From: Octopus vulgaris
Lineage: Eukaryota
NCBI GenBank assembly: GCA_951406725.2
Contig: OX597814.1
Span: 196,602,001 to 196,666,000 of the forward strand
DNA: 64,000 bases
Direction: 5' to 3'
Shown: one piece after another, positions 1 to 64,000 of the stretch
Layout of the letters: every line of letters begins with the position of its first letter
Position numbering within the stretch: position 1 is the first letter of the stretch
The notes under the pieces: generated by a model
Told to the model about the DNA's origin: nothing
Databases searched by the model: none
What the model saw: the letters and a program-made list of their open reading frames with translations, nothing else
Made by a program: the position numbers and the translations under genes

Positions 1-75
1 TGCATTGGCTTAAGTTTTTCATTGTTTGATTTGCCTAATAGTGGTTTTATCTCTGATTTAATATAATATAATATT

Positions 76-137
<62 letters not shown>

Positions 138-480
138 GTATGTATTTATAAAACATACAAAATGGTACAAGAACGCAAAACATCCGGACAGTTAGGTGAT
201 ACAAAAATGGGACAACAAAACACCCAGAGAGACGATACAAAGAAAACATGGACGGCTCATTCGGAGTTTTCTTTCCTCAGTCGAGAACCAGATTACATAC
301 AGTGAAAGATGCGTTGCTTTGGAGAGTTTAACACTTCTTTCTTGCAAGCAGGTGCTTATTGTAACCTGACTTTTAATGATGCTTCTCTTTGCTGGCCATT
401 TTATTATTTTTTAAAAGATAGTGATAACTTAGTTTGAATTTTGAATATATGTACATACGCGCACACACGCACAAACGCAC

Positions 481-523
<43 letters not shown>

Positions 524-570
524 AGTAGTTGAATGAATATATAATATATATATATATGAATGAATATATA

Positions 571-641
<71 letters not shown>

Positions 642-702
642 CATATACACACAAATATATATATATATACATATGTGTAAGGATGTGTGGGTGTATACAT
701 AT

Positions 703-1107
703 TCTTTTATTCTTTTGTTTCAGTCATTTGACTGCAGCCATGCTGGAGCACCGCCTTTAGTCGAGCAAATCGACCCCAGGACTTATTCTGTGTAAGCCTA
801 GTACTTATTCTTTTGGTCTCTCTTGTCGAACCACTAAGTGACGGGGACGTGAACACACGAGCATCGGTTGTCAAGGGATGTTGAGGGGACAAACACAGAC
901 ACACAATCATATACATACACATATATATATATATGTATGTATACGACGGGCTTCTTCCAGTTTCCGTCTACCAGATCTACGCACAAGGCTTTGGTCGGCC
1001 CGAGGCTATAGTAGAAGACACTTGCCCAGGGTGTCACACAGTGGGACTTAACCCGGAACCATGTGGTTGGTAAGCAAGCTACCTTCAACACAGCCACTCC
1101 TGCGCCT
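703..1107 (-). mobile_element. SINE family A (tRNA-derived head, CORE-like centre, internal TA microsatellite)
   Basis: Minus strand reads AGGCGCAGGAGTGGCTGTG..GGTT.AGTCCCACTG (pol III A/B-box-like), then CTGGGCAAGTG (CORE-like), then the tail CCAGCATGG..TGACTGAAAC. More than 15 copies occur in the window. Confidence 0.9.
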
Positions 1108-1125
1108 ATATATATATATATATAT

Positions 1126-1292
1126 GTATACGACGGGCTTCTTCCAGTTTCCGTCTACCAGATCTACGCACAAGGCTTTGGTCGGCCCGAGGCTATAGTA
1201 GAAGACACTTGCCCAGGGTGTCACACAGTGGGACTTAACCCGGAACCATGTGGTTGGTAAGCAAGCTACCTTCAACACAGCCACTCCTGCGC
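1126..1292 (-). repeat. Tandem duplicate of the 5' half of the preceding SINE A (period 187 bp)
   Basis: Matches 939-1105, including private variants AGATCTACGCAC, CCCAGGGTGTCACAC and CTACCTTCAACAC. Confidence 0.9.
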
Positions 1293-1540
1293 TTCTAATA
1301 TTCAAAATTCAAAATAAGTTATCATTATCTTTAAAAAAAAATAATGATATGCACCTGCTTGCTAGAAAGAGGAGTTAAACTCTCCAACGCCACGCATCTC
1401 TCACTGAATGTAAACACGCATGTAGGTGCATATTGTTCCACGACTTGCAATAGTATCTATTTTGCTTGTTTTTTGTTATGTTTGCTGGCCACTTCGTCAT
1501 TTTGGGGTTTTTTTTAAAAGATAATGGTAAATTATATATA

Positions 1541-1894
1541 CTTGCTTGTTACTTTTCCTTGTTTCAGTCATTTGACTGCGGCCATGCTGGAGCACCACCT
1601 TTTAGTACTTATTCTATCGGTCTCTTTTTGCCGAACCGCTAAGTGACGGGGACATAAACACACCAGCATCGGTTGTCAAGCAATGCTAGGGGGACAAACA
1701 CAGACACACAAACACACAAATACATATATACGACAGGCTTCTTTCAGTTTCCGTCTACCAAATCCACTCACAAGGCATTGGTCGGCCCGGGGCTATAGCA
1801 GAAGACACTTGCCCAAGATGCCACGCAGTGGGACTGAACCCGCAACCGTGTGATTGGTTAGCAAGCTACTTACCACACAGCCACTCCTGCGCCT
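1541..1894 (-). mobile_element. SINE family A, internally deleted
   Basis: Same head, core and tail as the other copies; lacks about 40 bp between CCACCTTT and AGTACTTATT. Confidence 0.9.
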
Positions 1895-2059
1895 ATATAT
1901 ACTTGCTTTTTACTTTTCGTTTTTGCCATTAGCGCAGAAAATGAAAATAAATGATACAGCATCGGTTGTCAAGCAATGCGGAAGGGGACAAACACATTGT
2001 TAAACTTACATGTATTGAGGGATGCGTGACTTTGGCGAGTTTAACTCTTCTTTTTGGCA

Positions 2060-2611
<552 letters not shown>

Positions 2612-2785
2612 ATATACATATATAAATACAAAATGGCACAAGAATGCAAAACATCCGGGCAGCTAGATGATACAAAAATGGGACAACAAAACATCCAGAT
2701 AGACGATACAAACTAAACAAGGGCGGGTCATTCGAAGTTTTCTTTCCCCCGTCTTCTTTTTCTGTTGGACTTTACTCTTTCTCCT

Positions 2786-2820
2786 GTTTCAGAAGAAGTG
2801 CTTTACTCGAAACATAAAAC
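2786..2820 (+). ncRNA. Degenerate minimal hammerhead motif
   Basis: GTTT-CAGAAGA-AGTGCTTTACTC-GAAACAT-A-AAAC. Helix I is GTTT/AAAC; the core has U4>A and helices II/III are decayed. Same layout as the motifs at 54819 and 60856. Confidence 0.35.
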
Positions 2821-2935
2821 CACCTTTCTTTCCTTTCTTGAACGTTTGCTAATACTTTGCATGTAAATATACACATATACAGACACAGATACACACACAC
2901 GCGCACACACACACACACACACACATACACGCACA

Positions 2936-3024
<89 letters not shown>

Positions 3025-3046
3025 GCAATATAGATATATACATATG

Positions 3047-3100
<54 letters not shown>

Positions 3101-3107
<7 letters not shown>

Positions 3108-3599
3108 GTAAAAAGTGAAAAAACTACAGAAGGCTTGGTTTAAAAGGTTAAAAAATATATATTTGAGTCATTATGTCAGAAGAATGTTATAAATTTTTTC
3201 ATACAATGACATAGTTTTTGAAGAAATGACCGGTTTCGCGTTCAGCTTTTCAAATTTCTTGCATCGTTATGTTTACGTTGAGAAGAGTTATCGTTATGTT
3301 TACGTTGAGAATAGTTCCAGATAAGGGGAGGTAATAAGTGATTTATTCCGGTGTAATGGAGATAATCGCTTAAAGTTTTTTTGCCTTTCTTTTGGAGTGA
3401 ATTTCTCTGTATAAGTATGTTGGAATGGTTAAGTTTGAGCTTGTATTTTTCAATGAAGAATGTTTCCTTGTTTAGTCTAACTTCTGTTGGTGTCTGAAAA
3501 ACATTTATAACATTCTTCAGACATATTGACTCATATATATATATTTTTTAACCTTTTAAAACAAGCCTTCTGTAGTTTTTTCACTTTTTACTATTTTCT
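3101..3599 (-). mobile_element. Penelope-like element 3' end with inverted pseudo-LTR arms
   Basis: About 98-bp inverted arms at 3101-3198 and 3498-3599. The minus strand inside reads QTPTEVRLNKETFFIEKYKLKLN (GIY-YIG C-terminal RxxKExxFIxxxxPxLN-like), followed by a hammerhead motif. Confidence 0.75.
3221..3260 (-). ncRNA. Minimal type I hammerhead ribozyme, U3-A8 core variant
   Basis: AAGAAAU-UUGAAAA-GC(UGAAC)GC-GAA-ACCGGU-C-AUUUCUU: 7-bp helix I, palindromic helix III, GUC cleavage triplet. Confidence 0.7.
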
Positions 3600-3642
3600 A
3601 TATATATATTCAACCACGTGTTTTTACACACCAACTTTCTCA

Positions 3643-3714
<72 letters not shown>

Positions 3715-3790
3715 ATATTATATATATATAAGGCGGTGCCCCAGCATGGCCACTGCTCATGAGCTGAAACTAGAATCAATCAATCAATCA

Positions 3791-3850
<60 letters not shown>

Positions 3851-4242
3851 CATTCATATGCATTCCTATGTATGTATGTATGTGTGTATGGATTATAGAG
3901 AACACTGTCGAAAATTCACAATTTTCCCCAGAAAAATGGCTTCACAGGTTTACGACTAATTGGTATGAGATTTAATTTAACGTAACATCATATTTAATTA
4001 AAACAAGAAGCTACATTCCCCTATGCGTAATTATCGTCTATACAGGTGCTGAAATTTGCAAAGAAACAGCAAGGTAAGCAATGCTGGAACCTAACATCAG
4101 TTGTTCTATGAAACAACATTTTATTGTTTCAAATTAACTACAAAGTTATTATAGAAACGCAAGTGACTGCAAAATAGTTGGTTCGTCTATGAGGGAGATT
4201 TGGAAGAAATTCTTATCAAACGAATAATCATATTGGTATTTG

Positions 4243-4478
4243 CAGGCGGAAAGTTGGCAGAAACGTTAGTACGCCGGGCGAAATGCGTAGCCGTATTTCG
4301 TCTGCTGTTACTTTCTGAGTTCAAATTCCGCCGAGGTCGACTTTGCCTTTCGTCTTCGGGGTTGATGAATTAAGTACTAGTTACGCACTGGGGTCGATGT
4401 AATCGACTTAATCCGTTTGTCTGTCTTTGTTTGTCCCCTCTATGTTTAGCCCCTTGTGGGTAGTATCGAAATAAGTAT
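4243..4478 (+). mobile_element. SINE family B (tRNA-like head, Meta-domain-like centre), monomer
   Basis: GGCGG..GGCAGAAACGTTAG..GAGTTCAAATTCC (B box), followed by TTTGCCTTTC.TC.TTCGGGG..GAT.AATTAAGTAC.AG. Confidence 0.88.
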
Positions 4479-5359
4479 TTGCACAGAGAAGATAGCCATC
4501 TCCCATTTGTCTGCCTATGTGACCCAACCCTTGTTCTCAAGCGCTGTCATCTCTTATCTATTGAATGCCAGCCTTCTCCTGCCTTTTCTTTTAGACTTTT
4601 GCTTTCTGTTGTGGCTAATATGATCTTCAGTTGTCTAAGTTGCCTAGTTGCTTGCAGGGAACGGAATGTTCAAGTTGATCGTTCATGTTCCTCAGCATAG
4701 TTTTCCAATTCTCTAGTATATATGGAAGAAACGACCCCCATCCTTATTGATGATGAATTAATTATCGTTTTCTACAAGGGCAGGGAGGTGGAAAAATAAT
4801 CGAAAAACATAGATACAGTAGATATGCCCTTCACACGGGATCCCGAATGGCCTCCGCAGATATCTGTGGAAGTCAAGGTTTCCCTTGTGGAAAAGGCTTA
4901 AAGGATTTGGGGAGGAGTGTTGCATATGGCCGGGTGGCCCTTACACGACTTACATGTCCCACATGAGTGAGGCATGGGAAATGGCGGGATACAGGAACTC
5001 AAGCGGCATTAAAAATTATAATGAATATATCGATGAGTAGGAGGTGAACAAGCCTCGTTAGAGGGTTTGAAACCTCATCTTATTGTATTATTTGTAGTGG
5101 ATTATAACCTCAATTGTGTGTTTAAAAAAAACATGTTAAGTAAGAGGTTTTAGTTCCTCCTTCTTGTATGAGGTTTGAAACCTCATATTGATATTTAAAA
5201 TACTATAGTTCTCACCTTCCACACGTAGCTTTTAATTTTCTTCTCACCTTCCACGTCAATCTCCTTAGCGTCCTGGTACTGCATCACATCAAAGACCTTA
5301 ACTCCTTGACTCTTTATTGAAATGTGTAGAGCATTTTACTCCATGATTTCGTCGGTCAG

Positions 5360-5700
5360 GATCTTGGTCGGGTACAAACGATGATTGCTGTCTGTGTTGA
5401 ATGACGCTATTACCGAGACATCCTGCAGTATGTGTCGTTTGTCGACCACGAAGAAATTATTTTAAATTTTGTACGAAAGGTTTGGAACTATCCAGGCCTT
5501 TCTTATTTCAGATTGCTTCCTAAATAGATAGAATGTTCCCAACGCAAAATCTTCTTGTCTCGGCCACAATAACCACACTTTCCCCTCTTTCTTTTCTCTC
5601 TCGATCCAAACTTCCTATATATTTCTCACTCTGCTGTCTTTGTTCAACTTTTGTCTTGAAAGATCCCATCAATTCATCGTATTCGCTAGCATTATTGTTA
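5360..5700 (-). pseudogene. Fossil AP endonuclease of an RTE-like LINE
   Basis: Minus strand translates MGSFKTKVEQ..EKYIG..ERGE and, after a frameshift, KAWIVPN..QDVSVIASFNTDSNHRL, matching MGDFNAKVG..W.SP..SDHR. Confidence 0.6.
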
Positions 5701-6119
5701 GCATAACACTATCTTCGGTGTGGGATTTCAGTAAGTGAGAGATATAAGAGTCTTGCAGACATACGTAGACACATCTTTCCATCTTAAATATAGTTGTATG
5801 ACAGGAAGCATCAACAAACACGTGACAATTAGGCAGTTCTTGAAACGAATACTAGACAGAAAACACAACATAACTTCGGGTTTATTTTGTCGATCTACGG
5901 GTATTGCATCTAGAATATGCCAACAAGAACTAGATATGACATTTTGATAGAAACTTAATCAACGCCGACTGTAGGCTTGTAAATGATGGAAACACTAAGC
6001 CTTCTATTAAAACACTGAGAATCTACCTGATCTAACAAATGAACACAGAGGTTGTTTGCAGCTATTGGCGGTAGATACGGGTTTAATTTCCCCAAAAGAT
6101 ATTAAATCATTATGTTATT

Positions 6120-6600
6120 AAGTTATATAACTAATATTAACACGTATCTGTAGAGGATATCTTCAGCATTCCGTTTAAGGAACAATTTCTCTAAAACATG
6201 TTTGTTGATATTCCAGATTACAGCTACATGTAAGGATGGGTTCTATGAACGCCTCTAGGACACTTCATCGCCATTCTTGGTGATCGTCGTTCATTTGATA
6301 ATATATGTTTGATCTCACAATAAGTAGCGTTGGCCTGTCCAAACATCTTTCATGTTTTTCCCATCTAATGTAATGATGATTCTCCGAATATTTAACTCTC
6401 GACTAGTTTCAAGGTTGTTCCGTTAATTACTATATTGCAAATTGATGGTAATTCCTTTGAATTTATCACTGTTTGTTGCTATTAACATCTAAACCAATGT
6501 TTTCATTCACATCCTTATTCAGAATAACTAATATATGATGATATTTCTTTAATGTTGTTATGAGGAGTTTGTCGTCTGCGTCACTGACGTTATCGATGTT
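6120..6600 (-). pseudogene. Fossil reverse transcriptase C-terminal part of an RTE-like LINE
   Basis: NIDNVSDADDKLL (YADD equivalent)..GLDVN..IVINGTTLKLVE..IITLDGKNMKDV..LEAFIEPILT..WNI..MLKIS, with frameshifts. Confidence 0.6.
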
Positions 6601-7044
6601 TTGTCATCATCTCCTCTTTATACATGACAGATATTCAATTAATGGCATGATTTTACAGCATAACGCAAACAGATCACGTGAAAATACACACTTCTATGAT
6701 ACTTCACCCTTGATCTTCATAAATTTACAATTTCGTTTCCAATTCTAAATATTTGTATCTGTTAGCAATATATAGTTCAAATTGTTTGTATGTTCTTACC
6801 ACTTGGATTTATAACATAAATTCGTTCATATGTGCATACATACATAGATACATACATACATACATACATACATACATACATACATACATACATACATACA
6901 TACATACATACGTATATAGATACGCACATACATACATGCATATGCACTCACACACACAAAAACACAAACATACACATACAAAGAATGTATTAAGATTAAT
7001 TACATTTTATTGTTAACATTTAATCATATTTTAAAATATAGGAA

Positions 7045-7083
7045 TACACTTCACCGGTTTCAAAATAGATTTTCAAAAGTGTA
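7045..7083 (-). ncRNA. Decayed hammerhead motif, U3-A8 type
   Basis: UACACUU-UUGAAAA-UCUAUUUU-GAA-ACCGGU-G-AAGUGUA: 7-bp helix I and palindromic helix III, but helix II is unpaired and the cleavage-site base is G. Confidence 0.45.
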
Positions 7084-7119
7084 TGGTATAAGGAGATGCG
7101 TCGCTAATATAACGTCTAT

Positions 7120-7205
<86 letters not shown>

Positions 7206-7617
7206 CTGTGTGTAGGCATACACACACACAAACACACATATATATATAGTGTTGACGTCATACAAGTTTGTAAATCGATGAAATGATTAACTGTGAATCC
7301 CAAAGCGGATAATATAGCTGTAAATATAGCGTGTAAATAGGAAATTACTAAAACACTTTGGTTAGAAGAACACGAAGGCTGCCTGTGAACTACGAACCAA
7401 TATCTGTAACCGAAGGGTTATTTAAAACATGATATACACGCCATTATTTATAGCTTCATCTGATTCTCTATTCCAAACAAATGCACACGTACATACACGC
7501 ACGCAAACACACACACACACAGATACACCTGCGCACAAACACATACATACACACAAACACACGGACACACACAGAGGTACGCACAGAGGCAAACATATGT
7601 TTATGCAGAGAATAAAC

Positions 7618-7750
7618 TTGGGCAAGTGTCTTCTACTAAAGCCTCAGGCCGACCAAAGCCTTGTGAGTGGATTTGGTAGACGGAAACTGAAAGAAGCCCG
7701 TCGTATATATGTATATATGTATGTATCTGTGTATATGCTTGTGTGTCTGT
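7618..7750 (+). mobile_element. SINE family A fragment
   Basis: TTGGGCAAGTGTCTTC..GAAAGAAGCCCGTCG central part only. Confidence 0.85.
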
Positions 7751-8121
7751 ATTATGGCCCTTATTTATATATAAAATCCTACAATTAGCCATCATTATTG
7801 ACGGAACGGGGTCAGCTAGTTGATTTATAAGCCTTGGTGGAATATTATGGCTGCAAAACGAAATATTGCGTCCCTGCCACGAATTGATATGACAAGATTG
7901 AAATTTGGACGATACTCCAAATTTCTGTGATATTCAATTAGCCGGGAGTATGATTGCTATAAGTCATCTGCTTGCCGTCTAATTAAAAAGGGCGATTCGA
8001 AACTATGCAGTTACTGGTTCGATCTTACCACAAGGTATTCTTGGACAAGGGTCTCTTTCTATATGCTTCATCAGACCAAAGACGGTCAGTGATCATTTGT
8101 AGAACGAAATTATGTTGACAC

Positions 8122-8530
8122 TTACTCTTTTACTCTTTTACTTGTTTCAGTCATTTGACTGCGGTCATGCTGGAGCACCGCCTTTAATCGAGCAACTCGA
8201 CCCCGGGACTTATTCTTTGTAAGCCCAGTACCTATTCTATCGGTCTCTTTTGCCGAACCGCTAAGTAACGGGGACATAAACACACCAGCATCGGTTGTCA
8301 AGCAATGCTAGGGGGACAAACACAGACACACAAACATATACACACACATTCATATATATATATATACGACAGGCTTCTTTCAGTTTCCGTCTACCAAATC
8401 CACTCACAAGGCATTGGTTGGCCCGGGGCTATAGCAGAAGACACCTGCCCAAGGTGACACGCAGTGGGACTGAACCCTGAACCATGTGGTTGGTTAGCAA
8501 GCTACTTACCACACAGCCACTCCTGCGCCT
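8122..8530 (-). mobile_element. SINE family A, full length
   Basis: Complete copy with (GTAAAAGA)n tail. Confidence 0.92.
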
Positions 8531-8580
8531 ATAAAAGGAAAATGATAATAATGTGGAAGTTTATTGCTGATCATTTGGGA

Positions 8581-8774
8581 TATATATATATACATATATA
8601 TATATCTGTGTGTAGGCATACACACACACAAACACACATATATATATAGTGTTGACGTCATACAAGTTTGTAAATCGATGAAATGATTAACTGTGAATCC
8701 CAAAGCGGATAATATAGCTGTAAATATAGCGTGTAAATAGGAAATTACTAAAACACTTTGGTTAGAAGAACACG
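8581..8774 (+). repeat. Exact copy of 7181-7374 (offset 1400 bp)
   Basis: Identical text from TATATCTGTGTGTAGGC to GTTAGAAGAACACG at both positions. Confidence 0.9.
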
Positions 8775-8918
8775 GTTCGGCAAAAGAGACCGATAGAATA
8801 AGTACTGGGCTTACAAAAAGAATAAGTCCCAGGGTCGAGTTGCTCGATTAAAGGCGGTGCTCCAGCATGGCCGCAGTCAAATGACTGAAACAAGTAAAAG
8901 AGTAAAAGAGTAAAGAGT
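8773..8918 (+). mobile_element. SINE family A 3' part (5'-truncated)
   Basis: GGTTCGGCAAAAGAGACCG..GACTGAAACAAGTAAAAGAGTAAAAGAG. Confidence 0.9.
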
Positions 8919-9818
8919 ATACATGTTTTGTTGTCCAGTATGATATCACCAACTGGACTACAACTTCATAACTGAATTCACCTTGTTGACAGGCATCCAG
9001 TGAGAGAATAATCGTCCAGTGACAGGCATCCAGTGACAGACATCCAGTGTGAGAATAATTGTTCACCCATACGAATACTAGTTCAAAATGTTCTGGCGAA
9101 TTCATGGTCAATGCATCATTTCTGATGTTCTCGTTAAAAAACAAATATTTTATTCGGCTCATAGCGATGAAACACAAAAACAACCAGTGCACCTTTCCAC
9201 AAAGGACATAGAGATACGTAATGAAATTGAGTAAAGTATTCAATCCGCCATACAAACGTATTTAACTACAATCACTGTGATATATATGAAATATGTATAA
9301 TATTAAGATATCGTCAATTGATGTACCTGTACAGTTTTTCACCTTCTGTTTTATACATGTCTTATACATGTTTCATACATGTTTTTTACAGTGCGGCAGT
9401 GAAACCTTTTACATTATATATACATGCATACACACAAAGAAACACTCACACACACACACACACAAATATAAATATATATAAGTATGCGTGTGTGTGCGTG
9501 TTTATGCGTGTATGTGTGTATGTGCGTGTGTGTATTTTATTATTTCGCTAAGCCGTAGCAATAATAATAACCAGTTGTTAGAACTCATTCATATGCTCCA
9601 GAAACAAGCCTCAATCGCGTACAGAGTCTCAAATAATCTTATTATAAAATTGCCCTTCGTGTTTGAAGCTCCGAGGAAGCTATAAAGTGATACACTATCG
9701 TTCAAATTTGAATGCATTGCATTTTATATCAGAAACAGCTGTAAGCTAATGAAGTTGATGGCATAATTTCTTATTTCCTTTGTCATATGACTTTCTTATT
9801 ATTGCTTTGATATATATA

Positions 9819-9925
<107 letters not shown>

Positions 9926-9926
9926 G

Positions 9927-9971
<45 letters not shown>

Positions 9972-10020
9972 GTCTGTATGTATGTGTATATATATATATA
10001 TATATATAGATATGTAAGTA

Positions 10021-10058
<38 letters not shown>

Positions 10059-10156
10059 ATAGATAGATAGACAAATATGCACTTATATGTCTATACATAT
10101 ATACACAAATACATACATAGATACATATATACATTTAATATATAAATATATATGTA

Positions 10157-10255
<99 letters not shown>

Positions 10256-11064
10256 GTATATATATATATACACGAATGCACTGTATATTTTACTATGAAA
10301 TTGTGAGTTATATTAATAGTTTTTTTTTTGCATATCATCTAAGTGATATTGGAATACAAAAGAGAGAATAAGAAAGAACCGAAGCGACTATAATCTATGC
10401 GATATGCACTCAATATCCCCATCACAAAACAATTTTTATTTGATACACCATCCTAGATTCCTTCTTTTTCTTTTTCTTCTTTATTTTAATCTCCACTTCA
10501 GCCAACTCACAGGAAAACTATACGTTCATTTGTTCCTCAACACTATACGCAATTTCTTTTAAGTGACGTAAATTTCCTTCCTGAAAATCATTTCATAAGA
10601 ACATTCGTTTCATTAGAGGAGAAGATGCCAAGACGGCCATGGAAAGTTCACTGAGAACATCAAATTTGAATTATTTTCTTATATTTAGTGCATATACACT
10701 TTGTATCAATGCTCTTTCCTTCTCTTTAATGATATTACGACAGCAAATGTCACACCCTACTCCACGTAATAAATCTTTCCATGTATAAATTACACTTGAT
10801 TGATTAAATGAAAGTTCGTCGTCAAAAGTTACAATAAAAATAAATCTAAAAGTTACGACCGAATAATAAAATGAGTTTATGGTCATAAACATTTTTCTTA
10901 GAGGTGTTGTTTTCCATTTTAGCATTGTTTTTCATAAAGACATCGGTGTATACAAATATTTCTATAGATATTGATAGATGAACTGAAATTCCCATATGTT
11001 TACAAATGCAGACACACACACACACACACATACACACACACACACACACACGCACACACACACG

Positions 11065-11141
<77 letters not shown>

Positions 11142-11173
11142 TTAAAATTTTTTCTTATTATTAAGTCTTTGTG

Positions 11174-11755
11174 AAGGCGGCGAGCTGCTAGAAACGTTAA
11201 CACGCCGGGCGAAATGCCTAGAGGTATTTCGTCTGCCGCTGCGTTCTGAGTTCAAAATCCGCCGAGGTCGACTTTGCCTTTCATCCTTTCGGGGTCGATT
11301 AAATTAGTACCAGCTAAGCACTGGGGTCGATATAATCGACTTAATTCGTTTGTCTATCCTTGTTTGCCCCTTCTGTGTTTAGCCCCTTGTGGGTAGTAAA
11401 GAAATAGGTATTTTGTCTGTCTTTACGTTCTGAGTTCAAATTCTGCCGAGGTCGATTTTACCTTTCATCCTTTCGGGGTCGAACATTAAGTACAAGTTGA
11501 GTACTGGGGTCGACCTAATTGACTGGCCTCCTCCCCAAATATTTCGGGCCTTGTGCCTAGAGTAGAAAAGAAGGGTCAAAATGCTTAGCGGTATTTCGTC
11601 TGTCTTTTCGTTCTGGGTTCAAATTCCGCCGAGGTCGACTTTGCCTTTCATCCTTTCGGGGTCGATAAATTAAGTACCAGTTACGCACTAGGGTCGGTAT
11701 AATCGACTAGTCCCCTCCCCACAAATATCAGGCCTTGTGCCTTTAGTAGAAGCGA
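11174..11755 (+). mobile_element. SINE family B, head-to-tail trimer
   Basis: One full head followed by two further units restarting at GGTATTT; both tail types are present. Confidence 0.88.
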
Positions 11756-11772
11756 TTATTATCATTATTATG

Positions 11773-12572
11773 TGAGAGAGCAGCGCATGCCATCAAAGCG
11801 ACGCTGTGATACAAATATATACGAAGCCCATATATCCATGATGATTACCCGTCTGATAAGCGTACACCAGGCACATACATCACAACCATATGTGCGAGAC
11901 ATAGTGATCTCTTATCAAGATAAACATCGCAGGACCTTGCAGGTGGGGCCCAATTAGCGTTTTCTTCAGGTCGAGTAGCCCATTCCGCTCAAAAGTTCTC
12001 TGAATAATGGTTCTTTTAATTGTTTCAGTCATTTGACTTCGGCCATGCTTGAGCACCGCCTTTAGTCGAATCAAATCGACGCCAGAACTTATTCTTTGTA
12101 AGCCTAGTACTTATTCTATCGGTTTCTTTTGCCGGACCGCTAAGTTACGGTTTTCAAGCGATGTTGGGAGGGGGACAAACACAGATACACACACATACCA
12201 ATATATATACATACACACATATATATATAAATATATACGACGGGCTTCTTTCAGTTTCCGTCTACCAAATTGACTCACAAGGCTTTGGTCGGCCCGAAGC
12301 TACAATAAAAGACTCTTGCCCAAGGTGCCACGCAGTGGGACTGAACCCGGAACTATGTGGTTGGTAATCACGCTACTTACCACACAGCCACTCCTACACC
12401 TATGTGGTTGTTAAAGAATGTTGAACTTAGTACCCAGCATGCTAACGATTCTGCCAGCTTACCAACTTGATTATGATAATAAGAATAACAAGAGACATGC
12501 TCAATTGGTTATGGTCAAGCAACTAACAAGCAAATCTGTGGTGTTGAGCAGAATATTTGCAGTAGCTTTTAT
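11773..12572. mobile_element. (TAA)n-flanked non-coding element, deleted and interrupted by a SINE A
   Basis: 11773-12010 and 12494-12570 align with the two ends of 20717-21275; bordered by ATT repeats. Confidence 0.7.
12013..12401 (-). mobile_element. SINE family A nested in the (TAA)n element
   Basis: Family A sequence with a short internal deletion. Confidence 0.88.
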
Positions 12573-12573
12573 A

Positions 12574-12665
<92 letters not shown>

Positions 12666-12666
<1 letters not shown>

Positions 12667-13109
12667 TATATTTGACTTTTGCTTTATGTCTGTACAAGTT
12701 GGCTCCAAGTCTCACCCAGAGACCTCAAGAGACAACAGGTTGGAAGTTCTGTGCCATATATTTTGGTTTTTTTTTTTTTTGGTGTTGTACTAGTGAATGT
12801 CTAATACATTAAAAAAATAAATAAATAAATAAAAAAAAAAGTTTGTCTTAAACCTTGGGATTACTTAGAGAGTATTTTGCGTAGGATATGAGCAGTTCCC
12901 ATGAGCACTATCTTTTGAATTTCTGCCATTTTGGAGTTTCCTGGTATCTGAGTTAGGTAGCAATCAGTCCCTTTCGCTATCATTCCCAGGGCACCTATGA
13001 CAACAGGTATTGTTTTAGTCTTCAGCTTCCACATTTTGCTGATTTCTATTTCAAGATCTTTATATTTGCTCAGTTTTTGGTAGGTCTTGACAGATACGTT
13101 TATATCGAT
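12666..13109 (-). mobile_element. 3' end of a second R4/Dong-type RLE retrotransposon family
   Basis: 13109-12861 translates IDINVSVKTYQKLSKYKDLEIEISKMWKLKTKTIPVVIGALG..IQKIVLMGTAHILRKILSK*, homologous to but distinct from the C-terminus of the 809-aa ORF. Its 3' UTR runs into (TAA)n. Confidence 0.85.
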
Positions 13110-13130
13110 TATTATTATTATTATTATTAC

Positions 13131-15932
13131 TTTTTTTTTCTTCTTTCAAATTTGCTTCCATTTCTTGCCGAGTGTCTTCCCGACTCCTAGGGCAAAGAAA
13201 CTCATAGTATACATTGGTAGGCCATTAAACCAAACTCAATAGTTCGTTCATTTAAAAAAATTTATTTTTTTTAAGTTAAATTAAAATACATGAGCAGCAA
13301 CAGTTCTCACATCGACAATGCTCTTCTCAATACGCGTGATGTACCAGTTAAGACAATCTTTTGCACTTCTTGCAGGGATGGTAAGCCAGGGATCATTCTC
13401 ATATAATTTTCGGTTCCCTTGTTGATCATTCCTAGTGCTCCTACGATCACTGGTATTGTAACCGCCTTGAGATGCCACATTTTCTCAATTTCAATGAGTA
13501 GGTCTTTATATTTTCTGAGCTTGTCAAACTCTTTCGCTGAGATATTATGATCACAGGGGATGCTCATGTCGATCAATAAGCAAACTTTATTGTTTTGGTC
13601 TTTCACAACAATATCTGGTTTATTGGCCTTGATGGTTTGTTCTGTATGTACTGGAAAGTCGCACAGAATGGTTACATTTTCTCCTTCAGTTACAGCCTCA
13701 GGGTGGTGATTATACCACTTGTCGGCAGTTTTGATATTGTAATGCCGACTTATTAGCCAGTGGAGATATTGGCCAACTCTGTCATGTCTTAATTTATACT
13801 CCACTGGTGCTAAGACTTTACATCCAGAGATTAGGTCGTCCACTCTTTCAATCATGTCGTTGCAGAATCGGCATTTTGGGTCTGCTCCATTTTTCATAAC
13901 ATTGGCCTGGTAGTTCCGGGTTAATAGGCTTTGATCTTGAGCAGCCAGGATGAAACCTTCGCTCTCTGCTTTTAGCCCTGAGCTCCGTAGCCACTGATGG
14001 GTTTGCTTCTGGTCAACATCAGCTTGTTTGCTGCGGGTCACATATTTGCCGTGCAGAGGTTTCTCCTCCCACCTATCAGCCAATTGCTCGTGCGCTTTCT
14101 TCATTGCCATCATTTTCACCTTCTTTGCAACAATAGTTGCCGTACTTCCCTCGGGTTGTTCAGTTTGGGTATCCTGCACGAGATCAATAGCAATTTTTTT
14201 GCTTTCCTTGATGATAGAATGAAGCTTCTTTCGTCTCTCGTGATTTTCCACGAGCTTTAGCATCCAGTCATTCGATATTTCGAGATATTTGGCCAGTCCA
14301 ATTGTGGTTGTTTTGTAAGCTAGTTCAAATTGGATCAGGCCTCGACCTCCTTGGGCTCTGGGAAGGTAAAGGCGATCTACGTCTGCCTTTGGGTGGTGCA
14401 TCCTATTACAACTCAGCAGCTTGCGGATTTTTCTATCTATATTCTTTACTTCACTCATATTCCAGTTCAACACATTGTAGCTATAAGTAACAACTGGAAC
14501 TGCTAAGGAATTTATAGCTGATACCTTGTTACGTGCATTTAGTTCAGATTTCAGGACTGCACGAACTCTCCTATAACATTCCTTCCTGATTTTCTCTTTC
14601 ATGCTTGCATGCGGAATACCAGAGCCTTCATTTATCCCTAAATATTTGTATGTTTGTTCTTGCTCAAGCTCTCTTATGACTGTGTCAACATCTAACACGA
14701 CTGAATTTGTGGTCTTCACTTTCCCTTTCTGGAAAGTGGCCTTGGCACACTTCTCAAGTCCAAACTCCATCCCGATGTCATCGCTGAATGCTTTCACGGT
14801 GCGCAATAGGCCTTCAAGTCCATTATTGTCTTTACCATAAAGTTTTAAGTCATCCATATAAAATAGATGGCTTATTTTTTTATTGGCAATTTTATACCCA
14901 TACCCTGTTCTGTTTAATTCACTTGTAAGGGGTATTAGGGCTATGCAGAATATTAAAGGTGAAAGTGAGTCACCTTGAAAAATTCCACAGTTGATGTTTA
15001 TATTTTCTGAGGCATGTACTCCATTAGAGTGGTATAATTGGAGATTCGTATTCCACAACGACATATTGTGCTTCAGGAAGTTTGAAATCACAGGGGAAAT
15101 TTTGAAGATGTCCAGCGATCTCAAGATCCATGGATGCGGTATACTGTCGAAGGCCTTTTTATAGTCAATCCATGCAGTGCTGAGATTTCTGCGCTTGTTG
15201 TGACAGTTCTCAAGGATCATACGATTGATTAGCAGTTGATCTTTGCATCCGTAAGAGCCTCGGCGGCACCCTTTTTGTTCAATGGGGAAAATATCGTTCT
15301 TCTCCATGAATGCATATGTTTTCTCCGCCAGGATAGATGTTAGGATTTTATACGTGGTGGATAGACAGGTTATAGGCCGATAGTTTTTTGGAAGGTTGGT
15401 TTCGTTATTCTTTGGGAGTAGGTAAGCAATGCCACTTGCTAACCATTCAGGTGTTTTCTTTGGGTCTCTCATAATTCCATTGAGCAGCTGAACTAGCTTA
15501 CCGTGTGCGCATGGGAGCGATGCGAGCCAGAAATTCGGCACCCTATCTTTACCGGCGGATTTCCAATTATGGGCCTTCGTGAGTGCCTTTCTTAGGTCTG
15601 CTATTGTGATGTCGTCCCATGCTTGTTGTTGTAAATTTTGGTAGGATCCTTCAGTTTGTATAATCCAGTCTGCATTTATGTTGTACGTCTTCTTGTCACT
15701 CCAAATCCTTTTCCAAAAGTTTTGAACTTCTTCCATGGGAAGGGGGTCTTTAACGGTTACTTTCTCCTTCCCTATTTCTCTGTAGAATTTTTTGGCATTG
15801 GATGTGAACAGCTTATTTTGCTTGTAAAACTTGTTTCTCTTCTCAAATCTTCGTATTCTTTGGGCTTTTGCTTGGACTTTTTGTTTCAGCGTTTCTTTTA
15901 TTGATATCAGTTCTTCTCTTGGTGAGGATCCA
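13131..15932 (-). mobile_element. 5'-truncated R4/Dong-clade non-LTR retrotransposon inserted in a (TAA)n repeat
   Basis: RT plus RLE ORF and a 3' UTR ending in an A-run into TAA; (ATT)n on both flanks (13108-13130, 15941-16026). Confidence 0.9.
13307..15736 (-). CDS. Reverse transcriptase / restriction-like endonuclease polyprotein (partial)
   Basis: NYRPITCL, EQKGC, DYKKAFDS, GIFQGDSLSPL, YMDD, YKYLG, CRFC..xLISGC knuckle, RHD, KPDIVV..LIDMSIP..KYKDL. Coding continues upstream in another frame (LKQKVQAKAQRIRRF..FYREI), so the ATG is probably internal. Confidence 0.92.
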   Translation of the reverse strand: MEEVQNFWKRIWSDKKTYNINADWIIQTEGSYQNLQQQAWDDITIADLRKALTKAHNWKSAGKDRVPNFWLASLPCAHGKLVQLLNGIMRDPKKTPEWLASGIAYLLPKNNETNLPKNYRPITCLSTTYKILTSILAEKTYAFMEKNDIFPIEQKGCRRGSYGCKDQLLINRMILENCHNKRRNLSTAWIDYKKAFDSIPHPWILRSLDIFKISPVISNFLKHNMSLWNTNLQLYHSNGVHASENININCGIFQGDSLSPLIFCIALIPLTSELNRTGYGYKIANKKISHLFYMDDLKLYGKDNNGLEGLLRTVKAFSDDIGMEFGLEKCAKATFQKGKVKTTNSVVLDVDTVIRELEQEQTYKYLGINEGSGIPHASMKEKIRKECYRRVRAVLKSELNARNKVSAINSLAVPVVTYSYNVLNWNMSEVKNIDRKIRKLLSCNRMHHPKADVDRLYLPRAQGGRGLIQFELAYKTTTIGLAKYLEISNDWMLKLVENHERRKKLHSIIKESKKIAIDLVQDTQTEQPEGSTATIVAKKVKMMAMKKAHEQLADRWEEKPLHGKYVTRSKQADVDQKQTHQWLRSSGLKAESEGFILAAQDQSLLTRNYQANVMKNGADPKCRFCNDMIERVDDLISGCKVLAPVEYKLRHDRVGQYLHWLISRHYNIKTADKWYNHHPEAVTEGENVTILCDFPVHTEQTIKANKPDIVVKDQNNKVCLLIDMSIPCDHNISAKEFDKLRKYKDLLIEIEKMWHLKAVTIPVIVGALGMINKGTENYMRMIPGLPSLQEVQKIVLTGTSRVLRRALSM

Positions 15933-15934
15933 AA

Positions 15935-16007
<73 letters not shown>

Positions 16008-16028
16008 CATTATCATCATTATTATTTA

Positions 16029-16440
16029 GGCGTCACGCTGGCTGAATCCCCGGTGCTATCCTTCCGTCTATCCGACAGAAAACTATGAATAGCAGAACTT
16101 CTGGCTCTTTACGTTCTGAGTTTAAATTCTAACATCGACTTAGTCATTCATCAATTGGTGACCGATAAAATAAATATTAGGTGAGCCGTTAAAAACCGGT
16201 CACCCTGTGCCAAAATTTGAAGCTATTACTACTAATATTGCTACTAATAATAAGGCGACGAGCCGGCAGTATTACTACTGCGCCAGTCAAAATCTTCTAC
16301 GTCCCGTGTATAAATGACACTGAGGTAAGTAAGTCTCCCATTCAATCGAAGTCGATAAAATAGATACCAGCTGAACACTGGGGCTGATGTTACCGGCATT
16401 CCCGCTCACCCAAAGTTTTAGGCCTTGCTCCTATAGAAGG
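16029..16440 (+). mobile_element. Two decayed SINE family B copies
   Basis: TTTACGTTCTGAGTTTAAATT, AAGGCGACGAGCCGGCAG, GTCGATAAAATAGATACCAG, GGCCTTG tail. Confidence 0.55.
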
Positions 16441-17289
16441 GATGTTTAAGCATATGGTGGTTAGTTTTTATGATGAAATAAATTTTTAATGGGATGATGA
16501 AACCAAATTAACGAATTCCCCAATTATGGTGAGTCCTGGGATGTATGATAGAAACAAAATCATATCTCCAGGTGGTTATACAATGACAATCTCAGAAGGC
16601 TTAGAAATGGATAAACAATTATTTATTTGTATGGGCACTTGTGGTTTGAGGAAACCAAAATCGTTCATAAACGTGCTTCATAAACATACTGGCCAAGTCC
16701 AACAAAGAAAGGTAGCATAGGTTCATTATATGAAGGAAAATATATACGAGCTGCAGAGAAGGTAAGGTCCTTGTGTGTGTCTGGTACTACAACCATACAA
16801 AAACTATACTGAACTTACAGTTAGCAGGTGAAAAGTTAACAAACGGATAACTAACGGTTTGAATAATCACGTAGCATAGCAATAAATTTCATAATGTGGC
16901 TTTAAACAAAAATCCCCTCGAGGTGTTGTCTACATAGCGACGAAATACACGTCTTCCATCTACTAGTTCTGGCCAGCTTCTGCCGTTCAAATGTTCGCTC
17001 GTTTCCCCGTAGAGATGGTGAATCATGTAGATATGCGCAAGGCAATACGATTGGCTGTACACTAGGCACATCACTCATAGATGGAAGACCACTACACAAA
17101 AAAAAAAAAAATAGTTCTACTACAAACTTTATAGTGCGAAGGAGTGCCGTCTGAATGCATATCGCTAATGAATATATTTTTTCAGTGTGTGTATAGATTC
17201 GCATCAAGGTGAATATATTTGATCCTCTTGAGGTGAAACTTTCAGCAAGAAACATCTACTGTAATCTCGACAGAAACCAATGCAAATAG

Positions 17290-18740
17290 ATTTCAGAATG
17301 ACTGCAACTGTTGTTTACACCTGAATTTGAATATCCGAACTGTTGCATCGATATATATCTTATTAGCTTTCTTACTCCATAGATTATGCTGTTTTAAGTC
17401 ACTCTCACTTGACAGCCATGGTATTGATTTTTGACATCTAACGTTATCTATGGACCTTGGTTTTCTCTGTATATATTTGTCTCAACATGATTTCGAGCCG
17501 GGTCGTCTGCTGCTGGAGAGGACCTGGGTATCTTGGTGAATTCTTCGTTTGCGCCTTCGGCCCAGTGCGTCTATGCTGCCAACAAAGCACGCGAAGTTCT
17601 CTTTTTGATTCGACGGTCATTCGGAATGCTCACAGCAACCATATTCCTACCGCTCTATGTCACGCTGGTGAGACCCATATTGGAGTACGGGATTCAAACC
17701 TCTTTTCCTTATCTCCTCAAAGACATACATCATCTCGAAAGAGTCCAGAAGCTGACTACCCGCATGGTTCTTGGTCTCAAGCATTTTGTCTTATGAAGAA
17801 AGGCTGAAGACGCTCGACCTTTATTCTCTAGAAAAACCACGACGCCGTGGTGATCTCATTCTCGCTCACAACATCATAAGCGGAAAGTGTAACCTCCCGA
17901 AAGAGCTGTTCTTCACGCCTGCTCCAGAGCGTCGGCTGCGGGGTCACTCCGAAAAGCTTTATCGGCGACGATTTCATCTCAATCGAAGGAGAGAGGCTTT
18001 CTCCGTCCGGGTTGCGGATCCGCAGAATAAGCTGCCGGCCGAGATAGTGAAGATGACGACGACCGCTCGGTTCAAAGTCTCTCTTGACCAGAAATGGCCT
18101 GAACTCTTTGCATGAACATCCTCCCTGTACATAACTCCATGTCCCCCTACAAGGCCTTGCTTTTTGATTTTTGAGCCAAAAAATTAACTTAACTTAACTA
18201 TCTCTAGCTTGGTTGGCGGGATTTCTTCGCCTTATGTTGCTTGAATTCGTTCTTTTTTATGCTGATCGTTAAGAATTGTACCTGATCTTTATGGTATTCC
18301 TGTTGGAAATATTATTATATATGTGGTCAGTGGTAAGATGTGCGGAAATTAGAGAGATTTTTCGTCATATTTGCTAAACAATGAGTTTAAATGAAATAAT
18401 CTTTCTTGGTGGTGAACAGTTCTGGTTGTTTATTATATCCATTATTTGACTCTGTTCGGGAATTCAAATTTTTCCTTAAATATACTTATTTTATGAGATC
18501 ATTGTAGAATCGCGCTTCTTCGTCGAAATGTTTGTTTCCATATATAATCAATTTTGAAGAGACAATGGCCTACTTATCCTTAAGAATACTACTGATCAAA
18601 GGCCTGAGATATTTCATAAGGCACTAGACAGTTTCTTCAAAGGATTTAAATTTAAAATTACAGTGGAGTGCAATCATCATATAGGCAGATATCTTGACAT
18701 AACCTTCAACTTATATAATTCCGAATTATGTTTCTTAAAC
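17290..18740. pseudogene. Penelope-like fossil (RT and GIY-YIG pieces) with internal inversion, split by a CR1
   Basis: Plus strand 18559-18735: RDNGLLIL..FFKGFKFKITVECN..YLDITFNL. Minus strand 18230-18540: FDEEARFYN..RKIISF..DHIYNNISNRNTIKIRY. Minus strand 17290-17400: NSIIY..KIYIDATVRIFKFR..QSF. Confidence 0.6.
17488..18200 (+). mobile_element. CR1-type LINE 3' fragment, frameshifted
   Basis: LYVTLVRPILEYG..LERVQKLTTRMV and SYEERLKTLDLYSLE..RRRGDLI..LRGHS; tail of TTAAC repeats; same family as 31726-33956. Confidence 0.9.
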
Positions 18741-19142
18741 ATGTCGAGAAATAGAAAATTCTAGTTTTAATTACCACAACAGCGATTTGAACATTTGCGT
18801 TCCAATCTGCTGGAATTTGTTAAGAATAAAAATGAAAGTCATCGTTTGGAATGTCCTTCATCACCGTACAAAAGACGACTTACTGTTGATTGGCAGACAT
18901 AAGAAATTATCTGCAAACAGGTCAGCTGCTGAAATGAAAAAAGAAGCCATCACATCTTTTTTACATACATTGGTTCCGGTATCTCTGGATGACGAGACAC
19001 AAGATGTCGAACAATAGTATACCAGAGTCCCCTGTACCAATGAATCGAGAGTGCTATGAACACATATTCCTGTTTTGTTGCGACAAAGGCAACAGCGATG
19101 AGGATATTTGCGTCCAAATCAACTAGAAAGTATCTCTCTCAT

Positions 19143-19522
19143 TTCTCTCTTACTCGTTTCAGTCATGTGACTGTGGCCATGCTGGAACACCGCCTTTAGT
19201 CGAGCTAATCTACGCCATGAGTTATTCTTTGTAAGCCTAGTACTTATTCTATCAGTCTCTTTTGCCGAACCACTAAGTTACGGGGACATAAACACACCAG
19301 CATCGGTTGTCAAGTGATGTTGGGGGGACAAACACAGACACACACACATATACATATATACGACGGGCTTCTTTCAATTTCCGTCAACCAAATACACTCA
19401 AGGCTTTGGTCGGCCCAAGGCTATAGTAGAAGACACTCGCCCAAGGTGCCACACAGTGGAACTGAACCCGGGACCATGTGGTTGGTAAGCAAGCTACTTA
19501 CCACACAGCGACTCCTGCGCCT
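19143..19522 (-). mobile_element. SINE family A
   Basis: Full family A copy; a 23-bp piece of the head is repeated at 19523-19545. Confidence 0.9.
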
Positions 19523-20118
19523 AGCTACTTACCACACAGCCACTCGAACGATTCTATTCTTATACATTTTTCAGTAGATTTCATTTATAGGTTATCGACG
19601 AAGAAGCGAAGTAACTAATCATAGAGAGGCGACGGATAGACTATACCCTCTCTAAAATTGCCCAGTTCACGATACCGCAAGTAAGCTTTTTACCAATACG
19701 TCTTCAATGATCTGGTTACAGACATCTTATTCGAATTTGTAGCTTCTCCTTCTACCAAGCAACCTATGTTGATCTTCCAATTATACTCATGAATTATAAC
19801 CCAGTGGATATAAGGAATGTATTAAAAACGATGATTTTTTCAAAAATTTAGTAAACGGTCTGCTTTATAGTCCTCCTTCCAGTCAACGTGTGTCTAGACG
19901 GATGGTTAACGTATTTTTCTAAAAGAAATAACATTATAATATCCTTTACTCTTTACCAGAGGTACTTATAAATTTTCCATAAGTTTTTTTTATATATATA
20001 TATATAGGTATTTTACACTACCACAGTTGGTTGCATATAAATTTGGCGAGTATGAATCGAAGAAAATTATGTAACTCTGTTTCTACCCCACATTTTTGAT
20101 ATTTCGTAATGAGCTAGA

Positions 20119-20450
20119 ATGAATGTACTCTTGAACGCCTATGTATGTCTAAACGAATTATTTATTATGCCACAGTGAAAGAAATACAACGTCTACATTT
20201 TTACATTTCATGAATTTTTACATTTCATTAATTGCATGTTCATTTATAAGACCCTCTGTGTAGTTCTAAAGATTTAATCGAGAAATTTGCAGCCGAATTC
20301 AAACTAATTATGCATGTATGTTACAATTCTCTTCGTGCTTCAAGGCTAGACTGGCTGTTGTTACTTTTCGTACTTATTACAATAATTAAATACATTCGTA
20401 TTATGTAGGCAGTGATTTTAAGTTTCGTATGTCGAGACATTACCAATAAG
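20119..20450 (+). pseudogene. Possible Penelope-like GIY-YIG fossil
   Basis: NECTLERLCMSKRIIYYATV (CPLxGxC..IIYxAxV-like) and, downstream, YYVGSDFKFRMSRH. Confidence 0.4.
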
Positions 20451-20716
20451 ACAAGAAATTTCGAAGCTCGCAGATTCTTTTACGTGACGATTTCATTAAA
20501 ATTTATAGACATATGACGAGATTTTGAGATTTAGCTATATGAGGCAAGATAATGAATTCAAAGCGGTGAAAAAAGAGGGAGGACATTAATATTTAATTCA
20601 TGAAGATGAGACTTTAAATAGAAGTGACAAGGGAAAAGTACACTATAAATAAAAACTTATAAATTGTAGGAACGTCAGAAACGTACAAAGTTTTGTATAT
20701 TATTATTATTATTATT

Positions 20717-21275
20717 GAGTGAGAGAGCAGTTCATGCCATCAAAGTGACACTGGGATAAAATATACGAAGCCCAGTATACTCATCATGACTACCCGTCTG
20801 ATAAAGGTACACCAGGCACATGCATCACAACCATATGTGCGCGACATGGTGATCTCATATCAAGATAAACAACGCACATGACCTTGCAGGTGGGGCCCAG
20901 TTAGAATTTTCTTCAGGTTGAGTAGCCCATCCCGCTCAAACGGTCCCTGAATAAGGGTTGTTTAAGGATGTTGAAAGAACCACCCATGTTTCCAGAGGTG
21001 AACTATTCAAACCCCAAAGAATCCCTCTCAACACATGGCTATGATGCTCCCCCACTACTTCTGCTCGTGATCAGAGATGCACATATCGTCAGCCACTAAG
21101 GACATGCTCAACTGGTTAAGGTCAAACAACTGACAAGCAAATCTGTGGTATTGAGCAGAATATTTGCTGTAGCCCATCTTTTATACCAAGACAAAACAAT
21201 GTACATGATAACACTTCCAATCAGTTAAGATCAGAAGCCATGAGAGCCACTGCCTGGTACTGCATCAGGGCATTT
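20717..21275. mobile_element. About 560-bp non-coding element flanked on both sides by (ATT)n
   Basis: Second copy at 11773-12572; no ORF or tRNA head recognised; sharp borders with ATT repeats. Confidence 0.75.
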
Positions 21276-21511
21276 ATTATTATTATTATTATTATCATTA
21301 TTATTATTATTACTATTATTATTATTATTATTATTATTATCATTATTATTATTATTACTATTATTATTAATTCACAAATGAATGTCATATAATTTTGAAA
21401 CTTCGAGGTCAAAGAGAATTGAAAGAGAGAAATCTAAAAAGAGGAGTGCAGCAAGATGGTATTTGTGCTAGTGTTCATGTTGGTTCTATATACTACTTAA
21501 ATGTGTACGTA

Positions 21512-21749
21512 CAGTAATACTTCGCCATATTGCGGTTCACCTAACGCGGTCCTTCTATCGCGTTTATTATTTATGCTAACGTCGATTCCACCGTAGTGTT
21601 GTTGTTTTTTGCACTTATAATAAAATAATTATATACGAATTATAAAAATGATAATAAAAATATATAGTACAGTACTGTATCTACTTCGTGGATTTTCCCC
21701 TGTCGATGGTTTTTGGAACGTAACACTCGCGGTAGTCAAGGGATTACAG
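21512..21749. mobile_element. Decayed pogo/Tigger-like MITE
   Basis: TA-CAGTAATAC.. and ..GGATTACAG-TA form imperfect terminal inverted repeats with TA flanks. Confidence 0.45.
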
Positions 21750-21756
21750 TATATAT

Positions 21757-21855
<99 letters not shown>

Positions 21856-22049
21856 TGTGTGCGTGTTGTTGTTGTTCGGAAAGGTTTCATCGAATTTCTA
21901 GAATAGTAGACTCCTTATTTTCTTCTAATTATTAGGATTTTGCCACGGCTAACTACCTAAATACAACGAATAGTGTGCCTTGAATGTCAGAGCAATGCAT
22001 TATAATAACAACAATGGGCTATAATAACGGTTATAATTTAATCATCCAT

Positions 22050-22213
22050 AGGCGCAGGAGTGGCTGTGTGGTAAGTAGCTTGCTTACCAACCCACACGGT
22101 TCCGGGTTCAGTCCCACTGCGTGGCACCTTGGAAAAGTGTCTTCTACTATAGCCTAGGCCCGACCAAAGCCTTGTGAGTGGATTTGGTAGGCGGAAACTG
22201 AAAGAAGCCTGTC

Positions 22214-22269
<56 letters not shown>

Positions 22270-22475
22270 TTGTGTGCCTGTGTTTGTCCCCCCAAGATCG
22301 CTTGACAACCGATCTGGTATGTTTACGTCCCTGTTACTTAGCGGTTCGGCTAAAGAGACCGATAGAATAAGTACTAGACTTACAAACAATAAGACCTGGG
22401 GTCGATTTGCGCGACTAAAAGGCGGTGCTCCAGCATGGCCGCAGTCAAATGACTGAAACAAGTAAAAGAGTAAAG
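22050..22475 (+). mobile_element. SINE family A, full length
   Basis: AGGCGCAGGAGTGGCTGTGTGGTAAG..AAGTAAAAGAGTAAAG. Confidence 0.92.
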
Positions 22476-22478
22476 TCT

Positions 22479-22520
22479 GATATAATATTTCGGAATATAA
22501 AAATTCCTTCTTCAGATATC
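22479..22520 (-). ncRNA. Minimal type I hammerhead motif
   Basis: GAUAU-CUGAAGA-A-GGAAU(UUUUAU)AUUCC-GAA-AUAU-U-AUAUC: 5-bp helix I, 5-bp helix II, palindromic helix III. Confidence 0.6.
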
Positions 22521-22550
22521 CCTAGGAATTGATCGAGTCAAAGATTACTA

Positions 22551-22760
22551 TTTTACTTGTTTCAGTCACTTGACTGTGTCCATACTGGAGCACCGCATTA
22601 GTCAAGCAAATGAACCCCGGGACTTATTTTTTGTAAGCATAGTACTTATTCTATCGGTCTCTTTTGCTGAACTGCTAAGTTACGGGGACGTAAACACACC
22701 AGTATCGGTTGTCAAGCGATGTTGGGGGGACAAACACAGACACACAAACATATACACAAA
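22551..22760 (-). mobile_element. SINE family A 3' half
   Basis: Tail through to the internal microsatellite; head missing. Confidence 0.88.
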
Positions 22761-23974
22761 TAATTGGAGAGAATCCAACGTTAGGATTGTGATTTTAAGT
22801 TTCTGATTACAGCTTGGTGAGTCCTATGAAATTACATGAAACACAATATAGAAAATGTCAATTCAATATACGAATGAGATGAGTATAGATACATATATTA
22901 TGTGAGTGCGTGCGCGTATGTCCATGTGTGTATATACATGTAAAGTCATATAGTATGTGTGTGAGAATGTATGTGTGTCCCCGGTAGAAATACTTGAATG
23001 TGAAGAAACCACCCTGGTGGTGCATAGAACACTCTCCAAATAAGAAAAGACGGATGAACTTAGCCTGGTTGAAGTGATGTCGACAGACCGTTTTTCATGA
23101 GCACCTGACTTTCTAGGGGCCTACAGTTGTATTCATGGAAGCTTTCTCATGACTCCGAGATAAATGAAATGCCATACCATCCTTGCAGAATTCGAACGCC
23201 AGATGTATATGAATGATACTAAATAACACAATTTATTTATTCCGGTCTGACGATATCATTCTCTGTATAATATCGGGCGGCTCCGAGTTCTTACATTCTC
23301 CATAACAAGTTGTTTTGCTATAGTGAAACTACGTCGTCTTAATAGCAACATATTTTCATATATCGCTTTAAAAATCAACCCATTTAAATGGATTTATTTG
23401 TTCAATATCTATCTTTATTCCACATCTGGTTTTTCATCAATATCTTTGCTATATCCTATACGTTCTTGAGGAAATCAACGTGAATATAATATATTTACAT
23501 ACGAATATTAAAGAATGAGGAAAATAATTCGAAAAGCTAAGGTTTTTTTTTTCTTGATTACATCAATAAAATATATGGGTAATATTAGTTTTGAATAGAG
23601 CAAAATATGTTGAAGATAAGGAAGATTTTTAGTATGGATACATTTAGAATAGAGAAAGTTATTTTTATGGGTCTTAAAGAGACAGACGAAAAGTATTACA
23701 GTTTTGAAAATTCATAGTTTTACTGTTCTAACACTGGTCGTGAATAAGAAAGCGAGAATGTAAGTAAATAGCAGACCGATATTTAAAATATCAATTTTGA
23801 GATATGAAACAGCAATATATCTGTGTTATCTTTTGGATAAAGAGATTGGTGGTTGCTTTGGTAGTATGTGTTAACTTTTAGATTAAGCAGCAGGGCAAGG
23901 ATTGGTAATTTGTTTACAGCGATATCACTACCGTAGGGACAAGCTGCGGATTCCAATGTAAACAACTTTTTTTG

Positions 23975-24375
23975 GCAGAACCATTAGAGCATTGGGTAAA
24001 ATGCTTCGTTGTGTATGTACCTTCCAACCACATGGTTGTGAGTTCAGTTCGAGTGCGTAGAAATTTGTGCAAGTGTTTTCTATAGCCTCGGGTTGACCGA
24101 GGCGTTATGAGTTGATTTAGTAGACGGAAACTGAAGAAAACTCTACGTAAGTTTGTGTTTGTGCGTATCTGTCCCCTACCATCGATTGACAAACGGTGTT
24201 AGTGTGTTTATCACCCCATAGGTAAGAGGTTCGGCAGAAGATTTTAAGGGTTTTAAAAGGTTTTTCTTTAAAAAAAAGAAGGACTAGGGTCATTTCGTTT
24301 GAGTAAACACCTTTATGTCGGTGATCCAGCATGGTTGCAGTCTAAGAACTGACCGAAGTCACAGGTAAAAAGTAA
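23975..24375 (+). mobile_element. Old diverged SINE family A
   Basis: CAACCACATGGTT..GCAAGTG..TAGACGGAAACTGAAG..CCAGCATGG recognisable with many substitutions. Confidence 0.7.
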
Positions 24376-24480
24376 AAAAAGTATTTCAAAACCCCGCCAA
24401 GATCAACTTTACATTTTACCCTTCCGGGATCGATGAAAGGGATTGCTACTGCATTGGATTGGCGAAACTGACTGTAAGAA

Positions 24481-25040
24481 AAGGCGGCGAGCTGGAAGAA
24501 ACGTTAGCACGCCGGACGAAATGCTTAGCGGTGAGTTCAAATTCCGCCGAGGTCGACTTTGCCTTTCATCCTTTCGGGGTCGATAAATTAAGTACCAGTT
24601 ACGCACTGGGGTCGATTTAATCGACATAATACCTATGTCTGTCCTTGTTTGTCCCCTCTATGTTTAGCCCCTTGTGGGTAATAAAGAAATAGGTATTTCG
24701 TCTGCCGTTACGTTCTAAGATCAAATTCCGCCGAAGTCGACTTCTCCTTTCATCCTTTCGGGGTCGATAAATTAAGTACCAGTTACGCACTGGAGTCGAT
24801 GTAATCGACTTAATCCCTTTCTCTGTCCTTGTTTGTCCCCTCTGTGTGTAGCCCCTTGTGGGCAGTAAAGAAATAGGTATTTTGTCTGTCTTTACGTTCT
24901 GAGTTCAAACTCCGTCGAGGTCGACTCTGCCTTTCATACTTTCGGGGTCGATAAATAAAGTACCAGTTGCGTACTGGGGTTGATCTAATCGACTGTCCCC
25001 CTTCCCAAATATGTCGGACCTCGTGTCTAAATTAGAATAA
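24481..25040 (+). mobile_element. SINE family B trimer
   Basis: Head plus units rejoined at AAAGAAATA|GGTATTT (about 24692 and 24876). Confidence 0.9.
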
Positions 25041-25701
25041 AAAATATAGAAACTGACAGTAAAAAAAAGGGTCAAAGCAGAGCCTTGCAGTATTTTTTCC
25101 GACTCTTTCCTTTTTGAGTTCAAACATCGTAATGGCATATATCAGAGATAGACTAATGCATCACTCAATTTAATACGATTACCTGGATTATTGCATGTAT
25201 TTAACCGATTTCACTCTTGTTACATGAATTTAGGCAAAGTCACCCGTATGAGAATATCACCCACCCACTTTTCCACCAATCTCGGGGCCTTGTGAAATGT
25301 CATGGACACTGTCTCCTCTCTTGAGTAGCAGATAAAAATAAAACGTCCATAACTTATCTTTCTTAAATATGTTTGTTTTATTATTTTTTCCCTCTGCAAC
25401 TTTAACTCTAGTATTTACACTTTATTTAATAATTCATCGCTGAATGCTAGCGGGATAAACAATACAAACCGTATTAAGTAGAGCGATAAGTCTCTTCTTG
25501 CTTCGATGTCTGCGACCAGACAAGTTACACTCAATTGAATTATGAATTGACTAGTCAGAATTTAATTTTTGATATTATATTCTCTAATTTGAGGAAGGAA
25601 TCAACTCCATGATGGAATTCCAGCCAGGTGTCTATTAATATGTTTATTGCTCTCTTCTGCCACACAATAAACTTTATCTTCTATAATATTGTTTACATTA
25701 T

Positions 25702-26093
25702 AAGGCGGCGAGCTAGCAGAACCGTTAGCACCCCGGTCAAAATGCTTAGCGATATTTTGTCTGCCGCTACATTCTGAGTTCAAATTCTGCCGAGGTCGAC
25801 TTTGCTTTTCATCCTTTCGGGATCGATAAATTAAATACCAGTTACGCACTGGAGTCGATGAAATCGACTTAATCCCATTGACTGTCCTTCTTTGTCCCCA
25901 CTGTGTTTAGCCCCTTGTGGGTAATAAAGAAATAGGTATTTCGTCTGTATTTACGTTCTTAGTTCAAATTCCGCCGAGGTCGACTTTACCTTTCATTCTT
26001 TCGGGGTCGATAAATTAAGTACCAGTTGCGTACTGGGGTCGATCTAATCAACTGGCGCCCTCCGCCAAAATTTGTGCCTAGAGTAGAAAAGAA
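25702..26093 (+). mobile_element. SINE family B dimer
   Basis: Junction at about 25935; ends GTGCCTAGAGTAGAAAAGAA. Confidence 0.9.
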
Positions 26094-26339
26094 TGATATT
26101 TACATTAATTTGGCAAATAATTTGTATTCAATTAAACCTATTACTGATTTCAAATGTTGGCACAAGGCCAGGGATTCTGAGGTAGAGGCTAAGTCAATTA
26201 AATTGACGCCATTACTCAACTCTACGTATTTAAACTCAGAATGAGAAGATAGACGAAGTACAATTAAGCATTTTGGCTGGTGTGCTAACAATTCTACCAG
26301 CTCAACGACTTATATAGATCTAATATTTTTTCAAGTTTG

Positions 26340-27123
26340 GTAGAAGGCCAGTAATTTCGAGGGAAGCGGCAAGTCAATTACATCGACCTCAGTACTCAAC
26401 TAGTACTTAATTTATCAACCCCGAAAGGATGAAAGGCAAAGTCGACCTCGGCGGAATTTGAAATCAGAGCGTAACGGCGGACGAAATACCCCTAAGCATT
26501 TTGCACAGCGTGCTAACGTTTCTTATTTCTTTATTGCCCACAAGGGGCTACACACAGAGGGAGCAAACAAGGACAGACAAACGGTTTAAGTCGATTATAT
26601 TGACACCAGTGCGTAACTGGTACTTATTTAATCGAGCCCGAAAAGATGAAAGGCAAAATCGACCTCGGCGGAATTTGAACTCAGAACGTAGCAGCAGACG
26701 AAATGCCTATTTCTTTACTACCCGCAAGGGGCTAAGCACAGAGAGGACAGAAAAGGACAGACAAACGGATTAAGTCGATTATATCGATCCCAGTGCGTAA
26801 CTGGTACTTAATTTATCGACCCGAAAGGATGAAAGACAAAGTCGACCTCGGCGGAATTTGAACTCAGAACGTAGCAGCAGATGAAATACCTATTTCCCTA
26901 CTACCCACAAAGGGCTAAACACAGAGGGGACAAACAAGGACAGACAAACGGATTAAGTCGATTATATCGACCCCAGTGCGCAACTGGTACTTATTTAATC
27001 AACCCTGAAGATAGGAAAAAGAAAGTCGATCTCGGCGAAATTTGAACTCAGAACGTAACGGCAGATGAAATACAGCTAAGTACTTCGCCCGGCGTGCTAA
27101 CGTTTCTGCCAGCTCACCGCCTT
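26340..27123 (-). mobile_element. SINE family B tetramer-like array
   Basis: Four CGAAAGGATGAAAGGCAAAGTCGACCTCGGCGG-like units; head (CCAGCTCACCGCCTT) at the right end. Confidence 0.88.
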
Positions 27124-27859
27124 CAATCTCTCTCATCCTAACCTTGTTAAAGGCGAATGATGGACTTCATGATGGACAAGGGTACTATCCATATTTATCC
27201 TACACACAACGACAGCTATTCCAAATAAAGCTGAAAATCAACAATGCTCGGACTCTGTACAAGACCGTGCTTCCCCATTTCTCCGCTTGAAGCGTATCTC
27301 AGGCAGCCTTCATAGTAACACTTCGCAACCTAAAAATATATCTCGAACTGGCAGCGCACTGTCGGTACCACTGCTAGATTAGAGATTCTGTAAGTTTATT
27401 CTATTAGAATTCGGCTCACTCGAATGTCCTCCGGTATATATATCAGCTTGTTAATCCTCGTCGACGCCTAGAGTTTTCTATGTTCATAAAGTTCGACATT
27501 CAATGCTAAATATTTCATTTCTTTACGCATGCATATTCACTGTATTTAACTACATAATATTACATTAATAATGATAGTAATAACAAGATGAATATGTCTA
27601 TGTTTGATTGACTAAAGACAGTCTTGTTTGACACAACATGGGTCGAGGTGACAAAATAAATGTCTTCAAGCATCTAACTAGAGAGCTGGTAACTAAAAAA
27701 AGGAAAGAAACGCCTTTCGTAGTTGCTAAAAAGCTTTTAGTAAAGATAAAGGAAATTAGAAATAATCTATGATCAATTACACGTAGAGAGGACAGTAGAC
27801 TTACAGACTCATATACCAGCAAACACACACACACACACATATAGGAACACAAACACTGA

Positions 27860-28057
27860 GCCATACATTCACATGGATATATGTATATATATATATATAT
27901 ATATACATGCATATATATATATATATATATAAATGCATGTATGCATATACGTATGTGAAATTACAGATACACATGTGTGCATATGTATATATATATATAT
28001 AAACATATATATATGTGTGTATATATGTATATATATATATATATGTATGTATATATG

Positions 28058-28088
<31 letters not shown>

Positions 28089-28229
28089 GTGTATGTATAT
28101 ATGCATGTATATATATATATATATGTGTGTATATATGTATCCATGTATATATATATATATGTATGTATGCATTTATATATATATATACATATATATATAT
28201 ATAAGTATGCATGTATATATATGTATGTA

Positions 28230-28271
<42 letters not shown>

Positions 28272-28300
28272 TATATACACACACACACACATATATATAT
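27860..28300. repeat. Degenerate (TA)n/(TATG)n microsatellite
   Basis: Direct reading. Confidence 0.9.
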
Positions 28301-28544
28301 GCGCGTTCACATACACATGCGCATACATTTGTGTGAAAGAAAGTGAGTGAGAAAAGATGAGTAGATGAAAATTAGTAAGAAAGAGAAGAAAAATATTTCC
28401 TTAAATCTTCTTCGCTCAAAACATCTAAAAGTAATGAATGAGGCGGGATAAAGTAAATTGAAAATATTTCAAACTTCACTTGAGGCTAAATTTTACAGCA
28501 ACAACAGAGAGGACGACCAAAAAAAAAAACTTTGACAATTTGAC

Positions 28545-28587
<43 letters not shown>

Positions 28588-28830
28588 TTAATAATAATAA
28601 TAATAATAATAATAAAAATATTAATGATAATAATAATATAATGATGATGATGATGATGAAGAAGGTGAAAAAGAAGAAAAAGAAAGTGAAGAAAAAGATG
28701 ATGATGATGATCAGGATGAAGAAGAAAAAGTAGGGTTGTGGTAGTAGTAGTAATAGTGGTAGTGGTGGTGGTAATATTAGTTGTAGTTGCAAGTCTAATA
28801 CAAATAATAATAGTACTAGTTTTAATGATT

Positions 28831-28882
<52 letters not shown>

Positions 28883-28890
28883 CATTATCA

Positions 28891-28966
<76 letters not shown>

Positions 28967-29302
28967 CATTATTATTATTATTATCATTATTATTATTATT
29001 GGTCATAATAATAATAATAATAATAATAATGTTGATGTTTATGATGATGAAAGGAAGAAAGAAGAATGGGCAGAAGAAAACAAGAAGGAAAAATAATAAA
29101 AGATGAAGAAGGAGCCGAAGCAAGTGTATATGAAGAAGCAAGAAAAAAAGATGCTAAACTTATGAAAGGGAGGAAAGAGAGAAAGAGGAAGATGAAGAAG
29201 AGAAAGAAGGAAAAACGGAGAAAAATTCATATAAGATGATGAGAGAACGAGGAAAAAAAATAAGCTGATGAACAACAACAACAACAACAACAGCAGCTAC
29301 AC

Positions 29303-29391
<89 letters not shown>

Positions 29392-29410
29392 TTAATAATA
29401 ATAAGATGAT
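28545..29410. repeat. Mosaic trinucleotide tract: (TAA)n, (TGA)n, (GAA)n, (TAG/TGG)n, (TTA)n, (CAA)n
   Basis: Direct reading; orientation switches between TAA and TTA blocks. Confidence 0.9.
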
Positions 29411-29673
29411 AACAAAAACAAGAATAAAATTTTTAAGAGGAAGAAATTGATTTACTTATCTTCATTTCTGAAGTTGAGTCGATAAAAGACGCCGGAGGCT
29501 ATTTGATATATACGTAACAAGTGTTACTCGATAGATGGAGCTACGTTCTTGACACTATCATCTGGATGGAATTTATTCCTATAAATACTGACAGATCAGA
29601 ATGGTAAATATGAGGACGTTGAAGCATAACGTCTATAAAGGAGACGTGAAAATATTTAGAAATAAATAATTTT

Positions 29674-30093
<420 letters not shown>

Positions 30094-30249
30094 GTATGCA
30101 TTAACGTAGTGAAATAGTAAGGCACTGCAGTGTTAGGCCAACCAGTTTGTGACTGGTAATATTCCGAAAAATAATATAAGTCAACGCTATATTCGTGTTA
30201 TAAAACCTAAAGTAAAGACATATCAATATTGAGTTCTGTACTATCTCGT

Positions 30250-30600
30250 AGAAAATATCGTACATCGCAAAGATAACAACAAACATAATACCAACTGCTA
30301 TATCTACATACATAGGATCTACAGCGAGACGGTTCAAGTTACAGTACAACTAACATATGCACACTTTTCGCACCCAAACAGGAAAGGTGATACGTCACTC
30401 TCCAAACATATATACTCATTAAAATTAAAAGAGTATTCCGTTTAGCATCAATTGGAAAATACAGGTTCAACCATACCAAGGTAAACACAAAGCCTGCCAA
30501 TATGGTACTAATGAATCCTACTACATTCTCACATTCATGGACCAATTTCTGAATTGAAACTCTGAACTAATTTCTTCTTGCAAACGCAACACATTAAAAA
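30250..30600 (+). pseudogene. Penelope-like GIY-YIG endonuclease fossil
   Basis: YIAKIT..TYIGSTARRFKLQYN*HMHTFR / TSLSKHIYSLK / INWKIQVQPY..ACQYGTNESYYIL / FLN*NSELISSC, with frameshifts and stops. Confidence 0.8.
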
Positions 30601-30889
30601 CACTAAAACTTTTCAAACCAATATATTTTTCTAACGGCTAAACATTTAGGTACCGTATCTCTAACCAAATTCCCCACATAAGATTTCCAAATTTAACTAC
30701 ACAAATATACATACGCACATATAAGAATATATAGTTGTGTGCAAGCAAGATGGAAGTACCTTTTTCATTATCTTTCTTTTTTAATTGCCATTTTTATAAT
30801 TAAGTAATTTACTTTTAAAATTAAATTTTATTTTTATTCCCCTCTTTGCACATAAATATATACACACCTTTCATAATGTCCCACTTTCG

Positions 30890-31513
30890 CGTGCTAACGT
30901 TTCTGCCAGCTCGCGGCCTTTCGCCACCTTCAATAATATTCAATGTATTCTTTTCTACACAAGGCACAAGGCCAGAAATTTTGGGACGGGTGCCATTCGA
31001 TTAGATCGACTCCAGTATGCAACTGGTACTTAATTTATCGACCCCGAGAGGATGAAAAGCAAAGTCGATCTTGGGAGAATTTGAACTCAGAACCTAAAGA
31101 CAGACGAAATACCTATTTCTTTACAACCCACAAGAGGCTAAACACAGAGAGGACAAACAAGGATAGACAAACAGATTAAGTCGATTATAACGACCCCAGG
31201 GTGTAACTGGTACTTATTTAATCGATCCTGAAAAGATGAAAGGCGGAATTTGAACTCAGAAGGTAGCGGCAGACGAAATAACTATTTCTTTACTGCCTAC
31301 AAGGGGCTAAACATAGTGGGGGCAAACATGGACAGACAAAGGGATTAAGTCGAATATATCGAGACCAGTGCGTAACTGGTACTTATTTAATCGACCCCGA
31401 AAGGATGAAAGGTAAAGTCGACCTCAGGGGAATTTGAACTCAGAACGTAATGGCAGACAAAATACCGCTAAGCATTTCGCCTGGCGTGCTAAAAATTCTA
31501 CCACCTCGCCGTC
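30890..31513 (-). mobile_element. SINE family B trimer plus a head fragment
   Basis: Repeated family B units in reverse orientation. Confidence 0.85.
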
Positions 31514-31725
31514 TTTTAATTCTCATCGTACTGAATATGCTGTTACTAATTGAATATTTCATTGCAATAACTGTTATCTTTGATCTTTTAGTTCTTTCAG
31601 TTATCAGAGCTGTCAGCTCCTACTCTATTATAAACATCTCTGTCGTGACGTGTAAATACATACACATAAATACACACACTCAAAGAGACGCCCAAATACA
31701 CGCGCACGTAATATGTGTGCGTGTG

Positions 31726-33956
31726 TTAGTTAGTTAGTTAGTTAGTTAATTTGGCTCAAAAGCAAATAGCAAGGCCATGTAGGGAGACATGGAGTTAAGT
31801 ACAGGGTGGTGTTCATGTAAAGAGTTCAGACCACTTGAGGTCAAGGGAGGCTTTGAACAAAGCGGTCGTCGGCATCTTCACCATCTCGTCTGGCAGCTTG
31901 TTCCACGGATCCGCAACCCGGACGGAGAAAGCTCCTCTCCTTCGATTGAGATGAAATCGTCGCAGGTAGAGCTTTTCGGAATGACCCCGCAGCCGACGCT
32001 CTGGAGCAGGAGTGAAGAATAGCTCTTTCGAGAGGTTACACTTTCCGCTTATGATGTTGTTGGCGAGAAGGAGATCACCACGGCGGCGGCGTTTTTCAAG
32101 AGAACAAAGGTCGAGCGTCCTCAGCCTTTCTTCATAGGACAAATTTTTGAGACCATGAACCATGCGGGTAGCCAGCTTCTGGACTCTTTCGAGATGCTGT
32201 ATGTCTTTGAGGAGTTAAGGAGAGGAGGCTTGAATCCCGTACTCCAATATGGGTCCCACCAGCGTGACATAGAGTGGTAGGAATATGTCTGCTGTGAGCA
32301 TTCCGAATGACCGTCGAATCAAGAACAGAATTCCGCGTGCTTTGTTGGCAGCATGGACGCACTGGGCCGAAGGCGAAAAGGAGGAATCCACCAAGATACC
32401 CAGGTCCTTTACCTGATCGGTCCTCTCCAGCAGCAGACGACCCGGCTCGAAATCAAGTTGAGGAGAGCCAACAGGCAGATGACAGCACTTTGACACGTTC
32501 AGACACAGGTCCCATTCGTTAGACCACTTCGAAATTTGGTGGAGGCATCGACGAAGATCCTATATATCACCGCGAGGAGCGACCAGTTTGATATCGTTGG
32601 CAAATAGAAGGGTGTGTTGCGTGAGGTCATCGGGCAAGTCATTTATGAAGACTAAGAACAATAAGGGCCCAAGCACTGAACCTTGAGGCACGCCACTGCT
32701 CGCACTGGAGAAGTCGGACCGCGAACCATTAACTTGGACTTGGAAGGAGCGATCTGAGAGGAAGGCACCAACCCATCGTACAATATCCGGATGGAAACTA
32801 TATGCTTGAAGCTTGACAAGCAACAGGCGGTGGTTTACCGAGTCAAAAGCTTTGGCAAAGTCCAATAAAACGATGTCAACAGCATCACTATCATCGAGGA
32901 TGCGCGTCACCAATTCTTCCATTACCAGTAAGTTGGTCAAGCATGATCTCTTCGGCACGAAGCCGTGTTGGGAATCAGAGTTAGAGGCTGTGTTTTGGAG
33001 GTGGAGCATCATACTTTTCTTAAGGATGGTTTCGAACATTCCGGTCAGTAGTTAAGCGGGTCTTCGCGGCTCCTTTTCTTGAAAATTGGGCAGATTATCG
33101 CTGTTCTCCAGTCCGCAGGTATAACACCCGTCGCCAATGACATATTGAATAGACGTGTTAAGGGCTCGCAGATGACCGGAGCCAACGCTTTGATAACCCG
33201 TGGGTGTATGCCGTCAGGGCCGTGACCCTTGTTGACATCGAGGCCTTGAATAACACGTTTGACTTCGTCCCGCGAGATGACCAATCGAAGCATTGGAGGT
33301 ACCGATCTATCAAATGGAGGGGGTTCACGACCATCATCTTGTTTGAAAATAGTTGAAAAAGCCTCGGCAAATAATTGACTCTGTTGATAAGGGTCCTCAA
33401 TCGATACGCCTGTTGAGTCTACCAACGTTGCAATCTGGTTGTTCAAGCGGGAATTCCGTTGGACATGGGCAAAGAAGGTTTTTGGATTGCTACTGGCATT
33501 TGCCGCGATTTTGTATTCATAACTGAAGCGTTCTTCCTTTTCAATTTTCACGGCTCGGTCTCGTTGAGTTTTGTACACCTCAAAAGCTGCAGTCGAATCC
33601 AGATTTTTGAATGCAGCCCAAGCAATATCTCTGAGTCGACGTTCTCGTGTAACCTTCTTCGTCACCCAGGGCTTGTGTTTCTTCTTCTTGGGAAGCCCAA
33701 CGGGAACTGCCTGGTCAGTCAACCAGATTACATATGCTTTGAGGGATGACCATAGTTCGTCAACTGAGGACAACGTCATCAGGGATCGCCAGTCCAGAAG
33801 CGCGGAAGCCTCGGTTAGAATTTCAAGATTAATTGCAGAGAAGACTCTACGTGGCAGCGAAGTAGTCGTGGGCGTAGAAAAAGTTGTGTGCATGACGAAC
33901 TTCAGGACCGCATGATCACTTTTGGCAAGAGGGGCGCACACATATACGTCTGACAC
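31726..33956 (-). mobile_element. CR1-type LINE, 5'-truncated, ORF2 broken into four frames
   Basis: PLAKSDH (end of AP endonuclease), GPDGIHPRV, WRTAIICPIFKK, QHGF, DFAKAFDSV, GVPQGSVLGPLLF, FANDIK (catalytic D lost), VKDLGI, RRRGDLL; (TAAC)n tail. Confidence 0.93.
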
Positions 33957-34869
33957 TGTGTGTACGTTTGTATCTGTGTGTGGGCGTGCATGTTTGTGTG
34001 TACCATATCGATTCTAGTACTTATTTTATGGATCTGTAACATATCAAATATCGACTGGTAAGTTGTTAATTTTAAACACAAGTGTGGATATATACATGCT
34101 TACATACATACATATATACATATATACATATATCTATACACACATATATACACACAAACATAAACGCATGTATATATGTTGTATTATATTGTTGCGCAGT
34201 AAAAACGACAGTCTTGAGACAAACACACACAAATATTAATATAAAAAGAGGGCTTCTGCATAATTCCTCTCTGCCAGTTTAAGTCAACCCACACTATAGT
34301 AGAAGTCATTTGCCTTGAATACATCGTAATGGGTTCGAACATGAAACTTAGTGATTACACACAAAACTGCTTATCAATAAAACGTGTGATTGAATTATTG
34401 TCAAAATGTCGATCGAATTACCGATCGAAAACTAAACCTCTAACTATAAAATAAAATGAACAGAAATTATATATTTTCAGCAGTAGATTTTCATTTCATA
34501 TGTTCCGCGATTTTGTTTCAAGCAATATTAAATTAAATATTCATAGCTGTCAACATATCGCTTACAGTTCATAGATGTAACTTCCGAAATACCGTTATAC
34601 GTCAACTAATCTATACAATATTATTCACAGGAAGTAGCCAATTAATATCCACCGGATTCTATATTTCCATGCGATATAGCGGATATTGTTCATTCTACTT
34701 TAAGGCAATTTAGAAACAAAACTGATAAAAATTTGGTACGTGACACACATATAAATATCATAAATATAATTAGGTCAAAGAAATTTATATCCGAAAATAT
34801 ATGCATGCATATTGATGTTGCGTCTAAATATCTCACATAAATTATAATTACTGAATTCAGCCATCGTAG

Positions 34870-35000
34870 AATGTAATGTTGTGACCTGTGTGCCGCAATG
34901 ACAAAGAAGATTATGAAAAGGGGGTCATACGTCCCTCATAGATCCTCTCGTTCTGGAGAGATCAAAGGAATGAGTCCAGACAAATATGAAACATTTTGAT
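34870..35000 (+). pseudogene. Possible Penelope-like endonuclease C-terminus
   Basis: CCDLCAAMTKKIM..RSGEIKGM resembles CxLCxxEKxxI..RSEI; lies upstream of the hammerhead at 35328 on the same strand. Confidence 0.35.
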
Positions 35001-35035
35001 GCTGGTCCATTTCTGAAAAGGAATACCGAGGTTTC

Positions 35036-35214
35036 TAATTTCTTTGTTGCCCACAAGGGGCTAAGCATAGAGGGGACAAACAAGGACAGACAAAGGGATT
35101 AAGTCGATTACATCGACCCCAGCGCGTAACTGGTACTTAATATATCGACCCTGAAAGGATGAAAGTCGACCTCGGCAGAATTTGAACTCAGAACGTAGAG
35201 GCAGACGAAATACA
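35036..35214 (-). mobile_element. SINE family B single headless unit
   Basis: One unit from the tail to GACGAAATAC. Confidence 0.88.
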
Positions 35215-35327
35215 GCGGAGAATTTAACACTGAATATGATCTGTCTGATACCGTTAGGTGGAGAGATATGTTCAATTATTACAGTACCTTCGAATTTAAT
35301 ATTTCAATATTTAATTATTGCCGGAGT

Positions 35328-35410
35328 CCTATGCTGATGAGGAAAATGGTTGGTAAAGTATAATTCTATATTATTTATTCCAATCTAATTCCGAAACGCG
35401 CGTCCATAGG
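35328..35410 (+). ncRNA. Type I hammerhead ribozyme, canonical core
   Basis: CCUAUG-CUGAUGA-GGAA(44 nt)UUCC-GAA-ACGCGCGU-C-CAUAGG: perfect 6-bp helix I, 4-bp helix II base, palindromic helix III, GUC site after 35404. Confidence 0.85.
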
Positions 35411-35694
35411 TGACCAGATATTGATTGATTTTCGTTACTTTTCCTCTCTGCCTGTGTGGGTTGTTTCCAAGTATTTTGGTTTTTCTGGAAGTCCCTTTTT
35501 AAAGTAGAAGAAATAGCTAACGTTTTTTGGCTGCTATTTCTAAACATCGGCATGTGGTAAAGCATATCTTTGCTGAACACTAATTATTAAGTATTACTTA
35601 AGTTTACCATGAATTGGTCCTTTTTTCATGCCGAATTCTACTTGGTGAAATTATTGATTACATCTTAATTAATTAATTTTACACTTTGTTGTTG

Positions 35695-35766
<72 letters not shown>

Positions 35767-36844
35767 CATACATATATATATCTACGTATTTCATATATGT
35801 AGACATTTATATGCATATATACATACACGCAAAACAAGAATGCAACCACAAGAACAAAGCGATACTAAAAAAACCGTGCACTACACGCAAGCACACACCC
35901 ATATAAACAAACGTAGAGATCCATATGAATAGATAAGGCAAAAAAATAGCTTTGATCACAATGTACACATTCACAAACAGACGCTTGCATAATATTGTGA
36001 CACAAGGATCTTTGCTTGAAATAACACGGCAATCAAATTACACAATGCCTTGATGAATAACACAGACACACGGGAACTTAAAACAAAATAGTTTTACAAT
36101 ATATAATCGAAACTAAAACACGAATACATACACATTACAAAGGAACTAGTCTTTAGTTCGTACAACGAACAGACTCAGCAGCCCATATTAATAATAAAAA
36201 TGACCAAAGCAAAATTCCAAACACATCAGTAAATACAACTCAAACAAGACTGAAACATAGGCTTACGGATTCAGAAGATTGATACACTAGCAGAAAAAAA
36301 TAAGGTTTGGCCAGAGCACTCAACGACTTAAAATACAAAATGTCTGGCGCCAAATAAGCAAAAATCTATGATTAATTTAGCAAAATATTCATACATCACG
36401 CCACAATGATTTGCATAATATTTCTTTAGACGTTTCGACTCATTTGAAGGTTTTATGTGCATGTCGTTGTTGTAGATCATCGGAGAACAACTCCCTTTTA
36501 CATCGGTGGAGCGTTCATAACACACTCAGCTCCTTAGCGCAAACTATTCTGCGACACTGGTGTTATTACACGTTGTGGCTGGTCAGCCAGATGTATCAGG
36601 TCATTTCAGCCTAAACAAACAGGCGACAGACTATATTTTTAGTTTCAGCGTACAAACTATAGTCTTTTCAGTGCTTATGTCTGCAGACCAATAAAATATC
36701 GTTATTTGCACTGTGTATGGAAAGATCTGAACTGACGATCTGCGTAATTATTAGAAAGGATTCAAAAGTAACATGAGCTAGTCACTATTATATAGGTAAT
36801 AGTAGAATGATGTTCTTTTTTTCAGTAATATAGCATAGTGACTA

Positions 36845-37520
36845 AGGCGGCGAGCTGGCAGAAACATTAGCACGCCGGGCGAAATGCTTAGCAGTATTTC
36901 GTCTGCAGTTACGTTATCAGTTCAAATTCCGCCGAGGTCGACTTTGCCTTTCATCCTTTCGGGGTCGATGAAATAGGTACCAGTTACGCACTGGGGTCGA
37001 TATAATCGACTTAATCCGTTTGTCTGTCCTTGTTTGTCCTCTCTGTGTGTAGCTCCTTGTGGGTAGTAAAGAAATAGGTATTTCGTTCTGAGTTCAAATT
37101 CCGCCGAGGTCTACTTTGCCTTTCATTCATTCGGGGTCGATTAAATAAGTACCAGTTACGCACTGGGGTCGATATAATCGACTTAATCCATTTGTAGGTC
37201 CTTGTTTGTCCTCTCTGTGTTTAGCCCCTTGTGGGTAGTAAAGAAATAGGTATTTCGTCTGCCGCTGCCTTCTGAGTTCAAATTCCGCCGAGATCTACTT
37301 TGCCTTTCATCCTTTCAGCGTCGATTAAATAAGTACCAGTCACGCACTGGGGTCGATATAATCGACTTACTCCGTTTGTCTCTCCTCGTTTGCCCCCTCT
37401 GTGTGTAGCTCCTTGTGGGCAGTAAAGAAATAAGAAACGTTAGCATACCGCGCGAAATGCTTAGCGGTATGTCGTCCGTCCTAACGTTCTGAGTTCAAAT
37501 TTCGCCGAGGTCTACTTCGC
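36845..37520 (+). mobile_element. SINE family B, three units plus a partial fourth
   Basis: Junctions AAAGAAATA|GGTATTTCG at about 37077 and 37249, and AAAGAAATA|AGAAACGTTAG at about 37433. Confidence 0.9.
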
Positions 37521-38103
37521 ATAGTGACCAAAATAACGTTCCAAACTTATTTGTATAGCCACTCTACCGTAAAATACGACTTACCTTCTCACATACTTTC
37601 CTTTAAATAAATATTCGCTAATTAGTTTCACAACTAAATTAAATTCATAAACAAGTTATTAAAATGCCATCCCTTAACGTGAGCAAAATATAATTCTTAC
37701 CAATGAAACCACTTGGGCTAAAAATTATACAAACAACTTTAGTTAGATTCACAGGGGACAGAATTAAAAATACAACAAAACAAAAACTGTAAATGCAGCA
37801 AAATAAACAGTGCAAAAACAAGCAAAAATTTACTAATGACCAGACAGAAAAATTAATTCAATCAGAAAAAGCAAAAAAAAAAAAAAAAAAAGTATCTGCC
37901 AATTAAGGAAACCAGCAATATACCGCAAGTATCCAAATTCAACTAATAAGAAATATACAACAAAACCGTGTTGTAACAGTTCATGATTAAAGATTGTGCT
38001 ATGGTTGAAAGCCAGACACGATGTATGTATTTTGTTTCGTTCAACTGTAGGCGTATGTGTATATACATGCACAGAGGCGTATATGCATACATACATACAT
38101 ACA

Positions 38104-38136
<33 letters not shown>

Positions 38137-38218
38137 TCATACATACACACACACACATACATACACACATATATATATATATATATAATAGGATTTATAC
38201 ATACAGGCGTTTGTTTTG

Positions 38219-38380
38219 GTGCAGGCGTGGCTGGGTGGTAAGAAGCTTGCTTCCCAACCACATGGTTCTGGGTTCAGTCCCACTGCGTGCCACCAGACCT
38301 AATTGTCTTCAACTATAGCCTCGGGGTCGAACGAAGCCTTGTGAGTGGATTTGTTAGGCGGAAACTGAAAGAAGCCGGTC

Positions 38381-38428
<48 letters not shown>

Positions 38429-38438
38429 CATATATATA

Positions 38439-38472
<34 letters not shown>

Positions 38473-38677
38473 TATGTCTGTGTTTGTTTTCCCTACTATC
38501 GCTTGACAACTGATGCTGGTGTGTTTACGTCCTCATAAGTTAGCCGTTCGGCAGGAGAAACCGATAGAATAAGCACCAGGCTTACAAAGAATAAGTCCAA
38601 GGGACGATTTCTTCTACTAAAAGCGGGTGGGGTGATCCATCATGGCCGCAGTTAAATGACTGCAACAAATGAAAGAA
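38219..38677 (+). mobile_element. SINE family A, diverged full length
   Basis: Head, core, (TA)n(TG)n and tail recognisable. Confidence 0.85.
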
Positions 38678-38755
<78 letters not shown>

Positions 38756-38758
<3 letters not shown>

Positions 38759-38950
38759 TTTTACTTGTCCCACTCATTTGGATGCAGGCATGCTACACCT
38801 CCATCCTAGATGACGGGAACGTATACACACCGTCGTTGGATGTCAAGAGACGGGGTGAGCAACCACAAACGAAAGAACACAAGCATATGCACAACACACA
38901 TATATACGACGGGCTTGTTTCAATTTCCGCCCTCCAAGCCACTCACAAGA
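38756..38950 (-). mobile_element. Decayed SINE family A
   Basis: TTTTACTTGT..GACGGGAACGTA..ATACGACGGGCTT..CCACTCACAAG. Confidence 0.65.
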
Positions 38951-39640
38951 CTTTCGTCAAACTCGCTTGATCACAATTACCCAATGAGCGGGAACCAGAA
39001 ACTCCGAGTAGCAGTTTTTGTGATAGGTCTGCAGCTTTAATAAAAAGAAGTATATTACTCTCTCTCAGGTATTTGAATACTAACTTCAGTCCCTGTTTTG
39101 CACATATGTAATTACACGTGGATATATATATATTTACATATATATATATATAAGTAGTTGAATGAATTATCCTAGTATGGATAATTCGGTTAACCGATAC
39201 CCGGGTATAAATTAATATGTTCTCAAAACGGCAGTAAATTACTGGGGTAGTATTTACATCCGGATTTTTAACGCGCGAGAATGAGGATATTTGAACGTAA
39301 CTGCAGATATAATCGGCTGTGTCATTCGCCTTTGTTCGGCATCGTGTAGATGTTGGCGTTCGACTCAGCAAATTATATTTTTTTATATACTCTACTGAAG
39401 ATCCAAAAATGATTATGTAAGTAACATTACACAATCTATATTTACGGTGAATCAATTGTATAGAGTTAATCTATTTTTTCGTTATTTTTCATTTGTCCTG
39501 CTCGCTTACATTCTTGGCGCGTTAAATTAATACTTGAGAACAATTCTTTAGTGGTGGATTCCCTTCGTGGATTTATATCTAGCGTTAGAGTGACCACATG
39601 TGGACTCTCTCTCATTACTTGTATATGTATATATATATAT

Positions 39641-39990
39641 AGGCGCAGGAGTGGCTCTGTGGTAAGTAGCTTGCTAACCAACCACATGGTTCCGGGTTCA
39701 GCCCCGGGCCTTGTGAGTGGATTTGGTAGACGGAAACTGAAAGAAGCCTGTCGTATATATGTATATGTATATATATGTGTTTGTGTGTCTGTGTTTGTCC
39801 CCCTAGCATTGCCTGACAATCGATGCTGGTGTGTTTACGTCCCCGTCACCTAGCGGTTCGGTAAAAGAGACCGATAGAATAAGTACTGGGCTTACAAAGA
39901 AGAAGTCCTGGGGTCGATTTGCTCGACTAAAGGTGGTACTCCAGCATGGCCGCAGTCAAATGACTGAAACAAGTAAAAGAGTAAAAGAGT
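39641..39990 (+). mobile_element. SINE family A lacking the CORE-like block
   Basis: GGGTTCAGCCCCGGGCCTTGTGAG joins the head directly to the post-core segment. Confidence 0.9.
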
Positions 39991-40266
39991 ATATATATGT
40001 ATATGTCAAGTCTATATTTAAACATTTCAATTCCTCCTTTGAAGAAGGAGCTGGTTTCTAACAAAGATACAAAGATACATCGTTGAACTGTAGATAACGA
40101 AAACAATTTTAAACCTGAGGAAAAGCTTTCATAATTTTACTGTTCCGGTTACAGATTGTATTTGTAAGGTGCTAATCAATTGGTTAATCTTTCTTTCTGA
40201 ACATCCAAGCTGATCCAGACTGACAGGTAGGGCATTTACGCACAAAAACAAAAGTATCAATTATTA

Positions 40267-40890
40267 TCTATATATATAAGACTCAACTTGTGTGTCTGTG
40301 TGTGTATCTTAGTGTGTGTCTGTGTGTTTAACTTTGCGACACATCTCCTCTTAGCCAACAAATTGTAGAACCACCAAAAATGGGTCACTTAAAGTTTAGG
40401 CGAATGAAAATTGAACTGTGCTATTTCTGATCCGAACTTCATCTCACAAGTGCAAAAATCGATAATGTGTTTGTTTTGGCCTTATCCCATGCATTGAATA
40501 GTGAACTTTACTCAGTCAGCTGTTTGACGTAAACTGTGTTCACCACGCGTGCAAGCATGCGTAAATTGCATGAAAAATAAAAAATCAAGATATATATATG
40601 AATCGCCGTAAACATTGTAGAAATTCGGCAAAGAAAGGAATTTTCGGGCTGTAGCCTGGAGGACTTTTTCGTATTAATCGTTTGGACTTTGTGAACACAT
40701 GCCAATTGTTTTCATAACATTTTTAACGCTTTGAATTAAATGTGACCATTTTGCGTTGAGTCTAGCAGGCCGGATTTTTGATCATCATGATACATCGCCA
40801 TCGACTCCCTAAAAATCTCCCCTTAAATCCCCGTTGAGAAATCTATATATATAAAACTCAACTTGTGTGTCTGTGTGTTTAACTTTTAGA
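40267..40890 (+). mobile_element. Helitron-like 5' segments (two heads)
   Basis: A|TCTATATATATAA.ACTCAACTTGTGTGTCTGTGTGT at 40267 and 40842; no hairpin-CTAG end seen. Confidence 0.55.
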
Positions 40891-40935
40891 TCTACCAAAT
40901 TTCATTATTAAGGATGGAAAGTAGTGTGTAGCAAA

Positions 40936-41323
40936 TCTATATATATAAAGCTAAAGTTGTCTGTGTGTGGGAGGTTTGGTAGCCTTCAACTAATACTATC
41001 TCCTTCGAGACCCTGCAGCGCAAGTTGACCAAAATTGAGAGTATGATAGAAGAAGGCTTGCTCTTCATTCTGTAAAAGATAAAATTCAAATCGGACCATG
41101 TTAACACCAAAATTATTTACATCAAAAAGGTGCTTTTTTTCTATGAATATCCCTGTTTTTTACGATTTTTTACTGCTGTGTCACCATTTTTCAGTGTATT
41201 GCAACTGGAAAAATGTTCACTTTAAGAGAATAACAAGTTGCATAATGCAAAATTTTTACTTTTCAAAAATCCCAATTCTAAAGGGTCGAAACAAACCCAA
41301 GCAACATTGGGTGATACTGCTAG
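40936..41323 (+). mobile_element. Non-autonomous Helitron
   Basis: A|TC start, subterminal hairpin CCCAAGCAACATTGGG (41296-41311), CTAG|T end. Confidence 0.8.
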
Positions 41324-41439
41324 TATTGTATAAATGTGATTTTGTAATCCAGATATTGAAGCTGGAGGTTTCGAAGCAGCTGTCCGTAATTATTTCCTTT
41401 CTCTGATTTTCAAAGAGATATTCACATCAGCATGGCAGC

Positions 41440-41509
<70 letters not shown>

Positions 41510-41559
41510 ATGTATATATGTACGTACGTATGTATGTATGTATTTATGTATTTGTATCA

Positions 41560-41950
41560 TTATTGAGTTTATTTCAAGATTTCTTGCCAATACATAAAGA
41601 ACCGTTTACTAACATAGATTCCAAGGCTCCTTCTTTGAAATTTCAACATCATTAATAGGGTAATTTTTATGTATGTATGTATGTATGTATGTATGTATGT
41701 ATGTATGTATGTATGTATGTATGTATGTATGTATGTATGTATGTATGTATGTATGTATGTATGTATGTATGTATGTATGTATGTATGTATGTATGTATTG
41801 TATGTATGTATTGTATGTATGTATTTAGGTATGTATATATGCATGTATATATGCAGTTTCTTTCAAGATATCTTTCCAATAGAGAAAGGGCCGGTTTCTG
41901 AACTGATCCAAGTCTCCGTTTGAATTTCAACATCAACAACAGAGTATTTT
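41560..41950. repeat. Two diverged ~100-bp direct repeats separated by (TATG)n
   Basis: AGTTT.TTTCAAGAT.TCTT.CCAATA..GAA.TTTCAACATCA at about 41566 and 41855; related piece at 40020-40090. Confidence 0.65.
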
Positions 41951-42485
41951 TGTATGTATGTATGTGCAGATTTGTATGTTTTTATGTATGTATTGTCATT
42001 CATATAGTGGCATATCAAGACATGCTCATATAGATTTAAATGATAAACTTCTGGAAAGTTTTACAGATTTTTACAGTTCTACTGATGGATTGGATTTATA
42101 GTCTTCGGATTAGTTTTCTCCTTTCTGGTTTGAGAAGCCTAATTTATCAAGATTGGTATTTAGTCAGTATGATACATATCGCAGGGCCCTCAAAATTACA
42201 GGTATAAACCTGAACTTGTAATCTGGATAGAGCAACTGCATGTACGTATGTATGTATATGTGTGTATGTGTGTATGCATGTATATGTTGGTTTGTGTGCG
42301 AAATAATTTGTGTTATATATCCCATATTTTCCTTAACTTTTATATTACCGGTCCATTTTTGACGTTTGTTTCATTTCTAAACATAATTCAACACACTGCT
42401 GACACGTTGTGCATGGTCAATGATTAAATATCTCCTTTACTGAACTATAATCGTTGTGTCTACATTGACCTATGTCGATTCAATC

Positions 42486-42581
<96 letters not shown>

Positions 42582-43054
42582 TATACACACATTTTTGTGT
42601 ATGTGCTGTAGATATATTCAGCCTCTCGCTCCCGTATACACACGCACAAGAGCAGCTCAACATTTTTACAGTACGACCTAATACACCGCTTGAACTTAAC
42701 ACTCACCGTCCTTTCTTTCACAGCTTCTACTTTCATTTATTTCATTTTATTTTATTTTCTACTTCTTAATCTTATTAATTTTAATTGATTTCGTTATAAC
42801 TTTAATTTAATTTTTAATATTAATTTTTGAAATTAATTTTGGTTTCTTTTTTTAAATATCTTAAATTATAAAAAAGAATATTTTTTAATTTGTTAGCTTA
42901 ATTTAATTTTTTTTAATTTTGTATTTCTTTAAGTTTTTATTTTCAATTTATCTACTCCCACACTTCTACACAGTCATATACAAGACTTAGACGCCTTACA
43001 CACTACATCCGTATCTACCCCTATACACATTCACATACACATACCCGTTTCCCA

Positions 43055-43215
43055 GCAGATATGATCAACGGAACAGCTTGCTCGTGAAATTAATGTACGT
43101 CTAACGTAGTTCTCGGGGAGATTCAGTTTGACATAGAATGTAACAAAGCTGGCCCTTTGAAATACACGTATAACTCATTTTAACCAGCTGTGTGGACTGG
43201 AGCAACGGGAAAAAA
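43055..43215 (-). mobile_element. SINE family C-related fragment
   Basis: Shares ACAGC.TGCTCGTGAAATTAA..AACGTAGTTCTCG..GCTGGCCCTTTG with 51430-51770 but has a different central part. Confidence 0.7.
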
Positions 43216-43648
43216 CATCTTACAACTGTTATTAACTCGTTCACTTCATTCCATCATACACACGTCACTCACACAAACACAAGCATGCATATACAAAGAT
43301 ACTGCCACACACACATAAGCATACACACGTGCACACTGACCATTTAGACACTGGCCATTTTACACTCTCTTGCCTTAAAAAAACATTTTCTTTATCCCTC
43401 TCCACTTCCGGTGAGTTATTTTTCAGCCAAGTAACGACATGAGCTTTTCTCGGTGTATCATTTTCCTTCTCTCTGGATTCTTTCTTTCCTGTTTCTTCTC
43501 TCAGACGATGTGCCATGCTCGAAACGTCACAGCCCCCTCTTTTTTCCATCTTAAATTTTCTTTGAGTGTTAATCTAATATATTCGCTATGTACGTCAGTA
43601 CGTCCTTCTGACTTTTGTTGCTGTTACCACATTTCATTTTTGATTTGA

Positions 43649-43695
<47 letters not shown>

Positions 43696-43704
43696 TTTAT
43701 ATAT

Positions 43705-44144
43705 AGTAGTTGTATACTGTCAACTTAATGTGATGGTCCCATGAAGGGAATCACACCACTGCTATTTAGCCCTAGGAAGCATCAACGCTTCCTGTCGCCC
43801 TTGACACATTTCCTGTGTTCTTATATTTACAAGGGGAGGCAAGCACCTTCACCCAGCTAAGCCTGAATTCAGAGACTAGTTTCTGAGTCATTGCTCGTCT
43901 TCAGTCTGGTGTAGCATGGCCTGCTATTTGGAGATGCCTGTCTAGCCTTTGTAAACATAAGAACTTTAGTGAAATAAATTCACTGATTACAAAAATAGAA
44001 ATATTACATTTCTAAATAACTCAGGGAGATATAAGCAGTAGTGGTGCGATAGAGTAGTTGTATACTGTCAACTTAATGTAACAGTATACAACTACTCTAT
44101 AGTACCACTACTGTTTATATATCTCTGGGATATTTAGAAATGTA

Positions 44145-44148
<4 letters not shown>
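43705..44148 (-). mobile_element. Hammerhead-containing pLTR-like unit with terminal direct repeat and fold-back end
   Basis: 27-bp direct repeat at 43705-43731 and 44053-44079, internal hammerhead, inverted repeat 44001-44148, (TA)n on both flanks. Confidence 0.65.
43870..43908 (-). ncRNA. Minimal type I hammerhead ribozyme, canonical core
   Basis: CAGA-CUGAAGA-CGAG(CAAUGA)CUCA-GAA-ACUAGU-C-UCUG. Helix I is 4 bp, helix II has a C-A mismatch at its base, helix III is palindromic, site GUC. Confidence 0.75.
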
Positions 44149-44198
<50 letters not shown>

Positions 44199-44292
44199 GA
44201 AGGTTGAAAAGGAACACACGTGTTGATATGTATAAGGAAAAAAAGTCAAGTCAAGGTAGAAGATGCTAAATTAATTTTTATCATAAAAACAT

Positions 44293-44332
44293 TTCAGTAC
44301 CAGTTTCGGTCATTGAGACTTTTTCAACTGTA
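44293..44332 (-). ncRNA. Minimal hammerhead motif, U3-A8 type
   Basis: CAG-UUGAAAA-AGUC(UCAAU)GACC-GAA-ACUGGU-A-CUG; one mismatch at the helix II base and a near-palindromic helix III. Confidence 0.55.
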
Positions 44333-44599
44333 AGTATGGAAGAGAATTAAATTTTGGGAAAATTAAAAGAAAAGTTTTCTAAAAGAATATTTGTATAATA
44401 TTCAAATACAAGGGGCATTTTCCTTGTTTCTGCCTGTCTCTGTCTCTCTTGTTTACTCTTGTGAGTTTATAATATTATGTTATATCATTAACTTGGTGCA
44501 GCTTGTTGTTCAATTGTTGCTGAATTTAAAAAAAAAATTTATATTTACATATAGCATACGAATAAATTGTTTATTCTTTATTTTACAGCTTTGATGTTG

Positions 44600-45545
44600 T
44601 GTGACGAAACCTTGCAAATAGAGCTATTTTACGGTCCCTGTGGATAAAAGAACTGAGTGCAAGAGCAGTGGACGGATATACTGATGTTTCGGAATCCTCA
44701 GGAACTATTAATGAACGTGTGGAACAAAGCTGGTTCAGATATTTCAAGACAGATGACACCAAACTCAAAGACAAACCATGGTCAGAGAAATATTCTTTTG
44801 TGGAAGATGATTGAACAATAGCCCAGCACAAGTACTCGTACGTTGTAGCCAGAACGTGCTCTTTCACAAAGCACCTCCATTTGATACCTCCACGATTCGA
44901 CCTTGTGATCAAATGCTGTAGAGAAACTCCTCATGAAGTGATCAATGACGAGGCTCAACGACGTATGGATATTTGTAAGCAACTTCTTGCAAATTCGCGA
45001 GATACCCGTTTTTGGAGTCGAATGGTACCTGGAAATGAAAAGATGAGCTATTTTCTTAATCCTAATAAGAGAAAGCAATGGATTCGTTCCAGCCAGGCTT
45101 AACAACCTTTTTATCAAACAAGAGCAGTTTGAACAGAAAATTGTGTTCTGTATTTAGCAATTTCAAAGAGGTGTTGCACTCCGACCTTGTCCCACATGTC
45201 CATGCAGTGGATACTAGCCTTTATGCTCAACAACTGCATCGTGCATGCGATGATTTGGAAGCCAGCTATGTGGCAATGATGAATCGAAGCCGTGTTCTCA
45301 TACACCATTAAAATGCTCCAGTACATAGTGCCAAAATGACGAAGTTCAAACCCGAGGAACTTGGAGGTCTGAAGAACTCAACCTCCGTACAATCCAGGAT
45401 TTGCACCATCATATCACCTCCCTTTCTGAGTCATGGATAATTTCCTTCTAGGATGGACTTTCAATAATGTCGACGGGGTTGAAAAGGTTGCAGGGTGTGT
45501 TTTTCTTCTATACCAGCACAATGATATAACCGTAGAATTGAGCTT
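44600..45545 (+). pseudogene. Mariner transposase pseudogene
   Basis: WFRYFKTDDTKLKDKP, ETPHEV (WVPHEL), RMDICKQLL, RMVPGNEK (VTGDEK), RKQW, YAQQL, HH*NAPVH, PPYNP.LAPSYHL-like; multiple frameshifts. Confidence 0.85.
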
Positions 45546-45805
45546 CTGAATTTTAATCGTTTTAATTCTAATAGCCTTAACATGAGTATATGACCCGTAT
45601 TAAGATACACGTAGATCACCTCAGTATTATGTGGTCACAAATCTAATGTCCTTTGTATCTAACATTCCTGACCTGCTTCCAAAATTATCGAAAATATAAA
45701 AATTTCATTACATTAAATATAATTAGTAACTTCATACACATACATATACATACAGAAACACAGGCATATACGTGCGTATGCATGTATATATATATATAAA
45801 TATAT

Positions 45806-46016
45806 TTTTTCTTAATACTAATAAGAGAAAGCAATGGTTTCTTTCCAGCCAGGCTTCACAAACTTTGCATCAAACAAGGGCAGTTTGAACAGAAAGTCGT
45901 GTTCGGTATGTAGAAATTTCGTGGGAGTGTTGCACCCTGAGCTTGTCCCATATGTCCATGCAGTGGATGCTAGCCCTTATGTTCAACAACTGCATCGTGC
46001 GAGTGGTAATTTGGAA
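45806..46016 (+). repeat. Diverged second copy of mariner segment 45050-45260
   Basis: TTTTCTTAAT.CTAATAAGAGAAAGCAATGG..CAACAACTGCATCGTGC aligns along its length. Confidence 0.85.
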
Positions 46017-46625
46017 CAGAGAGAGAGAGAGAGAGAGAAATAGAGAGAGAGAGAGAGAAATAGAGAGAGAGAGAGAGAAATAGAGAGAGAGAGAGAAAGA
46101 AAGAGGCAGATAGATAGACATAAATGTGTATAGGTTATTTCAGAATCTGTATCGTATAACGTAGATAAAAAATTGTTCGTCTTTAGGGTAGACAGAAATA
46201 ATACAGATATTTTTTTTCAAATGCGAAAATGCAAAACATATGTCACCAGCAAAAGTAGGTGAATGCAACGAGACAATTCGCTTTATAAGAAGAAATAAAA
46301 ATGAAGTAATGATGTTGGATCCATCAACAGATAAATTTTTGTTGACTTCGTCTCTTTTTCTCGAACGAGGTTTAGCGACGAATACTGCATGCCCACCACA
46401 TTCACATACACATGGATACATGCATATATACATAAACCAAGAGAGACAGATAGATACTTTTATATATATATATGCATCCACATATATATATATATACATA
46501 CATATATATATATATATACATATATACATATATGTTATAATTATATATATATATATATATACATATATACATATATGTTATAATTATATATATATATATA
46601 TATATACATATATACATATATGTTA

Positions 46626-46773
<148 letters not shown>

Positions 46774-47400
46774 GTATGTATGTGTGTATGTGCGTGTGCG
46801 AATGCATGTTTATGTGTTTGTGTGCGCTTATCCACATACACATAGGCGAGTGCGCACGCAGACGAAGACGTACAAGGACGCACTGGCCTATATATACATT
46901 TGAGTATGCATGTGTGTATTTGTGCGCAATCATCGATAGCCTGTCGTATTGAAGCGAAGGTAAAAATAAAATACTCCTCTTTCTTTTTAATTTCTAAGCG
47001 GAAACCACTTAAAAATATTTAATTAGTGAATGATGCTTTCGAGAAAATGTAATTGCTTTCCTGTTGGTCGGAAGGTGGCAGCAACAATTTTCGTTAACAG
47101 ACAAATATCTTACGGCTCAGTACAGAAATGGTTTTTTTTTTCTGCCAAAAATGCGAAATATAATTAAACAAACTAGTCGTTTAATTCTATTCAGACATTT
47201 GCAGTTTCACACGTCATCTGCATCTTTCTTTTTTCTAGTTCTTGCGCTCACTCAGAGACAAGTACATAAAACCATACATCTATATATACATATTTACATG
47301 TATACATATATACATTAACATAACTGAATGTATACAATCATTCGTACATATATACATAGAACCAAAACACATACACAAGCACAAACATATATATAGATAT

Positions 47401-47479
<79 letters not shown>

Positions 47480-47496
47480 ATATATATATACATTAT

Positions 47497-47538
<42 letters not shown>

Positions 47539-49009
47539 TGTATAAGTACAGTGAGACATGTGCATGTTTTTGCTTTATATGATTTCTGAATTTGTTTATA
47601 TTTATGTATATCAAATACTAAAATTAAGCTTGCCCCAATTTATCGTTGCCAAATATTACAACCTGAGTTAACAAGACTACGTTTAAAAAAAAACATGTCA
47701 AGTAACGGCCATTTTAAACTTGTTGACGATTGAATTTTACCAGTAGATAATTGTGAAACCAGCCCTTCAAATGGAACCTTAAAATTAGGCCAAAAATTTA
47801 TTCTTCTTAACGATACTGGAATTTATATTATGATGCATTCTAACAAGTTTCAGTGATGTCTCCTGTTGTTAGAAGTGGAACATAATCTTTAACTGGTTAG
47901 TTATAACGGAGCCGCAATGTATAGCTTGAATGTTGCTTAGAGATTTGAATATTGTTTTGAATCCACTTAGAAGTAAACGCAGCTCCTAAAACATTGGTGT
48001 ATACAGATATAATAATTTCAACATGGCATGGTTTACTCATTTTTGTAATTGTCTAATTCAAAGAAAGATATGAAAAGACCATGGAATATATTGTGTTACT
48101 TCTAAACCAGTAAGGTCGAGGTTTTTGATACTGGATTTGAAGGTGTATTGGTTAATGAATACGGGAGAGTTGCGTGTTTATTGCTAGCTTTAAAGGTAGC
48201 AACTCTTGGACAGGAAAGACTAAACGATTCTTTTATATTGGCGACTGAGTATTGAGTGGAAGCTTTGTCTGGTGCTCAAATACAGAAAAGTATATATTGT
48301 TGTAGTAAAGGTTGAAGACATAGTGAAAAGAAATATCAAGTGTATCAGTTAAAATCTCTTGCCAAAATATTATCCACAGAGAAATCTCAAAACAAAGAGA
48401 CATCAACAGGGAAAGGAACAGTATCTTCGATGGCATTTATATTCAGCAAAGACACTCTGATTGGTTAACAAATAAAATAAATGACTCCAGTGTATATAAA
48501 ACCATTGGAAAAACGCTTTTAGTTGAACACTATATCAATCGGTTAGATGAAAATGTGTTAAGATCTCGTTGGTTGTGAAATACAATCAGGCGGAGAGGGT
48601 TCCTTGGGTGCTTAAGATTTAAGTCCCTTGTTTCGAAAGAATAACATTTACATGATATATCTCGAAGAAAACATCTCTTCTCTAATAGGCATACCCAGTT
48701 TCACACACATATAAATACATATGCAGACACATATACAAAAAGACATGCATATTTCTATGTCTATTTATGTTTCTGTGTCTGTATGGATTGCACTTGGACA
48801 CCCAGACACTCATAGACGCATGTATATATATATGTATATATATATATATACTAAACAAAATGATGTAACAAAGCCTAGGGTGTGAAGAGTTTTCAGAGCA
48901 TTTATAAAGAAAAAGATATAGATATGGTCTTCCACCATCGTTAAAGAAAAGATAGAATAATTAACAACAACGATATCAATAATAGTGATAATATTAATAA
49001 TAATACTAA

Positions 49010-49049
<40 letters not shown>

Positions 49050-49579
49050 CATACACACATACACACATATATATGTATGCATGTATGTATGAATGTATCT
49101 ATGTATCTAGAAGATGATGTGAATAAACATTTCAAGCAAAATCGTTTGTCGCCGACAAAGTTTATTTTGGTTTGCCCTTGGCTTATCGCGAACTAAAGAA
49201 CAATATTAAGAAAAGATAATTCATAAGCTACATTAACTTTTGTTTACTTCCAGACTTATCTCTGTGTTCTTTATTCTAAGTGGGCTAGCCTACATGAATA
49301 TCCATTAACATATGTACTTTTATATATAACATTGCCGGACAATTGTATTGACCTAAAATAATTTCTTATAGATTCTGTGTGTAAAAACATATCAAACTGG
49401 GATCGAAATTATGCCAGTAGATACTCTCAGTGTTGTTACGTATGATTAACCCTCCTCAGTAAAACACACCGCATCATTCTTCGTAGTCTGTTCGGAAACT
49501 TTGTTATATATGTAAACAATAAAAATTTATCGGCTAACGTGCAAATAGGTTTTGCCAAGCCATAATTATTTCATAAAAA

Positions 49580-49637
<58 letters not shown>

Positions 49638-50333
49638 ACGTGTGTTAGTTTTTGTGCACACATAAAACGGTCTCTCTGTAAATCACAGGAGATACCATTG
49701 TATTAGGCGTGTTAGAGTTGTTTTCAATAGTTTTTTTTTTGGGCTGTGAATCAAGTGAATGTGTATCGTGACAGCAAACATATTATAGTTAAAAATGTCT
49801 ACCTGACAGAACACATGACACAGCTATACGTGATCTGAAAAAGATGTGAAAAATAATGGAAACTGTATGTTTTTGTCGTTGATCACATGTTCGATTTAAC
49901 TTAATATTTTAACGGAAAAGAATCACTATAGAAATACTAAATATACTTACCAGCATATACTAAATTTTGTAATGTATTATTATGGCATATTTGATCCATT
50001 TAGACATAATTTCTATGTCATGCAAAATGAAAATAATAATTACGATGTAAACTAACGTTAGATGTTAGATAAGATTTAGGTGAAAAATTCAGATCCCATT
50101 TGGAAACAAAACAGACAAGCTAAGTGACAAAATAATGGATATATCTATAGATATTTATGTATAACATGTTTAGATATTGAAATTGTTGCATTTTTCCCTC
50201 TTACAGTGTACATAATTATCAAACGCCGTTGTCATACTAAAATGAAGTTGGGTTTGATAAACATGAATAAGAAACAGACGTAGAACTAATTAAAAATACT
50301 GTATATTTATACATACTTTCATATATATATATG

Positions 50334-50364
<31 letters not shown>

Positions 50365-50681
50365 GTAGACATATATATTCATATATATGTTCATATATAT
50401 ATATACACACACAGACATATATATCTATATATATATATATGTATTTATGTATTCATACATACGCACACACACACATACACACATATACATATATATATAT
50501 ATACACACATATGTGTATATGTAAATATATATGTATATAATATATAATGTATATATATGTGTTTGAGGCGTGGTTGCGTGTGTTTACAAGTGTGTGCGTG
50601 TTTGTGTATATGAATCTATATGAATCTCTCTATGTGTGTGTCTCTATGTGTGAGTGAATGTGCGTGTTGTGTATATGTGGT

Positions 50682-50717
<36 letters not shown>

Positions 50718-51163
50718 ATAAAGTCCATACGTGTGTGTGTGTGTGGGTGTGTTTTCAGATGTGTACGACTCTAACAATATTACTGCAAATGCCAGATTCA
50801 GATTAATAATACGTAATTATGGGGTCTTGTGTATTGTTTCATAAATTAGTTCATATCACTCCTGTTCAGAAATAAAGACATATCTACGAATACGGGAACA
50901 TCGAATGAATGACGTCTATAGATCTAAATAATTGCAATGGAGACCTGAATTATAGATACGTTATGTACGCGAATTAGATACTAAATATTTATTACAAACA
51001 CTATGTTTCATTGGTTAAATGTTGTATTTTTTTTTGTGTTAATATCGCATTTGTCCATCATTTTCGACAATTCGATATTTCCACAGATATGTGCATGCCG
51101 AAGCGTATCTCTTTTTATAATATGCGATGATATATGCATGCACATTTGTCCATATGTGTGTGC

Positions 51164-51256
<93 letters not shown>

Positions 51257-51330
51257 GTACAGGGCGTCACAAAACGTAAACGACATGAAATACAAAAACG
51301 TCACGCATCCATTTCCAAGTAAGTTTATCT

Positions 51331-51385
<55 letters not shown>

Positions 51386-51429
51386 GAATATATCATGGCA
51401 CTTCGTCGGTTATATATATATATATATGT

Positions 51430-51768
51430 TGATCCGATGAAAGGGACAGCCTGCTCGTGAAATTAACGTGCAAGTGGCTGAGCCCTCCACAGACAAGTGT
51501 AACTTTAACGTAGTTCTCGTGGAGAGTCAGCGTGATACAGAGTGTGACAAGGCTGGCCCTTTGTAATACAGGTACAACAGAAACAGGAAGAAAGAATGAG
51601 AGAGTTCGTGGGGAAAGAGGACAGCAGGGTTCGCCACTACCTCCTGCCGGAGCTGTATGGAGCTTTAGGCGTTTTTGCTCTTTAAACACTCACAACAGCC
51701 AGCCTGGGAATCGAAACTGTGATCCTACGACCGCGAGTTCGCTGCCCTAACCCCGTGCCGTTGTGACT

Positions 51769-51770
<2 letters not shown>
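51430..51770 (-). mobile_element. SINE family C (tRNA-derived)
   Basis: Minus strand GGAG..GGTTAGGGCAGCGAACTCGCGG..GTTTCGATTCCCAG tRNA-like head; 3' part shared with 43055-43215. Confidence 0.75.
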
Positions 51771-51803
<33 letters not shown>

Positions 51804-51905
51804 TAGATAGATATATATATACACATATAAATATGCATACATATATATTGATGTATATATATAAATATATTTAATAATGTATATATATATATACTTATAC
51901 ACGGA

Positions 51906-52061
<156 letters not shown>

Positions 52062-53619
52062 AAATATATGTGTTTAGTTCAGAGGTGATCCAAATGCCTC
52101 GGTACGCTTGGCAAATGCTGTAACGGATTACCACGGCTCCAAGCTTGTAGCCGAGCCGGGAGTTATGGAACCATTTTTACATTTCTGATATTGCGGATAT
52201 ATAATTGTTAAAGAGGACAACAAAATTTAGAGCAAGACAAACCTCTCAAATCATATACGCTATTATTATTGGAAAATTTCAATTTTTTACACCTGTTCCT
52301 GGGATATCGGCGAAAATGGGATATTCCGTCATCGGAGAAAAAATGAGAAAATGAGAAGGGTATAGATTAATGAAATGACAACATAGCGGACGGAAGAAAA
52401 GGAATAACGAGATGAAGAAAAAAGAAGCATAAAACTTCAGATTTTAACTTTCCGATCGTGTTGATGTTAGTCCATAAGTCTTGAGATGCAATTCTGTGAA
52501 AATCCATGAACGTTAAAGTCTTAATAGTGTAAATATCCAGAAAAAGACGCGAATGTATCGAAGTTCCTTAAGAGAATGGTAGCGAAGATGGTTATTAAGG
52601 GGCAAATAGAAAGAAAAAATAGAGAGAGGTAAAGAGAGTGAGGGAGGAAAAGAAGGATTGGTATTAAGGATAAAATAACGTATATAAGAATATAGTGTAC
52701 AAAAATAACTAAGAAGATAAATAAATAAACAAATAAACTTATAAGGATAAATAAGGGTACAAAGAAGACATTCGCAACAATTCCATTCTAATTAAAGACT
52801 TATAGGGACACCGTAGAATATTGAATACTTTTATAAGTCAATATTGTGTTCTACTGTGTTAGCAGTGCTATTACATCATTTGTGAAGTTATTCCAACAGG
52901 TATTCTATAAAAATTATTAACCTGCATTGATTTTATTGCGCTGTGTCTTGTCTGCGATATCTAACATAAACAATGACAATGAGATCGAGGATGACAATTC
53001 CAGTTTAGTTTCCAGATATGAGTATACTAAATAGTTATGACTGGACTCACTTTCATCGTATTCTCTTGCTATTATCACAACCATCGTTGTTGTCATCGTC
53101 ATCGTCATCATCATCCTCATCAGTATCATCTTCATCACCTTCATGATGGACGCTTTGCAATACATTTGAGTAAGTATTTCTTGTCATAACGTCTGAATAG
53201 AATCTGGTTGCTGGAATTTGTGAAATTTATCTGAAATTATTCTTTATTTGATACATAAAACTCCATCGTCGAGTTTAACGGCTTTATATAACATGCCGTT
53301 GCTTCTCTTCTAAGTTTTTCAGTTCCAAGAATTCGGGCTGTTTCCTGCTCGAATCTACGCTCCTAAATTTTTCCAGCACCATAATTTCAAGTCTTAAAAA
53401 GCCTTTAAAAGATTATGGATGATGATATTCGACGTTTAATTTTAAGCCATTCTGGAAGATATTGTTTTTACGAGGCGGAGTAGAAATGATCTCTTCCTCG
53501 GAATTAGCGGAAGAAAAATGCTATCGTGGAAAATCACATGTGAGGTTCGGAGACATCTTGAACCGACAAAACTTGACACTCTCTGTCAATCATACAACTA
53601 AAGATGATAGTAAATGTTA

Positions 53620-53912
53620 CCTTGAATGCAAATTTTTTGAGCCGGACAGAGAATGAGTTTCGGATTCATCAGATGAGGAACTGTAGATTAGCAACCAGCC
53701 CCATAGTACGGCAGACTATACCACGTAGAGAGTATTTGTCAATCCTACAAATAAAAATGTTAGAAATTGTTGCAACAGAGGGATCTGTGATACCTTGAAC
53801 GCGAATTCTTTGAGCCAGATTGACAGAGAACGAGTTTCAGACACATTAGATGAAGAAGTGTAGACTAGCGACCAGCCCTATAGTACGACACATTATATCA
53901 CGTAGAGAGTAT
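53620..53912. repeat. Diverged direct repeat, ~115-bp units about 174 bp apart
   Basis: CTTGAA.GC.AATT.TTTGAGCC..GACAGAGAA.GAGTTTC..CACGTAGAGAGTATT occurs twice. Confidence 0.8.
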
Positions 53913-54039
53913 TAATGAATTTTCTCGTGAAATATGGCTATCTATAGTCACCGAACAGGATATACGAGAGGAAGAGGAAACAAAAGTAAAGAAGGTGAAT
54001 GCCACAACGACGAATACAACGACATGGAAATTATTTTAT

Positions 54040-54245
54040 TCTTTTACTTGTTTCAATCATTTGACTGCGGCCATGCTGGAGTATCCCCTTTAAGTATTTT
54101 TGTCGGGCAATTCGACCCCAGGACATATTTTCAAGTCAAGTACTTATTATATCGTTCTCTTTGCCAAACTAACTACTAATACGGTTAATGTAAACATACC
54201 GGCACCGGTTGTCAAGCGATGATGGGAACAAATACAGACACATAG
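54040..54245 (-). mobile_element. SINE family A 3' half, diverged
   Basis: CTTTTACTTGTTTCAATCATTTGACTGCGGCCATGCTGGAG..CGGTTGTCAAGCGATG. Confidence 0.8.
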
Positions 54246-54309
54246 ATACACACATAGATACATAACTATATATATATATATACACATGTATGTATGTATA
54301 TATGTATAT

Positions 54310-54351
<42 letters not shown>

Positions 54352-54514
54352 GAAATATTAAAATTCCTAAGTCTCTCTAAAGACGACTACGGCGGCAGTA
54401 CTGGATATTAATAGTTATCGCCAAACTAATATGGAAGTCAAGAAATATAGGACGAATTCTACCGTTTATTAGCTCCAATAGGCCATCGCTTCTAGCTAGC
54501 TATGTGACACACGA

Positions 54515-54720
54515 ACCAGCAGTTTCGTGGGGAGGGAGACGTCGGTTACGTCGTCTCCAATCCTCAACTGGAACTTATTTTATCGACACAGAAAGGATGG
54601 AAAGCAAAGGGTGGAAAGTAAAGTCGACATCAGCGGAAATTGAGCTCAGAAACTAAAGACGGGCTAAAAGCCGCTGAGAATTTGACCCGGTGTGCTAACG
54701 GGTCTGCCAGTTCGCCGCCT
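54515..54720 (-). mobile_element. SINE family B, diverged
   Basis: TATCGACAC.GAAAGGATG..AAGTCGAC..TCTGCCAGTTCGCCGCCTT. Confidence 0.75.
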
Positions 54721-54818
54721 TAAATTTTGACTCGATATCGAAAGATAGATAGATAGATAGAGAGGGACGCCATGATAGATCGTTAGCTCCTACACGCATT
54801 TTTTTCTCTCCTTGTTTT

Positions 54819-54852
54819 TTTCTGTTGAAGAGCGCAGGCTCGAAACGTAAAA
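54819..54852 (+). ncRNA. Hammerhead-like motif with variant core
   Basis: UUU-CUGUUGA-A-GAGC(GCAG)GCUC-GAA-ACGU-A-AAA; A6>U and a weak helix I. Confidence 0.4.
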
Positions 54853-54952
54853 TACTTTTTCCATTTCTATTCTTGAGCGCTATACTAATACATTTGTTTG
54901 TTTGTACTCCACCTTGCCTTCGTCTTTTGTTTATTTTCGTAAACTTTCCCGT

Positions 54953-55026
<74 letters not shown>

Positions 55027-56180
55027 GATGGATCGAACGGATAGAGTGGGGAAGTGGGAGGAAGGCAGAGAAGTATAAAGGGAGAGAGAGCAAAATGGAA
55101 AGTGATACTCTCTAAAATGTTTAACTATTTTACTAAACATACTTTACGAAAGTACGTAGAGATATCCAGCTTTCACCTTCTTTTCTATGGAGTCAAAGGT
55201 GTTGGCCTCTAAGTGGTCACTCGACCAACAACAAATCATAGTCTAAGCTCCATTACATCATACCCTATTGTCTTACATAACATGGAACGTATTAAATAAG
55301 TAGTTTTAAATACATTATTTTTGGAAAATATATCAGAAAGTCATGAAAGATAGACTGTTTGTCCTATGTCAGCTACATCGGAATCGACCACGGACTACAC
55401 AATAGTAACATGTAGTGCCATGTCTGTTAAATTATAATTTTATATTTTTAAGTTGCACACCGTTAAAGAGGAATAAGGTTTCTCTGAAATGCGTATCACG
55501 TGTCCTAGAAAGATTTCTTACCTGATAAAAATTTTTGTTCTTACATCGTTCTTCTTCCAACAGAAAAAATAACCATGAAAATTACACAAATTAAAATGGT
55601 CATTATTCCAAACCAAAGTAGGAAACATATCGTAATAGCATATTAAAACTTCCGTATAAAACATTTTTTTTTTCATTCATAAGTGAAATTTACTATTAAG
55701 TGAATATTTTCAAAAAGTGTATCCGTTTTAGTTTTATTGTCCTTAAATTAAAAGAAGAAATATTAAATTTTTAACTTCGAAAATTAAAAACAAATATAAA
55801 AATCTGGATTCATTTATTTAAAACAACTTTATTAATATCGATATTTTGCAAATAGTTATTGAAAATGCACGAAGAAGCTCTTGTGTCCGCTGAGTGAGAA
55901 ATTTAATATAGTTGTAAACCGTAATATAGAAATTTCTGAATAAATACGGCAATCTTTTGTCTGTTTATTAATACGGCAATTTGATAGACAAATTTTGAAT
56001 AAAGCAACATACTTGTGTAAACTAGAAGTGTCTCTATATATGGAAATTTGGTGTCGTATTAAAAAAAAAGATGCTTACATGGAAATACCACACGCTTCAA
56101 CTGCCTAATTCATTCCTGTATACATACTTTGCAATGTTTCCATAAGAGCTTAATGAAAATTATATATTATTCATTATATA

Positions 56181-56350
56181 GCCGCTGGCGTGGTAGTGTG
56201 GTAAGAAGTTTGTTCCGCAACCACATAGTTCTGGGTTCAGTCCCACTGCGTGACACCTTGGGCAAGTGCTTTCTATAAATTGGGCCAAAGCTTAATAGAA
56301 GCCCTGTGGATGGATTCAGCTGCAGACGGAAATTGAAAGAATCCATTCGT
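56181..56350 (+). mobile_element. SINE family A 5' half
   Basis: GTGTGGTAAG..GGGTTCAGTCCCACTGCGTGACACCTTGGGCAAGTG; ends in (TG)n. Confidence 0.8.
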
Positions 56351-56357
56351 GTGTGTC

Positions 56358-56434
<77 letters not shown>

Positions 56435-56436
<2 letters not shown>

Positions 56437-56845
56437 GGCGGCTTGATGGCAGACGTGTTAGCACGCCGGGCGAAATGCTTAGCGGTGTTTCGCCTGTCTT
56501 AACGTTCTGAGTTCAAATATCGCCGAGGTCGACTTTGCCTTTCATCCTTTCGAGGTCGATAAATTAAGTACCAGCTGCGTACGGGGGACGATTTAATCAA
56601 TTGGCCCCCTCCTCCTCCAAAATCGAGCCTTGTACCTAAAGTAGAAAAGAATCGTTAGCACGCCAGGCAAAATGTTTAACCGTATTTCGGCCGTCATTAT
56701 GTTCTGAGTTCACATCCAACAGAGGTTAACCTTACCTTTCATCCCATTCGAGGTTGATAAGATAAGTACTAGTTGAACTCTGGGGTCCATGTTATCTATT
56801 TAAACCTTCATCCCGAAATTGCTGGCCTTGTGCCAAAAAATTGAA
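56435..56845 (+). mobile_element. SINE family B dimer
   Basis: Second unit restarts at AGAATCGTTAGCACGCC (about 56648). Confidence 0.85.
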
Positions 56846-56944
56846 ATCTATATATGTGAGTGCGTGTGTTTGTGTGTGTGTGTGTGTATTATGTCGCCCG
56901 GCAGACAAAAGCTTGTTGCTTTTTCCTGTCCAAACGTGGTTTCT

Positions 56945-57150
56945 AATCTTTGGCGGAAGGCCAGCAGTTTCGGGTTAGGAGGGAAATCGCTTATGTCGTC
57001 TGCAGTTTTCAAATGTTAATTATTTCATCGAAGTCGAAAAGATGAAATGCAAAGTTGACCTGGTGGGATTTTGAACACAAAAAGTGAAAGTAGACGAAAT
57101 ACCGCCAAGCATTTTGCCTGGCGTGCTAACGATTCTACCAGCTCCCCGTC
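56945..57150 (-). mobile_element. SINE family B, diverged
   Basis: AAAGATGAAATGCAAAGTTGACC..GACGAAATACCGCCAAGCATTT..GCGTGCTAACG. Confidence 0.75.
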
Positions 57151-57235
57151 TTATAATAGCTAATATATCAAAAATATATTTGTGATTGAAGTGTACAGAG
57201 GAATTAATTTTTGAGAAATACTATATGTATATTTA

Positions 57236-57627
57236 TTTCTTTATTACCCACACGGAGTAAACATAGAGGGGACAAACAAGGACAGACAAAGGGATTAACT
57301 CGATTACATCGATCCCAGTGCGTAACTTGTATTTATTTAATCGACTCCGAAAGGATGAAAAGGAAAGTCGACCTTGTTGGAATTTGAACTCAGAACCTAA
57401 CGGCAGACGATACCTATTTCTTTACTACCCACAAGGGGCTAAACACAGAGGAGACAAACAAGGACAGACAAACGGATTAAGTCGATTATATCGACCCCAG
57501 TGCGTAACTGGTACTTAATTTATCGACCTCGAAAGGATGAAAGGCAAAGTCGACATCGGCGGAATTTGAACTCAAAACGTAACGGCAGACGAAATACGGC
57601 TACGCATTTCTGCCAGCTCGCCGCCTT
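57236..57627 (-). mobile_element. SINE family B dimer
   Basis: Two units, junction ATACC|TATTTCTTT at about 57415. Confidence 0.9.
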
Positions 57628-58236
57628 ACAATATCAAATGTATCATATATTTATTTGTAATCGATGTGTACGGAGAAATAAACTTTTGAGGAATACTACA
57701 TTTATACCGACCACTATATATTAACAATGTAAACCTATGTAAAAATATACAGAATTTAACCTCTCTTTCTACATCCTTTACACCAAATAGAATTTAATGC
57801 ATTCTGATATCAAGCAACAACTGAAATATAATGGACAATATGAATCTTCTGAGATTTATTACAACGCTGAAAATGTGTTTACGTACATCTGTATTTTCAT
57901 TCCAGGCTATTTGAACACCGAATTTGACAAATGAATCAGACTTCGATAAATTCCAGTGGATAAAAGCCAAAGCAAAAGCTCTTTGTTTTCAAGATTATCA
58001 TGTGTATTGTTGCTGCCTTTAGTATTACCAAAAGCCACCTCTCACTAATTTTCTATATTCTACTGCTTTTAGTATTCTGACTCCTACAAACAACAATACG
58101 TACAATAACACGCTTTGTGTAATAAACTGGTTGAGCATTAACACATCATTACTACAGGTGTATGCTCTAAATTTCTGCCGTTGAATTATAATTGTTCCAA
58201 TTCGTAGTGTTCTGTTTCTAGGTCATAAATAAATGT

Positions 58237-59057
58237 ACGGGGTGATGCTGAAGAGTTCTTGGCTTTGGGTAAGAGATTATGAAGGGGCATCAGTTAATTA
58301 TGATTTCATTCAATATATTCCCCTCTCAGAGGCGGTGAGCTGGCAGAATCGTTAGCACGCCGAGTGAAATACTTACCGGTATTTCGTCTGCTGTTACGTT
58401 CTGAGTTCAAATTCCGCCGAGGTCGACTTTGCCTTTCATCCTTTCGGGGTCGGTAAATTAAGTATCCGTTACGCATTGGTGTCGATATAATCGACTTAAT
58501 CCGTTTGTCTGTCCTTCTTTGTCCCCTCTGTGTTTAGCCCCCTTGTGGGTAGTAAAGAAATAGGTATTTCGTCTGCCACTACGTTCTGATTTCAAATTCC
58601 GCCGAGGTCGATTTTGCCTTTCATCCTTTTGGGGTCGAGTAAGTAAGTACCAGTTACGCACTGGGGTCGATATAATCGACTTAATCCGTCTGTCTGTCCT
58701 TGTTTGTCTCTTCTGAATTTAGCCCCTTGTGGGTAGTGAAGAAATAAGTATTTCGTCTAACGTTACGTTCTGAGTTCAAATTCCGCTGAAGCCGACTTTT
58801 CCTTTCATCCTTTCGGGGTCGACCAAATAATTACCAGTTAACACACTTAATCCCTTTGTTTCTCCTTGTTTGTCCCCTCTACTTTTAGCCCCCCGTGGGC
58901 AATAAAGAAATGAATATATTCCTCTCTTAGATTTACACACTTATTGCCGTGATCCCTCAGTATTTCTAAGCCCTGTAAAAGAACTCTGAAGGTTGGACCT
59001 CCAGCCAGGCCTTTCGCGAGACCCTTAAAGCCAGGAAATTTCCAGCGCATCCTGTGT
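58237..59057 (-). mobile_element. Mariner-derived MITE interrupted by a SINE B
   Basis: TACGGGGTGATGCTGAAGAGTTCTTGGC and GCCAGGAAATTTCCAGC ends; reverse-complement homolog of 59281-59501. Confidence 0.75.
58331..58910 (+). mobile_element. SINE family B trimer with 19-bp target-site duplication
   Basis: AATATATTCCCCTCTCAGA (58312-58330) and AATATATTCCTCTCTTAGA (58913-58931), 17/19 identical. Confidence 0.9.
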
Positions 59058-59280
59058 TAATTAATACTTTTAGTGGAAGCTATGTAAATTATGTTTATGT
59101 GTGTGTGTGTGTGTAGACGCAAACATATCAGTGCTTTTAAGAAACTTATATACCATTACGTAGTCTGTAGTTCAATGTCACTGTGCGGCACTCTGGGCAA
59201 GTGTATTTTATAGCCCCAAGCTAATTACTGCTTTGAGCGTCCATTTAGGAGACAGAAACTGTGGAAATCAGTCATATATA

Positions 59281-59501
59281 TACGAGGGAGTGCTGAAAAT
59301 TTTCTGGCATTAAGGGAGTCGCAAAAGCCCGTGCTGGAAGCTCAACCTTCCGGGTGCTTTTGCAGGGCTTAGAAAAACTGGAGGACTGCTGCAATAAGTG
59401 TGTGAATCTGAGAAGGGAATATGTTGAATAAAATCATAATTAGCTGATCCTCCTACATTTATTTTTACCAAAAGCCAGGAAATTTTCAGCCACCCCCTCA
59501 T
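59281..59501 (+). mobile_element. Mariner-derived MITE
   Basis: TIRs TACGAGGGAGTGCTGAAAATTTTCTGGC and GCCAGGAAATTTTCAGCCACCCCCTCATA; retains a mariner C-terminus KLEDCCNKCVNLRREYVE*. Confidence 0.8.
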
Positions 59502-60616
59502 ATATATTTACATATATATATATGAGCATATGTGTGCATCATGTGTTTGTATTCGTGCCAAACAGCACTTGAGAACCGGTGCTGTTTTATTTACATCCAC
59601 ATAGCTTAGTATTTCGGCAGGAGAACGATATAAATGAGACTGTAAAAATGCGAATTGCGAACGATTTACTCGATTTAATCCTTCTAATAAAAGGTGTGGG
59701 TGTGTGTTCCTGTGTGTATGCGTGTGTGTCTGTGTATGTACGGGTGCACGTATGCGTATGCTTGTGTGTGTGTCTCTCTTTACATATATATATAAGAGAC
59801 TTTGTATGTATTTGTGAGCGAATATGTGCTCGCGCGCAAGCGTATGTTCCCTATGCATTCCAATTCTCTACATCCGTAAGTCTAGGTCATTTTGGAGGTA
59901 ATGTTAGGATTTCATTCTAATCTAAGCTACCATTCTATATGTCTCTGGTGTCAACAATTTCTGCGTTGTTCATCACAAAACGAGCGGAAAACGTTTATAA
60001 AGAAAAGCTTCATACTCCTCAGGCCCCGATTCTGCCCTTAAAATGAAGCAAATAATACAATGTGAACACACGGCATTGCCGGGATGCATTGCTACTTTGT
60101 ATTTTATTTTGCATTTGTATCGTTTTTACGTCCTGTTTTTGTCACATGTTTTTCTTGTCTGTTTTTGCCCCTATGCGAGGCAATTTTATTTTAATTCTCT
60201 CGCAATGAAGGACTAGTTGACGAGTCGTGTCCTGTTTTATCCTTCGAAACACGCTTGGGTTAGCTAGAAACAGCTGATGAACTGGGGATTTTTCCTGTGT
60301 GCTTTGTCCTGTACCTTGTTTTTCTGTTGTAAAAAATAATGTTTTTCCCGTTTCTGTTTCGTCTCTGTTTTTTTGTTGTAAAAATATGGCTTGTCCGTTT
60401 TCGTTTTTCGTTGAGTTCTACGTCTAGTTGCAGTGTCCTGTACTCACGTATATATATTTATATATACATGTATATATACATGTAGATGTAGGTACGTACA
60501 TATATGTTTCTATGCATGCATATATTTTATTTATTACATTATTGTCTGACAGCGCGTTCGCGTCAGGGTCGATTCGATTCGTCGTTTCTTTCCACTTTCC
60601 TTCCTCCCAGTTTTGT

Positions 60617-60725
<109 letters not shown>

Positions 60726-60855
60726 TAGTAGTAGTAGCAATGCATAAACATATATATATATAAAGTTAATCCAAACAAGAAAACAAAAAAACACAACAAC
60801 GCAAGGACGTGGAACAAATATAATTGGACGCTCAGGAAAGAAGGGAAGAAGGAGG

Positions 60856-60890
60856 GTTTAACGTTTCGAGCGGAGCTCTTCGTCGGAAAC
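60856..60890 (-). ncRNA. Minimal hammerhead motif, U4>C core variant
   Basis: GUUU-CCGACGA-A-GAGC(UCC)GCUC-GAA-ACGU-U-AAAC, inside a ~200-bp unit bounded by (TA)n. Confidence 0.55.
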
Positions 60891-60957
60891 ATAGGAGAAG
60901 GAAAGATCCCGAGAAGGGAAGACAGACGAAAAAAATCGCCAGTGGTACTCACGAGGT

Positions 60958-61005
<48 letters not shown>

Positions 61006-62295
61006 TATATATGGCTTTTAAAGTTGGTGCCTCATATATATAAACTCACAACACATAGTCCGGCCGATATTTTCCAATGGTTACTGGAAGTTGGAATGAA
61101 CCACAAATCATGTGGATGCTTCTTTATCTCACACCCATTCCTGGGCCTATAAAACTAAACGTTTCCAAAGGTCACTAATCCCTAACCAGACTTGACATTG
61201 TGAAAACGTCGGTGATCACTAGCGTTTTCACTGTAATATTACGGAAAGCAATTTAAATGAAACAATGTTAAAAACAAGACAAGGAAATGCATTTATGTCA
61301 CACGTTTTGTGCTAAACCTCTTCTGTGCGGTGGGAAATATTAACATTGCAAACACTGAAAAATACGTTTAATAAAGATTTGTTGGCGTCCAAGGAATTCC
61401 GGTGGAATCTGGTCTCTCAGCTATAGACTCTGTTCCATTGCATAATTCAAGTGAAAAGAGCTTAAGAGAAAGAGAAGATGTATCATCTACCAATACTAAT
61501 TATCTTCTAGATCTGTCATTTCACTTAGTCTTTTGAAAACATACCTACGCGAACTGATCGCACACCGCCACAACATACACACACGGTTGCTATGTAGAGT
61601 ATAAGCTATCAAACTTTCCTAGTACCATCACTCCGCAAACACAGTTGCACAAATACTTAAAACCTACATCAATCATTCAGAAATGGTGAAATAAAAACAG
61701 AACAGAATTCAAGTGGCAGCAACTGAATTCTCTGTCACACTTCTTACCTGCAAAGCAAGTATCAAATATAATCAAACGTTATACTTAGCTATGTTAAACG
61801 TATTCTACACATACTTCACGAAAATATAGTGCGAGTTATTTAGAAAAGTCTTTCATATAATACGCAGCATATGCAAAATAAAGTGTGAAGGTAGTCAAGC
61901 TAAGACCAAATATACTTCGGTCACACAGCTTTGCTGCAGAAAGAAATAGCAATGGTGTGTAAACTATACAGCAGATCTAATATGGACTGTAGGTGTCACG
62001 TCCGGATTTCCCTACAGATAGCTACAGAATGAAAGGAATAAAAGCATTCCAAATGTGATTATCACGTCTGAGGTGCCTTTAAAGGATAAGTTGTGACAAG
62101 TAGGAAGCACTACATAACTTAACGCCATGTAGTCTTTTTAAGATGGTAGTGTGTGACTTGAAGGAGATGAGCCTTCTATTTTCAATAGAACGCTCTCTCT
62201 CTCTCTCTTTCTCTTTCTCTCTCAGCGACAACACTACCACTGACGATATCAATGGCATCTTTATGCATATATATATATGCGTGTGTGTGTGTGTG

Positions 62296-62356
<61 letters not shown>

Positions 62357-62389
62357 TATCCAATCTCTCTCTCTCTCTATCGAGCTATA

Positions 62390-62775
62390 TCTCTCTATAT
62401 ATAAACGGCAGTTTGTCTGTGCGTGTTTCTGTGTGTCTGTTTTCTCGTACCCTCACCCTGACCACGGCTTTCAACCGATTCTGATGAAACTTGACACACA
62501 CATAGCCCAATATCATAATTCAAAACTAACGCAGCGAAAATTTTGAAAAGTTAACCCCAGTTCTGAAAAAAATCGATAAATTCGACATGGGGTCGAGAAT
62601 CAAAAAAAACAAACCACAGACTGTCTAGGGGACGCAACTCAACCTTTTTTACTCTCAAAAAAAAATTTACCATAATTTTTTTTCCATTTTTTTGCTATTT
62701 TTTGGCTATAACTCTCTAAAAATGCTTTATAGTTATTTCCTTACAAACCTGAGCAACGCCGGGCGATACTGCTAG
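62390..62775 (+). mobile_element. Non-autonomous Helitron
   Basis: A|TC start, hairpin CCTGAGCAACGCCGGG, GATACTGCTAG|T end; the 3' terminus is nearly the same as that of 40936-41323 but the interior differs. Confidence 0.8.
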
Positions 62776-62798
62776 TATATATATATATATATATATAA

Positions 62799-62846
62799 TG
62801 CATATATACATTTATATATATTCAAATTATGAACGTATACATATAG

Positions 62847-62893
<47 letters not shown>

Positions 62894-62942
62894 ATATGAA
62901 TACGTTCATCGTAATTTGAATATATATAAATGTATATATGCA
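62799..62942. repeat. Inverted repeat with (TA)n centre
   Basis: 62799-62850 is the reverse complement of 62888-62942 apart from one 3-bp indel and one mismatch. Confidence 0.85.
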
Positions 62943-62950
62943 TGTTTATG

Positions 62951-63041
<91 letters not shown>

Positions 63042-63293
63042 TGTCGAAGGAGATGAATATTCAGTTTCACTAAGCAACATGCTCTACTATATGAATTAAG
63101 CCCTTAAATGTCATTATTTCGACATAATTCGACACTTGTATTTGTGTACGGGTAACAAAGTTGGTGAGTCAGCTTATAAATCATGAAAGTTCCTAATTTT
63201 ATGTACCTTTCTTAGCAATATTATCATGTATATAAGGAAAAACCAGGCGTTCAGGTTATATTATCAAAACCTTTACAGCTTGTACAGCACAAT

Positions 63294-63372
63294 TAACGAC
63301 CGTTTGCACAGCATAGCTAACGACCGTTTGCACAGCATAGCTAACGACCGTTTGCACAGCTTAGCTAACGAC
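63294..63372. repeat. 24-bp tandem repeat x3.3 (TAACGACCGTTTGCACAGCATAGC)
   Basis: Direct reading; one substitution in the third unit. Confidence 0.92.
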
Positions 63373-63474
63373 TGTGTTCTTAATCCTAAATTTTAAATAA
63401 CACCCTTGTAAATTGAATTATAAAACGGTGTTTAATAATGCACCAGCCTAATATAGGTTCCAGATTTTGCAACA

Positions 63475-63665
63475 ATGCCAGCAATTTTGAGGAAGAAGCT
63501 AAGTCGTTTAAATCGACCCAGTGCTCAACTGGTACTTATTTTACCGAGATCGAAAAGATAAAAGGCAAAGTTGGCCTCGGTGGAATTTGAACTCATAACG
63601 TGCAGACAGACGAAATGCCGCTAAGCATTTTATCCCGTGTGCTAAAGATTTTTCCAGCTCACTGC
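63475..63665 (-). mobile_element. SINE family B, diverged
   Basis: CAACTGGTACTTATT..AAAGGCAAAGTTGGCCTCGGTGGAATTTGAACTC..GCTAAGCATTT. Confidence 0.8.
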
Positions 63666-64000
63666 TTTGCACCAACATAATATCAACATTTCTTTCAATC
63701 CTAATGATGCTCATGAAGCCAGATATTATCTCGATATTCTAGATATGTTAAGCTGTGACTACTAAATGAAGCCTCAAATTTTTCTAAGATTTAATCTTAG
63801 ATGCCACTAGTTGTTATTTTAATTCAGTGCAATGCCTCGACGAGAAATACGTCATTGCATTGTTTTACACAAAAAGTTGTGAAACTAATATACTGCGATT
63901 ATCTCGTTGTAGAATATATTGTAAAATATAAAGATTATTCGCAAATGATGGCTGTAAAATTCACCGAAAAAAACATAATAAATCTGTGTGATGGAAATAT

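What the first reader, a model, noticed from the sequence alone, without database searches (positions are those of the whole stretch)
3101..3599. Compact PLE 3' end: GIY-YIG tail, U3-A8 hammerhead and ~98-bp inverted arms in a TA tract
Seen: endonuclease C-terminal residues, then on the same strand a hammerhead with UUGAAAA replacing CUGANGA, all enclosed by inverted arms. Established: positions 3 and 8 form a tertiary Watson-Crick pair, so U3-A8 is a compensatory swap rather than simple decay. This ties the variant ribozyme directly to a Penelope-type ORF.
Basis: partly seen in the sequence, partly recalled or inferred. Interest (0 to 1): 0.72.

Follow-up and report, generated by a model that had tools for sequence, protein, structure and literature searches.

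The report
Penelope retrotransposon stub with U-A hammerhead
This is a broken, back-to-back double copy of a very common Penelope-like jumping gene whose tail carries a small hammerhead RNA motif, predicted to be self-cutting, with a swapped U-A core pair; the element type and the swap are both already in print, so it is a new example of a known thing.

Summary
Window 3101-3644 is one insertion of a high-copy Penelope-like element (PLE) into a (TA)n tract. It consists of two 5'-truncated copies lying head to head. The long copy (minus strand, 3493->3101) keeps the last 40 codons of the GIY-YIG endonuclease and the 3' UTR. The short copy (plus strand, 3495->3598) is the other "inverted arm", followed by a 35-bp PLE "tail".

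The UTR holds a minimal type-I hammerhead motif (3260->3221) with core UUGAAAA. This core is family-wide (29 of 30 loci; 325 exact 33-mers in the genome). Two sister PLE families and a fourth motif share it, each with different, still-pairing stems.

Rfam models do not detect the motif, and the monomer fold is no better than shuffles. Helix III is a palindrome, as in dimer-dependent PLE hammerheads.

5' ends of 8 of 64 short copies fall at the predicted cut site (about 1 expected), but a sister family does not repeat this.

U3-A8 hammerheads in PLEs were published in 2014 (Cercyon, Schistosoma), and this scan already noted them elsewhere in this genome. Verdict: real, a new member of a known kind; cutting is untested.

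The parts
3046..3100 (.). (TA)n microsatellite, left flank of the insertion (target tract)
   Evidence: read directly; TA families
3101..3493 (-). Long 5'-truncated copy of PLE family A (393 nt): end of the RT-EN ORF plus the whole 3' UTR
   Evidence: 93-96% identical to copies elsewhere in the genome over query 107-498. Other copies continue upstream into the ORF.
3373..3493 (-). Last 40 codons of the GIY-YIG endonuclease (TPTEVRLNKETFFIEKYKLKLNHSNILIQRNSLQKKGKK). One extra A in the A-run near 3376-3382 shifts the frame past the family's stop, which would lie at 3372-3370.
   Evidence: tblastn of P0001 to the window, 86% identity, E 5e-24; alignment A1; comparison with 29 other copies
3263..3316 (-). 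27-nt tandem duplication just upstream of the hammerhead, present in all 30 copies aligned
   Evidence: D4 (96%); alignment
3221..3260 (-). Minimal type-I hammerhead motif with U3-A8 core: helix I 7 bp, helix II 2 bp (G10.1-C11.1, C-G), GAAA, palindrome ACCGGU as helix III, UC cleavage site. Predicted cut between 3228 and 3227.
   Evidence: descriptor hit; 0 hits in 200 shuffles; family and sister-family comparison; no Rfam hit
3101..3205 (-). Left inverted arm: the 3' terminal ~100 nt of the long copy
3495..3598 (+). Right inverted arm: a second copy of family A truncated to its last ~99-104 nt, head to head with the long copy
   Evidence: its 3' terminal 33-mer is at window 3566-3598; length 99 in the reference coordinates (L146)
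3599..3609 (+). TA spacer between the 3' end and the tail (11 nt here; TATATAT in 45 of the 48 tailed copies sampled)
3610..3644 (+). 35-bp PLE 'tail' (TCAACCACGTG...CTCACC), attached to the short copy only
   Evidence: The same tail follows 12 of 26 anchored copies and 48 of 100 sampled copies. In 15 head-to-head pairs it lies at exactly one end in 13, at neither in 2 and at both in 0.
3645..3720 (.). (TA)n microsatellite, right flank

Best explanation
Window 3101-3644 is one insertion of an abundant Penelope-like retrotransposon (family A) into a (TA)n tract, made of two 5'-truncated copies lying head to head, and the longer copy carries a minimal hammerhead motif with a U3-A8 core that is predicted to cut its RNA only as a dimer or with protein help.

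Shown here:
- The long copy keeps 40 endonuclease codons and the 3' UTR.
- The short copy is the last ~100 nt of the element plus a 35-bp tail.
- Long copies elsewhere encode an 801-aa RT-EN frame with a DKG motif, a CX4CxxC linker and a GIY-YIG domain.
- The UUGAAAA core is the normal state of the family and of two sister families, whose stems differ but still pair.

Inferred, from published biochemistry of another PLE:
- The element's enzyme nicks both strands of AT-rich DNA.
- It primes reverse transcription on each strand from one of two internal start sites. This would give 3' ends facing outward, a ragged junction in the middle and a tail at one end.

Predicted:
- Helix III (A-U and C-G around two nucleotides) cannot close as a hairpin.
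- Cutting after C3228 would therefore need the ACCGGU palindrome of a second RNA. This locus has only one hammerhead, so that RNA would have to come from another copy.
For: Family and structure:
- At least 102 genomic matches and 2543 first-look candidates.
- 1084 exact copies of the 3' terminal 33-mer.
- Other copies run on into an ORF.

Protein:
- P0001 hits RVT_1 weakly (22.5 bits, below the 29.6 cut-off).
- Relative P0002 passes RVT_1 (32.3 bits). Relative P0004 passes GIY-YIG (28.7 against 22.6).
- The window peptide aligns to their invariant R..KE..FI..KLN.

Hammerhead:
- 29 of 30 loci have TTGAAAA and 1 has CTGAAAA.
- 325 exact 33-mers and 0 in the reversed control; all 100 listed are TTGAAAA.
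- 0 descriptor hits in 200 shuffles.
- Families B and C and motif X share UUGANAA, GAAA, U-H and a palindromic helix III. They have four different Watson-Crick pairs at 10.2-11.2, always G10.1-C11.1, and N7 = A/U/C. 43 of 44 helix I cells pair, and the B subfamilies show an A-U to U-A swap.
- The homodimer cofold gives -13.3 kcal/mol against 2 x -3.0, with ACCGGU paired between strands.

Cut-site fossil record: of 100 copies sampled by their 3' end, 64 are 33-250 nt long. 8 of these start 123-125 nt from the end, and the predicted 3' product is 125 nt in the reference copy's coordinates. Expected 0.8-1.0; this is the best 3-nt window anywhere in the range.

Tail and pairs.

Literature:
- U3-A8 min-HHRs in Cercyon PLEs (PMC4209133).
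- Nicking and extension of both strands, two RT start sites equal to the tail, a protein-assisted hammerhead, and C3G/G8C rescue (PMC11167929, main text read).
- Inverted 5'-truncated copies and a one-sided tail (PMC8557442, passages read).
Against: - No Rfam hammerhead model matches, either in 1901 bases or in 91 bases at E up to 10.
- The 40-nt monomer folds no better than shuffles: z +0.75, with 149 of 200 shuffles at least as good.
- Helix II is only 2 bp, shorter than the 4-8 bp described for PLE minimal hammerheads.
- The unpaired base between positions 9 and 10.1 reported for many of them is absent.
- The 5'-end pile-up was not repeated in sister family C. Of 80 copies, 30 are 32-250 nt long and none is within 1 nt of the 57-nt product; the nearest are 59, 64, 64 and 65. 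That family has other hot spots unrelated to the motif, so family A's hot spot could also be unrelated. One of the 8 family A copies (L125) is a doubtful alignment.
- Published work found low in vitro activity of metazoan minimal hammerheads (PMC4209133).
- It also found no need for the hammerhead in in vitro insertion, and no RNA-seq ends at the cut site (PMC11167929).
- No direct-repeat pLTR was seen in the one long copy examined.
Confidence: 0.85

Rival explanations
1. The motif descends from a hammerhead but no longer cuts. It would be kept for another reason, such as a binding or folding site for the element's protein or RT, or simply because all copies are young.
For: No Rfam hit. Two-base-pair helix II, and a monomer fold not better than shuffles. 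No pile-up of 5' ends at the cut site in family C. Published low in vitro activity (PMC4209133) and dispensability for in vitro insertion (PMC11167929).
Against: Every core position that catalysis needs is kept in four stem-unrelated versions. The one free core position (N7) and H17 vary only within the allowed letters, and the stems covary. Family A 5' ends peak exactly at the predicted cut. One head-to-head junction (L106) has both arms starting at that nucleotide.
Confidence: 0.3
2. A miniature inverted-repeat DNA transposon (MITE) with ~100-bp terminal inverted repeats and a TA target duplication.
For: About 500 bp with long, 94% matching inverted ends, embedded in TA repeats.
Against: The interior is collinear with the coding end and 3' UTR of a retroelement. 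In other copies it runs on into an RT-EN ORF. Arm lengths in 15 other head-to-head pairs range from 33 to 656 nt, with no fixed unit. Only one other locus (L002) matches the query end to end, and it has a different junction. The arms are the 3' end of the retroelement, one with the PLE tail.
Confidence: 0.02
3. The hammerhead-like string is a chance match in an AT-rich UTR.
For: The descriptor was written after seeing the motif. The genome is AT-rich and the core is A/U-rich.
Against: 0 hits in 200 shuffles of 64 kb, both strands. The same architecture recurs in the 3' UTRs of sister families B and C, whose UTRs are otherwise unalignable, and in motif X.
Confidence: 0.03

Closest known systems
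U3-A8 minimal hammerheads of Cercyon PLEs in Schistosoma mansoni (Cervera and De la Pena 2014, PMC4209133; main text parts 1-2 of 4 read)
   Same: Type-I minimal hammerhead in the non-coding end of a Penelope-like element. U3-A8 replaces C3-G8. G10.1-C11.1 is kept. Helix III is very short and palindromic, implying action as a dimer. Most copies are dispersed single motifs in truncated elements, and some lie close together on opposite strands.
   Different: Different host phylum and PLE family. Helix II is 2 bp here, against the 7-8 bp described. Helix I is 7 bp, against 4-5. There is no unpaired base between positions 9 and 10.1. Activity of this version is untested.
C-terminal EN+ PLEs with a Zn-finger-like linker (Neptune / Nematis clades; Arkhipova 2006 as cited in Craig et al. 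2021, PMC8557442; passages and section 11 read)
   Same: Single RT-EN ORF, DKG motif, CX2-5CxxC linker (CGRPNCATC), C-terminal GIY-YIG, microsatellite insertion bias, heavy 5' truncation, an inverted 5'-truncated partner copy, a 30-40-bp tail at one end, and a hammerhead.
   Different: The clade was not resolved here, because no reference PLE set was at hand for a tree. It is not the Hydra clade: DKG is kept, whereas Hydra has DKT. The target here is (TA)n.
PAc, a Poseidon PLE of Anolis carolinensis, studied in vitro (Frangieh et al. 2024, PMC11167929; main text read)
   Same: It gives the mechanism that fits this anatomy: cleavage and extension of both DNA strands at AT-rich sites, two internal RT start sites whose interval is the genomic tail, and a hammerhead whose 3-8 pair can be swapped with partial rescue.
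   Different: Different clade and host. In vitro, both strands used the same start sites, whereas here 13 of 15 pairs carry the tail at exactly one end. PAc has a C3-G8 core. No RNA ends at the cut site were found there.
Metazoan non-LTR retrozymes (Li et al. 2026, bioRxiv 10.64898/2026.07.22.740005; abstract only)
   Same: Hammerhead-bearing sequence related to the non-coding end of PLEs.
   Different: Retrozymes are non-coding tandem repeats. This is a truncated autonomous element with a coding remnant and a single hammerhead.

Membership tests
Penelope-like elements (C-terminal EN+) | Reverse transcriptase domain with PLE motifs (for example DKG) | tested here: met
   Not in the window itself, but in the family's long copy P0001. 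ADKGNAVVIMD was read directly. RVT_1 scores 22.5 bits, below the cut-off. The 73%-identical relative P0002 passes RVT_1 at 32.3 against 29.6.
Penelope-like elements (C-terminal EN+) | C-terminal GIY-YIG endonuclease on the same ORF | tested here: met
   NIIYVIKCSGC..DYVGST..R..H..E..N in P0001. Relative P0004 passes Pfam GIY-YIG at 28.7 against 22.6. The window peptide aligns to the invariant C-terminal columns. P0001 and the window peptide alone get no Pfam GIY-YIG hit.
Penelope-like elements (C-terminal EN+) | Insertions 5'-truncated, often with an inverted 5'-truncated copy at the 5' side (inverted pseudo-LTR) | tested here: met
   The window structure. 15 head-to-head pairs among 100 sampled 3' ends. 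84 of 100 copies are shorter than about 650 nt.
Penelope-like elements (C-terminal EN+) | [quoted passage not shown] | tested here: met
   35-bp tail at 3610-3644. 48 of 100 copies carry it. It is one-sided in 13 of 15 pairs and never two-sided.
Penelope-like elements (C-terminal EN+) | Direct pseudo-LTRs from partial tandem copies | tested here: inconclusive
   None in the one long copy examined (L031 self-comparison). That copy may be 5'-truncated. The family's 5' end was not defined.
Neptune/Nematis-type PLEs | CX2-5CxxC Zn-finger-like linker between RT and EN | tested here: met
   KKCGRPNCATC in P0001 and in families B and C. By inspection only; no phylogeny was made.
Hammerhead ribozyme, PLE minimal type I (U3-A8 variant) | Core boxes (C/U)UGAN(G/A)A, GAAA and U-H in type-I order, with positions 3 and 8 able to pair | tested here: met
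   UUGAAAA ... GAAA ... UC. The canonical C3 and G8 letters themselves are not present.
Hammerhead ribozyme, PLE minimal type I (U3-A8 variant) | Helices I and II with G10.1-C11.1; short palindromic helix III | tested here: met
   Helix I 7 bp. Helix II G-C, C-G only (weak). ACCGGU palindrome. The dimer cofold pairs the palindrome between strands.
Hammerhead ribozyme, PLE minimal type I (U3-A8 variant) | [quoted passage not shown] | tested here: not met
   A9 is followed directly by G10.1 in families A, B, C and X. The paper lists this as a recurrent trait, not a requirement.
Hammerhead ribozyme, PLE minimal type I (U3-A8 variant) | Stems covary among relatives while the core stays fixed | tested here: met
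   Eight variants from four stem-unrelated versions. 43 of 44 helix I cells pair. There are four different pairs at 10.2-11.2 and an A-U/U-A swap within family B. This was parsed by my own script, because the MAFFT alignment was out of register.
Hammerhead ribozyme (Rfam families) | Match to a curated hammerhead covariance model | tested here: not met
   No hammerhead family at E up to 10 in 1901 bases or in 91 bases.
Hammerhead ribozyme | Site-specific self-cleavage | not testable with these tools
   Only indirect evidence: 8 of 64 short family A copies begin at the predicted cut, and family C does not repeat this.

The most novel reading that the evidence does not exclude
The genome keeps a fossil record of ribozyme action. 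Family A copies begin at the exact nucleotide after the predicted hammerhead cut about eight times more often than expected, and in one insertion both head-to-head arms start there. If so, the U3-A8 minimal hammerhead cuts in vivo, and the 125-127-nt cleaved 3' fragments are themselves reverse-transcribed and inserted. That would be the in vivo evidence for cleavage by an animal PLE hammerhead that RNA-seq in Anolis did not give. Together with the rule of one tail per head-to-head pair, it would mean that the two DNA strands are primed from different RT start sites.
Probability: 0.4. Interest if true: 0.5.

Novelty: new member of a known kind. Interest (0 to 1): 0.25.

Why it matters
On its own, little: this is one decayed insertion of a repeat present in more than a thousand copies. 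Both its architecture and its U3-A8 hammerhead core match published descriptions of Penelope-like elements.

It has two modest uses.
- A whole lineage of PLE families in one genome has fixed U-A at the 3-8 tertiary pair, while another repeat in the same genome keeps C-G. That makes a natural test bed for how the pair's identity affects activity.
- The many truncated copies allow a sequence-only test of whether minimal PLE hammerheads cut in vivo, by asking whether 5' ends fall at the cut site. That question is still open in the literature.

Tried and rejected
- **Rfam.** Searches of 2400-4300 and of 3195-3285 gave no hammerhead family. The hits were low-complexity miRNA look-alikes on TA/CA repeats and one E 7.1 sRNA match.
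- **RNA evidence.** No RNA holder was listed. All 24 runs are kept as contigs, and 'RNA' is a guess. Laying X1, X2, X4 and X6 gave contig pieces only. These cannot show ends or expression.
- **Replicate in family C.** The 5'-end test showed no pile-up at the 57-nt product, but only 30 of 80 copies fell in the informative range.
- **Family B.** It could not be tested this way, because its hammerhead lies at the very 3' end.
- **Covariation tool.** The MAFFT alignment of the eight hammerhead variants was out of register. I therefore did not use the count of structure pairs and parsed the stems by script.
- **Origin of the tail.** No match with up to 8 errors was found in the long copy L031 on either strand.
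- **Direct pLTR.** None in L031.
- **MITE reading.** Rejected; see the rival explanations.
- **C3-G8 ancestor within family A.** Only a single-change copy (L023, CTGAAAA) was seen among 30 loci. The 225 unlisted pattern matches could not be inspected.
- **Pfam on the window peptide alone.** No family found.

Full report
**What is in the sequence**

The stretch lies between two (TA)n tracts. On the minus strand, 3493->3101 is 93-96% identical to many other places in the same 2.8-Gb genome. There are 102 reported matches and 2543 first-look candidates, of which 40 were scored.

In 28 of the 30 loci fetched, the match begins at or after query position 103. Upstream of that point, most of them continue with a shared sequence that the window lacks. 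That shared sequence is an open reading frame.

The right-hand ~100 nt of the finding (3495-3598, plus strand) is a reverse-complement copy of the last ~100 nt of the same element. The "inverted arms" are therefore the 3' ends of two 5'-truncated copies that meet head to head at 3493/3495.

**The element**

One long natural copy (L031, taken) gives an 801-residue open frame, P0001. Read directly, it contains:
- an N-terminal NLS..LSKGLKF motif;
- ADKG (the DKG motif);
- YGLPKIHK;
- an RT core;
- a KKCGRPNCATC linker (CX4CxxC);
- NIIYVIKCSGC..DYVGST..R..H..E..N.

Pfam sees only a sub-threshold RVT_1 match in P0001 and nothing in the 101-residue window frame.

A search of the large protein collection with residues 590-775 found 3 proteins at E up to 0.001 among 252 candidates. 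P0002 (73% identical) passes RVT_1. P0004 (49%) passes GIY-YIG at 28.7 against 22.6 bits. P0003 hits nothing.

In the alignment of these proteins, the window peptide matches the invariant C-terminal columns R749, K752, E753, F756, I757, K763, L764 and N765. tblastn of P0001 on the whole window finds only 3493-3320 (86% identity, E 5e-24).

An extra A in an A-run carries the frame past the family's stop.

**The tail and the insertion unit**

After the short copy's end (CTATTTTC at 3598) come 11 nt of TA. Then follows a 35-bp sequence, TCAACCACGTG...CTCACC (3610-3644), and then the microsatellite again.

The same 35-mer follows the 3' end in 12 of 26 anchored loci. It also follows 48 of 100 copies sampled by their terminal 33-mer, and in 45 of those 48 it comes after exactly TATATAT.

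Among 15 head-to-head pairs in that sample, the tail is at one end in 13, at neither end in 2 and at both ends in 0. If each end carried it independently at 48%, 13 or more one-tailed pairs out of 15 would have a probability of about 0.004 (my arithmetic).

This matches two published descriptions:
- the PLE insertion, with an inverted 5'-truncated partner copy and a 30-40-bp tail often at one end only (Craig et al. 2021, PMC8557442, passages read);
- the biochemistry of the Anolis element PAc, which cleaves and extends both DNA strands at AT-rich sites and starts reverse transcription at two internal sites whose interval is the tail (Frangieh et al. 2024, PMC11167929, main text read).

The real unit is 3101-3644, not 3101-3599.

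**The hammerhead motif**

Minus 3260->3221 reads AAGAAAU UUGAAAA GC-UGAAC-GC GAAA CCGG U C AUUUCUU. It lies about 110 nt after the family's stop codon and 127 nt before the 3' end.

A descriptor of my own required the following:
- core CUGANGA or UUGANAA;
- helix II of at least 2 bp closed by G-C;
- GAAA;
- a self-complementary helix III insert;
- U-H;
- helix I of at least 5 bp.

It finds this site and one other in the window, and none in 200 dinucleotide shuffles of the whole window on both strands. I wrote the descriptor after seeing the motif, so the count is a guide, not a clean test.

Rfam does not detect a hammerhead here, in 1901 bases or in 91 bases at E up to 10. The monomer fold is no better than shuffles (z +0.75).

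Helix III would be A-U and C-G around two nucleotides, which cannot close as a hairpin. A homodimer cofold pairs ACCGGU between the strands and gives -13.3 kcal/mol, against -3.0 for each monomer. That is the dimer-dependent design described for PLE minimal hammerheads (PMC4209133).

**Is U3-A8 decay or design?**

Within the family it is the norm:
- 29 of 30 loci have TTGAAAA, and one (L023) has CTGAAAA.
- The 33-mer spanning core to cut site occurs 325 times exactly, with 0 in the reversed control. All 100 listed instances are TTGAAAA; the other 225 were not shown.

Because the copies are 93-96% alike, this alone says little about selection. Sister families say more.

Searching the genome with the endonuclease parts of P0004 and P0003 found two further very abundant PLE families:
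- family B: 753-aa frames, 56-58% identical to the query;
- family C: 784-aa frames, 50-52% identical.

Their 3' UTRs are long and unrelated in sequence to family A's. Yet each holds a minimal hammerhead with the same U3-A8 core:
- B: AAUUC UUGA(A/U/C)AA GUCA..UGAC GAAA (A)CCGG(U) UU GAAUU, at the very 3' end.
- C: CAG UUGAAAA GGUC..GACC GAAA CCGG UA CUG, about 57 nt from the end.
- A fourth motif beside a family C copy: CGUACG UUGACAA GAGG..CCUC GAAA CUGCAG UC CGUGCG.

A stem-by-stem parse of eight variants gives the following:
- 43 of 44 helix I cells are paired.
- G10.1-C11.1 is present in all eight.
- Four different Watson-Crick pairs occupy 10.2-11.2.
- The B subfamilies show an A-U to U-A double change.
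- N7 is A, U or C.
- H17 is C, U or A, never G.
- Helix III is palindromic in all eight.

That pattern fits a conserved hammerhead, and it shows the U-A pair is a lineage-wide state.

**Does it cut?**

Cleavage cannot be tested here. As an indirect test, I took the first 100 listed genomic places that hold the family's terminal 33-mer (1084 exact matches). I measured how far each copy extends from the 3' end, using one natural long copy as a ruler.

- 64 copies are 33-250 nt long.
- 8 of them end 123-125 nt from the 3' end, where the predicted 3' cleavage product is 125 nt on that ruler.
- The expectation is 0.8-1.0 (Poisson P about 1e-5 to 2e-6).
- This is the densest 3-nt window in the whole range.
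- Four copies start exactly at AUUUCUU (L098, L106, L136, L162). In L106 both head-to-head arms start there. One of the eight (L125) is a doubtful alignment.

Against this, truncation points are not uniform anyway. Lesser peaks lie at 97-101, 178-180 and 70-72.

The same test on family C did not repeat the result (1391 terminal matches, of which the first 80 listed were fetched). Only 30 copies are 32-250 nt long. None lies within 1 nt of the 57-nt product, and other hot spots dominate.

I read the family A peak as suggestive, not as proof.

Public runs gave no help. No run is on record as RNA, and all are kept as contigs.

**This locus**

The long copy's motif is intact and identical to the family majority. 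The short arm stops about 25 nt short of where a hammerhead would lie, so a transcript of this locus holds one hammerhead only. It would need a partner RNA from another copy.

The coding remnant is 40 codons with a frameshift. The insertion is dead as an element.

The two arms differ at about 6 of 100 positions, similar to the spread among copies. The insertion is therefore not recent.

**Comparison with what is known**

Cervera and De la Pena (2014) reported that Cercyon PLEs of Schistosoma mansoni carry minimal hammerheads with "U3-A8 instead of C3-G8". A descriptor with that core retrieved about 1300 hits, mostly single motifs in truncated elements (PMC4209133, read).

Frangieh et al. (2024) showed in a PLE hammerhead that single 3 or 8 changes kill activity and the double change partly restores it.

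Notes from this scan had already reached the same verdict on other pieces of this genome. I reached the paper before reading them.

What differs here is detail:
- a very short helix II;
- no bulged base before 10.1;
- a whole set of sister families fixed for U-A;
- another repeat in the same genome (203 matches at up to 2 mismatches) that keeps a canonical CUGAAGA core.

**Verdict**

The finding is real and correctly read. It is a new member of a known kind. The arms are an integration by-product, and cleavage is unproven.

Noticed in passing
window 22479-22520, minus strand: A second minimal hammerhead motif with a canonical core: GAUAU CUGAAGA A GGAAU..AUUCC GAAA UA UU AUAUC. It has the bulged base before 10.1 and lies between two inverted copies of another repeat. 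The motif occurs 203 times in the genome at up to 2 mismatches (0 in the reversed control), often as close minus/plus pairs like PLE footprints. C3-G8 and U3-A8 minimal hammerheads therefore coexist in this genome.
   Followed up: partly
L032-L051 (family B) and L052-L063 (family C), G000: Two further PLE families, with many copies giving identical scores and intact 753-aa and 784-aa frames. This suggests recent activity. About 16,500 first-look candidates for each query.
   Followed up: partly
L052, L058, L061 (family C 3' flanks): Family C also has an optional tail after TATATAT: CAACTCGTGTGTTCCTTTTCACCCTTATA. It starts like family A's tail (CAAC..CGTG), so the tail appears to be an element-encoded feature conserved between families.
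   Followed up: no
L173/L174 (G000:C1:32782102-32782223): A family C head-to-head pair whose two arms meet within the ACCGGU palindrome of the hammerhead. The junction may have formed by annealing of the two cDNAs at the palindrome rather than at the cut site.
   Followed up: no
L057:1115-1159: A fourth U3-A8 minimal hammerhead with unrelated stems and a CUGCAG palindrome, upstream of a truncated family C copy. Its parent element was not identified.
   Followed up: no
window 2440-2615: A tRNA-like SINE-type repeat on the minus strand (GGCGCAGGAGTGGCTGTGTGGTAAG...), flanked by TA and CA microsatellites. A related fragment lies at 3723-3765. No tRNA or Rfam test was run on it.
   Followed up: no
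window 3263-3316: A 27-nt tandem duplication directly upstream of the hammerhead, present in all 30 family A copies aligned. Its function, if any, is unknown.
   Followed up: no

Follow-up and report, generated by a model that had tools for sequence, protein, structure and literature searches.

Non-LTR retrozymes, defined by Cervera and de la Pena in 2020 (PMC7229834), have units of 350-390 bp in mussels, where both their circles and their cleavage were shown. Copying of these circles into tandem cDNA by the machinery of Penelope-like elements (PLEs) was proposed there rather than shown, and retrozyme circles have been put forward as templates for PLE reverse transcriptase (RT) since 2014 (PMC4209133, PMC7229834). 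A recent study, mainly of vertebrates, has argued that non-LTR retrozymes derive from PLEs and lack autonomy, and in it 24 of 57 Xenopus retrozyme families matched known elements (Li, Clavereau and Pollet 2026; 10.64898/2026.07.22.740005). PLE insertions themselves include partial tandem arrays, a 5'-truncated copy in inverted orientation and a tail of 30-40 bp (PMC8557442). For one PLE studied in vitro, two internal RT start sites bound the tail, and both target strands are cut and extended, with a dimer predicted (PMC11167929). Penelope generates 8-10-bp duplications, and self-priming was proposed for its head-to-head repeats (PMC3846280); how the tail and these repeats originate is still under study (PMC11167929, PMC3846280).

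The locus considered here, in 64,000 nts of Octopus vulgaris DNA (the window), is one decayed copy of an abundant non-coding hammerhead repeat of about 350 nts. [The words hammerhead, retrozyme and ribozyme do not occur in the main text of the octopus repeat annotation PMC13282606.] The preferred reading, given a probability of about 0.68, is that the repeat is a non-LTR retrozyme inserted in trans by a PLE RT/endonuclease whose template, read from both strands of the target, is a single circular monomer RNA. Like animal non-LTR retrozymes, it has a non-coding unit of 350 nts with 41% GC, one type I hammerhead with a short palindromic stem III, a stable predicted fold and thousands of dispersed and tandem copies, with PLEs in the same genome. 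It also falls within the bounds used for retrozymes (non-coding, 170-400 nts, GC under 45%, head-to-tail tandems).

A preliminary description of the window, made from its letters alone, reported a terminally redundant unit at 43705..44079, bracketed by a 27-bp direct repeat, free of ORFs and lying in (TA)n. The repeat is exact, starts at 43705 and has a spacing of 348 bp, as reported; the limits given for the element were too narrow, since the insertion spans 43701-44149 and includes an inverted arm that had escaped notice (Table 1). Nor was the 27-bp repeat designed as a terminal repeat: on the 3' side it stops at a fixed end of the family, and on the 5' side where the inverted arm joins. The copy is composed of an arm of 1.1 units that finishes at one fixed end (S) and an arm of 85 nts that finishes at a second (T), joined at the first hairpin of the unit. 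The inverted arm, 68-85 nts long, also shows as an inverted-repeat match of 90% within the window (44001-44068 / 44081-44148). The unit is 348 nts long with 40.8% GC. When it is read round three times the longest stop-free frame is 42-43 aa, in line with the absence of an ORF noted earlier, and (TA)n does flank the insertion on both sides.

Table 1. Features of the window copy (positions in the window; S and T are the two fixed 3' ends).
Feature	Position	Strand	Basis
(TA)n microsatellite, left flank, putative target	43650..43700	.	sequence
Long arm: 348-nt unit + 37 nt (385 nt, unit 1 to 37), to short fixed 3' end (S) at ~37	43701..44085	-	family ends
27-bp repeat copy at S end (finish of pass round unit)	43705..43731	-	
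27-bp repeat copy at arm junction	44053..44079	-	
Predicted long rod, hammerhead at tip, limits approximate	43810..43965	-	fold
Type I hammerhead motif	43870..43908	-	sequence and family comparison
Predicted cleavage site, after GUC	43874..43874	-	sequence and hammerhead numbering
Self-complementary hairpin (unit 1-22), head-to-head overlap of both arms	44064..44085	.	L115 overlap 22 nt
Inverted second arm, unit 1-85, to long fixed 3' end (T)	44065..44149	+	
Penelope-type 'tail', stretch from S end to T end	44102..44149	+	tail definition: PMC11167929
(TA)n microsatellite, right flank, putative target	44150..44195	.	sequence

The hammerhead had been called canonical. A minus-strand motif is present (CUGAAGA 43904-43898, GAAA 43883-43880) with its predicted cut after C43874, placed by the established hammerhead numbering, but 'canonical' goes too far. 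Stem I is CAGA/UCUG, stem II has 3 bp (GAG/CUC) and the palindromic stem III only 2 bp, with a C10.1-A11.1 mismatch in place of the usual G-C. Canonical metazoan hammerheads have 6 bp in helix I, 4 bp in helix II and G10.1-C11.1; helix I of the window copy has 4 bp. Across the window's family, termed here family A, the core is intact in 64 of 79 hammerhead regions, as in the window, and not in the other 15. Among the 64, stem I has 6 bp in 35, and position 10.1-11.1 is C-A in 47, U-A in 15 and otherwise in two. Rfam places no hammerhead family on the element at E up to 10, and its matches on the whole window (150 of the 189 listed) are all driven by microsatellites. The unit has a predicted fold of -113.9 kcal/mol (z -6.0), equalled in stability by none of 100 shuffles; the z-score of isolated family A hammerheads is not significant. 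A cross-family consensus fold, from few and related rows, recovers hairpins of local extent in which compensation is seen at 20 of 42 pairs, and does not recover the long rod. No RNA record is listed as carrying the element. Pieces of family A occur in contigs of four runs, which as contigs show neither level, strand nor circle.

Two cuts are needed for monomer excision, so a copy with a single degenerate hammerhead would not release a monomer in cis. Two consecutive units with whole hammerheads are what Li et al. count as 'active'; the window copy has one hammerhead in 1.1 units, which makes it a monomer-type offspring. With that single hammerhead, its shortened stem I and a short palindromic stem III of the sort reported to need a second copy for good cleavage (PMC4209133), it is probably inert and a dead end, and the sources would probably be tandem loci such as L015, whose 2.6 units make it the longest family A array. 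The divergence of the window copy from the column majority, 5.8%, is within the range of 25 aligned family A rows (2.6-6.8%). The copy is ordinary debris of a known class, and the evidence of its family matters more.

A search of the 2.8-Gb genome with the element gave 2735 first-look candidates; 40 of these were scored, and identity to the best copies elsewhere is 83-94%. An exact 22-mer from the repeat has 406 genome matches as against none for its reversed control; together with the number of candidates, this shows that the element is not a chance occurrence. The first 100 of the 406 exact-pattern matches furnished a sample of 86 insertions, the window's own included, after second matches in the same insertion and insertions already collected (L011, L012 and L019) were left out. 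No two of the 42 single-arm copies have any sequence in common next to the element in their 5' flanks. Fixed ends joined to other elements, the finding that the preliminary description had named as fatal to its proposal, are therefore not what the copies display. Instead their 5' ends vary and their arms wrap round the unit, to 2.6 units in family A and 6 in the sister family C described below. A monomer copied slightly more than once and possibly circular, as first suggested, is supported by these variable ends and the wrapping.

Of the 136 arm ends in the sample, 119 are in two narrow windows, 66 at S (unit 28-42) and 53 at T (unit 78-99), about 53 nts apart, and 17 are elsewhere. There are 42 head-to-head pairs in the 86 loci and no tail-to-tail pair. 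In 31 of the 42 both ends can be classified, at least one end being unclassified in the remaining 11, and 28 of the 31 combine one S with one T, where half would be expected (p 2e-6). In 14 of the 28, each arm has at least 10 nts absent from the other. Neither arm can then be a copy of its partner, and separate templating is indicated. It is these two features, an inverted arm and a pair of fixed 3' ends, that link the element to integration of the Penelope type.

This bears on the suggestion that inverted arms arise by fold-back self-priming of cDNA, or of an antisense template, at a palindrome, or else by local DNA duplication. Self-priming was proposed for rotifer Penelope (PMC3846280), and seven of the 42 family A junctions are in register with 14-23-nt overlaps. 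The window copy is one of the seven, and since its short arm is wholly contained in the sequence of the long arm, fold-back is possible for it and for other single copies. As a general route fold-back is excluded: 35 junctions are out of register, half of the S+T pairs have sequence private to each arm, and both outer ends are at the two fixed sites with a duplication flanking them. Overall, an origin of this kind for the inverted arm is highly improbable.

Flank duplications were read from the flanks only and scored at 8 nts or more, with up to 8 element-aligned bases allowed. Duplications of 8-15 nts occur at 10 of the 11 inverted family A copies outside microsatellites, compared to 11 of 812 in the control. 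Less favorable to the preferred reading, that of PLE-mediated insertion from a circle, is their presence in only 2 of 18 single-arm copies outside microsatellites. A TA run is found at 44 of 119 family A ends (174 of 2838 background windows), and a CT run follows 14 of the 119. [At some S ends the terminal CTCT runs into (CT)n and often then (TA)n, for instance in L095, L101, L123 and L125; either the target was primed by microhomology or the microsatellite was born at the junction.] To judge from these flanks, family A appears to have the short target duplication and the AT-rich or (TA)n target of PLE-mobilised elements.

Two sister families extend the comparison. Family B has a unit of 350 nts, 4011 candidates, 65% identity to A over 297 nts, the same two ends and arrays to 3.1 units. 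Family C has a unit of 353 nts and 2222 candidates, is about 60% identical to family A, and is young, judging from top matches that are 99% identical. Its sample comprises 38 of 40 insertions collected, two having been removed because they repeated or duplicated another, and, being made up of the best matches to the full unit, is biased to long, clean and near-identical copies. With that bias, S+T is the combination in all 23 two-armed insertions, arrays reach 6.0 units, and 21 of the 38 insertions have at least two hammerheads in one arm. Nearly all of its 3' ends are in (TA)n and its tail is 43-46 nts. Both sisters have the type I hammerhead motif with stems that differ, that of C being canonical, with the G-C and a 4-bp stem II. 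Families A, B, C and further relatives are colinear and end at matching columns, and across families ~60-65% identical to each other the period of this clan is fixed at 348-356 nts. Copies show the PLE footprint: two fixed 3' ends, S+T head-to-head arms, flank duplications and AT-rich targets.

Some individual loci may be recorded. Family B is represented at L082:811-2058 and L070:886-1362, and in its hammerhead stem II starts from an A-G pair at its base, the palindromic stem III is longer and cleavage is predicted to follow AUA. Family C is at L226:4308-4868 and L254-L293 (e.g. G000:C4:22081771-22084508). Two of its insertions, L258 and L259 (G000:C9:75170040, 75176344), have arms laid out alike at a distance of 6.3 kb, probably through local duplication after insertion. 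Further clan members, ~60-79% identical to A, B or C, are at L002:2953-3345, L210:3506-3826, L197:1-200, L228:775-938 and L322:553-1017. That such diverged members were met by chance in flanks implies that the clan is very abundant.

Elements that could supply the enzyme are present in the same genome. There are intact PLE ORFs with RT and GIY-YIG domains, of 781, 775 and 753-764 aa, the domains of the first two being supported by Pfam, and copies of the three end at two points 40, 39 and 51 nts apart, respectively, in (TA)n. Their linker cysteine motif suggests the Neptune type. Bivalve molluscs, or symbiont assemblies from them, are the source of the named relatives of one of the proteins. 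[Several young PLE families whose ORFs are intact (781, 775, 753-782 and 776 aa) are represented by L061-L065, L214-L218, L319-L333 and L324. In some, another ORF lies upstream of that for RT, and close to the ends of the 781- and 753-aa families there are motifs resembling a hammerhead, with a U3-A8 core.]

Like endonuclease-positive PLEs (PMC8557442, PMC11167929, PMC3846280), the clan has partial tandems, a head-to-head 5'-truncated copy, an optional tail, AT-rich or (TA)n targets and a hammerhead; target duplication in PLEs is 8-10 bp. It differs from them in that there is no ORF for RT plus GIY-YIG in the unit, whose copies wrap round, so that 350 nts are the whole element, and in the length of the tail, ~53 nts in family A (43-46 in C). 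Since the footprint is the same as that of autonomous PLEs, the unit might be just the pLTR of an autonomous PLE as yet unfound, with its copies ordinary 5'-truncated ends. The loci compared came from GIY-YIG and protein searches in each of which the best 120-150 of thousands of candidates were scored, a coverage that leaves room for such an element. In BLAST against the flanks of PLE copies from about nine families, with full ends for four, no pLTR homology of A, B or C was found. The tandem-pLTR alternative of the preliminary description gains no support from this, and the result is also a point against the preferred reading. The BLAST of A, B and C against PLE loci, which in its all-loci form also took in loci from a low-complexity, divergent GIY-YIG-like frame query, gave separate retrozyme insertions only. 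More directly, all 17 arms longer than one unit, of the 136, align continuously round the unit; no flank is common to any two single-arm copies; the unit has no ORF; and its period is constant across families that have otherwise diverged considerably. That the unit is a mere pLTR is accordingly very unlikely. Movement of a retrozyme by PLE machinery is, in contrast, highly probable.

A family B copy at least 1.2 kb upstream of a PLE ORF (L070) was considered as a pLTR and rejected as a separate insertion, since related copies stop where it stops and go no further. Families A, B and C have an ATTTA 35-36 nts beyond their S end, and the 753-764-aa PLE has one at 36 nts, a weak hint noticed afterwards; it is absent at this spacing in family D and in the 781- and 775-aa PLEs.

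What was the RNA that was copied? The 5' ends ignore the ribozyme cut. Fifty of the 55 family A arms that reach it pass beyond, and there is no pile-up of 5' ends there (5 of 55 family A arms; in family C, 2 of 61 ends within 6 nts), which argues against copying of a ribozyme-cut linear monomer. Family C, where the one-template evidence is strongest though it is not the window's family, has 91 passes over the cut; within 5 nts of it they have three substitutions and are free of indels. Ten of its variants are in every pass of an insertion, eight of them across both arms, and four of the ten are private to one insertion among those sampled; 79 others are in a single pass and two are partial. 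Non-majority bases are common to opposite arms in 130 of 530 family A comparisons (112 loci; ~48 expected) and to tandem passes in 49 of 290 (~23 expected). The recurrence of variants in all passes and both arms indicates that each insertion came from one RNA variant, read repeatedly and on both strands, and the many single-pass variants argue against later homogenisation. A ligated circle would most simply account for insertions of one variant each.

The same PLE insertion could nonetheless have had a linear template, either an uncut multimer from tandem loci or a monomer re-entered by jumps, the hammerhead and the circle then being unneeded. Uncut RNA was the main substrate of one PLE in vitro (PMC11167929). 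Tandem loci that could be sources exist, both L015 and the family C insertions with two or more hammerheads per arm, and seamless passage over the cut fits uncut RNA equally well. Yet a new mutation hits one unit of a multimer, and the four private variants are in all passes, so that either a monomer step or an unseen, homogenised source is needed. Further, with variable 5' truncation, linear copying would only shorten arrays. Template jumps would be expected to leave scars, and the lack of any indel at the cut in the 91 passes argues against them. A linear template is, on balance, rather improbable, and from the pattern of variants the clan's insertions likely had a circular one.

The preferred reading, PLE-mediated insertion from a circular monomer, would entail the following. 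A source locus with at least two hammerheads would be transcribed, the paired hammerheads would cut out a monomer, and ligation would close this monomer into a circle. Both strands of an AT-rich target would be nicked, ~8-15 nts apart, by a PLE protein that is probably dimeric. One nick would prime at internal site S and the other at T, ~53 nts away on the same RNA; each cDNA would run a variable length round the circle, and the two would be joined head to head, often by microhomology. A more specific form of this proposal, with a PLE dimer on one ribozyme-made circle, two fixed priming sites, rolling-circle copying both ways, and a still active family C that probably borrows the young 753-764-aa PLE (tail 51 nts) by RNA shape and not by shared sequence, stands at even odds. 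Several observations sit awkwardly with the preferred reading. The family A tail of ~53 nts exceeds the 30-40 bp of the literature (PMC8557442), stem II has C-A or U-A where G-C is usual, 15 of the 79 hammerhead regions are without an intact core, and none of the 136 sampled family A arms has two whole hammerheads (L011 and L012, which both have two, are outside the sample). In addition, ribozyme mutants were without effect on PLE insertion in vitro (PMC11167929), and eight of nine frog retrozyme dimers failed to cleave (10.64898/2026.07.22.740005).

By its sequence the clan likely belongs to the animal non-LTR retrozymes, an already known class, and provides good genomic evidence for the route proposed for them. 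In mussel retrozymes (PMC7229834) circles and cleavage were shown, where here they are predicted, with C-A at the base of stem II; what is resolved here is the anatomy of insertion, with its two fixed ends, S+T arms, flank duplication and one-template signature. The conclusion on the mobilising machinery is the same as that of Li et al. (10.64898/2026.07.22.740005). Their basis was co-occurrence and pLTR homology, the latter not found here among the PLE loci compared; the basis here is the integration footprint. They favor local amplification after insertion of a PLE end, whereas the copies here are independent insertions. No one-template signature was found in the literature searched, most subscription journals being outside its scope. 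An existing catalogue may list the family by a different name, since Repbase, Dfam and the supplements of 10.64898/2026.07.22.740005 and PMC13282606 were outside the comparison. Direct genomic predictions follow from the strictness of S+T pairing, from arms that do not overlap and from variants shared by every pass, and the coexistence of the young 353-nt family with intact PLE ORFs in one genome makes the questions of the template, the tail and the head-to-head repeats testable in vitro.

Two other features of the window may be mentioned. The broken frames at 44583-46043, in at least two pieces, resemble what is presumably a mariner-type transposase. There are also seven partial-tandem arrays of a related 169-185-nt repeat (11407-11751, 24537-24994, 26537-27073, 31077-31412, 36912-37432, 57234-57592 and 58379-58840), which share the habit of 2-3 units and could have arisen by a similar circular route.
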